Made by a program: the position numbers and the translations under genes
From: Acaryochloris marina S15
GTDB lineage: Bacteria > Cyanobacteriota > Cyanobacteriia > Thermosynechococcales > Thermosynechococcaceae
Direction of reading: 5' to 3'
Length of the DNA: 32,000 bases
Assembly (NCBI RefSeq): GCF_018336915.1
Contig: NZ_CP064923.1
Coordinates: 720,001-752,000 of the forward strand
Part shown: positions 1 through 32,000 of the stretch, one piece after another
Position numbering within the stretch: the first letter of the stretch is position 1
Layout of the letters: each line of letters begins with the position of its first letter
Notes under the pieces: model-generated
Seen by the model: the letters and a program-made list of their open reading frames with translations, nothing else
Database searches by the model: none
Told to the model about the DNA's origin: nothing

Positions 1-273
1 AGACGTTTGAGACGGTGCGGATTCGTCAAATTTCCCATTGGCTGTCATCGCTCCCCATACCTGTCTAATCAATTCGATGCGGGCCAGTTTACGCATCAGA
101 AATAACTTGGGGTTGTAGACCAAACAGGTTATGGATCGAGACACATAGCAAAATAGTTTATCTAGAAACAGTCGATAGACCCTTGGTCGCACGACTTGCC
201 TCAAAGCAGTGGCAACCATAGATAGGAATGAAACCTTGAATAGTGAAGAAACAGGATGCCAAAGGGGTTCTCA

Positions 274-303
274 CAAAAAATTTCTCCTGAATTTCAGGAG
301 AAA
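274..303 (-). terminator. Rho-independent terminator (reads on minus strand)
   Basis: 9-bp stem TTTCTCCTG (281-289) / CAGGAGAAA (295-303) with a 5-nt loop. On the minus strand the hairpin is followed by TTTTTT (plus-strand A-run 275-280). Confidence 0.6.
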
Positions 304-450
304 GCAAAATATTTTGCTAGGGAAGAAATACAAACCTAGCATGTCATTCTAAAAATTCAAGGCTTTGGACAATATTTTATTTTTTGAAATTAAATATTGA
401 GCGCTCTCACTCGATGAGATTTATTTCCCTGCACCCTCAATAATTTCAGA

Positions 451-474
451 CAAAAAAATAACCCCAGTGGGGCT
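451..474 (-). terminator. Weak candidate terminator downstream of the permease gene
   Basis: Minus strand reads AGCCCC-ACT-GGGGTT followed by ATTTTTTTG, 129 nt after the stop at 603. The stem is short (4 GC pairs plus 2 weak pairs) and the loop is 3 nt. Confidence 0.3.
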
Positions 475-602
475 ATTGGTGTAAGGAGTGGTACAAGACG
501 CAATTTGCGCTTATCTAAGTTGATTTCATTAAAACGTAAAGGGGTGAAGATGTTGTGAAGTCAGGGACTTAAAGCTTGCTTAACCCAGAGATTGCAAAAT
601 AT

Positions 603-2297
603 TTAGATCGACTTCAAGTGTTGCCGGAGATATTGGCTCAGCCAGTCAACACCCAAGCTGAGAAGGATAAAACAACCTAGCGTCCACAACACCCCTGAAC
701 TATCGAAACTACTCAGTTGTTCACTGAGTAAGCGTCCCAGACCTCCAGCGCCCACGAGCCCCACAATCACCGTTTCCCGCATGCCTACCTCCCAGCGGTA
801 GCAGGAATAGGCCAAAAAACGGGGCAGGGTCATGGGTAAAACGCCATAGAGGAAAACAGAGGGGCTAGAGGCTCCTTGGGCTTGCAGTGCTACCAAGGGC
901 TGCTGATCCAAATTTTCATTGACTTCGGCCATTAGACGTCCCAGAATGCCGAGATTATGGATGCCAAGTGCGATCGCACCCGGTAGCACTCCCGGAAATA
1001 CGATAAACAACATCACCAAAGCCCAAATAGGTGCGGGTACAGAGCGGCAGAGCAACAAAAATAGCCGAGTCATGCCTACGAGTAGCCGACCGATTACTTG
1101 GCGTAACGGACTTGCTTGTGAGGGAAGAAAGAGTCCGCCAGGCAGAAAAAAATTGGCAGCCGTTCCAAAGGACAACACCATGCCCCCGCAGCCGGCACCC
1201 AAAATGGCGATCAAAGCCATGCCCAGGGTTTGGAGCGAAGCATCAAAGGTTTCCAATAGGGGCAGGCTAGGTTGTAACGGCCATAATCCTACGAATATTT
1301 GCTGGCTATTGTGCCAAGTTTGGGGGGCAACTAAGGCATATAGATCAGGGTCAATATAAAACCAACTCCAAGCTACTGCCCCAACTAGGCCAACGACCAT
1401 CAGTATGCAGGAGAACAGGTTATTGGAGGCTGAACGTTCAGGATCGAGATGTTTATAATGCACCTGTTTATTCTTGAGCACATATTTTAGGTGCAAACTA
1501 ATCCGGTTTTGGCAGCCCAGCCGCTGGCGACACCGAGCACTGCTCCAATCAATCACGCCATTCAAAATGACTAAAGCATAGACAAAGGTCCATACTTGCT
1601 GGTATTGCAAGGACTGCAAACTCAAAAAGATTTCATGGCCCAACCCTCCAACCCCAATAATGCCTAAGGTTGCAGCTGACCGTAGGGAGCATTCAAAGCG
1701 ATAGAAACTATAGGACAGTAGATTCTTGCTGGCAGAGGGCAATAATCCATATAGGAAGGCATTAAAGGGACGTCCGCCACTTTGAAGGATAGCCTCAAAT
1801 GATTGACGGGGCGTATCGTCAAGAATGTCACCAAAGACTTTCGCTACGATAGCGCTAAAGGGAATGGTAATGGCTGCGATCGCAGTCAGCGGATCCAGTC
1901 CCCACAGATTAATTAGTAAGAGTCCCCACAACATTTCGTGAATGGCACGAGGGACTACCAGTAGGCTTCTTAAGCCCCGGCGTAAACTGGGAGCAATGTC
2001 TAAGACTTGCCCTCCCACGTCTGAAATGAGGATACTGCCGACAAAACCGAGGCAGATACTGAATACTGTGCCGCAAATGGCATAGGCCAACGTTGTTAGT
2101 AGTCCTTGCCAGGCGGTTTCCATCAACGTAGCTGTTAGATCAGGATGGAGGCTAGCTTGCCAAAACTCTAGAAACTGGGGCCAACCATTCAGGTTCCATA
2201 GTTGGCTCGTAAAGATAGCCAGCCCACTCCCAACCATGAGCAACAAACAAACACTAGGCAGCCATAGTCGTCTGAGGGCGATAGATTTTGAGGCCAT
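603..2297 (-). CDS. phnE: Tandem-fused PhnE-type (phosphonate-family) ABC transporter permease, 564 aa
   Basis: Two homologous halves each carry the PhnE-like cytoplasmic loop. The first is FEAILQSGGRPFNAFLYGLLPSA...YRFECSLRSAATLGIIGVGGLGHEI. The second is ALQAQGASSPSVFLYGVLPMTLPRF...YRWEVGMRETVIVGLVGAGGLGRLL. Multiple hydrophobic TM segments run throughout. Confidence 0.8.
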   Translation of the reverse strand: MASKSIALRRLWLPSVCLLLMVGSGLAIFTSQLWNLNGWPQFLEFWQASLHPDLTATLMETAWQGLLTTLAYAICGTVFSICLGFVGSILISDVGGQVLDIAPSLRRGLRSLLVVPRAIHEMLWGLLLINLWGLDPLTAIAAITIPFSAIVAKVFGDILDDTPRQSFEAILQSGGRPFNAFLYGLLPSASKNLLSYSFYRFECSLRSAATLGIIGVGGLGHEIFLSLQSLQYQQVWTFVYALVILNGVIDWSSARCRQRLGCQNRISLHLKYVLKNKQVHYKHLDPERSASNNLFSCILMVVGLVGAVAWSWFYIDPDLYALVAPQTWHNSQQIFVGLWPLQPSLPLLETFDASLQTLGMALIAILGAGCGGMVLSFGTAANFFLPGGLFLPSQASPLRQVIGRLLVGMTRLFLLLCRSVPAPIWALVMLFIVFPGVLPGAIALGIHNLGILGRLMAEVNENLDQQPLVALQAQGASSPSVFLYGVLPMTLPRFLAYSCYRWEVGMRETVIVGLVGAGGLGRLLSEQLSSFDSSGVLWTLGCFILLSLGVDWLSQYLRQHLKSI

Positions 2298-2745
2298 GCC
2301 ACCTCACTTATGCTTCAGAAGACTGATCTTGCCAAACCGTAATGGGGCGATGCAAGACAAGAATAGTTGGCTCAAAGACTGAATTCAGTTGGGAACAAGA
2401 TAAGACCACTGCTTCATGACAATCTCAAAAAAGAAGCCCTCGTGCTGATTTAAATCCGTTTTCAGGTCAGCAGTAGGGCCGTAGACGCAGTTAGGAGGTA
2501 TCTTGCCTTACAAGTTAGCGACACTATTCATTAAACGTAGATCTCTTAACGAAGTCTTCAGAGTTGATAGTGCGATAACCTCCATGTTTAATATACCTTC
2601 ACCCTTATTTATCTTCATCAGAGAATTGGGATTGGCAATTGCTAGAATCAGGTCATCCTGCCTTAGTGCCTGTTGATAGAAAGCGGCAGTATCTGCGTTT
2701 CTTCCCCATGAACCAACCTTTATACCCCTAACCACCCCTTACATC

Positions 2746-2961
2746 GTGAATCCTATTCTTCTGATTGCGGCTATCCTCGTTTCTTGGTTGGTCTTTACCT
2801 GGCTGTTACGGGTGGTTAAAACCACCCTCAAAACAGCCTTTTTGTTGGCTCTGATTGTTTTGGGCTTGCAGGTGGTCGTGGGGATTGGTCCCGATCAGGT
2901 TCTCCAAGCGGTTCTGGATCTTCCCAGAGTGATTCAAGAGCTACTGAGTGGTCAATCCTAA
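2746..2961 (+). CDS. Small hypothetical membrane protein (71 aa, GTG start)
   Basis: Two clear hydrophobic helices (ILLIAAILVSWLVFTWLL, AFLLALIVLGLQVVVGI). No recognisable family. The overlapping antisense ORF 2828..3031 looks less protein-like. Confidence 0.4.
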   Translation: MNPILLIAAILVSWLVFTWLLRVVKTTLKTAFLLALIVLGLQVVVGIGPDQVLQAVLDLPRVIQELLSGQS

Positions 2962-3182
2962 TGAGCCAAAACATACTCTGAGAGGGAAAACCTTTCCTAA
3001 TCAGGGTGGCTTCCAACTCATTCCTATTCACGAGAACTTTTTACACTGGAATTAATCGTGCACGTCTGTGGAGGCCAGCGATGAAGCAATTCAAAACGGC
3101 CAGTTTGTTGAGTTAACCAGTCCCCTTCTAACCGAGATCAAATCGAAGTGGTTTAGACCCTTTGCCACTCCGACGAGATGTC

Positions 3183-4466
<1,284 letters not shown>

Positions 4467-4660
4467 TTATGTTTCCAACAACCTACAAAATAATCTGGTG
4501 TGCTTGACCGTATCGTCAAGGCTATAGAATGCATCTGACTGTAACAGCGGCGTTGATGCAACGATTGTCTTCTTTAAGACATACTAGGTGCGATCGCGTC
4601 AGAATGTAACTACTGTGATGACCACCGCTCGAATTTACTAACTCTTACATAAATAGTCTT

Positions 4661-5056
4661 ATGAGAATTCTCCATACCATGCTTAGAGTGGCAAACCTTG
4701 ATGCTTCTCTAGCATTCTACTGTGATGTCCTGGGCATGAAGCTACTTCGCCGGAAAGATTACCCTAACGGAGAGTTTACCCTGGCCTTTGTGGGGTACGG
4801 AGATGAGGCAGATAATACGGTGTTGGAACTTACTTATAACTGGGGCGTATCTGAATACACCTTAGGAGATGCCTATGGCCATATTGCCATTGGTGTTGAT
4901 GACATCTACGGTGCCTGCAACGAAATCACGACTCGTGGCGGCAGTGTGACTAGAGAACCTGGCCCTATGAAACATGGCTCTACAGTGATTGCCTTTGTAG
5001 AGGATCCCGACCACTATAAAGTGGAGCTGATTCAACTCAATTCTCGATCTTCTTGA
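4661..5056 (+). CDS. gloA: Lactoylglutathione lyase (glyoxalase I)
   Basis: 131 aa. [47 protein letters not shown] and [11 protein letters not shown] are typical of the GloA/VOC fold. Confidence 0.93.
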
Positions 5057-5564
5057 TGTTCTCGCTTCGATCAGTACATTTGCATAAGGGTTGAATTTTT
5101 TGAACGATGGGCTTTAATATCCTTTCGCAGCTTAGATATCGTCGTTTTCAGTATGCGAAAGTTGCAACCCTAGCGACTTTAAATATCTAATGGCTGGCTC
5201 TAAACCTAATGGGTAGATATCAGATTGGGGAAATGCTTGCTTGATTGCCAGAACTATCTCGATACCTGAGGATTAAGCACTTATCCTGAGACCAGATTTA
5301 GTGTGTTTAATTACCAGTTAAGCAGAGGAAATTGAAGTATATGCCAATACAGAAATCGACTACGATCCCTTGGCTTGCCCCTCTAAAGTAGAGTATCTTT
5401 CGTACATGAAGGAATGTATACAGTAAAGTTTATTTCAACTGTCAAAAACATTTCCCTCTAAAATAATGCGACGAAAAATTTTTCATCGTATTTGGTGTGA
5501 AGCATTACGTTATCGTGTTTGGTCTTTTTCTAGATCTAAACGCATGTGAGTGAGGAGTAAAACC

Positions 5565-7331
5565 ATGAAAAAAGTATATCTATTAGCTGGAAGCCTGAGT
5601 CTGCTCGGTCTTTCTGCCCTACCTGCAAAGGCTGTCAGCACCAGCGAACAGCTTCCTGTAGAAGCCCAATCTGTTGAAGTAGCACCTGTTGCTGCGCAAG
5701 ATGAATTGTTGCTTGCTGATCAGTCTCTCAGCGAAACAGTTTCTGTTAACGACTTGATGTCCGAGACTAAAGAAGACTCTGTGGGTCAGGTGACTTCAGT
5801 TTCTCAGCTATCTGATGTTCAGCCTGATGACTGGGCTTTCCAAGCGATTCAATCTTTGGTTGAGCGCTATGGTTGCGTCGCCGGTTACCCTAATGGCACA
5901 TTCCGCCCCAGCCGAGCCATGTCTCGTCGTGAAGCCGCTGCTTTGGTTAACGCTTGTTTAGATAACCTCAGCAACCGCTTCGCCACTAAAGAAGATTTAG
6001 ATGCCCTCAAGGCTCTACAAGATGAATTTGCTGCTGAACTCGCCACCCTTAGAGGGCGTGTTGACGGTTTAGAAGCTCGCGTTGCTACTGTTGAAGCCCA
6101 GCAGTTCTCTACCACCACCAAACTACAAGGTGAAGTGGTCATGGCTGCCCAGTTTGGCGACTTCGTCAACAACCCAACAGATACTGTTGTTGATCCTGCA
6201 AATGGCGTAATCAACGCAGGCGGACCTGATAGCCGCGTTTCTGCAATTTCCCGAGTACGCTTGAACTTCAACACTAGCTTCTCTGGAGATGACTTATTAG
6301 CCACCCAATTAGAAGTTGGCAATAATGGTCAAGATTTCTTCGGTAACGCTTTGGGTGCTCAAGATCCTGGTCCCGGCTTGGGAACTTTGACAGGTTCTGG
6401 TGTACCTCTAGTTGATTTGGGTGCTGCTGACTATGCAGGTGTAGGTAATACCGTCACATTGCGTCGTTTAGCTTACACCTTCAAGCCCGGCGAAAACTTA
6501 GCTGTTACCGTTGGTACCAACATCTTCCCTAGCGATTTTGTTGACTTCAACAGCTACGCCAACAACTCCGCTCAAGACTTCAGCTCTGGCTTCTTCATCA
6601 ACAACCCCTTAATCATCACCAACGCAGTTGATCTAAACGGTGGTGCGGGTGCAGCCTTTGATTGGAATCCTAATGCTGGTTCAATCAGTGTTCGTGGTGT
6701 GTATGTTGCCGCTGCTGGTAACGTCGCAACTTCTGCCGCCAATGGTGGTTTAGGTGGCGATCCTCACCAAGGAACTGTTGAACTTGAATATGCCAACACC
6801 TTTGGTGCAGACGATCAAAACAACTTTGCAATTCGTTTGCAAGGTACCTACGCTGAGACTTTCAACATCGAACAGAAAGTTTTAGGTGTCAATGCTGAAG
6901 CTTCTTTCGGTAATATCGGCGTCTTTGGTCGCTACGGTATCTCCTTTGATCCCAGCAACCAGACCGTGAACCCCAGTGTTGATGTGTTTGGTGCTGCTCC
7001 TGCTATTGCACCCACAATTGGGACCGCAGGTGGTTCTAACACCATTCAGACTTGGATGGCTGGCGTTGGCTATAAGGATGCCCTCGTTCCTGGCTCCTTG
7101 TTTGCAGTTGCTGCTGGTATGCCTTACTTGGTTACCGGTACTCCTGGATCCAATGACCAGATCAACTTGGAAGCCTTCTACCGGTTCCCAGTTAATGACA
7201 ACATCACCATTACTCCTGCTGTGATGTACATCATTAATCCTTTGGGTACTGTCAATGGCCTCTCCGCTGCAGGTGCTGGCAACGATAACGACATCATCCA
7301 AGGTTTAATCCGAGCAACCTTCTCGTTCTAA
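5565..7331 (+). CDS. Outer-membrane porin with N-terminal SLH domain and OprB-like beta-barrel
   Basis: Signal peptide MKKVYLLAGSLSLLGLSALPAKA. SLH-type motif DVQPDDWAFQAIQSLVERYGCVAGYPNGTFRP. A coiled-coil stretch is followed by a long G/N/A/T-rich barrel-like region ending ...RATFSF. I moved the start from GTG 5550 to ATG 5565, which is preceded by GAGGAG (5552-5557). Confidence 0.9.
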   Translation: MKKVYLLAGSLSLLGLSALPAKAVSTSEQLPVEAQSVEVAPVAAQDELLLADQSLSETVSVNDLMSETKEDSVGQVTSVSQLSDVQPDDWAFQAIQSLVERYGCVAGYPNGTFRPSRAMSRREAAALVNACLDNLSNRFATKEDLDALKALQDEFAAELATLRGRVDGLEARVATVEAQQFSTTTKLQGEVVMAAQFGDFVNNPTDTVVDPANGVINAGGPDSRVSAISRVRLNFNTSFSGDDLLATQLEVGNNGQDFFGNALGAQDPGPGLGTLTGSGVPLVDLGAADYAGVGNTVTLRRLAYTFKPGENLAVTVGTNIFPSDFVDFNSYANNSAQDFSSGFFINNPLIITNAVDLNGGAGAAFDWNPNAGSISVRGVYVAAAGNVATSAANGGLGGDPHQGTVELEYANTFGADDQNNFAIRLQGTYAETFNIEQKVLGVNAEASFGNIGVFGRYGISFDPSNQTVNPSVDVFGAAPAIAPTIGTAGGSNTIQTWMAGVGYKDALVPGSLFAVAAGMPYLVTGTPGSNDQINLEAFYRFPVNDNITITPAVMYIINPLGTVNGLSAAGAGNDNDIIQGLIRATFSF

Positions 7332-7364
7332 ACCCTTCGTTAGACATAAGCCTTTTCTAGGCTG

Positions 7365-7410
7365 AAATAAGGCAGTGTGTTATGCACACTGCCTTATTTC
7401 TTGTCTTTTT
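7365..7410 (+). terminator. Rho-independent terminator of the porin gene
   Basis: Perfect 15-bp stem AAATAAGGCAGTGTG (7365-7379) / CACACTGCCTTATTT (7385-7399) with a 5-nt loop, followed by CTTGTCTTTTT. Confidence 0.85.
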
Positions 7411-7458
7411 ATCTGTGATGAATATAGGGGACTTCTGCGGAGTGTCCTATCTGACCTG

Positions 7459-8514
7459 TTAGCTCGAGGCTTGGTCTATCATTTGCGCTGCCCTTAATTG
7501 ACCACAGGCAGCATCTTTGTCTAAACCGCGGGATCGTCGAATACTGGCCGTAATATGTTGGCTTTGTAAGCTGTTCAGAAACTGTTGAAGTTGCTGTTGG
7601 GTTGGGCGTTGATAGTCAACTTCAGAGATAGGGTTGTAAGGGATTAAGTTCACATGGCTTTGAAAGCCTCGTAAATGATCGGCTAACTCTAGGGCATGCT
7701 CAGTTTGGTCGTTCACACCTGCTAATACGATGTACTCAAAGGTGACACGGCGCCCGGTCTGGGTAACGTAAGTACGACAATCTTTCAGAAGCTTCTCCAG
7801 GGGATAATGCTTTGCACTTGGAACAAGCTGTGTGCGAACTCTCTGATTGGAAGCATGTAAGCTCACCGCTAAAGTAATCTGAAGCTGTTGCTGACCCAGT
7901 TTGAGAATTTGCTTCGGAATGCCGACGGTGGAAACCGTTAGGGATCGTTGACCAATCCCCACATCTTGATTGAGGGATCGTACGGCTGCGAGCACTTGGT
8001 CTAGATTAAGCAGCGGTTCCCCCATACCCATAAACACAACATTGCCAACCCGCTGTTGAAAATCTTCCTGGACGGTTAAGACTTGATCAACGATTTCATG
8101 ACAGGCGAGGTTGCGTTGATATTGACCTTTGCCAGTGGCACAAAAGTCGCAGCCCATAGGACAGCCGACTTGGGAGGAAACACATACTGTTAGGCGTTTT
8201 TGGGTGGGGATGCCAACCGTTTCAATAATCTGTCCATCTGCGAGTTTGAGTAAATACTTAACGGTTCCGTCTTGTGCTGCAGAGCGATGATGAATCTGAG
8301 ATCGACCCACCGGTATATCTGCAATTTCAGTCCGCCATTGTTTCGGTAGAACAGTGATTTCGCTGAGGGAGTGTACACCTTTCTGGTAAATCCATTGATG
8401 TACTTGTTGACCTCGGTAGGCTGGCTGCTGATAGGTTTGAGCCCAATCGGTTAACTGCGCTTTAGAAGCACCTAGAAGGGGTGGAATAGATTCTACAGAA
8501 AGTTGATCAAGCAT
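7459..8514 (-). CDS. rlmN: 23S rRNA/tRNA adenine-C2 methyltransferase RlmN (radical SAM)
   Basis: 351 aa. Radical-SAM cluster motif [19 protein letters not shown], and C-terminal ...DKDAACGQL containing the second catalytic Cys region. Confidence 0.94.
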
Positions 8515-8684
8515 GATGGTTATTGAAGGTCTGAGATAAAACGGTGAGAAATGCCCAGTTAGGGTGGCACTAGCAGGAGTTGGAAGAATGGAAAATATAA
8601 TATAAAGCTTGATGTGTTACCCTTCAAAAGCTTATACTGAAAAGTCTGACAAATTTCACGTAATAAAAACTAAGAGGAAGTGAT

Positions 8685-9293
8685 ATGTCGCGATATCGAG
8701 GCCCTCGCCTCAGAGTAGTGCGTCGTTTAGGAGAATTACCGGGTTTATCCCGTAAGACTCCTCGTCGGGCCTATCCCCCTGGGCAACATGGCCAAGCACG
8801 CAAGAAGCGTTCTGAATATGCAACCCAGCTTGAAGAAAAGCAAAAATTACGATTTAATTATGGCCTTTCTGAACGGCAGTTATTGCGTTATGTGCGCAAG
8901 GCTCGTCGTGCCGGAGGTTCTACAGGTCAAACCCTGTTGCAATTGCTGGAAATGCGCTTAGATAACACGATCTTTCGCTTAGGGATGGCACCGACTATTC
9001 CTGCGGCTAGACAGTTGGTGAATCATGGTCATTTGTTGGTGAATGGCCGGGTGGTTTCGATTGCCAGTTATCAGTGTCGTCCAGGTGATGTCATTCAGGC
9101 CCGAGATCGAGATGCTTCCCGGAAGTTGATTGAAACCCATATGCAATTCCCAGGCTTAGCCAATATCCCGACTCACCTAGACTTTGATAAAAATACTTTG
9201 ACCGGTAAAGTCAATGGCGTCATTGAGCGAGAGTGGATTGCGCTAGAAATTAACGAACTACTTGTGGTGGAATATTACTCGCGGAAAGGCTAA
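8685..9293 (+). CDS. rpsD: 30S ribosomal protein S4
   Basis: 202 aa. [16 protein letters not shown]..., and an S4 RNA-binding domain [33 protein letters not shown]. Confidence 0.97.
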
Positions 9294-9342
9294 CTCGCGG
9301 CAACCTTCCCAGTTTTTCTACTGTGGCAATAATTTACGAATT

Positions 9343-9376
9343 AACTCCCAAATCCGTCAGTTTGGGAGTTTTTTTT
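9343..9376 (+). terminator. Rho-independent terminator of rpsD, overlapping the 3' end of convergent ispD
   Basis: 10-bp stem AACTCCCAAA (9343-9352) / TTTGGGAGTT (9361-9370) with an 8-nt loop, then TTTTTT (9371-9376). The ispD stop codon (9357-9359) lies in the loop. Confidence 0.8.
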
Positions 9377-10055
9377 GTAGGCGTTTTTCAAGGATCAGCT
9401 CTGCGATCGCAAGATCGGCTGGTGTAGTCACTTTTAAGTTGGTCTCTTCTCCCAAAACGATATGGACAGGGAGAGCTAACTTCTCAAACAAAGCTGCATC
9501 GTCCGTGACTTCCCATCCTTGCTGCCGACCTTGTTCATGGCACTGTTTGAGAGGGGCCACTTGAAACCCTTGAGGGGTTTGGGCTGCCCACAATTGGGAT
9601 CGATCAGGGGTATCTAGAATTTGATGCGTAGCATCCACCACTTTAATGGTGTCCTTGACAGGGACAGCGGCAACAAAGCCTTGATATTTTTGGAGGGATT
9701 GAGAGCAACGGTCGAGCAACTCTGGTGTGGCCAGGCAACGGGCACCATCGTGGATGAGCACCTGCTCTGCTTCAGGAGGGAGTGCCTGGAGACCGTTATA
9801 GACTGATTCTTGACGAGTCTTGCCGCCTTCAATAAATACAGTGGGTTTACTCAACTGCAGGGACTGTAAAAGTTCTGTCCAGGTCGGTTCATCGTCTAAT
9901 TGACCGACAATGCCAATCCAGGTAATGGAAGAGGCAGACTCAGCAGCAAGCAGTGTCCAAGCTAACAGGGGCTTACCCAGCAACATCAACCGCAACTTAT
10001 TGCGATCGCTGCCCATGCGCCGTCCCATGCCTGCTGCTGGAATTAGTAAATGCAT
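9357..10055 (-). CDS. ispD: 2-C-methyl-D-erythritol 4-phosphate cytidylyltransferase
   Basis: 232 aa. N-terminal LLIPAAGMGRRMGSDRNKL nucleotide-binding motif and overall IspD-like length and order. Confidence 0.9.
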   Translation of the reverse strand: MHLLIPAAGMGRRMGSDRNKLRLMLLGKPLLAWTLLAAESASSITWIGIVGQLDDEPTWTELLQSLQLSKPTVFIEGGKTRQESVYNGLQALPPEAEQVLIHDGARCLATPELLDRCSQSLQKYQGFVAAVPVKDTIKVVDATHQILDTPDRSQLWAAQTPQGFQVAPLKQCHEQGRQQGWEVTDDAALFEKLALPVHIVLGEETNLKVTTPADLAIAELILEKRLQKKLPN

Positions 10056-10216
10056 TGATAACCATAAACTGCCACCGTCCCCTATCCTATCTTGACCTGA
10101 GACTGTAATTTAGAAGACTTATTGAGTTCTAAGGCGGATTGATTACAAGCGTTGAGCATTCCCCTACAATGGGTGGCGGTAAACGTAGACTTCATCCATT
10201 ACGGCTGTTCTAAATA

Positions 10217-11251
10217 ATGACCCGCGTATTAGCATTAATTCCTGGCGATGTTGGTCGGCAACTATTGTTCTTCCCAACCTTAGAAACGCTTCACCGCCAT
10301 TATTCTCAGGTTGAGATTGATGTCATTGTAGAACCTCGAGCCAAGCAGGCTTTTCGGCTCTGTCGAACGGTTGATAATGTCTTGACCTTTCAGTTTGAGA
10401 ATCGGAATGGAGCCGCCGATTGGGGTAATCTAATCGGACAAATGCGTGACCGTCGCTATGATGCCAGCATTACCATCAGTCGCGAGTGGACTGCGGGACT
10501 GCTCTGTTGGTTAGTCGGTATTCCCCAGCGAGTTGGCTATGAAAATCTGGGGCTGCCTGCTTGGGTCCGATTTGCACGGAAACGGTTTCCCACTCTTGGT
10601 GGAACCGTGGCCGATCTATCCGGTGCCTGTTTAACCGCCGCTGTCCCCCCGAATGCCCGTCCTTATGATGCCCAACGCTATCATGACTTGCTGTTGGGGT
10701 TAGGGATTGATACGCCTTGTCCAGACATCTCGATTCAGATCCCCCTAGACGATCAGAATTGGGCAAAAGCTGAGCAAGAACGATTGGGCATTGCTGGGAA
10801 ATCTTACATTACCCTCCATGGTGGGACTGGAGCTGAGAACTCTGATGATGAACCCTCTCAGTTTTATCCTATTCGGAGTTGGGAATCTGTTATTGGAGGT
10901 TACTTAGAACGGCAACCGGATACGCCTTTAATTGTGGTGCAAACGGCCGAAAATAAAGATTGGGTTGCTTCCCTGGTTGCCGTCTGTCCTCAACTTCAGA
11001 TTGTGACTCCTCAGCATGTGGGTCAACTGGCTGCCTTTATCGATGCAGGGCATTTAATGATTTGTGCGGACCGGGCTCCCCTGCATTTAGGTGTTGCCGT
11101 CAAAACTCGCCTGGTTGCCCTATTTGGAACCCTAGAACCCACCCGGCATTTACCGGCAGCCACCCATTTTGCTGGCCTCAAGTCTTTAACGAGCAAAGTA
11201 GCAGATATTCCGCCGATTCAAGTTCTTGAAAAGGTTTGGGAAGTCAGCTAG
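10217..11251 (+). CDS. Glycosyltransferase family 9 (heptosyltransferase-like)
   Basis: 344 aa. N-terminal RVLALIPGDVGRQLLFFPTLETL and C-terminal LAAFIDAGHLMICADRAPLHLGVAV are typical of GT9 proteins. Confidence 0.8.
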   Translation: MTRVLALIPGDVGRQLLFFPTLETLHRHYSQVEIDVIVEPRAKQAFRLCRTVDNVLTFQFENRNGAADWGNLIGQMRDRRYDASITISREWTAGLLCWLVGIPQRVGYENLGLPAWVRFARKRFPTLGGTVADLSGACLTAAVPPNARPYDAQRYHDLLLGLGIDTPCPDISIQIPLDDQNWAKAEQERLGIAGKSYITLHGGTGAENSDDEPSQFYPIRSWESVIGGYLERQPDTPLIVVQTAENKDWVASLVAVCPQLQIVTPQHVGQLAAFIDAGHLMICADRAPLHLGVAVKTRLVALFGTLEPTRHLPAATHFAGLKSLTSKVADIPPIQVLEKVWEVS

Positions 11252-11282
11252 ACGCTGCATGAGCACGATTCAATTTTAAAAA

Positions 11283-11369
11283 CGGAGAGGGAGGGATTCG
11301 AACCCTCGTTAAAGTTACCCCTAAACAGCATTTCCAGTGCTGCGCCTTCAACCACTCGGCCACCTCTCC
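11283..11369 (-). tRNA. tRNA-Ser (anticodon GGA)
   Basis: Minus strand reads GGAGAGGTGGCCGAGTGGTTGAAGGCGCAGCACTGGAAATGCTG...long variable arm...GGGTTCGAATCCCTCCCTCTCCG. The acceptor stem pairs and the anticodon loop is CT-GGA-AA. CCA is not encoded. Confidence 0.95.
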
Positions 11370-11435
11370 AGGTGGATTAGTTTTATCCAGTACAAGTAAG
11401 CTATGTTAACAGAATCTGAACCCGGATGAAACGGT

Positions 11436-11801
11436 ATGGAAAAATTTACGATACATATTCGCGATCGCCATAGCGGAAACGACTATTCAGTCTTAGTTCC
11501 TGCCAACCATTACATCCTTGAGAGTGTAGAGCAACAAGGCCAGCGTTTACCCTTCGCTTGTCGGAATGGAGCTTGTACAACCTGTGCAGTGAGAGTCATC
11601 TCTGGTGATATCTATCAGCCGGAAGCCATGGGGCTGTCTCTAGAACTGCAAAAGCAAGGCTATGCCTTACTATGTGTGAGCTATCCCCAAAGTGATTTAG
11701 TGGTAGAAACCCAGGACGAAGACGAAGTGTATGAACTACAGTTCGGTCAGTATTTTGGTAAAGGTAAGGTCCGTGCTGGCTTGCCCTTAGATGAAGAATA
11801 A
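11436..11801 (+). CDS. Plant-type [2Fe-2S] ferredoxin-like protein (121 aa, C-terminal extension)
   Basis: Ligand spacing C-x4-C-x2-C...C is present in CRNGACTTCAVRV ... ALLCVSYP. Confidence 0.9.
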   Translation: MEKFTIHIRDRHSGNDYSVLVPANHYILESVEQQGQRLPFACRNGACTTCAVRVISGDIYQPEAMGLSLELQKQGYALLCVSYPQSDLVVETQDEDEVYELQFGQYFGKGKVRAGLPLDEE

Positions 11802-12638
11802 ATGATGCCGACAACCGACTTAAACGTCTATCTAGATATTGCGACTGAAGCAGCTTTAGCAGGTGGTGGTGTCCTACAGCAATTTTGGGGCAAGTTAGAA
11901 AATATTCAAGAAAAGCGACCGGGGGATTTGGTAACAGAGGCTGACCAAGCGGCTGAGAAAGCTGTTTTAGAAGTGATTGGCCGCCATTTTCCAGACCATC
12001 AAATCCTTGCAGAAGAGTCGGGGCAACAAGGAAATCAGGACAGTGATTATTTATGGGCGATCGATCCGTTAGATGGCACCACCAACTATGCCCACCAATA
12101 TCCATTCGCCGCGACGTCCATTGCTTTAATTGTTCAGGGTGTTCCCACTGTGGGTGTGGTGTATGATCCCTTCCATCGGGAGTTGTTTCGAGCTGCAACG
12201 GGTTTAGGAGCGACTCGTAATCGTCAACCCATCCAAGTCTCTCCTACGCAAACCTTGGCTAGTAGCCTATTGGTCACAGGGTTTGCCTATGACCGTCGAG
12301 AAACGAATGATAATAACTATGCAGAATTTTGCCACTTAACTCATCTCACCCAGGGTGTTCGTCGGGGTGGTTCAGCCTCTATTGATTTGGCCTATGTTGC
12401 CTGCGGTCGGTTAGATGGATATTGGGAACGGGGTTTGTCTCCTTGGGATATTGCAGCGGGTATTGTCCTGGTGCAGGAAGCGGGCGGTACCGTCACTGCC
12501 TATGACCAAAGTCCTCAACAATTAGCCTCAGGGCGTTTACTGGCCACCAATGGTCATATTCACGCTGCCCTCAGTCACGAACTTTTAAAAATTCAACCAT
12601 TGGATTGGTCTCCCCCAACAATCCCTGCTTCTAGATAA
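11802..12638 (+). CDS. Inositol-monophosphatase-family phosphatase
   Basis: 278 aa. IMPase signatures WAIDPLDGTTNY and GGSASIDLAYVACGRLDGYWE. The start ATG directly abuts the ferredoxin stop (TAAATG). Confidence 0.9.
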   Translation: MMPTTDLNVYLDIATEAALAGGGVLQQFWGKLENIQEKRPGDLVTEADQAAEKAVLEVIGRHFPDHQILAEESGQQGNQDSDYLWAIDPLDGTTNYAHQYPFAATSIALIVQGVPTVGVVYDPFHRELFRAATGLGATRNRQPIQVSPTQTLASSLLVTGFAYDRRETNDNNYAEFCHLTHLTQGVRRGGSASIDLAYVACGRLDGYWERGLSPWDIAAGIVLVQEAGGTVTAYDQSPQQLASGRLLATNGHIHAALSHELLKIQPLDWSPPTIPASR

Positions 12639-12733
12639 AATTTTCTATGTTGAATTAAGGTGCTGGATTGTCCCGAACCGACTAGACTAGCACTAGGGGA
12701 TTACCTAACACACTCAACTTCGGAAGCACTTAC

Positions 12734-13681
12734 ATGTCATTTGAGATGAAGCATGGTCTTGCTATTTTCGATTGTCCGGATCACTATGCCAGCTTGGGTC
12801 TGAGCATTGGCGCATCTAAAGGTGAGATTCGCAAGCGCTACTTCAAAATTGCTCGCAGCTTGCATCCTGATAGCTGTCCAGCTGAAATGGATAAAGCACA
12901 AGCGAGTCGCATGCTCTCAAAGTTAGTGAATCCTGCTTATGAAGTCCTCTCCCAAGACAAAGACTTTGAAGAATATAAGGTGTTACTCCGATTAGTCGGG
13001 CAGCGGGCTAATCGTGAAGTGAATCCCAGTTCGATGCAAACACCGGGTGCCCAGGAACTATTAACTGCCAATTCTTTTGAGGAACATTACCAAGAACAGG
13101 TCAAACACTTAGCCCAAAACCAATTTGAGACTTTGGAGGGGATATTAGCGGTTGTTAGCCAACTCAGTGAGCTTAACCTAGCCTATTTAATTCGGCGGGA
13201 AGGGACCCAGCAATCAGGAGCTGCTCCCATGCAGGCTAGAGCGGCTCAGGCACAGCCGAAAGCGGCGGCAACACCAGAAACATCTGTGTCTGCTTCGCCT
13301 GCAGAGCAGCAATCTCCTCCCCAAGAAGCGGCGACCTCACAGTTTGTTAATGACTATTGCCGACGGGCGGAAGAACTGATTCAGAAAAACCGTTTGAATG
13401 ACGCTATTGTAGAGCTGCGAGATGCTCTCAAACTTGAACCCAAAAACAGTCGCTGTCATACTTTAATGGGTTCTATCTACCTCCAGAAAAAATCTCTCAA
13501 AATGGCCAAAGTGCATTTTACCCAAGCTTTAAATAGTGATCCGCAGAATGCTGAAGCCATCAAAGGAAAGCAAAAATTGGAGAAGCTAGAAAAGAAATTG
13601 CAGCCCGCTACAACAAAACAGGCAGCTAAGCAGCCAGAGCGTAAGAAGGGGTTGTTTGGTTTGTTCGGTGGTAAGAAATAG
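12734..13681 (+). CDS. J-domain (DnaJ-like) protein with C-terminal TPR-like region
   Basis: J-domain with an HPD tripeptide (YFKIARSLHPD). An A/P/Q-rich linker follows. The TPR-like region is DAIVELRDALKLEPKNSRCHTLMGSIYLQKKSLKMAKVHFTQALNSDPQNAEA. Confidence 0.85.
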   Translation: MSFEMKHGLAIFDCPDHYASLGLSIGASKGEIRKRYFKIARSLHPDSCPAEMDKAQASRMLSKLVNPAYEVLSQDKDFEEYKVLLRLVGQRANREVNPSSMQTPGAQELLTANSFEEHYQEQVKHLAQNQFETLEGILAVVSQLSELNLAYLIRREGTQQSGAAPMQARAAQAQPKAAATPETSVSASPAEQQSPPQEAATSQFVNDYCRRAEELIQKNRLNDAIVELRDALKLEPKNSRCHTLMGSIYLQKKSLKMAKVHFTQALNSDPQNAEAIKGKQKLEKLEKKLQPATTKQAAKQPERKKGLFGLFGGKK

Positions 13682-13690
13682 TTGGTGACC

Positions 13691-14899
13691 ATGTATCAAC
13701 CTCCTGCGGGTGCCCGAGACCTACTGCCCTTAGATGTGGCTCAAAAATGTTGGATTGAGCAGCGTCTGCTGCAAGTATTCCAGCGTTGGGGATATCACCG
13801 CATTATTACTCCTACTTTAGAGCGGCTAGATACCTTGTTAGCTGGGGGAGCAGTGGACCCCCAAACTGTGATCCAAGTTTGGGATGCTGAAGAAGGGGTC
13901 TTAGGGCTTAGGCCCGAGTTAACGGCCTCCATTGCTCGTGCCGCTGTGACTCGAATGGAAGGGGAGACTCATCCTCAGCGACTCTATTACAACGACAATA
14001 TTTTTCGGCAACAGCCAGGTCATGCGAGTAGTCAGCATGAGTTTTACCAAGCAGGAGTAGAGCTACTGGGGAGTAGCGGGTTATTGGCAGATGCTGAGAT
14101 TCTTCTGCTCTTCGCTGATTGCCTCACAGAACTAGGTGTTCAGAACTGGCATGTCCTTTTGGGGGAAGCAGATTTAACCCGATCCCTGCTTCGTCCTTTT
14201 CCTGAAGCTGTGCGGGGAGATGTGCGCCGAGCCATTGCCCAACTCGATCGAGTGGGCCTGGCTAATTTACCCCTGAGTTCAGAACTCAAAGAACATGCTC
14301 TGTTTTTACTGGATTTACGGGGTGAACCGGCTCAGGTGCTGCAAAAGGTGTCCCAGTTACCCCTTGAACCACCCCAGCATGAGGCGGTCACCAACCTCAA
14401 GTCGTTGGTAGAAGTATTGTCGAAGCAACCCTCACTGACCTTAGATCTGAGTCTTATTCAGACCTTTGATTACTACACGGGTATCGTGTTTGAAATCATC
14501 AGTGATGCAGAATCGGGCCAACGTTTACTAGGGCAGGGTGGACGATACGATACGCTACTGGGCTTATACCATCCGCAGAATGAAATGCTCCCTGGGATTG
14601 GTTTTTCTTTTAATGTGGAACATTTGCATCAGGTATTATTGACCCTTGGCAAGTTGCCTAAGCAGACCCCTGCGTCACATTGGCTGGTGGTGGCAGAAAC
14701 AGAATCTGCGATCGCAGCCGCGTTTGACCATGCCCATCAGCTGCGTCAGCAAAACGCCCAGCCTCCCCTCACCAGAGTTGAAGTGGAGCTGTCCCAAAAG
14801 TCTCCCGATGACATTCGAACCACTGCTCGTCAACAGCGAATTGGGCAAATTGCTTGGGTCAATGCCCAAGGGTCTGTCACAATTGAATCGCTAGCGTAA
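13691..14899 (+). CDS. hisZ: ATP phosphoribosyltransferase regulatory subunit HisZ
   Basis: HisRS-like catalytic-core paralogue with [21 protein letters not shown] and GQGGRYD. It sits directly upstream of a short-form hisG. ATG 13691 is preferred over TTG 13682. Confidence 0.88.
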
Positions 14900-14945
14900 T
14901 TCCCTTAAAAATTGCGATAGTCGTTATTCCATCGAGATTTATTTC

Positions 14946-15602
14946 ATGCTCACGGTTGCCTTACCTAAAGGAGCGTTACTGAAAGATAGTATTCGCCTCC
15001 TCAAATCTGTTGGTTTGGATTTCAGTGCCTTCTTGGATTCTGGGAATCGCCAACTGCAAATTCAGGACCCAACGCAAACGGCTCAAGGGTTATTGGTCAG
15101 GGCCCAAGATGTCCCTGTGTACGTAGAGTATGGACAGGCTCAAATCGGAATTGTCGGATTTGATGTCTTACAAGAAAAGAAACCCCAGGTTGCTCAGTTT
15201 GCAGACCTAGGATTTGGTCATTGCCGGATGTCCGTGGCCGTCCCCAGCCAAAGCTCCTACCGTTCAGCGATGGAACTCCCCCCGAATTGTCGGGTGGCGT
15301 CCAAATTTGTCCACTGTGCCCATGACTTTTTCAGCCAGATCGATTTGCCCGTGGAAATTATTCCGCTCTATGGTTCTGTAGAATTGGGGCCGATTACAGG
15401 GATGTCTGAAGCGATTGTTGATCTCGTGTCTACCGGACGAACCTTGAAAGAGAATGGGTTGATTGAGCTGGACTGTTTGTATGAAAGTACGGCCCGTCTG
15501 ATTGCCCATCCCTTGAGCTATCGGCTCAATCAGTATAATCTCCAGCATTGGCTAGATGAGATCACTAAAACCAGCCAGCCCCTTGCGGCTAGCGCTTCCT
15601 AG
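14946..15602 (+). CDS. hisG: ATP phosphoribosyltransferase, short form
   Basis: 218 aa. [26 protein letters not shown] and [14 protein letters not shown]. It lacks the C-terminal regulatory domain, which is consistent with a HisZ partner. Confidence 0.93.
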
Positions 15603-15619
15603 TGAATGAAGTTAACCTT

Positions 15620-16753
15620 TTAAGGAATCGCAACGGCAGGATCAAAACGATAGCTTTGTAAAATTTCTCGGAAGGTGGATCGAACTTGATCAAAGTCGGA
15701 TCGCAACACCAAAATACTGACGACAGAGATGGTATCCCCGCTTTGTTCTGTATAGGTTGCCCCCAATACTTGATCATTGCGAGTTGAGAACTCCCACCCC
15801 AACTCCACCACACCGCTGTCTTGAACTTTGGGTTGTCCTACCTTGAAACCAGTTTCTTTTCCGAAGGCATTGGTAATAAAACGACGAGATAAATTCCCCA
15901 GTTCCTCTTCGCTGAGGCGTCGGGATTTAAATAGATCGACCACAATACTGCTGTCGGTCTCGCTATCTGTCCACCGCAGGATGACTTCCCCTGCTTTACT
16001 GGTATCTTTGCGGCGCCAGGTGCGTGGGGTTTTGATCTGAAATAACCCTGATGAATGCTCGTAGGTGACCAAATCGGCCATCTTGTCACCAAAGGACTCT
16101 CCCCGTGAGCTAGGGGAGGAGTCACTGCTATCCTGATCCGAGTTGGATTTAGTAGAATCACTCTGGGAAACGGTCGGTTCTTTGCTTAAGCCCAGAAAGT
16201 TGCTGACATAGGGCCAAGCCAGTGCTCCACCCCCAATCACTAACACACCTGCAACAATCCACACCCACACCTTGGGGCCTTGATCACCAGCAGGGGGTGG
16301 AGCTTGATAGTAAGGGGTTGGGCTGGGAGACGGATAAGGGGGTGGGGCTGCCGGTGCAGGGGAGCTGACGGTGGTCGGGGGCACGCCACCGGGTTGATTG
16401 ACTTCTGTTGGAGGAATGCCGCCATCACCACTGACTCGAGCATTAAGGACAACTCGCCCTAAGGAGACGGTGCTGGCGGTCCCTAAGGGAACTTCACCAG
16501 TGGTGATGGGTTGGCCATTGACGATGGGCGGGTTGGTATCCCGAAGCGATCGCAAATAGAATACTTGGCTCCCGGCATGGTAATAAACCTCGGCCTGTAG
16601 TCCCGACACGCTGCTATCCGATAGAACGACATCGCATTTTTGAGGATCCCGACCAATCCGGACGGTGCCAGGGTTCTTGCTGGGTTGGTTTGGTTGAATT
16701 TGTTCCGAACGAGAGACGCCTCCCTCGACCCACTCCAACGTTAACTCAGTCAC
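15620..16753 (-). CDS. FHA-domain membrane protein
   Basis: N-terminal FHA-like region VRIGRDPQKCDVVLSDSSVSGLQAEVYY...FYLRSL...NPPIVNGQPI. A Pro-rich linker is followed by one TM (VWVWIVAGVLVIGGGALAWPYV), an S/D-rich stretch and a C-terminal domain of about 150 aa. Confidence 0.85.
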   Translation of the reverse strand: MTELTLEWVEGGVSRSEQIQPNQPSKNPGTVRIGRDPQKCDVVLSDSSVSGLQAEVYYHAGSQVFYLRSLRDTNPPIVNGQPITTGEVPLGTASTVSLGRVVLNARVSGDGGIPPTEVNQPGGVPPTTVSSPAPAAPPPYPSPSPTPYYQAPPPAGDQGPKVWVWIVAGVLVIGGGALAWPYVSNFLGLSKEPTVSQSDSTKSNSDQDSSDSSPSSRGESFGDKMADLVTYEHSSGLFQIKTPRTWRRKDTSKAGEVILRWTDSETDSSIVVDLFKSRRLSEEELGNLSRRFITNAFGKETGFKVGQPKVQDSGVVELGWEFSTRNDQVLGATYTEQSGDTISVVSILVLRSDFDQVRSTFREILQSYRFDPAVAIP

Positions 16754-16985
16754 GGTTAGTCCTTTTTCTACTCATTGATCGATAAAAGCCGTTACGGTAG
16801 CTTTGCCTGGGATAATAGGCTTGGCAGACGTGCTCTCAGCATACCCAAGTAGGGTGAATCGTAATCGACTATTTAGCCTACACCATTATTAAAAGAATCT
16901 AGGTGTTTGTTAGCTCTCGAAGCAATTTTGTTACCGTGCTCACAGAGCCTACTAGATACATTTTCTCTCCGCTAATTCAACAGCT

Positions 16986-17861
16986 ATGAAACTTCGCAAT
17001 ACAACCAGCACAAACTTCAATTGGAACGTCATCTTTACCGTAAGCCTGGCCAGTCTATTGGCTGCTTGTTCGCCCACCTTAAACACTGGCAAGCTGGAAG
17101 ATGAGATCCAAAAAGGGATTGAAGAGCAAACCGACATCAATGTGTCGTCAATTTCTTGTCCCAAAGACGTTGAGCTGGAAGAAGGAGATATCTTCGATTG
17201 CGATGTAGAGGCATCAGACGATACTCAATTTACCGTAACCGTTACCCAAAAAGATGATGAAGGTAATGTGACCTGGAAGCAGAATCCAGTGTCTACCGCT
17301 AGCAATGATAATGACAATACAAGTTCCAGCAATGACTCCCCCGGTGATTTGATTCCTACGGAGGATCCTCCGAGTCCTGAACCAGAGCCTACCCCCGAAG
17401 CGGTTGATCCGAATGCACCTCGTATCGATGGCAGCATTGTCGAAAGCACTATCAAAGAGCAGTTTGCGGACCAAGCTGGAATTCCGGTCCGCTCGGTAGA
17501 TTGTCCTCAAAATGTGGCGATTAAGGTCGGTAGTAAATTTAACTGTACCGTCAAGGCTGCTAATGGCAAGACCATTGAAGCCATAGCAACCCAAACCAAT
17601 GAGCAGGGTGGATTTTCTTGGAATGCTACCAGTGGTTTGATTTCCTACGATAAAGTTGAAGGCTTAATCAAAACAGGGCTACAAAACCAAGAGAGCTTAA
17701 CCGTCACCCCCAACTGTGGAACGCCTCAAACACGCTATATTATTGCCTATTCTGGAGAGAAGTTTAGCTGTTCAGCAACCGATTCTAATGGCCGCAAGAT
17801 TCCGATTAGCGTCGCGGTTCAAAGCGATGATGGTCAAGTTGTTGTCAACTGGAAGTTATAG
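16986..17861 (+). CDS. Lipoprotein with three Cys-pair repeat domains (DUF4333-like by recollection)
   Basis: Lipobox SLLAAC (Cys28). Three related modules each have two Cys: ISCPKDVELEEGDIFDCDV..., VDCPQNVAIKVGSKFNCTV..., PNCGTPQTRYIIAYSGEKFSCSA.... Each ends with ...(V/F)(T/S/N)W(K/N). Confidence 0.75.
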   Translation: MKLRNTTSTNFNWNVIFTVSLASLLAACSPTLNTGKLEDEIQKGIEEQTDINVSSISCPKDVELEEGDIFDCDVEASDDTQFTVTVTQKDDEGNVTWKQNPVSTASNDNDNTSSSNDSPGDLIPTEDPPSPEPEPTPEAVDPNAPRIDGSIVESTIKEQFADQAGIPVRSVDCPQNVAIKVGSKFNCTVKAANGKTIEAIATQTNEQGGFSWNATSGLISYDKVEGLIKTGLQNQESLTVTPNCGTPQTRYIIAYSGEKFSCSATDSNGRKIPISVAVQSDDGQVVVNWKL

Positions 17862-17900
17862 TCAGCGTCCCTAGATTAGGGATGCATTGCAAAGGCTAGA

Positions 17901-18827
17901 TTAATTTGGCTCAGCCCAGCATTGTCCAGCGAGGGATGAGCCAAACTTCTCGTCGTCGGATGCTAAGACGATGCCGCCATTCTTACCGGGTACTAGCTCT
18001 ATCGCCTCTACTTTATTGAAAGGGAATCGATAGAGCGGGGTTAGGGTAGATTTGTCTCGCTGTTGAGATGCTGCCTGGGTTTGATGAAAAGGAAAGCTTC
18101 CCATCCCATAGACAGCAGATTGAAATGGACCTTTATCACCTGGATCACTAGCAGCAGTGATGTAGAGTAATCCATCTGGCGCAATTTTTAAATCAGATAT
18201 ATGGCGCACGTTTTGCTGAGGCCATGGCACCTGAAAGGACATTGATCCATTGACCTTTATCTTGGCCTGATCAGGAAAATACTGACCCCAAAAAAGCACA
18301 GCGGGGTCGGTGTCTTGGCCTCGATGGGCCCAAACAGCAATTAACTGATCATCAATCTGTTGTAGAGCAAACCCTTCGATATTGCTTAGCTGAGCGCCTG
18401 GAGGAATTTGTGCCGTATGTAATACTTTGACAGCATTGTTTTCCAGATCCAGCTGCAGATGGTAAACCATTCCTAAGCTAGTGACCGCTAAAAATTCGGT
18501 CTGGGTGTTAGGTACGAGGGTTAACGCTTCCAGGTCAAGGGGAAGGGATGATTGGGTAGGCCATGCCAGAGACTGATAGGTGATAGAACCTTGGGAGGGA
18601 ACGCCTAGTACAGCTAGCCGAGGCTGATCTTTATCTCCCTTGTTATCGTGAACAGCCAACAACTGACACAGTTGCGCCTGCTGTTGGATCAAGGCCAGGC
18701 CACTAATTCCTTTTCGCTTTCCAGGTTGAACAGGCCGCCAGGTTGGGTTTGCAGTAGCTGTCCATCCCCATAGGCTGCTCAGCCCCATCACTAGTAGACT
18801 GGCGAATACCTTTTTCCCTTGATTCAT
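17901..18827 (-). CDS. Secreted hypothetical protein (possible beta-propeller-like)
   Basis: Signal peptide MNQGKKVFASLLVMGLSSLWGWTATA. Recurring ISGLAL / IEGFAL / VEAIEL strand-like motifs. No family assigned. Confidence 0.7.
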   Translation of the reverse strand: MNQGKKVFASLLVMGLSSLWGWTATANPTWRPVQPGKRKGISGLALIQQQAQLCQLLAVHDNKGDKDQPRLAVLGVPSQGSITYQSLAWPTQSSLPLDLEALTLVPNTQTEFLAVTSLGMVYHLQLDLENNAVKVLHTAQIPPGAQLSNIEGFALQQIDDQLIAVWAHRGQDTDPAVLFWGQYFPDQAKIKVNGSMSFQVPWPQQNVRHISDLKIAPDGLLYITAASDPGDKGPFQSAVYGMGSFPFHQTQAASQQRDKSTLTPLYRFPFNKVEAIELVPGKNGGIVLASDDEKFGSSLAGQCWAEPN

Positions 18828-18874
18828 GCTTTTGTCGCTTTTACAGCGCCTTTAGGACCATAGTCATGAGGCTA

Positions 18875-19543
18875 TTACTTGGACGTTTCGTCAGGGCTTT
18901 GTTTGGGGGCTGTAGTATCAGCAGGATCTTCTGCGGCTTCAGAGCTGGGAGTATCGGATTCAGGGGTAGGGGCACTATCAGTAGGTGCTGCGGGAGTGCC
19001 TGCCGGAGCTTCTCCTCCTGGGAATTGTCCGCCCATAAATCCTCCCAAGAGAGAGCCGGACTTCATCAGTTTCTGAACGGCAGCTAAGTCTATTTTTAGG
19101 GTTTGGGTTGGATAGGCCTCTAGAAAACTCAGAATTCCTAATCCCTCTTTTGAGGAGGCGGCACCAATCAGAGCACTTCTAAGAGCCAGTTTCTCAACTC
19201 CACCGGGAAGAGAGGTTGCCCCGGCAATTTGGGAGAGCAGTTGATCGCCTTGGGGAGAGCGCAAGATCTTATCCAGTACCACTACATCTAAAGGCACTTT
19301 AAACTTGAGGCCACCTAATAAAGAAGCCTGTTCCTGTTGACCCACAACACTCAACACAGAGGCAAGATCAGGAGGAGCACTCCCAGTCTCCAATAATTGA
19401 CGGAGGTCGGAGACGGCGATGGATCGGCCAAAAGGACCATAGCTGACCGTAATTTTTTCGGCTGCACGACTGGCAGCACAATTCACCCCTACTAGCATCA
19501 AAGCGCTAGAGAAGGCACAGAGTAAACGGCGAGAATAACTCAT
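18875..19543 (-). CDS. Secreted protein, DUF1400-like N-terminal region with acidic P/A/T/E-rich tail
   Basis: The internal Met at 19543 gives a signal peptide MSYSRRLLCAFSSALMLVGVNCAASRA. ITVSYGPFGRSIAVSDLRQLLETG matches my recollection of DUF1400. The longer ORF from 19636 adds 31 non-signal residues and overlaps the upstream gene stop by 4 nt. Confidence 0.65.
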   Translation of the reverse strand: MSYSRRLLCAFSSALMLVGVNCAASRAAEKITVSYGPFGRSIAVSDLRQLLETGSAPPDLASVLSVVGQQEQASLLGGLKFKVPLDVVVLDKILRSPQGDQLLSQIAGATSLPGGVEKLALRSALIGAASSKEGLGILSFLEAYPTQTLKIDLAAVQKLMKSGSLLGGFMGGQFPGGEAPAGTPAAPTDSAPTPESDTPSSEAAEDPADTTAPKQSPDETSK

Positions 19544-19632
19544 AAAGGCTGATTTCCTTTGATGGGAGAGGAGTATATCTAAATCAAGTCGTTCAGTCGA
19601 TGGATTCATCCAGGACTGCCCTTTCTGCATGG

Positions 19633-20802
19633 TCAAGTATGCAGGAAGGAATCGATTCGGTCAACGGCTGTGATCAGCGTGTCAGGATCTTGGACTAAGG
19701 CAAAGCGCACATACCCTTCGCCGGCTGGACCAAAGCCCGCTCCTGGTGACGCGGCGACCCCCGTTTGCAGAACTAACTGCTTACAGAATTCGACTGATTG
19801 CTGCTGCCAAGGTTCCGGTAAAGGTGCCCAAATGTACATAGTGACAGTGGGGTTGGGAACGACCCAACCCATCTTGCCCAATGCGTTGACGAAAACATCT
19901 CGACGCTGTTGAAAGATAGCCAAGGTCTTTTGCAGATCAGAATCACCGGTGTTTAAGGCTGTAATGGCACCATTTAATATGCCCTGATATTGGTTGAAAT
20001 CAACAATGGCTTTAATTTTGCGCAAGCTCGTAATAAGGTCAGCATTGCCCACGGCAAACCCAATGCGGAATCCGCCCATATTGTAAGACTTGGAAAAGGT
20101 GAAAAACTCTATAGAACAACGCCGATCAAGATCTGCTTGGAGGATCGACGGCATCTTTTGATCCGAGAAGACAAAGTCAACGTAGGGAAAGTCGTGAACC
20201 AGCACTAAGTCATGGCCTTGGCAAAATTGGACGGCCTCTTGGAAGAAAGACAGAGGTGCGATCGCAGTGGTGGGATTGTGAGGATAACTCAAGACCATCA
20301 TCCGCGCTTTCTGCAGCACCTTAGCTGGAATCTCGCTAAAAACTGGAAGAAACTGATTTTCAGCTAGCAGAGGCATACCATATATTTCCCCTCCTGCTAA
20401 ATAGACACCGCCTGAGTGAGAGGGATAGCCCGGATCTTGTAATAGGGCAATATCGCCGGGATTGAGGATGGCTAGGGGTAAATGAGCCGTCCCTTCTTGG
20501 GACCCAATTAAGGGCAATACTTCAGTCTCAGGATCGATGGATAGTCCAAATCGCTGCTCGTACCAGGCTGCGACCGCTTCTCGAAAGGAGCGAGTGCCAT
20601 GAAAGAGCAGATATCCATGGGTAGAAGGATCCTGTAAAGATTGGCTAATCGTCTCCAAAATCGGCGCAGCGACAGGCAAGTCTGAAGACCCTAATGACAA
20701 ATCAATCAAAGATTGACCTGCATCAAGGGCTTGGCGCTTGGCCTGATCCATGTCCGCAAAGACATTGGCTTGGAATCGTTGAATGCGATCGGCAAATTTC
20801 AT
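19633..20802 (-). CDS. Class I/II PLP-dependent aminotransferase
   Basis: 389 aa. PLP-lysine motif FSKSYNMGGFRIGF, plus LSYPHNPT. Substrate specificity is not assignable from the sequence alone. Confidence 0.9.
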   Translation of the reverse strand: MKFADRIQRFQANVFADMDQAKRQALDAGQSLIDLSLGSSDLPVAAPILETISQSLQDPSTHGYLLFHGTRSFREAVAAWYEQRFGLSIDPETEVLPLIGSQEGTAHLPLAILNPGDIALLQDPGYPSHSGGVYLAGGEIYGMPLLAENQFLPVFSEIPAKVLQKARMMVLSYPHNPTTAIAPLSFFQEAVQFCQGHDLVLVHDFPYVDFVFSDQKMPSILQADLDRRCSIEFFTFSKSYNMGGFRIGFAVGNADLITSLRKIKAIVDFNQYQGILNGAITALNTGDSDLQKTLAIFQQRRDVFVNALGKMGWVVPNPTVTMYIWAPLPEPWQQQSVEFCKQLVLQTGVAASPGAGFGPAGEGYVRFALVQDPDTLITAVDRIDSFLHT

Positions 20803-21000
20803 CCGCTAAAACATTGCAGATCTAAGACAACCTTAGATCTGCCCAGAATGGGGTTAACTGATGACTGGCTTCTGGTGTGATCGGTTAGTAGGTGAAGCAA
20901 GCTCTCTAATCCAGTCGATTACGAGAACCTAAGCACCCACTAGAAGCCGTTCGTCATTCGCTCAGTCTATTGAGTATCAGCCCAGTCTACAAGCCCTGAT

Positions 21001-21795
21001 TTAAATTTGATCCAACTTGTTGCGTAGCTCTTCTAGTTCTGAATCCACTGGTGTTTGCTGTTGAGGGGTATCCACTGGCTCAGTTGTGGCAGCAGGCAAG
21101 GCTTCTGGTGCAGCAGGCGTCCCTTCTAAAGCAGGAGGCTCGGCGAGTTGAGCCTTCAACATCGCCAATTCGGAATCCACATCGCTACCCGCTTCTAAAC
21201 TGGCAAACTGACTATCTAAGGTATCTCCTGCTAGTTCAGCAATAGCATCAGACTGGGCTTCCATTTCCATGACTTTCTCTTCCATACGCTCGAAAGCACC
21301 AATCGCTCCCGATGTATCGACTCTACCCATGGCTTTGTTGATCTGCTCACTCGCTTTGGCCGCACGGGCACGAGCTTTGAGCATCTCTTTCTTGGTTTTT
21401 GCTTCAGCAATCTTACTTTCTAAAGCAGTCATGTTTCGCTTCAGGGTCCCCACTTGATTGGTGGATTGATCAAGCTGGGATTTGAGGCTATTGGCCGTGT
21501 CTGTAAAGGATTGCTTGCGAGATAGAGCTTCGCGAGCTAAATTCTCATCGCCTTTTTGGAGTGCAAGCTGGGCACGACGATACCATTCGGAAGACTGAGT
21601 TTGGGCCTGATTATATTGCTGTTCAACCCGCTTTTGGGCTGCGATGGACTGGGCAACAGCTTGGCGCAATTGCACTAAGTCTTCTCGCATATCCTCAACG
21701 GTTTGTTCCAGAATTTTTTCTGGATCTTCGGCAGAGCTGACAACTGCATTGAGGTTTGAACGAACAACCCGACTAACGCGGTCAAATAATCCCAT
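21001..21795 (-). CDS. vipp1: Vipp1 / IM30 (PspA family, with C-terminal extension)
   Basis: 264 aa. MGLFDRVSRVVRSNLNAVVSSAEDPEKILEQTVEDMREDLVQLRQAVAQ, and a long C-terminal tail ending SELEELRNKLDQI that is typical of Vipp1 rather than PspA. Confidence 0.92.
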   Translation of the reverse strand: MGLFDRVSRVVRSNLNAVVSSAEDPEKILEQTVEDMREDLVQLRQAVAQSIAAQKRVEQQYNQAQTQSSEWYRRAQLALQKGDENLAREALSRKQSFTDTANSLKSQLDQSTNQVGTLKRNMTALESKIAEAKTKKEMLKARARAAKASEQINKAMGRVDTSGAIGAFERMEEKVMEMEAQSDAIAELAGDTLDSQFASLEAGSDVDSELAMLKAQLAEPPALEGTPAAPEALPAATTEPVDTPQQQTPVDSELEELRNKLDQI

Positions 21796-22345
21796 GACTC
21801 GGTTTTTCCTTAAAACAATAAACTTCTATGACAATCCTTGGTTTTAGACTAGCGAAGCTTGAGATTAGTGAAGAGATCTATCCCAAGACTGTTGCCTGTT
21901 TGAGTGGATCGATCTACTTTTTACATGGTACTTGGCTTCCTTGTTCATTGAGGCGAAATCAACAGGCTTGTTATAAATCCAAACGAGTTTGCCTGGATGA
22001 ATCAGTCTAAGTTTACCCACTTCAGATGCTCACCAAAGCAATATTGGATAAGAAACTCGGTCATCCCTTCACTACTACCAGTAGAAAGGCCAAATTTTTT
22101 AGATGGATCGCTATCTGCATTCTAACAATCTCATTTTGAATAACGGTTTAAGTCGAAACCAATACTACTATCGCAACGAAGCGCAATCCGCATGGTCACT
22201 AACCCTGAAAAGGTTTGGAGTGCTAGGCTTGGGCTATTGAAACGCCAGAAAGACAAGCCGAGGCTTCTTCCCTTGGTGTCTTTGAACTGCCTCTGATATC
22301 TTGAATATTTTCGATACGTGACTTTGTATAGATTGATAGAGCTAA

Positions 22346-22990
22346 ATGGATCAAGCTTTTGAAACGATTGCCCAATCAATAACTGGGCATCTAATCGCCT
22401 ATGGTCAACTCCTGGACCAAGGTAAAACGCAACGGGTTACAGTCTCTCTCAATACCACTCCTCTAAACTGGCATCAGGCTATTGAACATTGGCAACAGGA
22501 TGCCGAATTTCGATCGCTGATCTCTCAGATTTTACGAGACAGCCCCTATGCTGCTTTCTTTTGGGAAACGCCACCTCTAATGCCTGATAGTCTCCATCGG
22601 CCTTGGGAATTTGTTTTGGTGAATGCTCCACGTTTGGCCAAGATATCGCCTAACCCCCAACCTTTTGCCCAGTATCTAGAAAGAGGAGATGAGCCTATTC
22701 AGGTGTTTGCCAACTTAGGAGGGGATGCGATGTTGCTTGCACCCCGTGCGCTTGGCCCTTTGTCGACTTATGCACATTTAGCAAACTTTGTTCGTCAGGC
22801 TCCACCAGTGCAAGTAGATATCTTGTGGCAAATTTTAGGGGATACCCTGCAAAAACTAATAAGTGATGAACTTAATCCTCGTACCGCTCCTCTATGGGTG
22901 AGTACGTCTGGTCTTGGTGTTTACTGGCTGCATCTGCGGCTAGATGATTTCCCCAAATACTATACCCACCGTCCCTACCGCACTACTTAA
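22346..22990 (+). CDS. Conserved-looking hypothetical protein (214 aa)
   Basis: Non-repetitive and protein-like, with host-like composition. Motifs FFWETPPL, FANLGGDAMLLAP and GVYWLHLRLDDFPKYY. No family recognised. Confidence 0.6.
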   Translation: MDQAFETIAQSITGHLIAYGQLLDQGKTQRVTVSLNTTPLNWHQAIEHWQQDAEFRSLISQILRDSPYAAFFWETPPLMPDSLHRPWEFVLVNAPRLAKISPNPQPFAQYLERGDEPIQVFANLGGDAMLLAPRALGPLSTYAHLANFVRQAPPVQVDILWQILGDTLQKLISDELNPRTAPLWVSTSGLGVYWLHLRLDDFPKYYTHRPYRTT

Positions 22991-23050
22991 AGAAGCATGA
23001 CATCTGACTGGATTAAGGCATGCCCAAGCGATAGGTCTAGAAAAAACTGC

Positions 23051-24034
23051 TCAAGCCCATTGCCGGAAAAACGAATGATCTTCCCAAGTGGCTTGAGTTC
23101 GTTTTTCAATGTTGGCAAGGGTGGCAGCATCTAATTCTTGAAATGCTTGTGCAGTTTGTACATTGGCTGTCAGTTGTTCTACCGTCTCTGCCGCGATGAT
23201 ACAGGTATGCACGCCGGGTTGGGATAAAGAATAACCCATAGCTTCTGACATGCCTGACAGCACCCCAGGACGCAATAACTTGCCGTAGGCGGGGACTTTC
23301 ATGGCAATCACCCCCACCTGCTGCTGACGAGCGACGGGTAACACGGACGAAATAAAGGGGCGTGGATGGTGAACATCGGCGGCGTTAATAGGAATTAAGG
23401 TGGTATCAAATGGGTAGCGGTTTAAACCTTCGATGATGATTTGGGGTTCATGGTGGCCTGTAATGCCTGTAAACTTGATGATGCCTTGGGCCTTGGCTTC
23501 TTCCATTGCCTTGATGGCACCATTTGAGCTAAATATGGTTTCAATCTCGTCGGTAAAGGAAACATGGTGCAGTTGCCACAGATCTAAGTAATCGGTGTTG
23601 AGGCGTTTGAGGGACCGTTCTAATTCTCGCCATGCGCCATCGCGATCGCGTTTAGCCGTCTTACTCGCTAAAAAAATCTGAGAACGGTATTGCGGTAGAA
23701 CTTTTCCTAAATAATCCTCACTAGGACCGTAACTAGCTGCTGTATCAAAATAGCGAATCCCCAAGTTCCAAGCCTGCTGAATCATTTCCACAGACTCCTT
23801 TTCAGCACCGGTTTGAGATAGCGGTGTTTGGCCTGCTCCTCCTAGACCTAAAATAGGCAAGTTTATACCTGTTTTACCTAAAACTTTTTTAGGTAGGGAT
23901 GAATTTTTAGGTGAGGATAATGGAGTGACCGAGGCGGAGCGGCGATCTTTATGCAGTAATATACTGCCCAGTAAGCCGCCTGTAGCCGCAAGGCTACTGA
24001 GTAGAAAGGTGCGTCGTTGAGATTTTGGGCTCAT
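23051..24034 (-). CDS. Aldo/keto reductase with N-terminal twin-arginine (Tat) signal
   Basis: SQRRTFLLSSLAATGGLLGSILL matches the Tat consensus. The AKR core contains GIRYFDTAASYG and LDLWQLHHV. Confidence 0.88.
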   Translation of the reverse strand: MSPKSQRRTFLLSSLAATGGLLGSILLHKDRRSASVTPLSSPKNSSLPKKVLGKTGINLPILGLGGAGQTPLSQTGAEKESVEMIQQAWNLGIRYFDTAASYGPSEDYLGKVLPQYRSQIFLASKTAKRDRDGAWRELERSLKRLNTDYLDLWQLHHVSFTDEIETIFSSNGAIKAMEEAKAQGIIKFTGITGHHEPQIIIEGLNRYPFDTTLIPINAADVHHPRPFISSVLPVARQQQVGVIAMKVPAYGKLLRPGVLSGMSEAMGYSLSQPGVHTCIIAAETVEQLTANVQTAQAFQELDAATLANIEKRTQATWEDHSFFRQWA

Positions 24035-24056
24035 CGTTCTCTCCTATTGTTAGGAG

Positions 24057-25193
24057 CTACCGATCTACCACAGGAATATAGGGTTGATCGTGCTGTCCCA
24101 TATAGATTTGGGAGGGACGGTAGATCCGGTTGGTATCGAGTTGTTCTTTCCAGTGGGCCAGCCAGCCAGCGACCCGAGCAATGGCAAAAAGAGATGTAAA
24201 GGTATCGGCAGGAAACCCCAGCTGTCTAAAGATTAACCCAGAATAGAATTCTACATTGGCATGAATTTGACGATCGCCCAGTCTTTCTAACACCGCTTTT
24301 TCTAAAGTTAGGGCAATACCGTAGTAGCGATCGCATCCATAGTTCTCCGACAACTGTTCGGCCAAACCTTGCATAATTCGGGCACGCGGATCTTTGACTT
24401 TATAAATGCGATGCCCGAACCCCATAATCCGCTGACCTTGGGCTAATTTCTGATCCAGATAGGGTTTCACATTCTCCACGGAACCAATATCTGTGAGCAT
24501 CTGCATCACTTCTTCGTTAGCGCCGCCATGTAGCCGACCGCCTAAGGTACCCATGGCTGAGGCTACAACTGCATAGGGATCCGTTAGCGTTGATGCCGTG
24601 ACCCGTGCCGAGAACGTCGAAGCATTCATCGTATGCTCAGCATGGAGAATCAAACATTGATCAAAAATATGTGCTTTCTGCGCATCGGGTTCTTGTTCAC
24701 TCAGTAGGTATAAGAAATTCGCTGCATAGTTGAGATCATCACGGGGTCGGAGGGGATCATTGCCCTTCCGAATATGTTCAAAGGCCGCTACAGCTGTAGG
24801 GATCTTTGCCAAGAGCCTCACCACCGCCCTCCGAATATAGGCCGGATCATTGAAAGCCCGTCGAGAATGGTACAGCCCCAACGCTGCCACTGTGGCCTGT
24901 ACGGCATCCAAGGGATGACCCCGTTCAGGAAAGCATTTCATCATATCCACCAGACGGTACTTGATGCGGCGATGGTGGATGACCTCATAGTGAAAGAGAT
25001 CAAAATCTTCAGGTGTGGGCAGATGGCCCCAAATTAACAAGAATGCTGTTTCCAGAAAATTGCTGCGTTCAGCTAGCTCAGTGATAGCAATGCCCCGATA
25101 TTCGAGTTGGCCCGCTTGCCCATCCACATAGCTAATTCGAGACTGGGCGGCTGGAATTCCACCCAAGCCAGGCACATAATCGCATGTTGTCAT
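24057..25193 (-). CDS. gltA: Citrate synthase
   Basis: 378 aa. LILHAEHTMNASTF and the signature GFGHRIYKVKDPR. Confidence 0.95.
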   Translation of the reverse strand: MTTCDYVPGLGGIPAAQSRISYVDGQAGQLEYRGIAITELAERSNFLETAFLLIWGHLPTPEDFDLFHYEVIHHRRIKYRLVDMMKCFPERGHPLDAVQATVAALGLYHSRRAFNDPAYIRRAVVRLLAKIPTAVAAFEHIRKGNDPLRPRDDLNYAANFLYLLSEQEPDAQKAHIFDQCLILHAEHTMNASTFSARVTASTLTDPYAVVASAMGTLGGRLHGGANEEVMQMLTDIGSVENVKPYLDQKLAQGQRIMGFGHRIYKVKDPRARIMQGLAEQLSENYGCDRYYGIALTLEKAVLERLGDRQIHANVEFYSGLIFRQLGFPADTFTSLFAIARVAGWLAHWKEQLDTNRIYRPSQIYMGQHDQPYIPVVDR

Positions 25194-25354
25194 CTGCTTT
25201 GCTCCGATGGGGATTGCTCAAGCCCACTGCCATTATCGAGATTTGCTCCCCAGACATCAATGGGTAGGTCATCTCTTAACGAATTGATCACCAAAAACTG
25301 GCCGATATCAACCCAGGGGAAGTACGGCACAACTATTACGAATATGATATTCAG

Positions 25355-25428
25355 GGCGGATGATGGGAATCGAACCCACGAATGGTGGAACCACAATCCA
25401 CTGCCGTAACCACTTGGCTACACCCGCC
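25355..25428 (-). tRNA. tRNA-His (anticodon GTG) with encoded G-1
   Basis: Minus strand reads GGCGGGTGTAGCCAAGTGGTTACGGCAGTGGATTGTGGTTCCACCATTCGTGGGTTCGATTCCCATCATCCGCC. The anticodon loop is TT-GTG-GT, and an extra 5' G pairs with C73. Confidence 0.95.
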
Positions 25429-25518
25429 ATTGCGTACTTGAATATAGCATTTAGACCTGGGATTGATCTAGGTGTATGGGCAATAGATAGAAAACTTCCT
25501 AAGTAGAGGAGGGCCAAA

Positions 25519-26073
25519 ATGGCATATCGCAAGGTTTTACTCAAGCCAATCTACCTGATGCTTTTGACGGGAGTCTTTACTTTTAGGCTCTCGATGGCTA
25601 TAGCCTGTAAGCCCGTCTATAGATCTATTTACGACTGGTGCATCCATAAAAATAAATTATCAGGAACCACCCGCAATCTGATTGAGACCCTCTTGTTGAA
25701 GGCTGAGACTACTGACTGTACCCTAGCTCAGCAAAGGTTAAGTCAGATGACCTATCTCAACCTTGATGCCACCCCTCTGAGTGATCCGAATCAAGTAACT
25801 GCTGGACCCATTTCAGATTTAAGACCGTTATCAACCTTGACACAGCTCAAAGGTCTGAACCTTTATCATCAGCAATTGACAGATTTACGACCGCTGGCTT
25901 CGTTAGTGAATTTGGGTTATATCAATTTACAAGGGACAGGAATAACGAAGATAGAACTATTATCGGCTCTCAAGAATTTAAAATCTCTTGATTTGCGTGA
26001 TAACCCCATTACTGACTTTCGACCATTGGGTGATTTGCCCAAGCTGAAGCAGCTCTATCTTGGAGATCTGTAG
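25519..26073 (+). CDS. Leucine-rich-repeat protein with N-terminal hydrophobic anchor or signal
   Basis: Repeats of about 22 aa of the LxxLxxLxLxxxxIxDLxPL type: LTQLKGLNLYHQQLTDLRPLASLVNLGYINLQGTGITKIELLSALKNLKSLDLRDNPITDFRPLGDLPKLKQLYL. Confidence 0.85.
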   Translation: MAYRKVLLKPIYLMLLTGVFTFRLSMAIACKPVYRSIYDWCIHKNKLSGTTRNLIETLLLKAETTDCTLAQQRLSQMTYLNLDATPLSDPNQVTAGPISDLRPLSTLTQLKGLNLYHQQLTDLRPLASLVNLGYINLQGTGITKIELLSALKNLKSLDLRDNPITDFRPLGDLPKLKQLYLGDL

Positions 26074-26096
26074 GATTCATTAGATCAGCTAAAAAA

Positions 26097-26157
26097 TTAG
26101 GGTAAGCATCTGTGGCAAGCCTTACTTCATAAGGCTTGCCACAGATGCTTACCCTAA
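26097..26157. repeat. 28-bp perfect inverted repeat (hairpin, 5-nt loop) at the core/accessory boundary
   Basis: 26097-26124 (TTAGGGTAAGCATCTGTGGCAAGCCTTA) pairs without mismatch with 26130-26157. The loop is CTTCA. It starts 24 nt after the LRR gene stop. There is no U-tract on the plus strand. Confidence 0.9.
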
Positions 26158-26622
26158 AATTAGGTCTTGACGATGCACTAGTTTGCCTTGCTCTGTTATG
26201 CTTGCCGCTTGATGGATAAAGTCTTAGTTATGTCATTCTTGCCTGAGTTTTAATGCAGTTGGGGCTATATCATTTGTTTCAACTCAGTCAATTATGGTTC
26301 CTCCTGTAACCTATGTAGCTATTAAGCTTGACTGGCCTAAAGATAGTCGCAGATTTAGGCCTTAACTCATTCCAAGCTATAAGTAAATCCGAAATAATTT
26401 AGAGATATACCTTATGTAAATATAATTTATGCCAAGTTGGCAACATTAGATTCTTTTTCCTCTTTATAGTGATTTATGTAAACGAGCAAAAAGGGTTCTT
26501 TCTTTCCTGCTTGAAAGTCATTTAAAACTGTTGGAATGTTGTTTGTGTTGAATTAGTCATAAGGCTTTTTGATCGCAATATGAATAGTTTTAAGGTTTTG
26601 ATTGGGTTTGTGGAATAGCCTG

Positions 26623-26640
26623 TGCAAATTTATATTTGCA
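26623..26640 (+). promoter_or_regulatory. Operator-like palindrome TGCAAAT-N4-ATTTGCA upstream of the peptide gene
   Basis: 7-bp arms with a 4-bp AT spacer, 35 nt upstream of ATG 26675. It contains a -10-like TATATT. An AAGGA Shine-Dalgarno-like element lies at 26666-26670. Confidence 0.3.
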
Positions 26641-26674
26641 AACAGTAACAGCTCATTAATTACACAAGGAATAA

Positions 26675-26974
26675 ATGATGATTATCTCTGATTTAAATCA
26701 CTTAGAAGTTTTGGATTCAGGTCTAGAAGAAGTCACTGGTGGTTGGGGATACTATATTCCCGTTCCTTCTCATCTTCCTGTGAGTGGCGGTATCAACTTT
26801 AATGTTAATGTTAACGTTTCGAAAAACTTTGTGAAACTTAAGGGCAATCAAGCTACTGGTGCTTTTAATGCTAGTGCTAAAGGCTCCAATACATTAACGG
26901 ATGGATATGTTAACGTATCTACGACTTCTCATAGCTCGAATTCTTCAGGTGGTGCTATTGCACAATCAGCTTAA
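26675..26974 (+). CDS. Double-glycine-leader precursor peptide (23-aa leader plus 76-aa N/S/T/G/A-rich cationic core)
   Basis: The protein begins MMIISDLNHLEVLDSGLEEVTGG|WGYY. There is a GG at -2/-1, with hydrophobic residues at -4 (V), -7 (L) and -12 (V) and acidic residues at -5/-6. AAGGA lies upstream, a stable hairpin lies downstream, and an HlyB/PCAT-family exporter is in the same locus. Confidence 0.7.
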   Translation: MMIISDLNHLEVLDSGLEEVTGGWGYYIPVPSHLPVSGGINFNVNVNVSKNFVKLKGNQATGAFNASAKGSNTLTDGYVNVSTTSHSSNSSGGAIAQSA

Positions 26975-27022
26975 ATCAAAGTTTTTTAAAAGCTCTGATT
27001 TTTTCAGAAATCTGTGAAATGT

Positions 27023-27060
27023 GTTACTGGGAGTAAGGCTCATTCCTTACTCCCAGTAAC
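27023..27060 (+). terminator. Stable stem-loop 3' of the precursor gene (terminator/attenuator or mRNA stabiliser)
   Basis: Perfect 16-bp stem GTTACTGGGAGTAAGG (27023-27038) / CCTTACTCCCAGTAAC (27045-27060) with a 6-nt loop, 49 nt after the stop. No U-tract follows. Confidence 0.5.
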
Positions 27061-27226
27061 GCGTCTATGAGCAACTATTAATAGAAGATTTAAAAGAATC
27101 TTTTGTCCTCTTAGTTAAGAGTTCACTTTGCTTAAATATTTTGTAATAAAATATCTGAATTGGTTTTAAATTATTTAAGACTTATTATAAAAAATGTACA
27201 AAATTAGAGTCAGATAATTGCGGCAA

Positions 27227-27469
27227 ATGATCAAAAAAAATTCTAGATGCGCTAGTAGTTCTTCTGCTTTAGCTTATTCATCTACTAAGACCCAAAGTGC
27301 TTATGGTAAGTCTTCTGCTACAACTATTTCTTCTATGGGAGAAAGTGAAAGTAGCAGTACTGAAGTCTTTAGTTTGAATGCCAAAGCCATTAGTGCAAAG
27401 GCATCTTCTAAGTCAACACAGAATAATTCACCTTGTGTCAATACTCAAGTGGATATTTCATTTCCATAA
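27227..27469 (+). CDS. Possible leaderless Ser/Ala/Thr/Lys-rich small protein (80 aa from ATG 27227)
   Basis: The ORF is open from TTG 27218. Its composition (ASSSSALAYSSTKTQSAYGKSSATTISS...NAKAISAKASSKST) resembles the core of the upstream peptide (ATGAFNASAKGSNTLTDGYVNVSTTSHSS). It has no GG leader and no clear RBS. It is low-complexity and sits in AT-rich DNA. Confidence 0.3.
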   Translation: MIKKNSRCASSSSALAYSSTKTQSAYGKSSATTISSMGESESSSTEVFSLNAKAISAKASSKSTQNNSPCVNTQVDISFP

Positions 27470-27857
27470 ATTTTTTCTGAAAATTTTTCAAGAATAGATA
27501 GATTGCTAAAATGTTTGAGATCTAATCTTTGGATATAAATTGTTTTATCCTGTTATTAGTTGGATTCTGAATTAAAAAATAATCGTTGTCTAAACTATGT
27601 CGTTCATGGCGATAAAAATCTGCACGAAATTTCGCAGTAAAATATTTCTATTGAAGATGTTGTTTTTGATCATAAAATATTTAAGAAAAAATAATTTTAC
27701 CTTATTGATCCTTAAGAAGAATGTATTTTGGAAGATAGTGAGCACTAGCTTGTTAGAAAGTTTTTGTATAGTGGTCTATAGTACATATGATTTTTTAAAA
27801 CTATCTCAATGCTTTTGGAAAGATATCTTGATACTATAAAATAATGCTTTAATAGCC

Positions 27858-29192
27858 ATGCAAAGACTAAACATCAGTAAAATTAAATTCACTAATCGTG
27901 CTGACAAAATAGCTCCAAATTCTACGATTTTTAATCCCAAGAATTCTATTGTTAAAACTCTAAAGGGAAGCGATTCACTTATAGGTAATTCTTTCCTTAA
28001 TGGTGATTTTGGATTCGGAGTTTTAGTTGGGGTTGGGGCGAAAAACTTTGGTTTGCTTGCGACTTCTACTGAGTTTCTAGTCAACTTTAAACTTCGTACT
28101 CAAGGAATTAATAATAAAGGTACGATTCAGACTAATAAAGGCAAGGATACAATCCAAGGTAACGCCTCAGCCAATTTGTCAGTTGCTACTAATTCGGTAG
28201 CAGAGGCGATAGCCGTTGCTCAATCTGTTGATACAAGCGTCATTACCCAAGTTTTGGCATCTCTTGATATTGAGGCTAATGTTATTGGTATCAATAATTC
28301 TAAGGCGACTATTCAGACTGGCCTTGGAAGTGATGCTATAGATGGTCAAACGGAGGGGAGTGTTTCTGCTACGGCAACCGCTTCAGCTAATGCATCAGCC
28401 ATTGTCGAAGCGATTGCTGGTGCCCCTATCTCTGATAAGTTAATCGCGTTTGCTAATGCTATTGCTACCAGTTTGACGACTGCTTCTATATCGGCCACTG
28501 GAATCAAAAATAGGAAAGGTTTGCTTGCAACTGGCAAAGGCAAAGATACGATTAGCGCTACTGCAAACACTCAATCTAGTACTTTTGCAGGTACGTCTAG
28601 TTCTGCTTTTTCTAGTGCACCTCCTGACAATCAAGCCTTAGCGTTGGCTGTTGCTGAGGCAGTTGCTGAAGCTTCTGATATTGCGATCGCAATCGATAAT
28701 ACAGGCGGAAAAATTACCACAGGGAATGGGGCTGATACGATTATTGCCACTGCGGAAGCGACTGGTAAAGCCTTTGGAATTATCAACACTGGTGGTGTGA
28801 TTAGTACTGGACAAGGGGCTGATCAGATTATTGTTCAGGCTACAGGGGAAGAAGCCTATGGTCTTTATGGTGGAAGAGTAAGTTTGGGTGCAGGAAAAGA
28901 TTCATTAACCGGTACCTTTGGTGGCGGTGTGGTTGTCAATGCAGGGAGAGGCAACGACTTTATTGATGGTAGTGCTGGTGATTTTGGGAACGCCACATTA
29001 AGAGGTGGAAGAGGTCAAGACACCCTTAGTCTTGCGAGTAGCCTTGCCGATTTTTCTGATATCAGTATTGGTGCAAATACTCAAGTTACATTCAATCTTG
29101 ACGGTATGACACTCGTTACTACGGGATTTGAAGAATATATTTTAGCTGGCGAAACTTATACCCTCGCTGGGCTTGCAAGCAATCTACCATAA
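27858..29192 (+). CDS. RTX-like repeat protein: nine GGxGxDxU-type motifs, the N-terminal ones isolated between Ala-rich spacers
   Basis: Motifs are TLKGSDSLI, TNKGKDTIQ, TGLGSDAID, TGKGKDTIS, TGNGADTII, TGQGADQII, LGAGKDSLT, AGRGNDFID and GGRGQDTLS. Five of them sit in an 18-aa unit I-x-N-x-x-G-x-I-x-T-G-x-G-x-D-x-I. There is no N-terminal signal peptide, and a non-repeat tail of about 55 aa follows. A HIP1 site lies at 28683-28690. Confidence 0.8.
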   Translation: MQRLNISKIKFTNRADKIAPNSTIFNPKNSIVKTLKGSDSLIGNSFLNGDFGFGVLVGVGAKNFGLLATSTEFLVNFKLRTQGINNKGTIQTNKGKDTIQGNASANLSVATNSVAEAIAVAQSVDTSVITQVLASLDIEANVIGINNSKATIQTGLGSDAIDGQTEGSVSATATASANASAIVEAIAGAPISDKLIAFANAIATSLTTASISATGIKNRKGLLATGKGKDTISATANTQSSTFAGTSSSAFSSAPPDNQALALAVAEAVAEASDIAIAIDNTGGKITTGNGADTIIATAEATGKAFGIINTGGVISTGQGADQIIVQATGEEAYGLYGGRVSLGAGKDSLTGTFGGGVVVNAGRGNDFIDGSAGDFGNATLRGGRGQDTLSLASSLADFSDISIGANTQVTFNLDGMTLVTTGFEEYILAGETYTLAGLASNLP

Positions 29193-29456
29193 TATTTCAA
29201 GCTAAATAGAGTAAGTGAGAACGCCAAAGATGTCGTTAGAAATGTCTTAGCCTCTTTTACTTATATTCTCTGCTAGTAATCTTTTAATCTATTTTGGATA
29301 ATTGGGTTTCAGCGTAACTGCCTATTCCTTTCAGATGGAAATACGGCAGAGCTTCCATTGATACTGGCGATAACTTAGTCATTGAATATCCTAGGGTGCT
29401 ATTATCAATGGCACCCTAAAATCTAGTTTTGGAGTTTGATGAATAACGCTTTCCAA

Positions 29457-29502
29457 AAATTCATATCAATCAAATAATGAGTTATTTGATTGATATGAAT
29501 TT
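29457..29502. repeat. 21-bp perfect AT-rich inverted repeat (hairpin, 4-nt loop)
   Basis: 29457-29477 (AAATTCATATCAATCAAATAA) pairs perfectly with 29482-29502. The loop is TGAG. It lies in the 549-nt gap between the repeat-protein gene and the parvulin-like gene. Confidence 0.85.
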
Positions 29503-29741
29503 CTTAAACTGGTTACTAAATATAGATTTCAGGTGATGATGCTTTCAGTAATCCTGAGAGAACTATCTTCTAATTCTTAAGCCCAAGAAAACTGATATTT
29601 GGATAGATTGGTACATGGTATAACCATGAGTAATTTAGCCTTACGCATGTTTGATAGCTATGAACAATTCTTATAAAGAAGATATATACTAGTATTTTGC
29701 AAAAAAATAGAAAAAATTTCTTATTTAATATCTCTTACTGA

Positions 29742-30491
29742 ATGATGAATATAGACTTTCACGGGATTTCAATTGAGATAGCTGAGGTGCTAGAAACACT
29801 CAGGCAAAATATGAGTCTAGTGGAGGTCTGCGAGCAAACTCTTAAACAAAAAATCATTCTTCAAACAGCTGATTCCCAAAATATTACTGTTACACCTGAG
29901 GAAATTCAAAATGAAGTAGATGAAATTCGCCGTAATAAGCATTTGGAGAAGGCATCTGATACAATGGCCTGGCTTAACGAGCAAATGGTTACTCCAGATG
30001 AGTGGGAAATTGCAATTCAGGGTCACTTGCTTACGAAAAAGTTGGCTACATATCTATTTGAAGAGAAAGTAGAATCTTACTTTGCTGAAAGGCGACTAAA
30101 TTTTGATCGTTTTGTAATTTATCAAATTAGTGTTGACTGTCAAAAATTTGCTCAAGAATTATTTTATCAAATTGAAGAAGAAGAAATTAGTTTTTATGAA
30201 GCAGCTCATCTTTATGATCTTGATGAAAGAGCTCGCTCTCTTTGCGGTTATACAGGTGAGACAAACCGCTTAAGTTTCTCTCCAGGTATTGCTGCAGCTA
30301 TTTTTCAAGATCCTTTACCAATAGGAGTTTTGCTAGGGCCAATTCAAACAGAAGAAGTGCATCATCTGGTAAGGATTGAAAAATATATACCTGCAGATTT
30401 AACACCCATTGTAAGGCAAGAAATTCTCGATAGCTTATTTGAAGAGTGGATTAGTAAAGAATTAAATTATATTATTAATATGCAACAATAA
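29742..30491 (+). CDS. SurA-N/parvulin-like (PpiC-type) protein, no signal peptide, probably catalytically degenerate
   Basis: The N-terminal chaperone-like region is QKIILQTADSQNITVTPEEIQNEVDEIRRNK. The C-terminal region follows the parvulin layout: FVIYQISV...AQELFYQIEEEEISFYEAAHLYDLD...GYTGE...FSPGIAAAIF...GPIQTEEVHHLVRIEK. The position of the usual first His (xSHIL) reads IYQIS. Confidence 0.65.
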   Translation: MMNIDFHGISIEIAEVLETLRQNMSLVEVCEQTLKQKIILQTADSQNITVTPEEIQNEVDEIRRNKHLEKASDTMAWLNEQMVTPDEWEIAIQGHLLTKKLATYLFEEKVESYFAERRLNFDRFVIYQISVDCQKFAQELFYQIEEEEISFYEAAHLYDLDERARSLCGYTGETNRLSFSPGIAAAIFQDPLPIGVLLGPIQTEEVHHLVRIEKYIPADLTPIVRQEILDSLFEEWISKELNYIINMQQ

Positions 30492-30538
30492 AAACATAAT
30501 GAATCACATAATCTAAAATACTAGAGCATTAAATATTT

Positions 30539-32000
30539 TTATAATTCTAATTGTTGCTGAGCTAAGTAGAAATAAAGTCCTTGTTGTTGAATTAACTCTT
30601 CATGAGTGCCTTTCTCAACGAGAATCCCTTTATCTAGAACAATGATACAGTCAGCGTTGCGTACTGTTGAAAGTCGATGGGCAATAATAAAAGTTGTCCG
30701 TTCTCGTGCTAAACGCTTTAAATTTTCTTGAAATCTTCGTTCTGATTCAGTGTCAAGAGAGCTGGTTGCCTCATCGAAGATTAGTATAGGTGGCTTCTCA
30801 AGTAAAGCTCTGGCAATTGCAATTCTTTGTCTTTGTCCCCCCGAAAGATTAGTACCCCATTCACCTACTTTGGTACTATATCCGAGAGGAAAAGCCTGAA
30901 TAAAAGCATGCGCTTCTGCAAGCTTAGCAGTGTCAATAGCTTGCTCTAGACTAAATTTGGGCTGGTGGAGTGTAATATTTTCTAGGATTGTTCCCGAGAA
31001 TAAAAAACACTCTTGTGGTACTACTCCTAGTTGGGAGCGGAGCGATTTAAGTGATAAATGGTTGAGATCGTGTCCATCAATCCAAATTTGACCACTGGTC
31101 GGTTGGTATAGACCTTGAAGTAATTTGACTAAAGTACTTTTTCCTGAGCCACTACGTCCAACTATTGCCAAAGTTTGTCCTTTCTTGACTTCAAAAGAGA
31201 TGTTTTGAAGAGCATTCCTCTCTTCTTCTGATTCGTAACGAAAACTGATATTATCAAATCGAATATTTCCTTCTATGTTTGGTAGAGCTGTAGAAGATTT
31301 TTGTGATTTCTCCTCAGGTTGGTAATCAAAGATATCATTTAACTTTTCGACGGAAATTAAAACTTCTTGCAATTCATCCCATAGCCCTACAAGTGTAATG
31401 AAAGGACTAATAACATGGCCTTTCATCATGCTAAAAGCAACATATTGACCTATGGTTAGTTGATCTTGGATGACTAAAGTAGCCCCGTACCAAAGTAAAG
31501 CTGTTCCACCAATCGTATTAATTAAGCCACTGAGCACTCCTAAGTGAATGGCAAGTTTTTGGCCTTTGAATTGTATATTGAGCTGATGGGTTAATTTATC
31601 TTCCCAACGCCAGCGGAATTCTTGTTCTACAGCGACAGATTTAACTGTGGATATACCCGATAGCATTTCGACTAACGTAGAGTTCTCATCTGCTGTAGCA
31701 TTAAACTCTTCACGAGAAATCTTACGAAGTAAAGGTGTTGAAACCAAGGTGAGAACTACAATAGGAGGGATAATGGCTAATACTAAAACTGTGAGCTGCC
31801 AGTTGTAGTAAAGCATCAAACATAGATAGATAATTCCAGTCACTAAATCTAGCCAAGATAGCAATACCTGCCCGATTAGGAATTGTTGAATCTTTTCATT
31901 TTCCTGAACCCGCGTAATGATGTCGCCTACTCTGCGCGATTCAAAAAATTTAATCGGTAAATTGAGAGTATGCCTAATCAAGCCGCTAATCAATGTTAGA
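30539..32000 (-). CDS. HlyB/PCAT-family type I secretion ABC exporter (TMD+NBD), 5' end outside the window
   Basis: IKFFESRRVGDIITRVQENEKIQQFLIGQ is colinear with the HlyB TMD motif as I recall it (YFESRRVGD...). Walker A is GRSGSGKST, the signature is LSGGQRQRIAIARAL, Walker B is ILIFDEATSSLD and the H-loop is IIAHRLSTV. The frame stays open to the window edge. Confidence 0.93.
   Translation of the reverse strand, partial: LTLISGLIRHTLNLPIKFFESRRVGDIITRVQENEKIQQFLIGQVLLSWLDLVTGIIYLCLMLYYNWQLTVLVLAIIPPIVVLTLVSTPLLRKISREEFNATADENSTLVEMLSGISTVKSVAVEQEFRWRWEDKLTHQLNIQFKGQKLAIHLGVLSGLINTIGGTALLWYGATLVIQDQLTIGQYVAFSMMKGHVISPFITLVGLWDELQEVLISVEKLNDIFDYQPEEKSQKSSTALPNIEGNIRFDNISFRYESEEERNALQNISFEVKKGQTLAIVGRSGSGKSTLVKLLQGLYQPTSGQIWIDGHDLNHLSLKSLRSQLGVVPQECFLFSGTILENITLHQPKFSLEQAIDTAKLAEAHAFIQAFPLGYSTKVGEWGTNLSGGQRQRIAIARALLEKPPILIFDEATSSLDTESERRFQENLKRLARERTTFIIAHRLSTVRNADCIIVLDKGILVEKGTHEELIQQQGLYFYLAQQQLEL

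Follow-up and report, generated by a model that had tools for sequence, protein, structure and literature searches.

A low-G+C locus of Acaryochloris marina S15 as the probable left half of a catalogued cyanobacterial peptide export cluster

The locus at the right end of the window (the whole stretch of 32,000 nt analysed here) is the left half of an approximately 12-kb low-G+C cluster conserved across Acaryochloris, and it quite likely encodes a type I secretion system, built on a peptidase-containing ABC transporter (PCAT) of the "long type" known from cyanobacteria (groups I/II), that exports a double-glycine peptide. The preliminary description had assigned the locus to type I secretion with a double-glycine peptide among the cargo, which is supported. 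Its view that the gene combination was not a characterised system had to be abandoned, since such clusters are already catalogued as "long-type C39 ABC + HlyD + SurA" group I/II (PMC3140520). Wang et al. (2011) defined these bacteriocin-like clusters together with the motif KIxDLxYLEx10GG, and their Table S3 assigns the orthologous cluster of A. marina to "group I" via the HetP-like AM1_4010 (PMC3140520), the coordinates of which fall inside contig L006. The cluster is thus a widespread, catalogued cyanobacterial HetC-type peptide export cluster and is not new.

Organization of the cluster and the exporter beyond the window

All five ORFs described previously were confirmed (Table 1), and the AT-rich spacers of 601, 243, 388, and 549 nt, whose lengths follow directly from the ORF coordinates, are real. 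The G+C content of the locus is 0.27–0.45 vs approximately 0.48 across the rest of the window. The left edge of this low-G+C island is the tRNA-His(GTG) gene, which is found at the same position with 96% identity in L005 and L006, representing two other Acaryochloris lineages. The leucine-rich-repeat (LRR) gene is present in L001 and missing from L005 and L006; it is a strain-specific insertion lying outside the conserved system. The locus is syntenic in the closest named genome, A. marina MBIC11017, where, as in another lineage, it is flanked by citrate synthase/tRNA-His on one side and by an alpha/beta-hydrolase/DUF5682 pair on the other.

Table 1. Features of the locus in the window and, where marked L002, on an extending contig
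Feature	Position	Strand	Source or score
tRNA-His(GTG)	25354–25427	−	ARAGORN and Rfam
LRR protein gene, 184 aa	25519–26073	+	Pfam LRR_4, E = 1.4e-21
Hairpin, 28-bp perfect stem, 5-nt loop	26097–26157	.	−52.4 kcal/mol, z = −13
Double-glycine peptide ORF, 98 aa from second ATG	26675/26678–26974	+	ORF listing
Hairpin, 20-bp stem	27019–27064	+	−33.7 kcal/mol, z = −8.6
Ser-rich ORF, 80 aa	27218/27227–27469	+	ORF listing
444-aa protein gene	27858–29192	+	ORF listing
Hairpin, 21-bp AT-rich stem	29457–29502	.	z = −7.2
PrsA/SurA-like (SurA/parvulin-like) protein gene, 249 aa	29742–30491	+	ORF listing
ABC exporter, C-terminal 486 aa (membrane domain and ATPase), truncated at window end	30539–32000	−	
Full exporter, 1049 aa	L002 4388–7537	−	
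HetP-like gene, 138 aa	L002 7567–7983	−	PF28069 HetP, precomputed annotation
HlyD-type membrane-fusion gene, 528 aa	L002 8372–9958	−	HlyD_3 77.6 bits

The locus was extended to the right on three contigs that carry the exact 249-aa PrsA/SurA-like protein and whose neighbouring genes are 94–100% identical. The N-terminus of the exporter, expected just off the window, was found there; the complete protein begins with a cyclic-nucleotide-binding domain, which is followed by a C39 peptidase, membrane domains of six helices, and an ATPase (cNMP_binding 29.5, Peptidase_C39 132.8, ABC_membrane 166, and ABC_tran 136 bits in Pfam). The catalytic residues, which the preliminary description had proposed to check, are intact: in the alignment to PCAT1, Cys21, His99, and Asp115 are conserved, and the C39 domain is therefore active-looking as far as its sequence indicates. 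The HlyD-type and HetP-like genes lie directly upstream of the exporter gene, 1.5–4 kb past the edge, so that the reported lack of a membrane-fusion protein was an artefact of the window boundary. No outer-membrane component was found in the island, either in the window or on the extending contigs. The likeness of the exporter to the heterocyst protein HetC is one of architecture (cNMP-binding, C39, and ABC domains); HetC has peptidase activity and binds ppGpp in vitro (PMC10986499). The HetP-like protein carries near its C-terminus a DLxYLE-x10-GG leader motif in the same register as the leader of the peptide; the residues after the motif form a semi-conserved tail, GGxxxxW(L), and HetP-like C-termini match the peptide leader profile with E of about 3e-4.

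The double-glycine peptide, its transcript, and the Ser-rich ORF

The peptide has the canonical double-glycine leader claimed for it (MMIISDLNHLEVLDSGLEEVTGG followed by W), in which positions −4, −7, and −12 are hydrophobic. The leader, MIISDLNHLEVLDSGLEEVTGG, matches the leader profile with E = 1.7e-7, and cleavage is predicted before the W, leaving a Cys-free core of 76 aa rich in Ser, Asn, Gly, Val, and Ala. Leader ORFs of the type MIISDLxxLE...GG (n = 110) were spread over 57 of the 80 PrsA/SurA-like loci; 80 lay no more than 3 kb from the PrsA/SurA-like gene, and 90 were on its strand. Their mature cores are 50–90 residues long and occur in up to eight tandem copies.

The perfect hairpins noted in the spacers are real, and three of them are far beyond chance. 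The inverted repeat at 26097–26157 starts 24 nt past the stop codon of the LRR gene, and both Logan contigs L002 and L003 end within it; at this edge of the island it probably serves as an insulator or terminates transcription in both directions. In L002/L003, the hairpin located 45 nt beyond the stop codon of the peptide has its loop inverted and carries a compensatory change in its arms; L006 forms a hairpin with another sequence at the matching position. Downstream of 116 leader-peptide ORFs, hairpins of −30 kcal/mol or lower were more frequent than expected (49% vs 22%, p = 2e-7). This stem probably stabilises or attenuates the transcript and so raises the ratio of precursor to downstream transcript. 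The third hairpin sits in the 549-nt spacer between the 444-aa and PrsA/SurA-like genes, and gave only generic, sub-threshold hairpin matches in Rfam.

The product of the Ser-rich ORF (29% Ser) has neither a leader nor a membrane-spanning segment and gave no match in Pfam and NCBIfam. Both L005 and L006 keep the ORF intact at the same position (75–80 codons, in-frame indels only) despite a nucleotide identity of approximately 63% in this region, suggesting that it is probably a real gene.

The PrsA/SurA-like partner and the distribution of the gene set

The PrsA/SurA-like protein is cytoplasmic and consists of a helical chaperone module and a divergent parvulin module. Its N-terminus has no hydrophobic signal segment, in agreement with the earlier reading of a signal-less SurA/parvulin-like protein. 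In Pfam, Rotamase passed its cut-off of 21.7 bits with a score of 22.3, SurA_N_3 fell short of 27.2 bits with 23.9, and TIGR04500 gave 61 bits against a cut-off of 180. A PDB profile search matched SurA and PrsA, and 473 homologs were found. The AlphaFold2 model (pLDDT 68.6) is confident in the chaperone part and weak in the parvulin part; its best Foldseek matches were PrsA, Cj1289, and SurA (E = 5.8e-5). Since the position of the first catalytic His is occupied by Tyr-Gln (alignment A1) and the parvulin part of the model is weak, isomerase activity is doubtful. Among characterised proteins, the nearest counterpart is MirC, which is SurA-like and serves as a partner protein in a peptide cluster of actinobacteria, likewise one with a PCAT (PMC13097080).

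Of the 80 cyanobacterial genome loci, the 43 in which the PrsA/SurA-like gene was flanked by 8 kb or more on each side were used for counting: a HetP-like gene was present in 32, a long exporter in 27, and HlyD in 21. The PrsA/SurA-like protein thus accompanies the exporter cluster as a conserved partner; the link, though strong, is not strict, as 11 of the 43 loci had no exporter genes within 10 kb. The same gene set was found in Geitlerinema PCC 7407 and Nostoc NIES-2111, and, judged from gene content, it recurs across cyanobacterial orders. The preliminary description had staked its proposal on the joint occurrence of these genes in other genomes; they stand together in many cyanobacterial genomes, and the proposal therefore survives that test.

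The 444-aa protein, alternative explanations, and a proposed mechanism

The 444-aa protein is a member of an unannotated cyanobacterial family with a conserved N-terminus, MxxLNLSKVxFTNxAD. All of its 92 homologs are "hypothetical", and a precomputed Pfam domain was present only in P0208, which bears a true HemolysinCabind extension. The AlphaFold2 model (pLDDT 86.5, pTM 0.86) contains four predicted hairpins whose strands, each some 20 residues long, are formed by AxAxA-type segments, with TGxGxDxI turns between the hairpins, and after these an RTX-like C-terminal beta-roll of about 150 aa. The best Foldseek matches were RTX domains, over only about 150–180 aligned columns (E of at least 1.6e-3). 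The designation "RTX-like" was only partly borne out, since HemolysinCabind reached 17.5 bits, under the 23-bit cut-off; the motif is TGxGxDxIxA at a spacing of 29–60 residues, not tandem nonapeptides.

The suggestion that one exporter serves two classes of cargo presupposes that this pump exports the 444-aa protein. A double-glycine leader was absent from all 21 family sequences read (alignment A2 and eight further members), and it is a serious possibility, somewhat short of an even one, that this protein is a mere neighbour that uses another secretion route or none and has no functional tie to the exporter. The family occurs in only about 6–8 of the 80 PrsA/SurA-like loci, and of the five Nostocales contexts examined, four (those in Calothrix, Scytonema, Gloeotrichia, and Mastigocoleus) have the gene as an orphan far from any such exporter. 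On the other hand, it recurs beside long PCAT clusters in unrelated gene arrangements in Acaryochloris, Xenococcus PCC 7305, and Sphaerospermopsis (in the last without PrsA-like and HetP-like genes), and Geitlerinema has a HemolysinCabind protein in the equivalent slot. In Synechocystis, Sll1951 is an RTX-type protein and Sll1180 a long-type exporter. The ABC/HlyD pair Sll1180/Sll1181 is reported, by a secondary citation of Agarwal (2018), to export the S-layer protein Sll1951. The 444-aa protein accompanies the exporter in some loci and not in others, as a facultative companion.

The alternating Ala/Ser/Thr/Asn composition said to be common to the peptide core and the 444-aa protein proved to be real, and it bears on a more tentative explanation, raised in that description, that the peptide forms extracellular beta-rich fibres or matrix, perhaps anchored or nucleated by the 444-aa protein. 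Cores of the peptide family share the motif AxAxAxAxG..T.T, like segments of the 444-aa protein are confidently predicted as 20-residue beta-hairpins, and both families occur together in Acaryochloris, Xenococcus, and Sphaerospermopsis. The sole precedent for an amyloid or fibre is the EbfG peptides of Synechococcus elongatus (PMC9981879, PMC12267927), among which the double-glycine peptides EbfG1-3 form amyloid fibrils (PMC9981879). However, EbfG is exported by a short-type PCAT of a different cluster group, whereas the exporter studied here is of the long type; moreover, the 444-aa family is often encoded apart from any peptide or exporter, and a hypervariable core is unusual in a structural subunit.

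That core, which diverges among Acaryochloris strains (L005 and L006) while the leader and the neighbouring genes are conserved, would instead suit an arms race if the peptide were a microcin-like antimicrobial toxin exported via the PCAT against competitors, an explanation we consider unlikely. The canonical leader with PCAT and HlyD is consistent with it, and class II microcins resemble a Gly/Ser/Ala/Asn-rich, Cys-free core of about 76 aa. Such clusters are also classed as bacteriocin clusters by Wang et al. (PMC3140520). Nevertheless, no immunity-like small membrane protein was found in the island among the window ORFs and on the extending contigs, the cluster is chromosomal and syntenic genus-wide, no peptide of a group I/II cluster is known to be antimicrobial, and EbfG1-4, the only double-glycine peptides tested in cyanobacteria, form biofilm matrix and are not killers.

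It is improbable that the exporter releases a regulatory peptide (derived from the double-glycine peptide or from the HetP-like tail) to coordinate cell behaviour, as proposed for HetC/HetP of heterocyst formers: the HetC architecture with an adjoining HetP-family gene, the leader-like motif and tail of the HetP-like protein, the nucleotide-sensing domain of the pump beside the ppGpp binding of HetC, and the PrsA/SurA-like gene located downstream within Nostocales loci matching hetC and hetP primers speak for such a module, but long, tandemly repeated cores resemble bulk products rather than signals, receptor or two-component genes were absent from the island on the extending contigs, and Acaryochloris is unicellular and lacks heterocysts.

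Under the preferred explanation, long-type PCAT export of the double-glycine peptide, the peptide would be made in excess, with the hairpin 3′ of its gene stabilising or attenuating the transcript. The C39 domain would recognise the amphipathic leader and cleave after Gly-Gly, and the ABC/HlyD channel would then deliver the beta-prone core to a TolC-like duct in the outer membrane whose gene lies elsewhere. In the cytoplasm, the PrsA/SurA-like protein could serve either the unfolded cargo or the exporter as a holdase or in delivery. Because its DLxYLE-x10-GG motif is in the same register, the HetP-like protein may dock on the C39 domain or be cleaved there, as a co-substrate or competitive regulator, and the nucleotide-binding domain of the exporter might gate export on a small-nucleotide cue. 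The 444-aa protein may be exported via a C-terminal signal or act jointly with the peptide outside the cell. The system most likely yields either a beta-rich material, outside the cell or on its surface, or a microcin-like peptide; a role in a matrix or in fibres is plausible.

Limits and composition of the island

The ORF list returned all five genes of the preliminary description at the same coordinates (see the table), which give spacers of 601, 243, 388 and 549 nt. The G+C content was about 0.48 over the first 25 kb of the window and fell to 0.27–0.45 within the locus, which forms a low-G+C island of approximately 12 kb with its right end before the genes of an alpha/beta-hydrolase and a DUF5682 protein. 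Three contigs were retrieved via the exact 249-aa SurA-like protein, and their overlap with the window showed 94–100% protein identity (98–100% identical in L002, on which the genes beyond the window edge were mainly read).

Features of the island and its left border, including the two genes located beyond the right edge of the window
Feature	Position (nt)	Strand	Remarks
tRNA-His	25354–25427		just left of the island
Hairpin, perfect 28-bp stem	26097–26157		−52.4 kcal/mol, z = −13
Double-glycine peptide	26675–26974	+	ORF list; 99 aa from first ATG; gene callers start at second ATG, 26678
Hairpin, 20-bp stem	27019–27064		45 nt past the peptide stop, z = −8.6
Ser-rich ORF	27218/27227–27469	+	ORF list
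444-aa protein	27858–29192	+	ORF list
Hairpin, 21-bp stem	29457–29502		AT-rich, z = −7.2
SurA/parvulin-like protein, 249 aa	29742–30491	+	ORF list
ABC exporter	30539–32000	−	ORF list; convergent, runs off the window
HetP-family gene, 138 aa	directly upstream of exporter	same as exporter	precomputed PF28069
HlyD-type membrane-fusion gene, 528 aa	upstream of exporter	same as exporter	HlyD_3, 77.6 bits

The closest named genome for the 249-aa family was that of A. marina MBIC11017 (81% identity; profile scan of the family alignment, one genome per species). The MBIC11017 locus and that of a third Acaryochloris lineage (L005) are syntenic with the window: the left flank carries citrate synthase (95–96% identical), an aldo-keto reductase and tRNA-His, and the right flank carries the hydrolase and DUF5682 genes as in the window lineage. 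Recent horizontal transfer, to which the low G+C content and the tRNA site could point, was rejected, since the synteny extends over three lineages and no integrase is present; the island is thus old within the genus. A 184-aa leucine-rich-repeat gene (25519–26073), located between tRNA-His and the island, occurs in the window lineage only and is absent from this place in the two other lineages. Between the start of the HlyD gene and the hydrolase gene lies a stretch of about 1.7 kb with 27–30% G+C (L002 9958–11660, equivalent to about 36110–37810 in window numbering), which contains no ORF of at least 80 aa and could accommodate a regulatory region or an unannotated small gene.

Across the entire ~12-kb island, no second exporter, modification enzyme, integrase or outer-membrane component was found, and reading the ORF translations of the window and L002 by eye revealed no immunity-like small membrane protein. 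The membrane-fusion gene, noted as missing in the preliminary description, was found past the window edge; its apparent absence and the missing exporter N-terminus were effects of that edge.

Exporter, SurA-like protein and the conserved cluster type

HetC, the heterocyst protein of Nostoc, has 1044 aa, and the full exporter read on L002 has 1049. Besides ABC_membrane and ABC_tran, which are also present in the window fragment, it contains a cNMP_binding domain (residues 71–141, 29.5 bits vs. a cut-off of 27.5) and Peptidase_C39 (132.8 bits). The C39 domain aligns along its full length with the PCAT1 peptidase (4ry2; C21A variant 7n87), and the columns of Cys21, His99 and Asp115 are conserved on L002. 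The rightward extension proposed in the preliminary description thus revealed both a C39 domain with the catalytic Cys/His/Asp and a membrane-fusion protein of the HlyD family. Like a peptidase-containing ABC transporter (PCAT), the exporter combines a C39 domain bearing the catalytic triad, an ABC membrane domain and an ATPase in one polypeptide, and a double-glycine-leader peptide is encoded nearby. An upstream ATG (ORF at L002 4388–7597) would give 1069 aa and a 31-nt overlap with the end of the HetP-like gene; the exporter length differs between 1049 and 1069 aa among the contigs depending on the gene caller. In the third lineage, the HlyD homolog is split into two ORFs of 128 and 332 aa (L005 14738–16277), by gene decay or assembly error.

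The 249-aa protein combines a chaperone module with a parvulin domain, as SurA and PrsA do. Rotamase was detected just above the cut-off (22.3 vs. 21.7 bits), the SurA N-terminal models scored below theirs, and a PDB profile search gave weak matches to SurA and PrsA. The AlphaFold2 model was confident in the helical chaperone module and weak in the parvulin part, and Foldseek matched it with PrsA (E = 5.8e-5) as well as with Cj1289 and SurA. Neither a signal peptide nor a lipobox was recognised on reading the sequence: a hydrophobic segment is lacking at the N-terminus, MMNIDFHGISIEIAEVLETLRQ, as it is throughout the family alignment. Consequently, the protein should be cytoplasmic, in agreement with its description as a signal-less SurA/parvulin-like protein. 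The column of the first catalytic His reads Tyr-Gln in the family, which makes isomerase activity doubtful. By analogy, a role as a holdase or in delivery can reasonably be inferred.

The nearest characterised analogue is MirC (TIGR04500) of the rosaritide graspetide cluster, in which the SurA-like chaperone domain is required as the partner of the graspetide synthetase (PMC13097080, 2026). Both are SurA-like chaperone-domain proteins of the cytoplasm belonging to peptide clusters with a PCAT. The 249-aa protein scored 61.4 bits with TIGR04500 (cut-off 180) and matched profile positions 93–327 only, which correspond to the SurA-like part of MirC. In contrast to MirC, it lacks the N-terminal RRE-like domain, and the ATP-grasp enzyme is absent from the island, although such a gene follows the Geitlerinema homolog.

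The genes beside the SurA-like gene are conserved well beyond Acaryochloris. In 80 loci from Pleurocapsales, Oscillatoriales, Nostocales, Crocosphaera and others, tblastn with the window proteins detected the long-type exporter, a HetP-like gene and HlyD next to it. Of the 43 loci that extend for 8 kb or more on each side, 32 carried the HetP-like gene, 27 the exporter and 21 HlyD; all three were present in 17, so the co-occurrence on which the preliminary proposal depended does recur. In Geitlerinema PCC 7407 the order is exporter, HlyD, HetP, an IS605 insertion, three small ORFs (two with a MIISDL leader), a HemolysinCabind protein, the SurA-like gene and an ATP-grasp gene. The latter (L004 10805–11707) is MvdD-like and immediately follows the SurA-like gene, echoing the MirB–MirC pairing of graspetide clusters. 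Nostoc NIES-2111 contains the same module with two SurA-like genes.

Clusters of a long-type C39 ABC transporter, HlyD and SurA were described as groups I and II by Wang, Fewer and Sivonen (2011, PLoS One, PMC3140520), who also reported that HetP-like proteins with the motif KIxDLxYLEx10GG adjoin group II clusters. The Acaryochloris locus shares with them the long-type ABC protein (CAP_ED/cNMP, C39, ABC), HlyD (HlyD_3, 77.6 bits), the SurA-like rotamase protein with its PrsA/SurA-like fold, the adjacent HetP-like protein with DLxYLEx10GG and double-glycine precursors. Table S3 of that study (PMC3140520) lists AM1_4010 (CP000828 4058552–4058971) as a HetP-family "precursor" of group I, and these coordinates fall on the HetP-like gene of the MBIC11017 locus (syntenic, 84% identical). 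The orthologous cluster was therefore already catalogued, contrary to the earlier statement that the gene combination is not a recognised system, and by its sequence the locus is a further case of a known, widely distributed cyanobacterial cluster type. For the MBIC11017 cluster, however, the HetP-like protein is the sole "precursor" in Table S3; the MIISDL-leader peptide, the Ser-rich ORF and the 444-aa protein are unlisted.

Candidate cargo and hairpins

In the leader of the peptide, MIISDLNHLEVLDSGLEEVTGG, positions −2/−1 are Gly-Gly and positions −4, −7 and −12 are hydrophobic, as in canonical double-glycine leaders, and cleavage is predicted between VTGG and W. The interpretation in the preliminary description was right in part, namely as a type I secretion locus with putative double-glycine cargo and a probably cytoplasmic SurA-like partner. 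With a leader profile built from regex matches, 110 ORFs with the leader MIISDLxxLE(9–12 residues)GG were detected in 57 of the 80 loci; 80 of them lay within 3 kb of the SurA-like gene and 90 on its strand. They occur in tandem arrays of up to eight, as in Oscillatoria PCC 10802 (L070 3995–8196), where several of the eight have Gly-Ala for Gly-Gly at the predicted site. The cores diverge fast around a loose common motif, AxAxAxAxG..T.T; those of the three Acaryochloris lineages can barely be aligned despite a conserved leader. No NCBIfam or Pfam model covers the peptides; a search for a bacteriocin family with the window peptide and ten relatives gave no meaningful NCBIfam match, and phmmer against 1.84 billion representatives found seven matches, a number uninformative on family size with such a short, low-complexity query. 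The Ser-rich ORF is found at the same place in the three lineages with about 63% nucleotide identity, 75–80 codons and in-frame indels only. An intact frame kept in such AT-rich DNA argues for a real gene.

Three hairpins proved to be real on folding, and Rfam detected only two tRNAs plus sub-threshold generic hairpin matches. Folds of −30 kcal/mol or lower were found in 49% of the stretches downstream of leader-peptide ORFs and in 22% of random windows (p = 2e-7). Compared with the sister strain (L002 868–913), the arms of the hairpin after the peptide gene show a compensatory G>A/C>T pair and its 6-nt loop is reverse-complemented (CTCATT vs. AATGAG), indicating that this hairpin has been inverted. 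The downstream enrichment, the compensatory pair and the inverted loop fit a role as a transcript end or attenuator. Two independent Logan assemblies (L002 and L003) terminate within the 28-bp hairpin, which seems to interrupt short-read assembly; its arm has no further copy in the window.

The 444-aa protein has 92 homologs of roughly 300–620 aa (most about 440), all annotated as hypothetical, with a precomputed Pfam domain in only one (P0208). The family has a conserved N-terminus (MxxLNLSKVxFTNxAD...) and C-terminus, its length varies with the copy number of a 29-aa unit, and one member carries a fusion to true HemolysinCabind repeats. None of the 21 sequences read, longer members included, has a double-glycine leader. 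The AlphaFold2 model (pLDDT 86.5, pTM 0.86) predicts four hairpins, whose strands are each about 20 residues long and made of the AxAxA segments, with TGxGxDxI turns between the hairpins, and a C-terminal beta-roll. The designation as RTX-like held in part: the best Foldseek matches were to RTX domains (block V of CyaA and an RTX-like domain from Aeromonas; ~150–180 aligned columns, E of at least 1.6e-3, C-terminal third only), but the Pfam model of tandem GGxGxDxUx nonapeptides (PF00353) reached 17.5 bits against a cut-off of 23, with no stretch passing alone, and the motifs are spaced 29–60 residues apart. Like the cargo of RTX–HlyB/HlyD/TolC secretion, the protein lacks an N-terminal signal, and its C-terminal ~150 aa show GxGxDxI turns and a predicted beta-roll. 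In contrast, its N-terminal ~300 aa of long beta-hairpins have no close PDB match, and the C39-like domain of HlyB is inactive, whereas the only exporter of the island has a predicted active C39.

Homologs of the 444-aa gene lie next to a long PCAT cluster in Acaryochloris, Xenococcus, a few other Pleurocapsales and Sphaerospermopsis (exporter, HlyD and two leader peptides, then the homolog), while they are orphans in Calothrix, Scytonema, Gloeotrichia and Mastigocoleus. The linkage to the exporter is thus recurrent but facultative. In the third Acaryochloris lineage the homolog is split into two ORFs of 166 and 239 aa (L005 8061–9404), by gene decay or assembly error. The Synechocystis protein Sll1951 is of RTX type, and Sll1180 is a long-type exporter. 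The pair Sll1180/Sll1181 (ABC/HlyD) exports Sll1951, an S-layer protein, according to a secondary citation of Agarwal 2018; sll1180/sll1181, sought in the supplements of Wang et al. as a long-type S-layer exporter, were not found there. The unannotated 444-aa family, with its confidently modelled fold, would merit a structure.

Relation to HetC–HetP and possible roles

To our knowledge, the substrate of HetC has not been identified since 1997, and Acaryochloris forms no heterocysts, so the heterocyst function of HetC and HetP cannot apply there as such. HetC of Nostoc PCC 7120 is the best-studied protein with the architecture of the Acaryochloris exporter: cysteine-protease activity resides in its N-terminal part, heterocyst formation requires both the catalytic residues and the ATPase, and ppGpp binds in vitro to its nucleotide-binding domain (PMC10986499). 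The HetC–HetP(–PatC) system of Nostoc/Anabaena PCC 7120 shares the exporter type (cNMP, active C39, ABC) and the adjacent HetP-family gene (PMC10986499, PMC4133259). The gene order differs, being HlyD, HetP-like and exporter in Acaryochloris but hetC then hetP in Anabaena, and the Acaryochloris cluster contains the membrane-fusion gene and the double-glycine peptide, both of which are reported to be absent near hetC (2024, PMC10986499). In Scytonema NIES-4073, a 332-aa ORF between the HetC-like exporter and hetP (L061 7532–8530) looks, on reading, like a truncated, degenerate HlyD; if it is one, this may explain why no membrane-fusion gene was recognised near hetC.

Published hetC/hetP primers matched the expected genes in four Nostocales loci (L069, L074, L080 and L083) and had no match in the Acaryochloris exporter. 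In these four loci the SurA-like gene lies 450–1200 nt downstream of hetP. As to whether alr2820, downstream of hetC–hetP–patC in Anabaena, is the SurA-like gene, the one paper naming it gave primers alone; the primer-derived peptide, NLDWLLL followed by a stop, is absent from the Nostoc homologs, and the SurA-like homolog of Nostoc NIES-2111 belongs to a paralogous cluster. No PatC-like 84-aa ORF was found between hetP and the SurA-like gene in Cylindrospermum or Stigonema.

The HetP core GKYSWACVLMLRF.GYNPLHYIPYRTYNRL is conserved in the HetP-like protein of the island. Its C-terminal part, YLQDLEYLEDVRETSRQVTGG/GSNNWL, has the D-L and G-G positions in register with the peptide leader and matches the leader profile (E ~3e-4), as do other HetP-like proteins. 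This extends the observation of Wang et al. on HetP-like proteins, and the shared motif suggests that HetP-family proteins may dock on, or be cut by, the C39 domain.

The proposed fibre or matrix role has a precedent in the PteB/EbfG1–4 biofilm system of Synechococcus elongatus PCC 7942, whose EbfG peptides form amyloid and depend on PteB, an exporter of the short type (PMC4997328, PMC9981879). The gene layout is comparable, with small double-glycine peptides beside a C39 ABC transporter and HlyD; EbfG secretion hinges on the catalytic Cys, and its products form matrix or amyloid and are not antibiotics. However, PteB has its best homologs in Anabaena among the short-type exporters of group III, such as Alr5147 beside the HlyD gene alr5148 (a group III example of Wang et al.), and no SurA-like or HetP-like partner has been described for that system. 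A microcin-like role is equally conceivable, although the small-membrane-protein ORF expected for the immunity of class II microcins is missing from both the window and L002.

A more elaborate version of the fibre role, a curli-like assembly system fed by the exporter, appears improbable to us. In it, the 444-aa protein would act at the cell surface as nucleator or anchor, its four long AxAxA beta-hairpins presented from an RTX-like base, and the hypervariable double-glycine peptides, which have the AxAxAxAxG motif in common with it, would polymerise on it; until export, the subunits would be held unfolded in the cytoplasm by the PrsA/SurA-like holdase. By mimicking the leader, the HetP-like protein would occupy C39 or be cut by it, throttling export under the control of the nucleotide-binding domain. 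If this were true, hetC–hetP of heterocyst formers would have arisen from the module by recruitment, and the C-terminal GG site of HetP would be the long-sought substrate site of HetC.

As a further case of the group I/II cluster type, the Acaryochloris cluster offers a cleaner model than hetC, with an exporter of the same class beside clear double-glycine peptides and with many relatives. It makes directly testable the question of whether HetC-class pumps bind or cut HetP, and it points to the cytoplasmic PrsA/SurA-like protein as a third conserved partner, which heterocyst studies have overlooked.

Follow-up and report, generated by a model that had tools for sequence, protein, structure and literature searches.

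A conserved cyanobacterial protein with RTX-like motifs is predicted to form a β-solenoid of changing width

The window analysed here, a 32,000-nt stretch of the Acaryochloris marina S15 genome, contains at positions 27858-29192 of the forward strand a whole gene, identified from its open reading frame and translation, for an acidic, Cys-free protein of 444 aa that belongs to an unnamed cyanobacterial family. In our best reading, which builds on a structural model, this protein would be a type-I-secreted, calcium-folded scaffold of the cell surface or matrix and a variant of the RTX/β-solenoid kind. We give about an even chance to the proposition that it is a secreted, calcium-folded structural protein consisting of one continuous β-solenoid of changing width. 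Its export probably takes place alongside that of small secreted proteins of the matrix type.

The 444-aa protein represents an unannotated family

The protein has a mass of 44.4 kDa and a pI of 4.77, and contains no Cys, Trp or His. The hydropathy maximum in residues 1-50 is 1.31 and the N-terminus has no hydrophobic segment, in agreement with an earlier sequence-only reading in which a signal peptide is absent. The 92 homologue clusters are cyanobacterial wherever the source names an organism, and all are labelled 'hypothetical'; a single one (P0088) has a Pfam domain on record, PF00353. At the species level, the family occupies 49 genome loci, and the named hosts comprise Acaryochloris and a broad range of filamentous cyanobacteria. 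A profile search extends the family to a wider superfamily that shares its units and C-terminal module and comprises 556 representative proteins at E ≤ 0.001, with 30 of them matching at E ≤ 1e-30.

Neither Pfam nor NCBIfam has a family that covers the 444-aa protein. An NCBIfam scan of the protein and its small neighbours returned nothing at E ≤ 1, and no enzymatic or pore-forming domain was found in the protein by the Pfam and NCBIfam scans. Likewise, a Pfam scan of ten distant relatives identified no domain, an NCBIfam scan of two gave no match, and the cluster look-up of distant relatives returned no names. The family profile matches no PDB chain, RTX included, even at E ≤ 10, and a literature search by the locus tags of named homologues yielded zero papers on any family member. 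At the level of sequence, a conserved, unannotated cyanobacterial family and a wider superfamily are now defined. Membership of the RTX family is not borne out by the curated test: HemolysinCabind (PF00353) scores 17.5 bits (E 0.0041), which is below the 23-bit cut-off, with residues 360-375 as the best-matching stretch.

RTX-like units recur along the chain

Nine motif Asp residues had been placed at 39, 97, 159, 230, 293, 322, 347, 367 and 388. Eight of these positions are correct, but residue 347 is Lys and the Asp is located at 348, so the spacings are 58, 62, 71, 63, 29, 26, 19 and 21 residues; the 25 and 20 given before are corrected to 26 and 19, and the other six values stand. GxGxDxU is observed 7 times compared with 0.15 expected (2000 composition-preserving shuffles, maximum 2). 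The seven relaxed motifs are spaced 19-71 residues apart, with near-tandem spacing in residues ~338-392 only. The strict GGxGxDxUx nonapeptide is present as a single copy (GGRGQDTLS at residue 383), and the tandem GGxGxDxUx nonapeptides of RTX proteins, two per 18-residue turn, are absent from the 444-aa protein.

The five isolated units recognized earlier are found at residues 84-101, 145-163, 216-234, 279-297 and 308-326 and are 18-19 aa in length, and a sixth, degenerate unit is located at residues 24-43. The consensus of the N-terminal unit is (G)IxN-xG-xIx-TGxGxD-xIx; throughout the family, TGxGxD keeps its Gly and Asp without exception, and IxNxG its Asn. Among 25 diverse homologues, D39, D97, D159, D230, D322, D348, D367 and D388, as well as N86, N147, N218 and N281, are invariant. 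The motif periodicity seen in this one protein is kept in its homologues, with spacings conserved across ~90 cyanobacterial sequences.

The modules at residues 84-144, 145-215 and 216-278 align mutually over 45-58 columns with a probability of 94-97% in profile-profile comparisons of family sub-alignments, which confirms the triplication proposed from the sequence; module 24-83 shows weak similarity to the other modules in the same type of comparison. The DNA copies are diverged, as had been noted: similar stretches measure just 15-40 nt and are mostly 63-79% identical, which rules out a recent repeat expansion. The proposal had also invoked a (V/A)EA(I/V)A motif recurring in three spacers. 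The motif is present at residues 115, 183 and 266, and the first two copies are equivalent by predicted strands (end of strand A). The third is located in strand B, which identifies it as alternating Ala and not as a homologous motif.

The predicted fold is a tapering solenoid

The full-length AlphaFold2 (AF2) model, calculated with a 91-sequence alignment as input, has a pLDDT of 92.2 and a pTM of 0.88. Together, AF2 and Foldseek predict a single uninterrupted solenoid in which the isolated units are stacked and which tightens into an RTX-like roll at its C-terminus, as the sequence-only reading had surmised. The spacers, previously considered as inserted helices or strands, are modelled as pairs of ~22-residue β-strands, which are the coils' own long strands. 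Residues 1-310 modelled alone yield the same strands with a pLDDT of 93, and two of the five N-terminal fragment models are less confident (pLDDT 75-82). Over residues 300-440, the pLDDT is mostly 87-97, with one block at 76.

The chain begins with an N-terminal cap (residues 1-23; positions 27858-27926, forward strand, as for all parts below), which comprises short strands and a one-turn helix (pLDDT 86-94) and is neither a signal peptide nor a double-glycine leader. Four predicted wide coils follow, delimited by the AF2 model, the periodicity and the module comparison. Wide coil 0 (residues 24-83; 27927-28106) contains the degenerate unit IFNPKNSIVKTLKGSDSLIG and long strands 40-62 and 66-86; it is Gly/Phe-rich and divergent from coils 1-3, with N26, T34, D39 and G43 invariant. 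Wide coil 1 (residues 84-144; 28107-28289) is formed by the unit INNKGTIQTNKGKDTIQG and strands 98-121 and 126-146. Wide coil 2 (residues 145-215; 28290-28502), with the unit INNSKATIQTGLGSDAIDG and strands 160-183 and 196-217, has a 12-residue far-edge loop (184-195) that is deleted in the homologue P0084. Wide coil 3 (residues 216-278; 28503-28691) contains the unit IKNRKGLLATGKGKDTISA and strands 231-253 and 259-280. Narrowing coils of 29, 26, 19 and 21 residues then form an RTX-like roll (residues 279-392; 28692-29033), as indicated by the AF2 model, the motifs and the match to CyaA block V; the copy number of the 29-residue coils differs between homologues. The last ~50 residues, read earlier as a tail, are predicted by AF2 and Foldseek to fold into a cap resembling the one on CyaA block V (residues 393-444 plus stop; 29034-29192; strands 401-434, helix 436-441). 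The pattern (Y/F)xx(D/E)(L/F)xx is found at the tail throughout the sequences inspected, and the cap probably acts as a type I secretion signal that is not cleaved off.

In coils 1-3, one face of the long strands is conserved (majority fraction 0.67-0.90) and consists of 53-79% Gly/Ala/Ser, which is consistent with a tightly packed two-layer core. The opposite face is variable (0.52-0.62) and bulkier. These outward faces are poorly conserved, so as a binding surface they give no pointer to a specific function. From the loop geometry, the periodicity and the type of Foldseek matches, we infer a two-layer solenoid topology rather than in-plane hairpins. Four or five giant coils of 58-71 residues would each be closed at one edge by a TGxGxD loop.

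In Foldseek searches, residues 1-310 have no PDB analogue (TM ≤ 0.12). The weak matches of this N-terminal part are mostly parallel β-solenoids (pectate lyases, tailspikes, SufD, FapC, MpAFP), which is consistent with parallel stacking. The C-terminal ~150 residues match CyaA block V (5cvw, 9p0c, 9p6c) with a TMt of 0.5-0.6 and a probability of ~1.0, at E values of just 3e-3 to 1e-1. By prediction, the protein has the β-roll fold with a C-terminal cap that is expected of RTX proteins.

Genomic neighbourhood and secretion route

Upstream of the gene in the window, a 99-aa protein with the double-glycine leader MMIISDLNHLEVLDSGLEEVTGG and a Ser/Asn/Ala-rich core, as read from its open reading frame, is encoded at 26675-26974 (forward strand), and a perfect 16-bp hairpin is located 3´ of this small gene. 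A promoter/terminator consensus scan was not above shuffled expectation. Small GG-leader proteins (s100 and c110) were considered as homologues of a coil and ruled out (hhalign probability < 1%). Downstream, a PpiC/SurA-like protein (29742-30491, forward strand) matches Pfam Rotamase at 22.3 bits (cut-off 21.7) and SurA_N_3; against the 'peptide maturation' rotamase TIGR04500 it scores 61 bits, below the 180-bit cut-off. An ABC exporter recognized by Pfam and NCBIfam (30539-32000, reverse strand) is cut by the window end. In its Acaryochloris marina orthologue of 1050 aa, a cNMP-binding domain is combined with C39 peptidase, ABC membrane and ATPase domains; a small ORF, named HetP in strain 'Moss Beach', and then HlyD come after it. 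The C39 catalytic motifs of the exporter, Q..DCG.ACL and HF/YIVV, are intact. C39-peptidase exporters normally handle GG-leader cargo; no GG, GA or GS leader site is conserved in residues 1-40 of either 25 or 91 aligned homologues. An adjacent exporter with an intact C39 peptidase and a 444-aa protein without a GG leader count against the preferred reading.

Across species, a C39-ABC, HlyD, PpiC-like or GG-leader gene occurs within 10 kb at 23 of the 49 loci, in line with the earlier view of the exporter as a conserved neighbour, and at 19 of the 32 loci with at least 8 kb upstream; 26 of the 49 have no exporter gene within 10 kb, which likewise counts against the preferred reading. Where present, these genes typically form one string with the family gene, and the usual gene order is ABC-HlyD-PPI-small GG protein-444-aa-type gene. 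Small GG-leader homologues (~100 aa) are found within 10 kb at 19/49 loci, nearly always upstream on the same strand, and a PpiC-like neighbour is likewise present at 19/49. A TPR-GT2 gene is located within 10 kb at 15/49 loci and is directly adjacent in about 12. A literature search for RTX/TPR-glycosyltransferase links in cyanobacteria returned nothing relevant.

Substrates of type I secretion systems (T1SS) are typically acidic, Cys-free and without a signal peptide, properties that the 444-aa protein shares. The module of narrowing coils and cap is common to most of the distant matches listed at E ≤ 0.001. The distant relative P0120, which shares this C-terminal module, is directly followed by a short ABC exporter and an AprE/HlyD-type adaptor, which pass the curated cut-offs for PrtD (567 > 510 bits) and HlyD (386 > 209 bits); P0144 has the same layout directly after it by Pfam only. 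P0103 adjoins a cNMP-C39-ABC and an adaptor with no small GG ORF in between, and P0109 has a TPR-GT41/GT2 neighbour and is also linked to small GG-leader proteins. The distant relatives in canonical T1SS operons support the probable type I secretion of the 444-aa protein.

A model for folding and its alternatives

In the preferred reading, each N-terminal coil would consist of one 18-19-residue RTX-like unit and two ~22-residue strands that run out and back. The Gly/Ala/Ser faces of the strands would pack together in the manner of a silk-type alanine zipper, so that four to five coils make up a thin 'paddle' two layers deep. Stacked TGxGxD loops, the probable Ca2+ half-sites, would line up in a column along one edge, with short arcs along the other. 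Toward the C-terminus, the coils would shrink to 29, 26, 19 and 21 residues and merge into a roll of ordinary width, capped in the same way as RTX block V of CyaA. The protein would stay unfolded in the low-calcium cytoplasm and would be exported C-terminus first by a type I secretion system. Outside the cell, calcium would fold the cap and the narrow roll, which would in turn template the stacking of progressively wider coils from C to N, as for CyaA. On the cell surface or in the matrix, the product may act as a scaffold together with the ~100-aa double-glycine-leader proteins encoded nearby, and TPR-glycosyltransferases, frequent neighbours of the gene, could glycosylate it.

The wide-coil fold might alternatively be a modelling artefact, with the Ala-rich segments disordered or helical and the protein possibly intracellular. 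AlphaFold2 is the sole source of the fold, the regions are low-complexity and Ala-rich, a class of repeat protein for which AlphaFold can be over-confident, and two of the five N-terminal fragment models reach a pLDDT of only 75-82. However, the full-length and fragment predictions concur, the three modules are homologous to one another, the coil-junction Gly, Asn and Asp are invariant, and conservation alternates with a strict two-residue period along stretches of ~22 residues, as the sequence itself would show for β-strands that bury one face; we regard an artefact as distinctly improbable. It is also unlikely that the spacers are structurally insignificant linkers in an ordinary RTX protein (toxin, adhesin or S-layer-like) with degenerated repeats. 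No other parts of the chain are as well conserved or as confidently predicted (many blocks at pLDDT 94-98), the Ala positions of the spacers are invariant, and their length is kept across roughly 50%-identical homologues. The sub-threshold HemolysinCabind match, the similarity of the C-terminal part to CyaA block V, the acidic, Cys-free composition and the T1SS genes close by all fit an ordinary RTX protein, whereas the single strict nonapeptide, the lack of any PDB RTX chain matched by the family profile at E ≤ 10 and the lack of a structural analogue for the N-terminal 310 aa do not.

The genomic setting allows two further explanations. The protein could be C39-exporter cargo, that is, a large bacteriocin-like protein or processed precursor recognized via a non-canonical N-terminal leader and not via a C-terminal signal. 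It is encoded within cyanobacterial bacteriocin-type clusters of 'group I' (long C39-ABC, HlyD, SurA-like; classification of PMC3140520), the C39 motifs are intact, the relative P0103 is the sole candidate cargo beside such an exporter, and the N-terminus (LNLSxVxF) is faintly like the neighbours' leaders. This explanation retains a small chance, given that residues 1-40 have no conserved GG, GA or GS site, the N-terminus is predicted as part of the fold, no enzymatic or pore-forming domain was found, and relatives with the same C-terminal module adjoin peptidase-less exporters (P0120, PrtD-type by curated score; P0144, same layout). The tight linkage to ~100-aa GG-leader proteins (19/49 loci, and also P0109) would also suit a template or anchor for amyloid-like fibres of these proteins, in a CsgB/CsgA-like manner, with open wide-coil sheet edges seeding strands. 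According to PMC9981879, as cited in PMC12267927, the comparable cyanobacterial GG-motif proteins EbfG1-3 form biofilm-matrix amyloids. Going by the AF2 strands, wide coil 3 would reach beyond the narrower coils on its C-terminal side and may leave strand edges exposed, and the 16-bp hairpin after the small gene is compatible with a high ratio of small-protein to scaffold expression. We assign a low probability to templating nonetheless: the small proteins have no detectable homology to the family by hhalign, the structural match to FapC lacks significance (E 0.23, probability 0.01), and many loci lack small genes. Binding of ice, minerals or polysaccharides on large flat sheets, as in β-solenoid antifreeze proteins, is very improbable. 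The solvent-facing positions are variable and lack regular TxT ladders, region IV of MpAFP, a Ca-dependent solenoid antifreeze protein, gives an insignificant structural match (3p4g, E 0.73, TM 0.12), regular outward Thr/Asx ladders are absent, and the named hosts have no obvious cold-habitat bias, although the flat sheets are rich in Thr/Ser/Asn and MpAFP is among the weak Foldseek matches.

The secreted solenoid and the templating role can be combined, a joint reading that we consider a long shot. The protein would then be the prototype of an undescribed 'wide β-roll' fold class and a surface-anchored template for EbfG-like small-protein matrix fibres. Its ~60-residue coils would enclose an alanine-zipper core reminiscent of silk and align their RTX-type calcium sites in one column along a single edge. 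Folding would be vectorial, from the narrow capped roll to the broad paddle, while the chain leaves the type I secretion duct, and fibres would assemble possibly after glycosylation by the flanking TPR-glycosyltransferases. Cyanobacteria would thereby have their own version of the curli nucleator/subunit pair, on an RTX chassis. If the predicted fold is correct, with or without a templating role, the RTX/β-roll principle would extend beyond turns of 18 residues to coils of roughly 60-70 residues with one calcium edge and an alanine-zipper core, in a tapered solenoid geometry that no solved structure shows (TM ≤ 0.12 over 310 residues). This geometry is relevant to β-solenoid design, calcium-switchable scaffolds and templated folding in type I secretion.

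Comparison with known systems

The protein resembles RTX β-rolls, such as CyaA block V with its cap (5cvw, 5cxl, 9p0c), in the GxGxD turns followed by xUx strands, in the predicted stacking of loops with invariant Asp, and in being acidic, Cys-free and without a signal peptide. Its predicted C-terminal roll and cap superpose on CyaA block V (TMt 0.5-0.6), and some distant relatives are encoded in T1SS operons. RTX blocks fold by C-to-N templating from the capped block V (PMC9120197, PMC10511787), and C-to-N templated folding of the 444-aa protein is plausible by analogy. Unlike RTX proteins, it has a single strict nonapeptide, a Pfam score below the cut-off and no PDB RTX chain matched by profile. 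Four to five of its predicted coils span 58-71 residues compared with 18, and the core is composed of Ala, Gly and Ser instead of Leu, Ile and Phe. Each wide coil keeps one of the two canonical Ca-type RTX loops, with IxNxG as the second half-unit, an observation that counts against the calcium reading.

Flat 'silk-like' solenoids are generally known from the Rhagium inquisitor antifreeze protein, the model of an inchworm Thr/Ala-rich AFP and designed (GAGAGAGQ)n β-rolls (PMC5388506). They share with the predicted paddle two flat parallel sheets, mostly Ala, Gly and Ser as inward residues, and a thin, wide-faced shape. In contrast, they are small and calcium-independent with strands of about 6-13 residues, compared with ~22 here, and have ordered outer Thr ladders, whereas the 444-aa protein has variable outer faces and an RTX-type loop column on one edge. 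Foldseek gave no significant match to these solenoids.

The CsgA/CsgB and FapC/FapB amyloids also form strand-arc-strand coils in a two-sheet solenoid, and they are extracellular and genetically linked to small secreted partners, as would apply here if the protein is exported. There is no sequence or significant structural similarity to them (no Pfam match; FapC 9u4u, TM 0.06-0.10), the secretion route differs, and the protein studied here would be a capped monomer that tapers into an RTX-like roll.

The neighbourhood resembles the 'group I' bacteriocin-type clusters (Wang et al., 2011; PMC3140520) and the ebfG-pteB locus of Synechococcus elongatus (PMC4997328) in its long C39-peptidase ABC, HlyD, SurA/PpiC-like and GG-leader small proteins. 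Those systems are described via their small precursors, and a ~440-aa RTX-like solenoid partner does not figure in the description. In Synechococcus, a C39-ABC exports small proteins with a GG motif that form part of the biofilm matrix (PMC4997328, PMC9981879). Until now, C39-ABC/HlyD/PpiC/GG-leader clusters have been treated only as 'bacteriocin' or biofilm (EbfG/PteB) loci; the links of the family to these clusters and to TPR-glycosyltransferases suggest that it may be a missing large component of those systems.

An RTX-like protein with widely spaced motifs

The gene at 27858..29192 (+) is a real open reading frame, and its 444-aa product (44.4 kDa, pI 4.77) contains no Cys, Trp or His. Hydropathy of the sequence reveals no hydrophobic segment at the N-terminus, in agreement with the earlier claim that a signal peptide is absent. 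The Asp residues of the GxD-type motifs are located at 39, 97, 159, 230, 293, 322, 348, 367 and 388, with spacings of 58, 62, 71, 63, 29, 26, 19 and 21 residues. The sequence-only reading had placed eight of these nine Asp residues correctly. Its residue 347 is Lys and the Asp is residue 348, so that two spacings become 26 and 19 instead of 25 and 20. The GxGxDxU motif occurs seven times versus 0.15 expected from shuffling, and the strict RTX nonapeptide occurs in a sole copy (GGRGQDTLS, residue 383). The proposed search with the Pfam model HemolysinCabind does give a match, but its 17.5 bits fall below the cut-off of 23; no NCBIfam model matches the protein.

The 18–19-aa units lie where they had been described, as do the three (V/A)EA(I/V)A motifs of the spacers, although in the predicted strands the third motif does not occupy the position that the first two share. 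Modules 84–144, 145–215 and 216–278 are mutually homologous in profile-profile comparison (45–58 aligned columns, 94–97% probability), and their DNA copies are similar in short stretches only, mostly at 63–79% identity. The suggested ancient triplication with diverged DNA copies is therefore supported.

The predicted fold has strand pairs in place of helical spacers

An AlphaFold2 model built with a 91-sequence alignment has a pLDDT of 92.2 and a pTM of 0.88. Two forms had been envisaged for the Ala-rich spacers between the stacked units, helices or strands. Helices are rejected by the model, which gives pairs of ~22-residue strands (40–62/66–86, 98–121/126–146, 160–183/196–217 and 231–253/259–280) linked within each pair by arcs of 3–12 residues. 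Within a predicted unit, IxN closes the second long strand and is followed by a 2–4-residue kink (xG), a 3-residue strand, the TGxGxD loop and the next long strand. The strand pattern is reproduced when residues 1–310 are modelled alone (pLDDT 93).

Three lines of evidence favour two stacked parallel sheets over in-plane hairpins as the arrangement that the wide coils, each a unit with its two long strands, would adopt. Between the returning long strand and the short xIx strand, which share one direction, lies only the short xG kink; the outgoing and the returning strand would accordingly belong to opposite sheets of the roll. In coils 1–3, each long strand has a conserved face (0.67–0.90) that is 53–79% Gly/Ala/Ser, and the opposite face is variable and bulkier; this pattern fits a tight alanine-lined two-layer core. 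The weak Foldseek matches are mostly parallel beta-solenoids, which likewise point to stacked parallel sheets. The overall shape would be a paddle, in which four to five giant coils taper through coils of 29, 26, 19 and 21 residues to a roll of normal width with a folded cap. The last ~150 residues of the model superpose on RTX block V of Bordetella CyaA (TMt 0.5–0.6, probability ~1.0; Foldseek, PDB). No PDB entry matches the 444-aa model at E <= 0.001, and no PDB analogue of the first 310 residues was found by Foldseek (best TMq 0.12, probability at most 0.02).

The family is cyanobacterial and belongs to a wider group of predicted solenoids

The database search yields 92 clusters at 90% identity, mostly of ~440 aa and all labelled 'hypothetical', with a Pfam domain on record in one cluster only (P0088). 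The hosts are cyanobacterial in every case where the source names an organism, including Acaryochloris, Nostoc, Calothrix, Scytonema, Rivularia, Mastigocoleus and Okeania. Even with the threshold relaxed to E <= 10, the family profile retrieves no chain from the PDB, and a literature search found no published work on any member. A species-dereplicated genome set contains 49 family loci, of which that of Acaryochloris marina MBIC11017 is the nearest (87% identity). Alignments of 25 and of 91 sequences show conservation of both the unit (G)IxNxGxIxTGxGxDxIxG and the four wide-module lengths, and the unit Asp, Gly and Asn are invariant or nearly so. The motif periodicity is thus kept in homologues, and the number of 29-residue units varies.

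Of 1.84 billion representative proteins searched with a profile, 556 match at E <= 0.001; 267 of them reach E <= 1e-10 and 30 reach E <= 1e-30. The narrow roll and cap (profile positions ~276–440) are the sole shared part in most of the distant matches listed; Ala-rich arms are also present in some, such as P0107–P0110 and P0114. None of ten distant relatives examined has an above-threshold Pfam domain. GxD spacings within the family fall into two classes (13–32 and 51–75 residues), and those of distant relatives form a continuum (9–75), which places the family at the wide end of an unannotated group of solenoids that vary in width.

The gene lies beside an exporter and a double-glycine small protein

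The gene order in the window is LRR protein, 99-aa ORF with a double-glycine (GG) leader, Ser-rich ORF, 444-aa gene, PpiC/SurA-like gene and a convergent ABC exporter. The 184-aa LRR protein (25519–26073, +; LRR_4, E 1e-21) has a hydrophobic N-terminus. The 99-aa ORF (26675–26974, +) has a clear GG leader (MMIISDLNHLEVLDSGLEEVTGG), a Cys-free core rich in Ser/Asn/Ala and no Pfam or NCBIfam match, and may encode a secreted matrix protein of the EbfG type. Homologues of it, with the leader MIISDLNYLE...GG, occur alongside the family in 19 of 49 species; one locus (L049) carries four identical tandem copies. The Ser-rich 83-aa ORF (27218–27469, +; 80 aa by gene callers) is a possible gene; in two other Acaryochloris genomes (L002, L005) a Ser-rich ORF without a GG leader stands in the same place.

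The intergenic stretch 26074–27857 is AT-rich (GC 32.6% versus 45.6% in the window). Just downstream of the LRR-protein stop at 26073 lies an inverted repeat of 28 bp (26097–26157), perfect and with a loop of 5 nt; terminators are seldom of such length, and it may instead be a repeat element. A second perfect inverted repeat, of 16 bp with a 6-nt loop (27023–27060; GTTACTGGGAGTAAGG / CCTTACTCCCAGTAAC), begins 49 nt past the stop of the GG-leader gene and could act as a terminator or attenuator that separates this gene from the 444-aa gene. The consensus terminator scan makes no call there because a T-run is absent.

Downstream lie the PpiC/SurA-like gene (29742–30491, +) and the exporter (30539–32000, −), which is cut by the window end and has counterparts at L005 12674–15826 and L002 12920–18475. 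In Acaryochloris genomes this exporter is of the 'long' type (1010–1050 aa), comprising N-terminal cNMP-binding, C39 peptidase and ABC transporter domains, with intact C39 motifs Q..DCG.ACL and H(F/Y)IVV. Strain 'Moss Beach' has a HetP-family gene and then HlyD after it; A. marina MBIC11017 shows this order too, with the place of HetP taken by an unannotated 139-aa ORF. This hetC-hetP-like arrangement occurs here in a non-heterocystous cyanobacterium. In 'Moss Beach', a DDE transposase is inserted beside the LRR-protein gene and the spacing from the small ORFs to the 444-aa gene differs, which points to local rearrangement of the island.

Within 10 kb of the family gene, a GG-leader small protein and a PpiC-like protein are each encoded in 19 of the 49 species loci, HlyD in 16 and C39-ABC in 14; at least one of these is present in 23/49 loci, and in 19/32 of those with at least 8 kb upstream. 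About half of the 49 loci have no exporter within this distance. Tandem paralogues occur in eight loci. TPR-GT2 glycosyltransferases are encoded within 10 kb in 15 loci and adjoin the family gene in ~12, sometimes with nucleotide-sugar genes. A second recurrent context (L003/L009, L008, L016, L051, L053) combines one or two family copies, TPR-GT2 and a nucleotide-sugar modification set of NTP-transferase, PIG-L deacetylase and methyltransferase; epimerase and dTDP-sugar isomerase are confirmed only in L003/L004. This second context suggests that the family protein is glycosylated. In eight Rivularia/Calothrix-type genomes (L015, L020, L022, L025, L026, L032, L037, L039), multi-core microviridin-type precursors, in which KYPSD cores recur behind a GG-type leader that ends in EEEMD.V.GG, lie directly downstream of the family gene. 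Most of these loci have two MvdD-type ATP-grasp ligase genes, and most encode a PEP-CTERM-like protein and M16 peptidases.

The contexts of the distant relatives examined are consistent. Immediately after both P0120 and P0144 comes a short ABC exporter paired with an AprE/HlyD-type adaptor, identified for P0120 as PrtD-type ABC and HlyD above NCBIfam cut-offs. P0103 adjoins cNMP-C39-ABC and an adaptor with no GG small ORF between, and P0109 is accompanied by a rotamase, three GG-leader ORFs and TPR-GT41/GT2.

A putative calcium-folded surface scaffold

The 444-aa protein most likely leaves the cell by type I secretion; the neighbouring exporter is of the peptidase type, yet the protein has no GG leader. 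It would remain unfolded in the cytoplasm and be exported C-terminus first. Outside the cell, calcium would drive folding from the capped narrow roll toward the N-terminus, coil templating coil, and one edge of the paddle would be lined with a single column of putative calcium sites made by the stacked TGxGxD loops. Such templated folding from the capped end has been demonstrated for CyaA RTX blocks (PMC9120197, PMC10511787, PMC8486122). In Synechococcus elongatus, GG-motif small proteins exported by the C39-ABC PteB build the biofilm matrix (PMC4997328, PMC9981879), some of them reportedly as amyloids (PMC9981879; PMC12267927). A scaffold role at the surface or in the matrix would agree with the family's linkage to GG-motif small proteins and likewise with its linkage to protein-type glycosyltransferases.

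Comparison with known systems

The model recalls flat 'silk-like' solenoids and amyloid solenoids, with no significant similarity to either by Foldseek. The family is unannotated, and the secretion cluster in which it sits can be recognised but is not fully understood. The usual order across loci, ABC-HlyD-PPI-GG protein(s)-family gene, is that of the bacteriocin-type 'group I' cluster of cyanobacteria (Wang et al. 2011, PMC3140520). The 444-aa protein fails the curated tests for RTX beta-roll proteins (Pfam score, tandem nonapeptides), but it would work in the same way, and we rate it as a predicted RTX-type solenoid with giant alanine-zipper coils.
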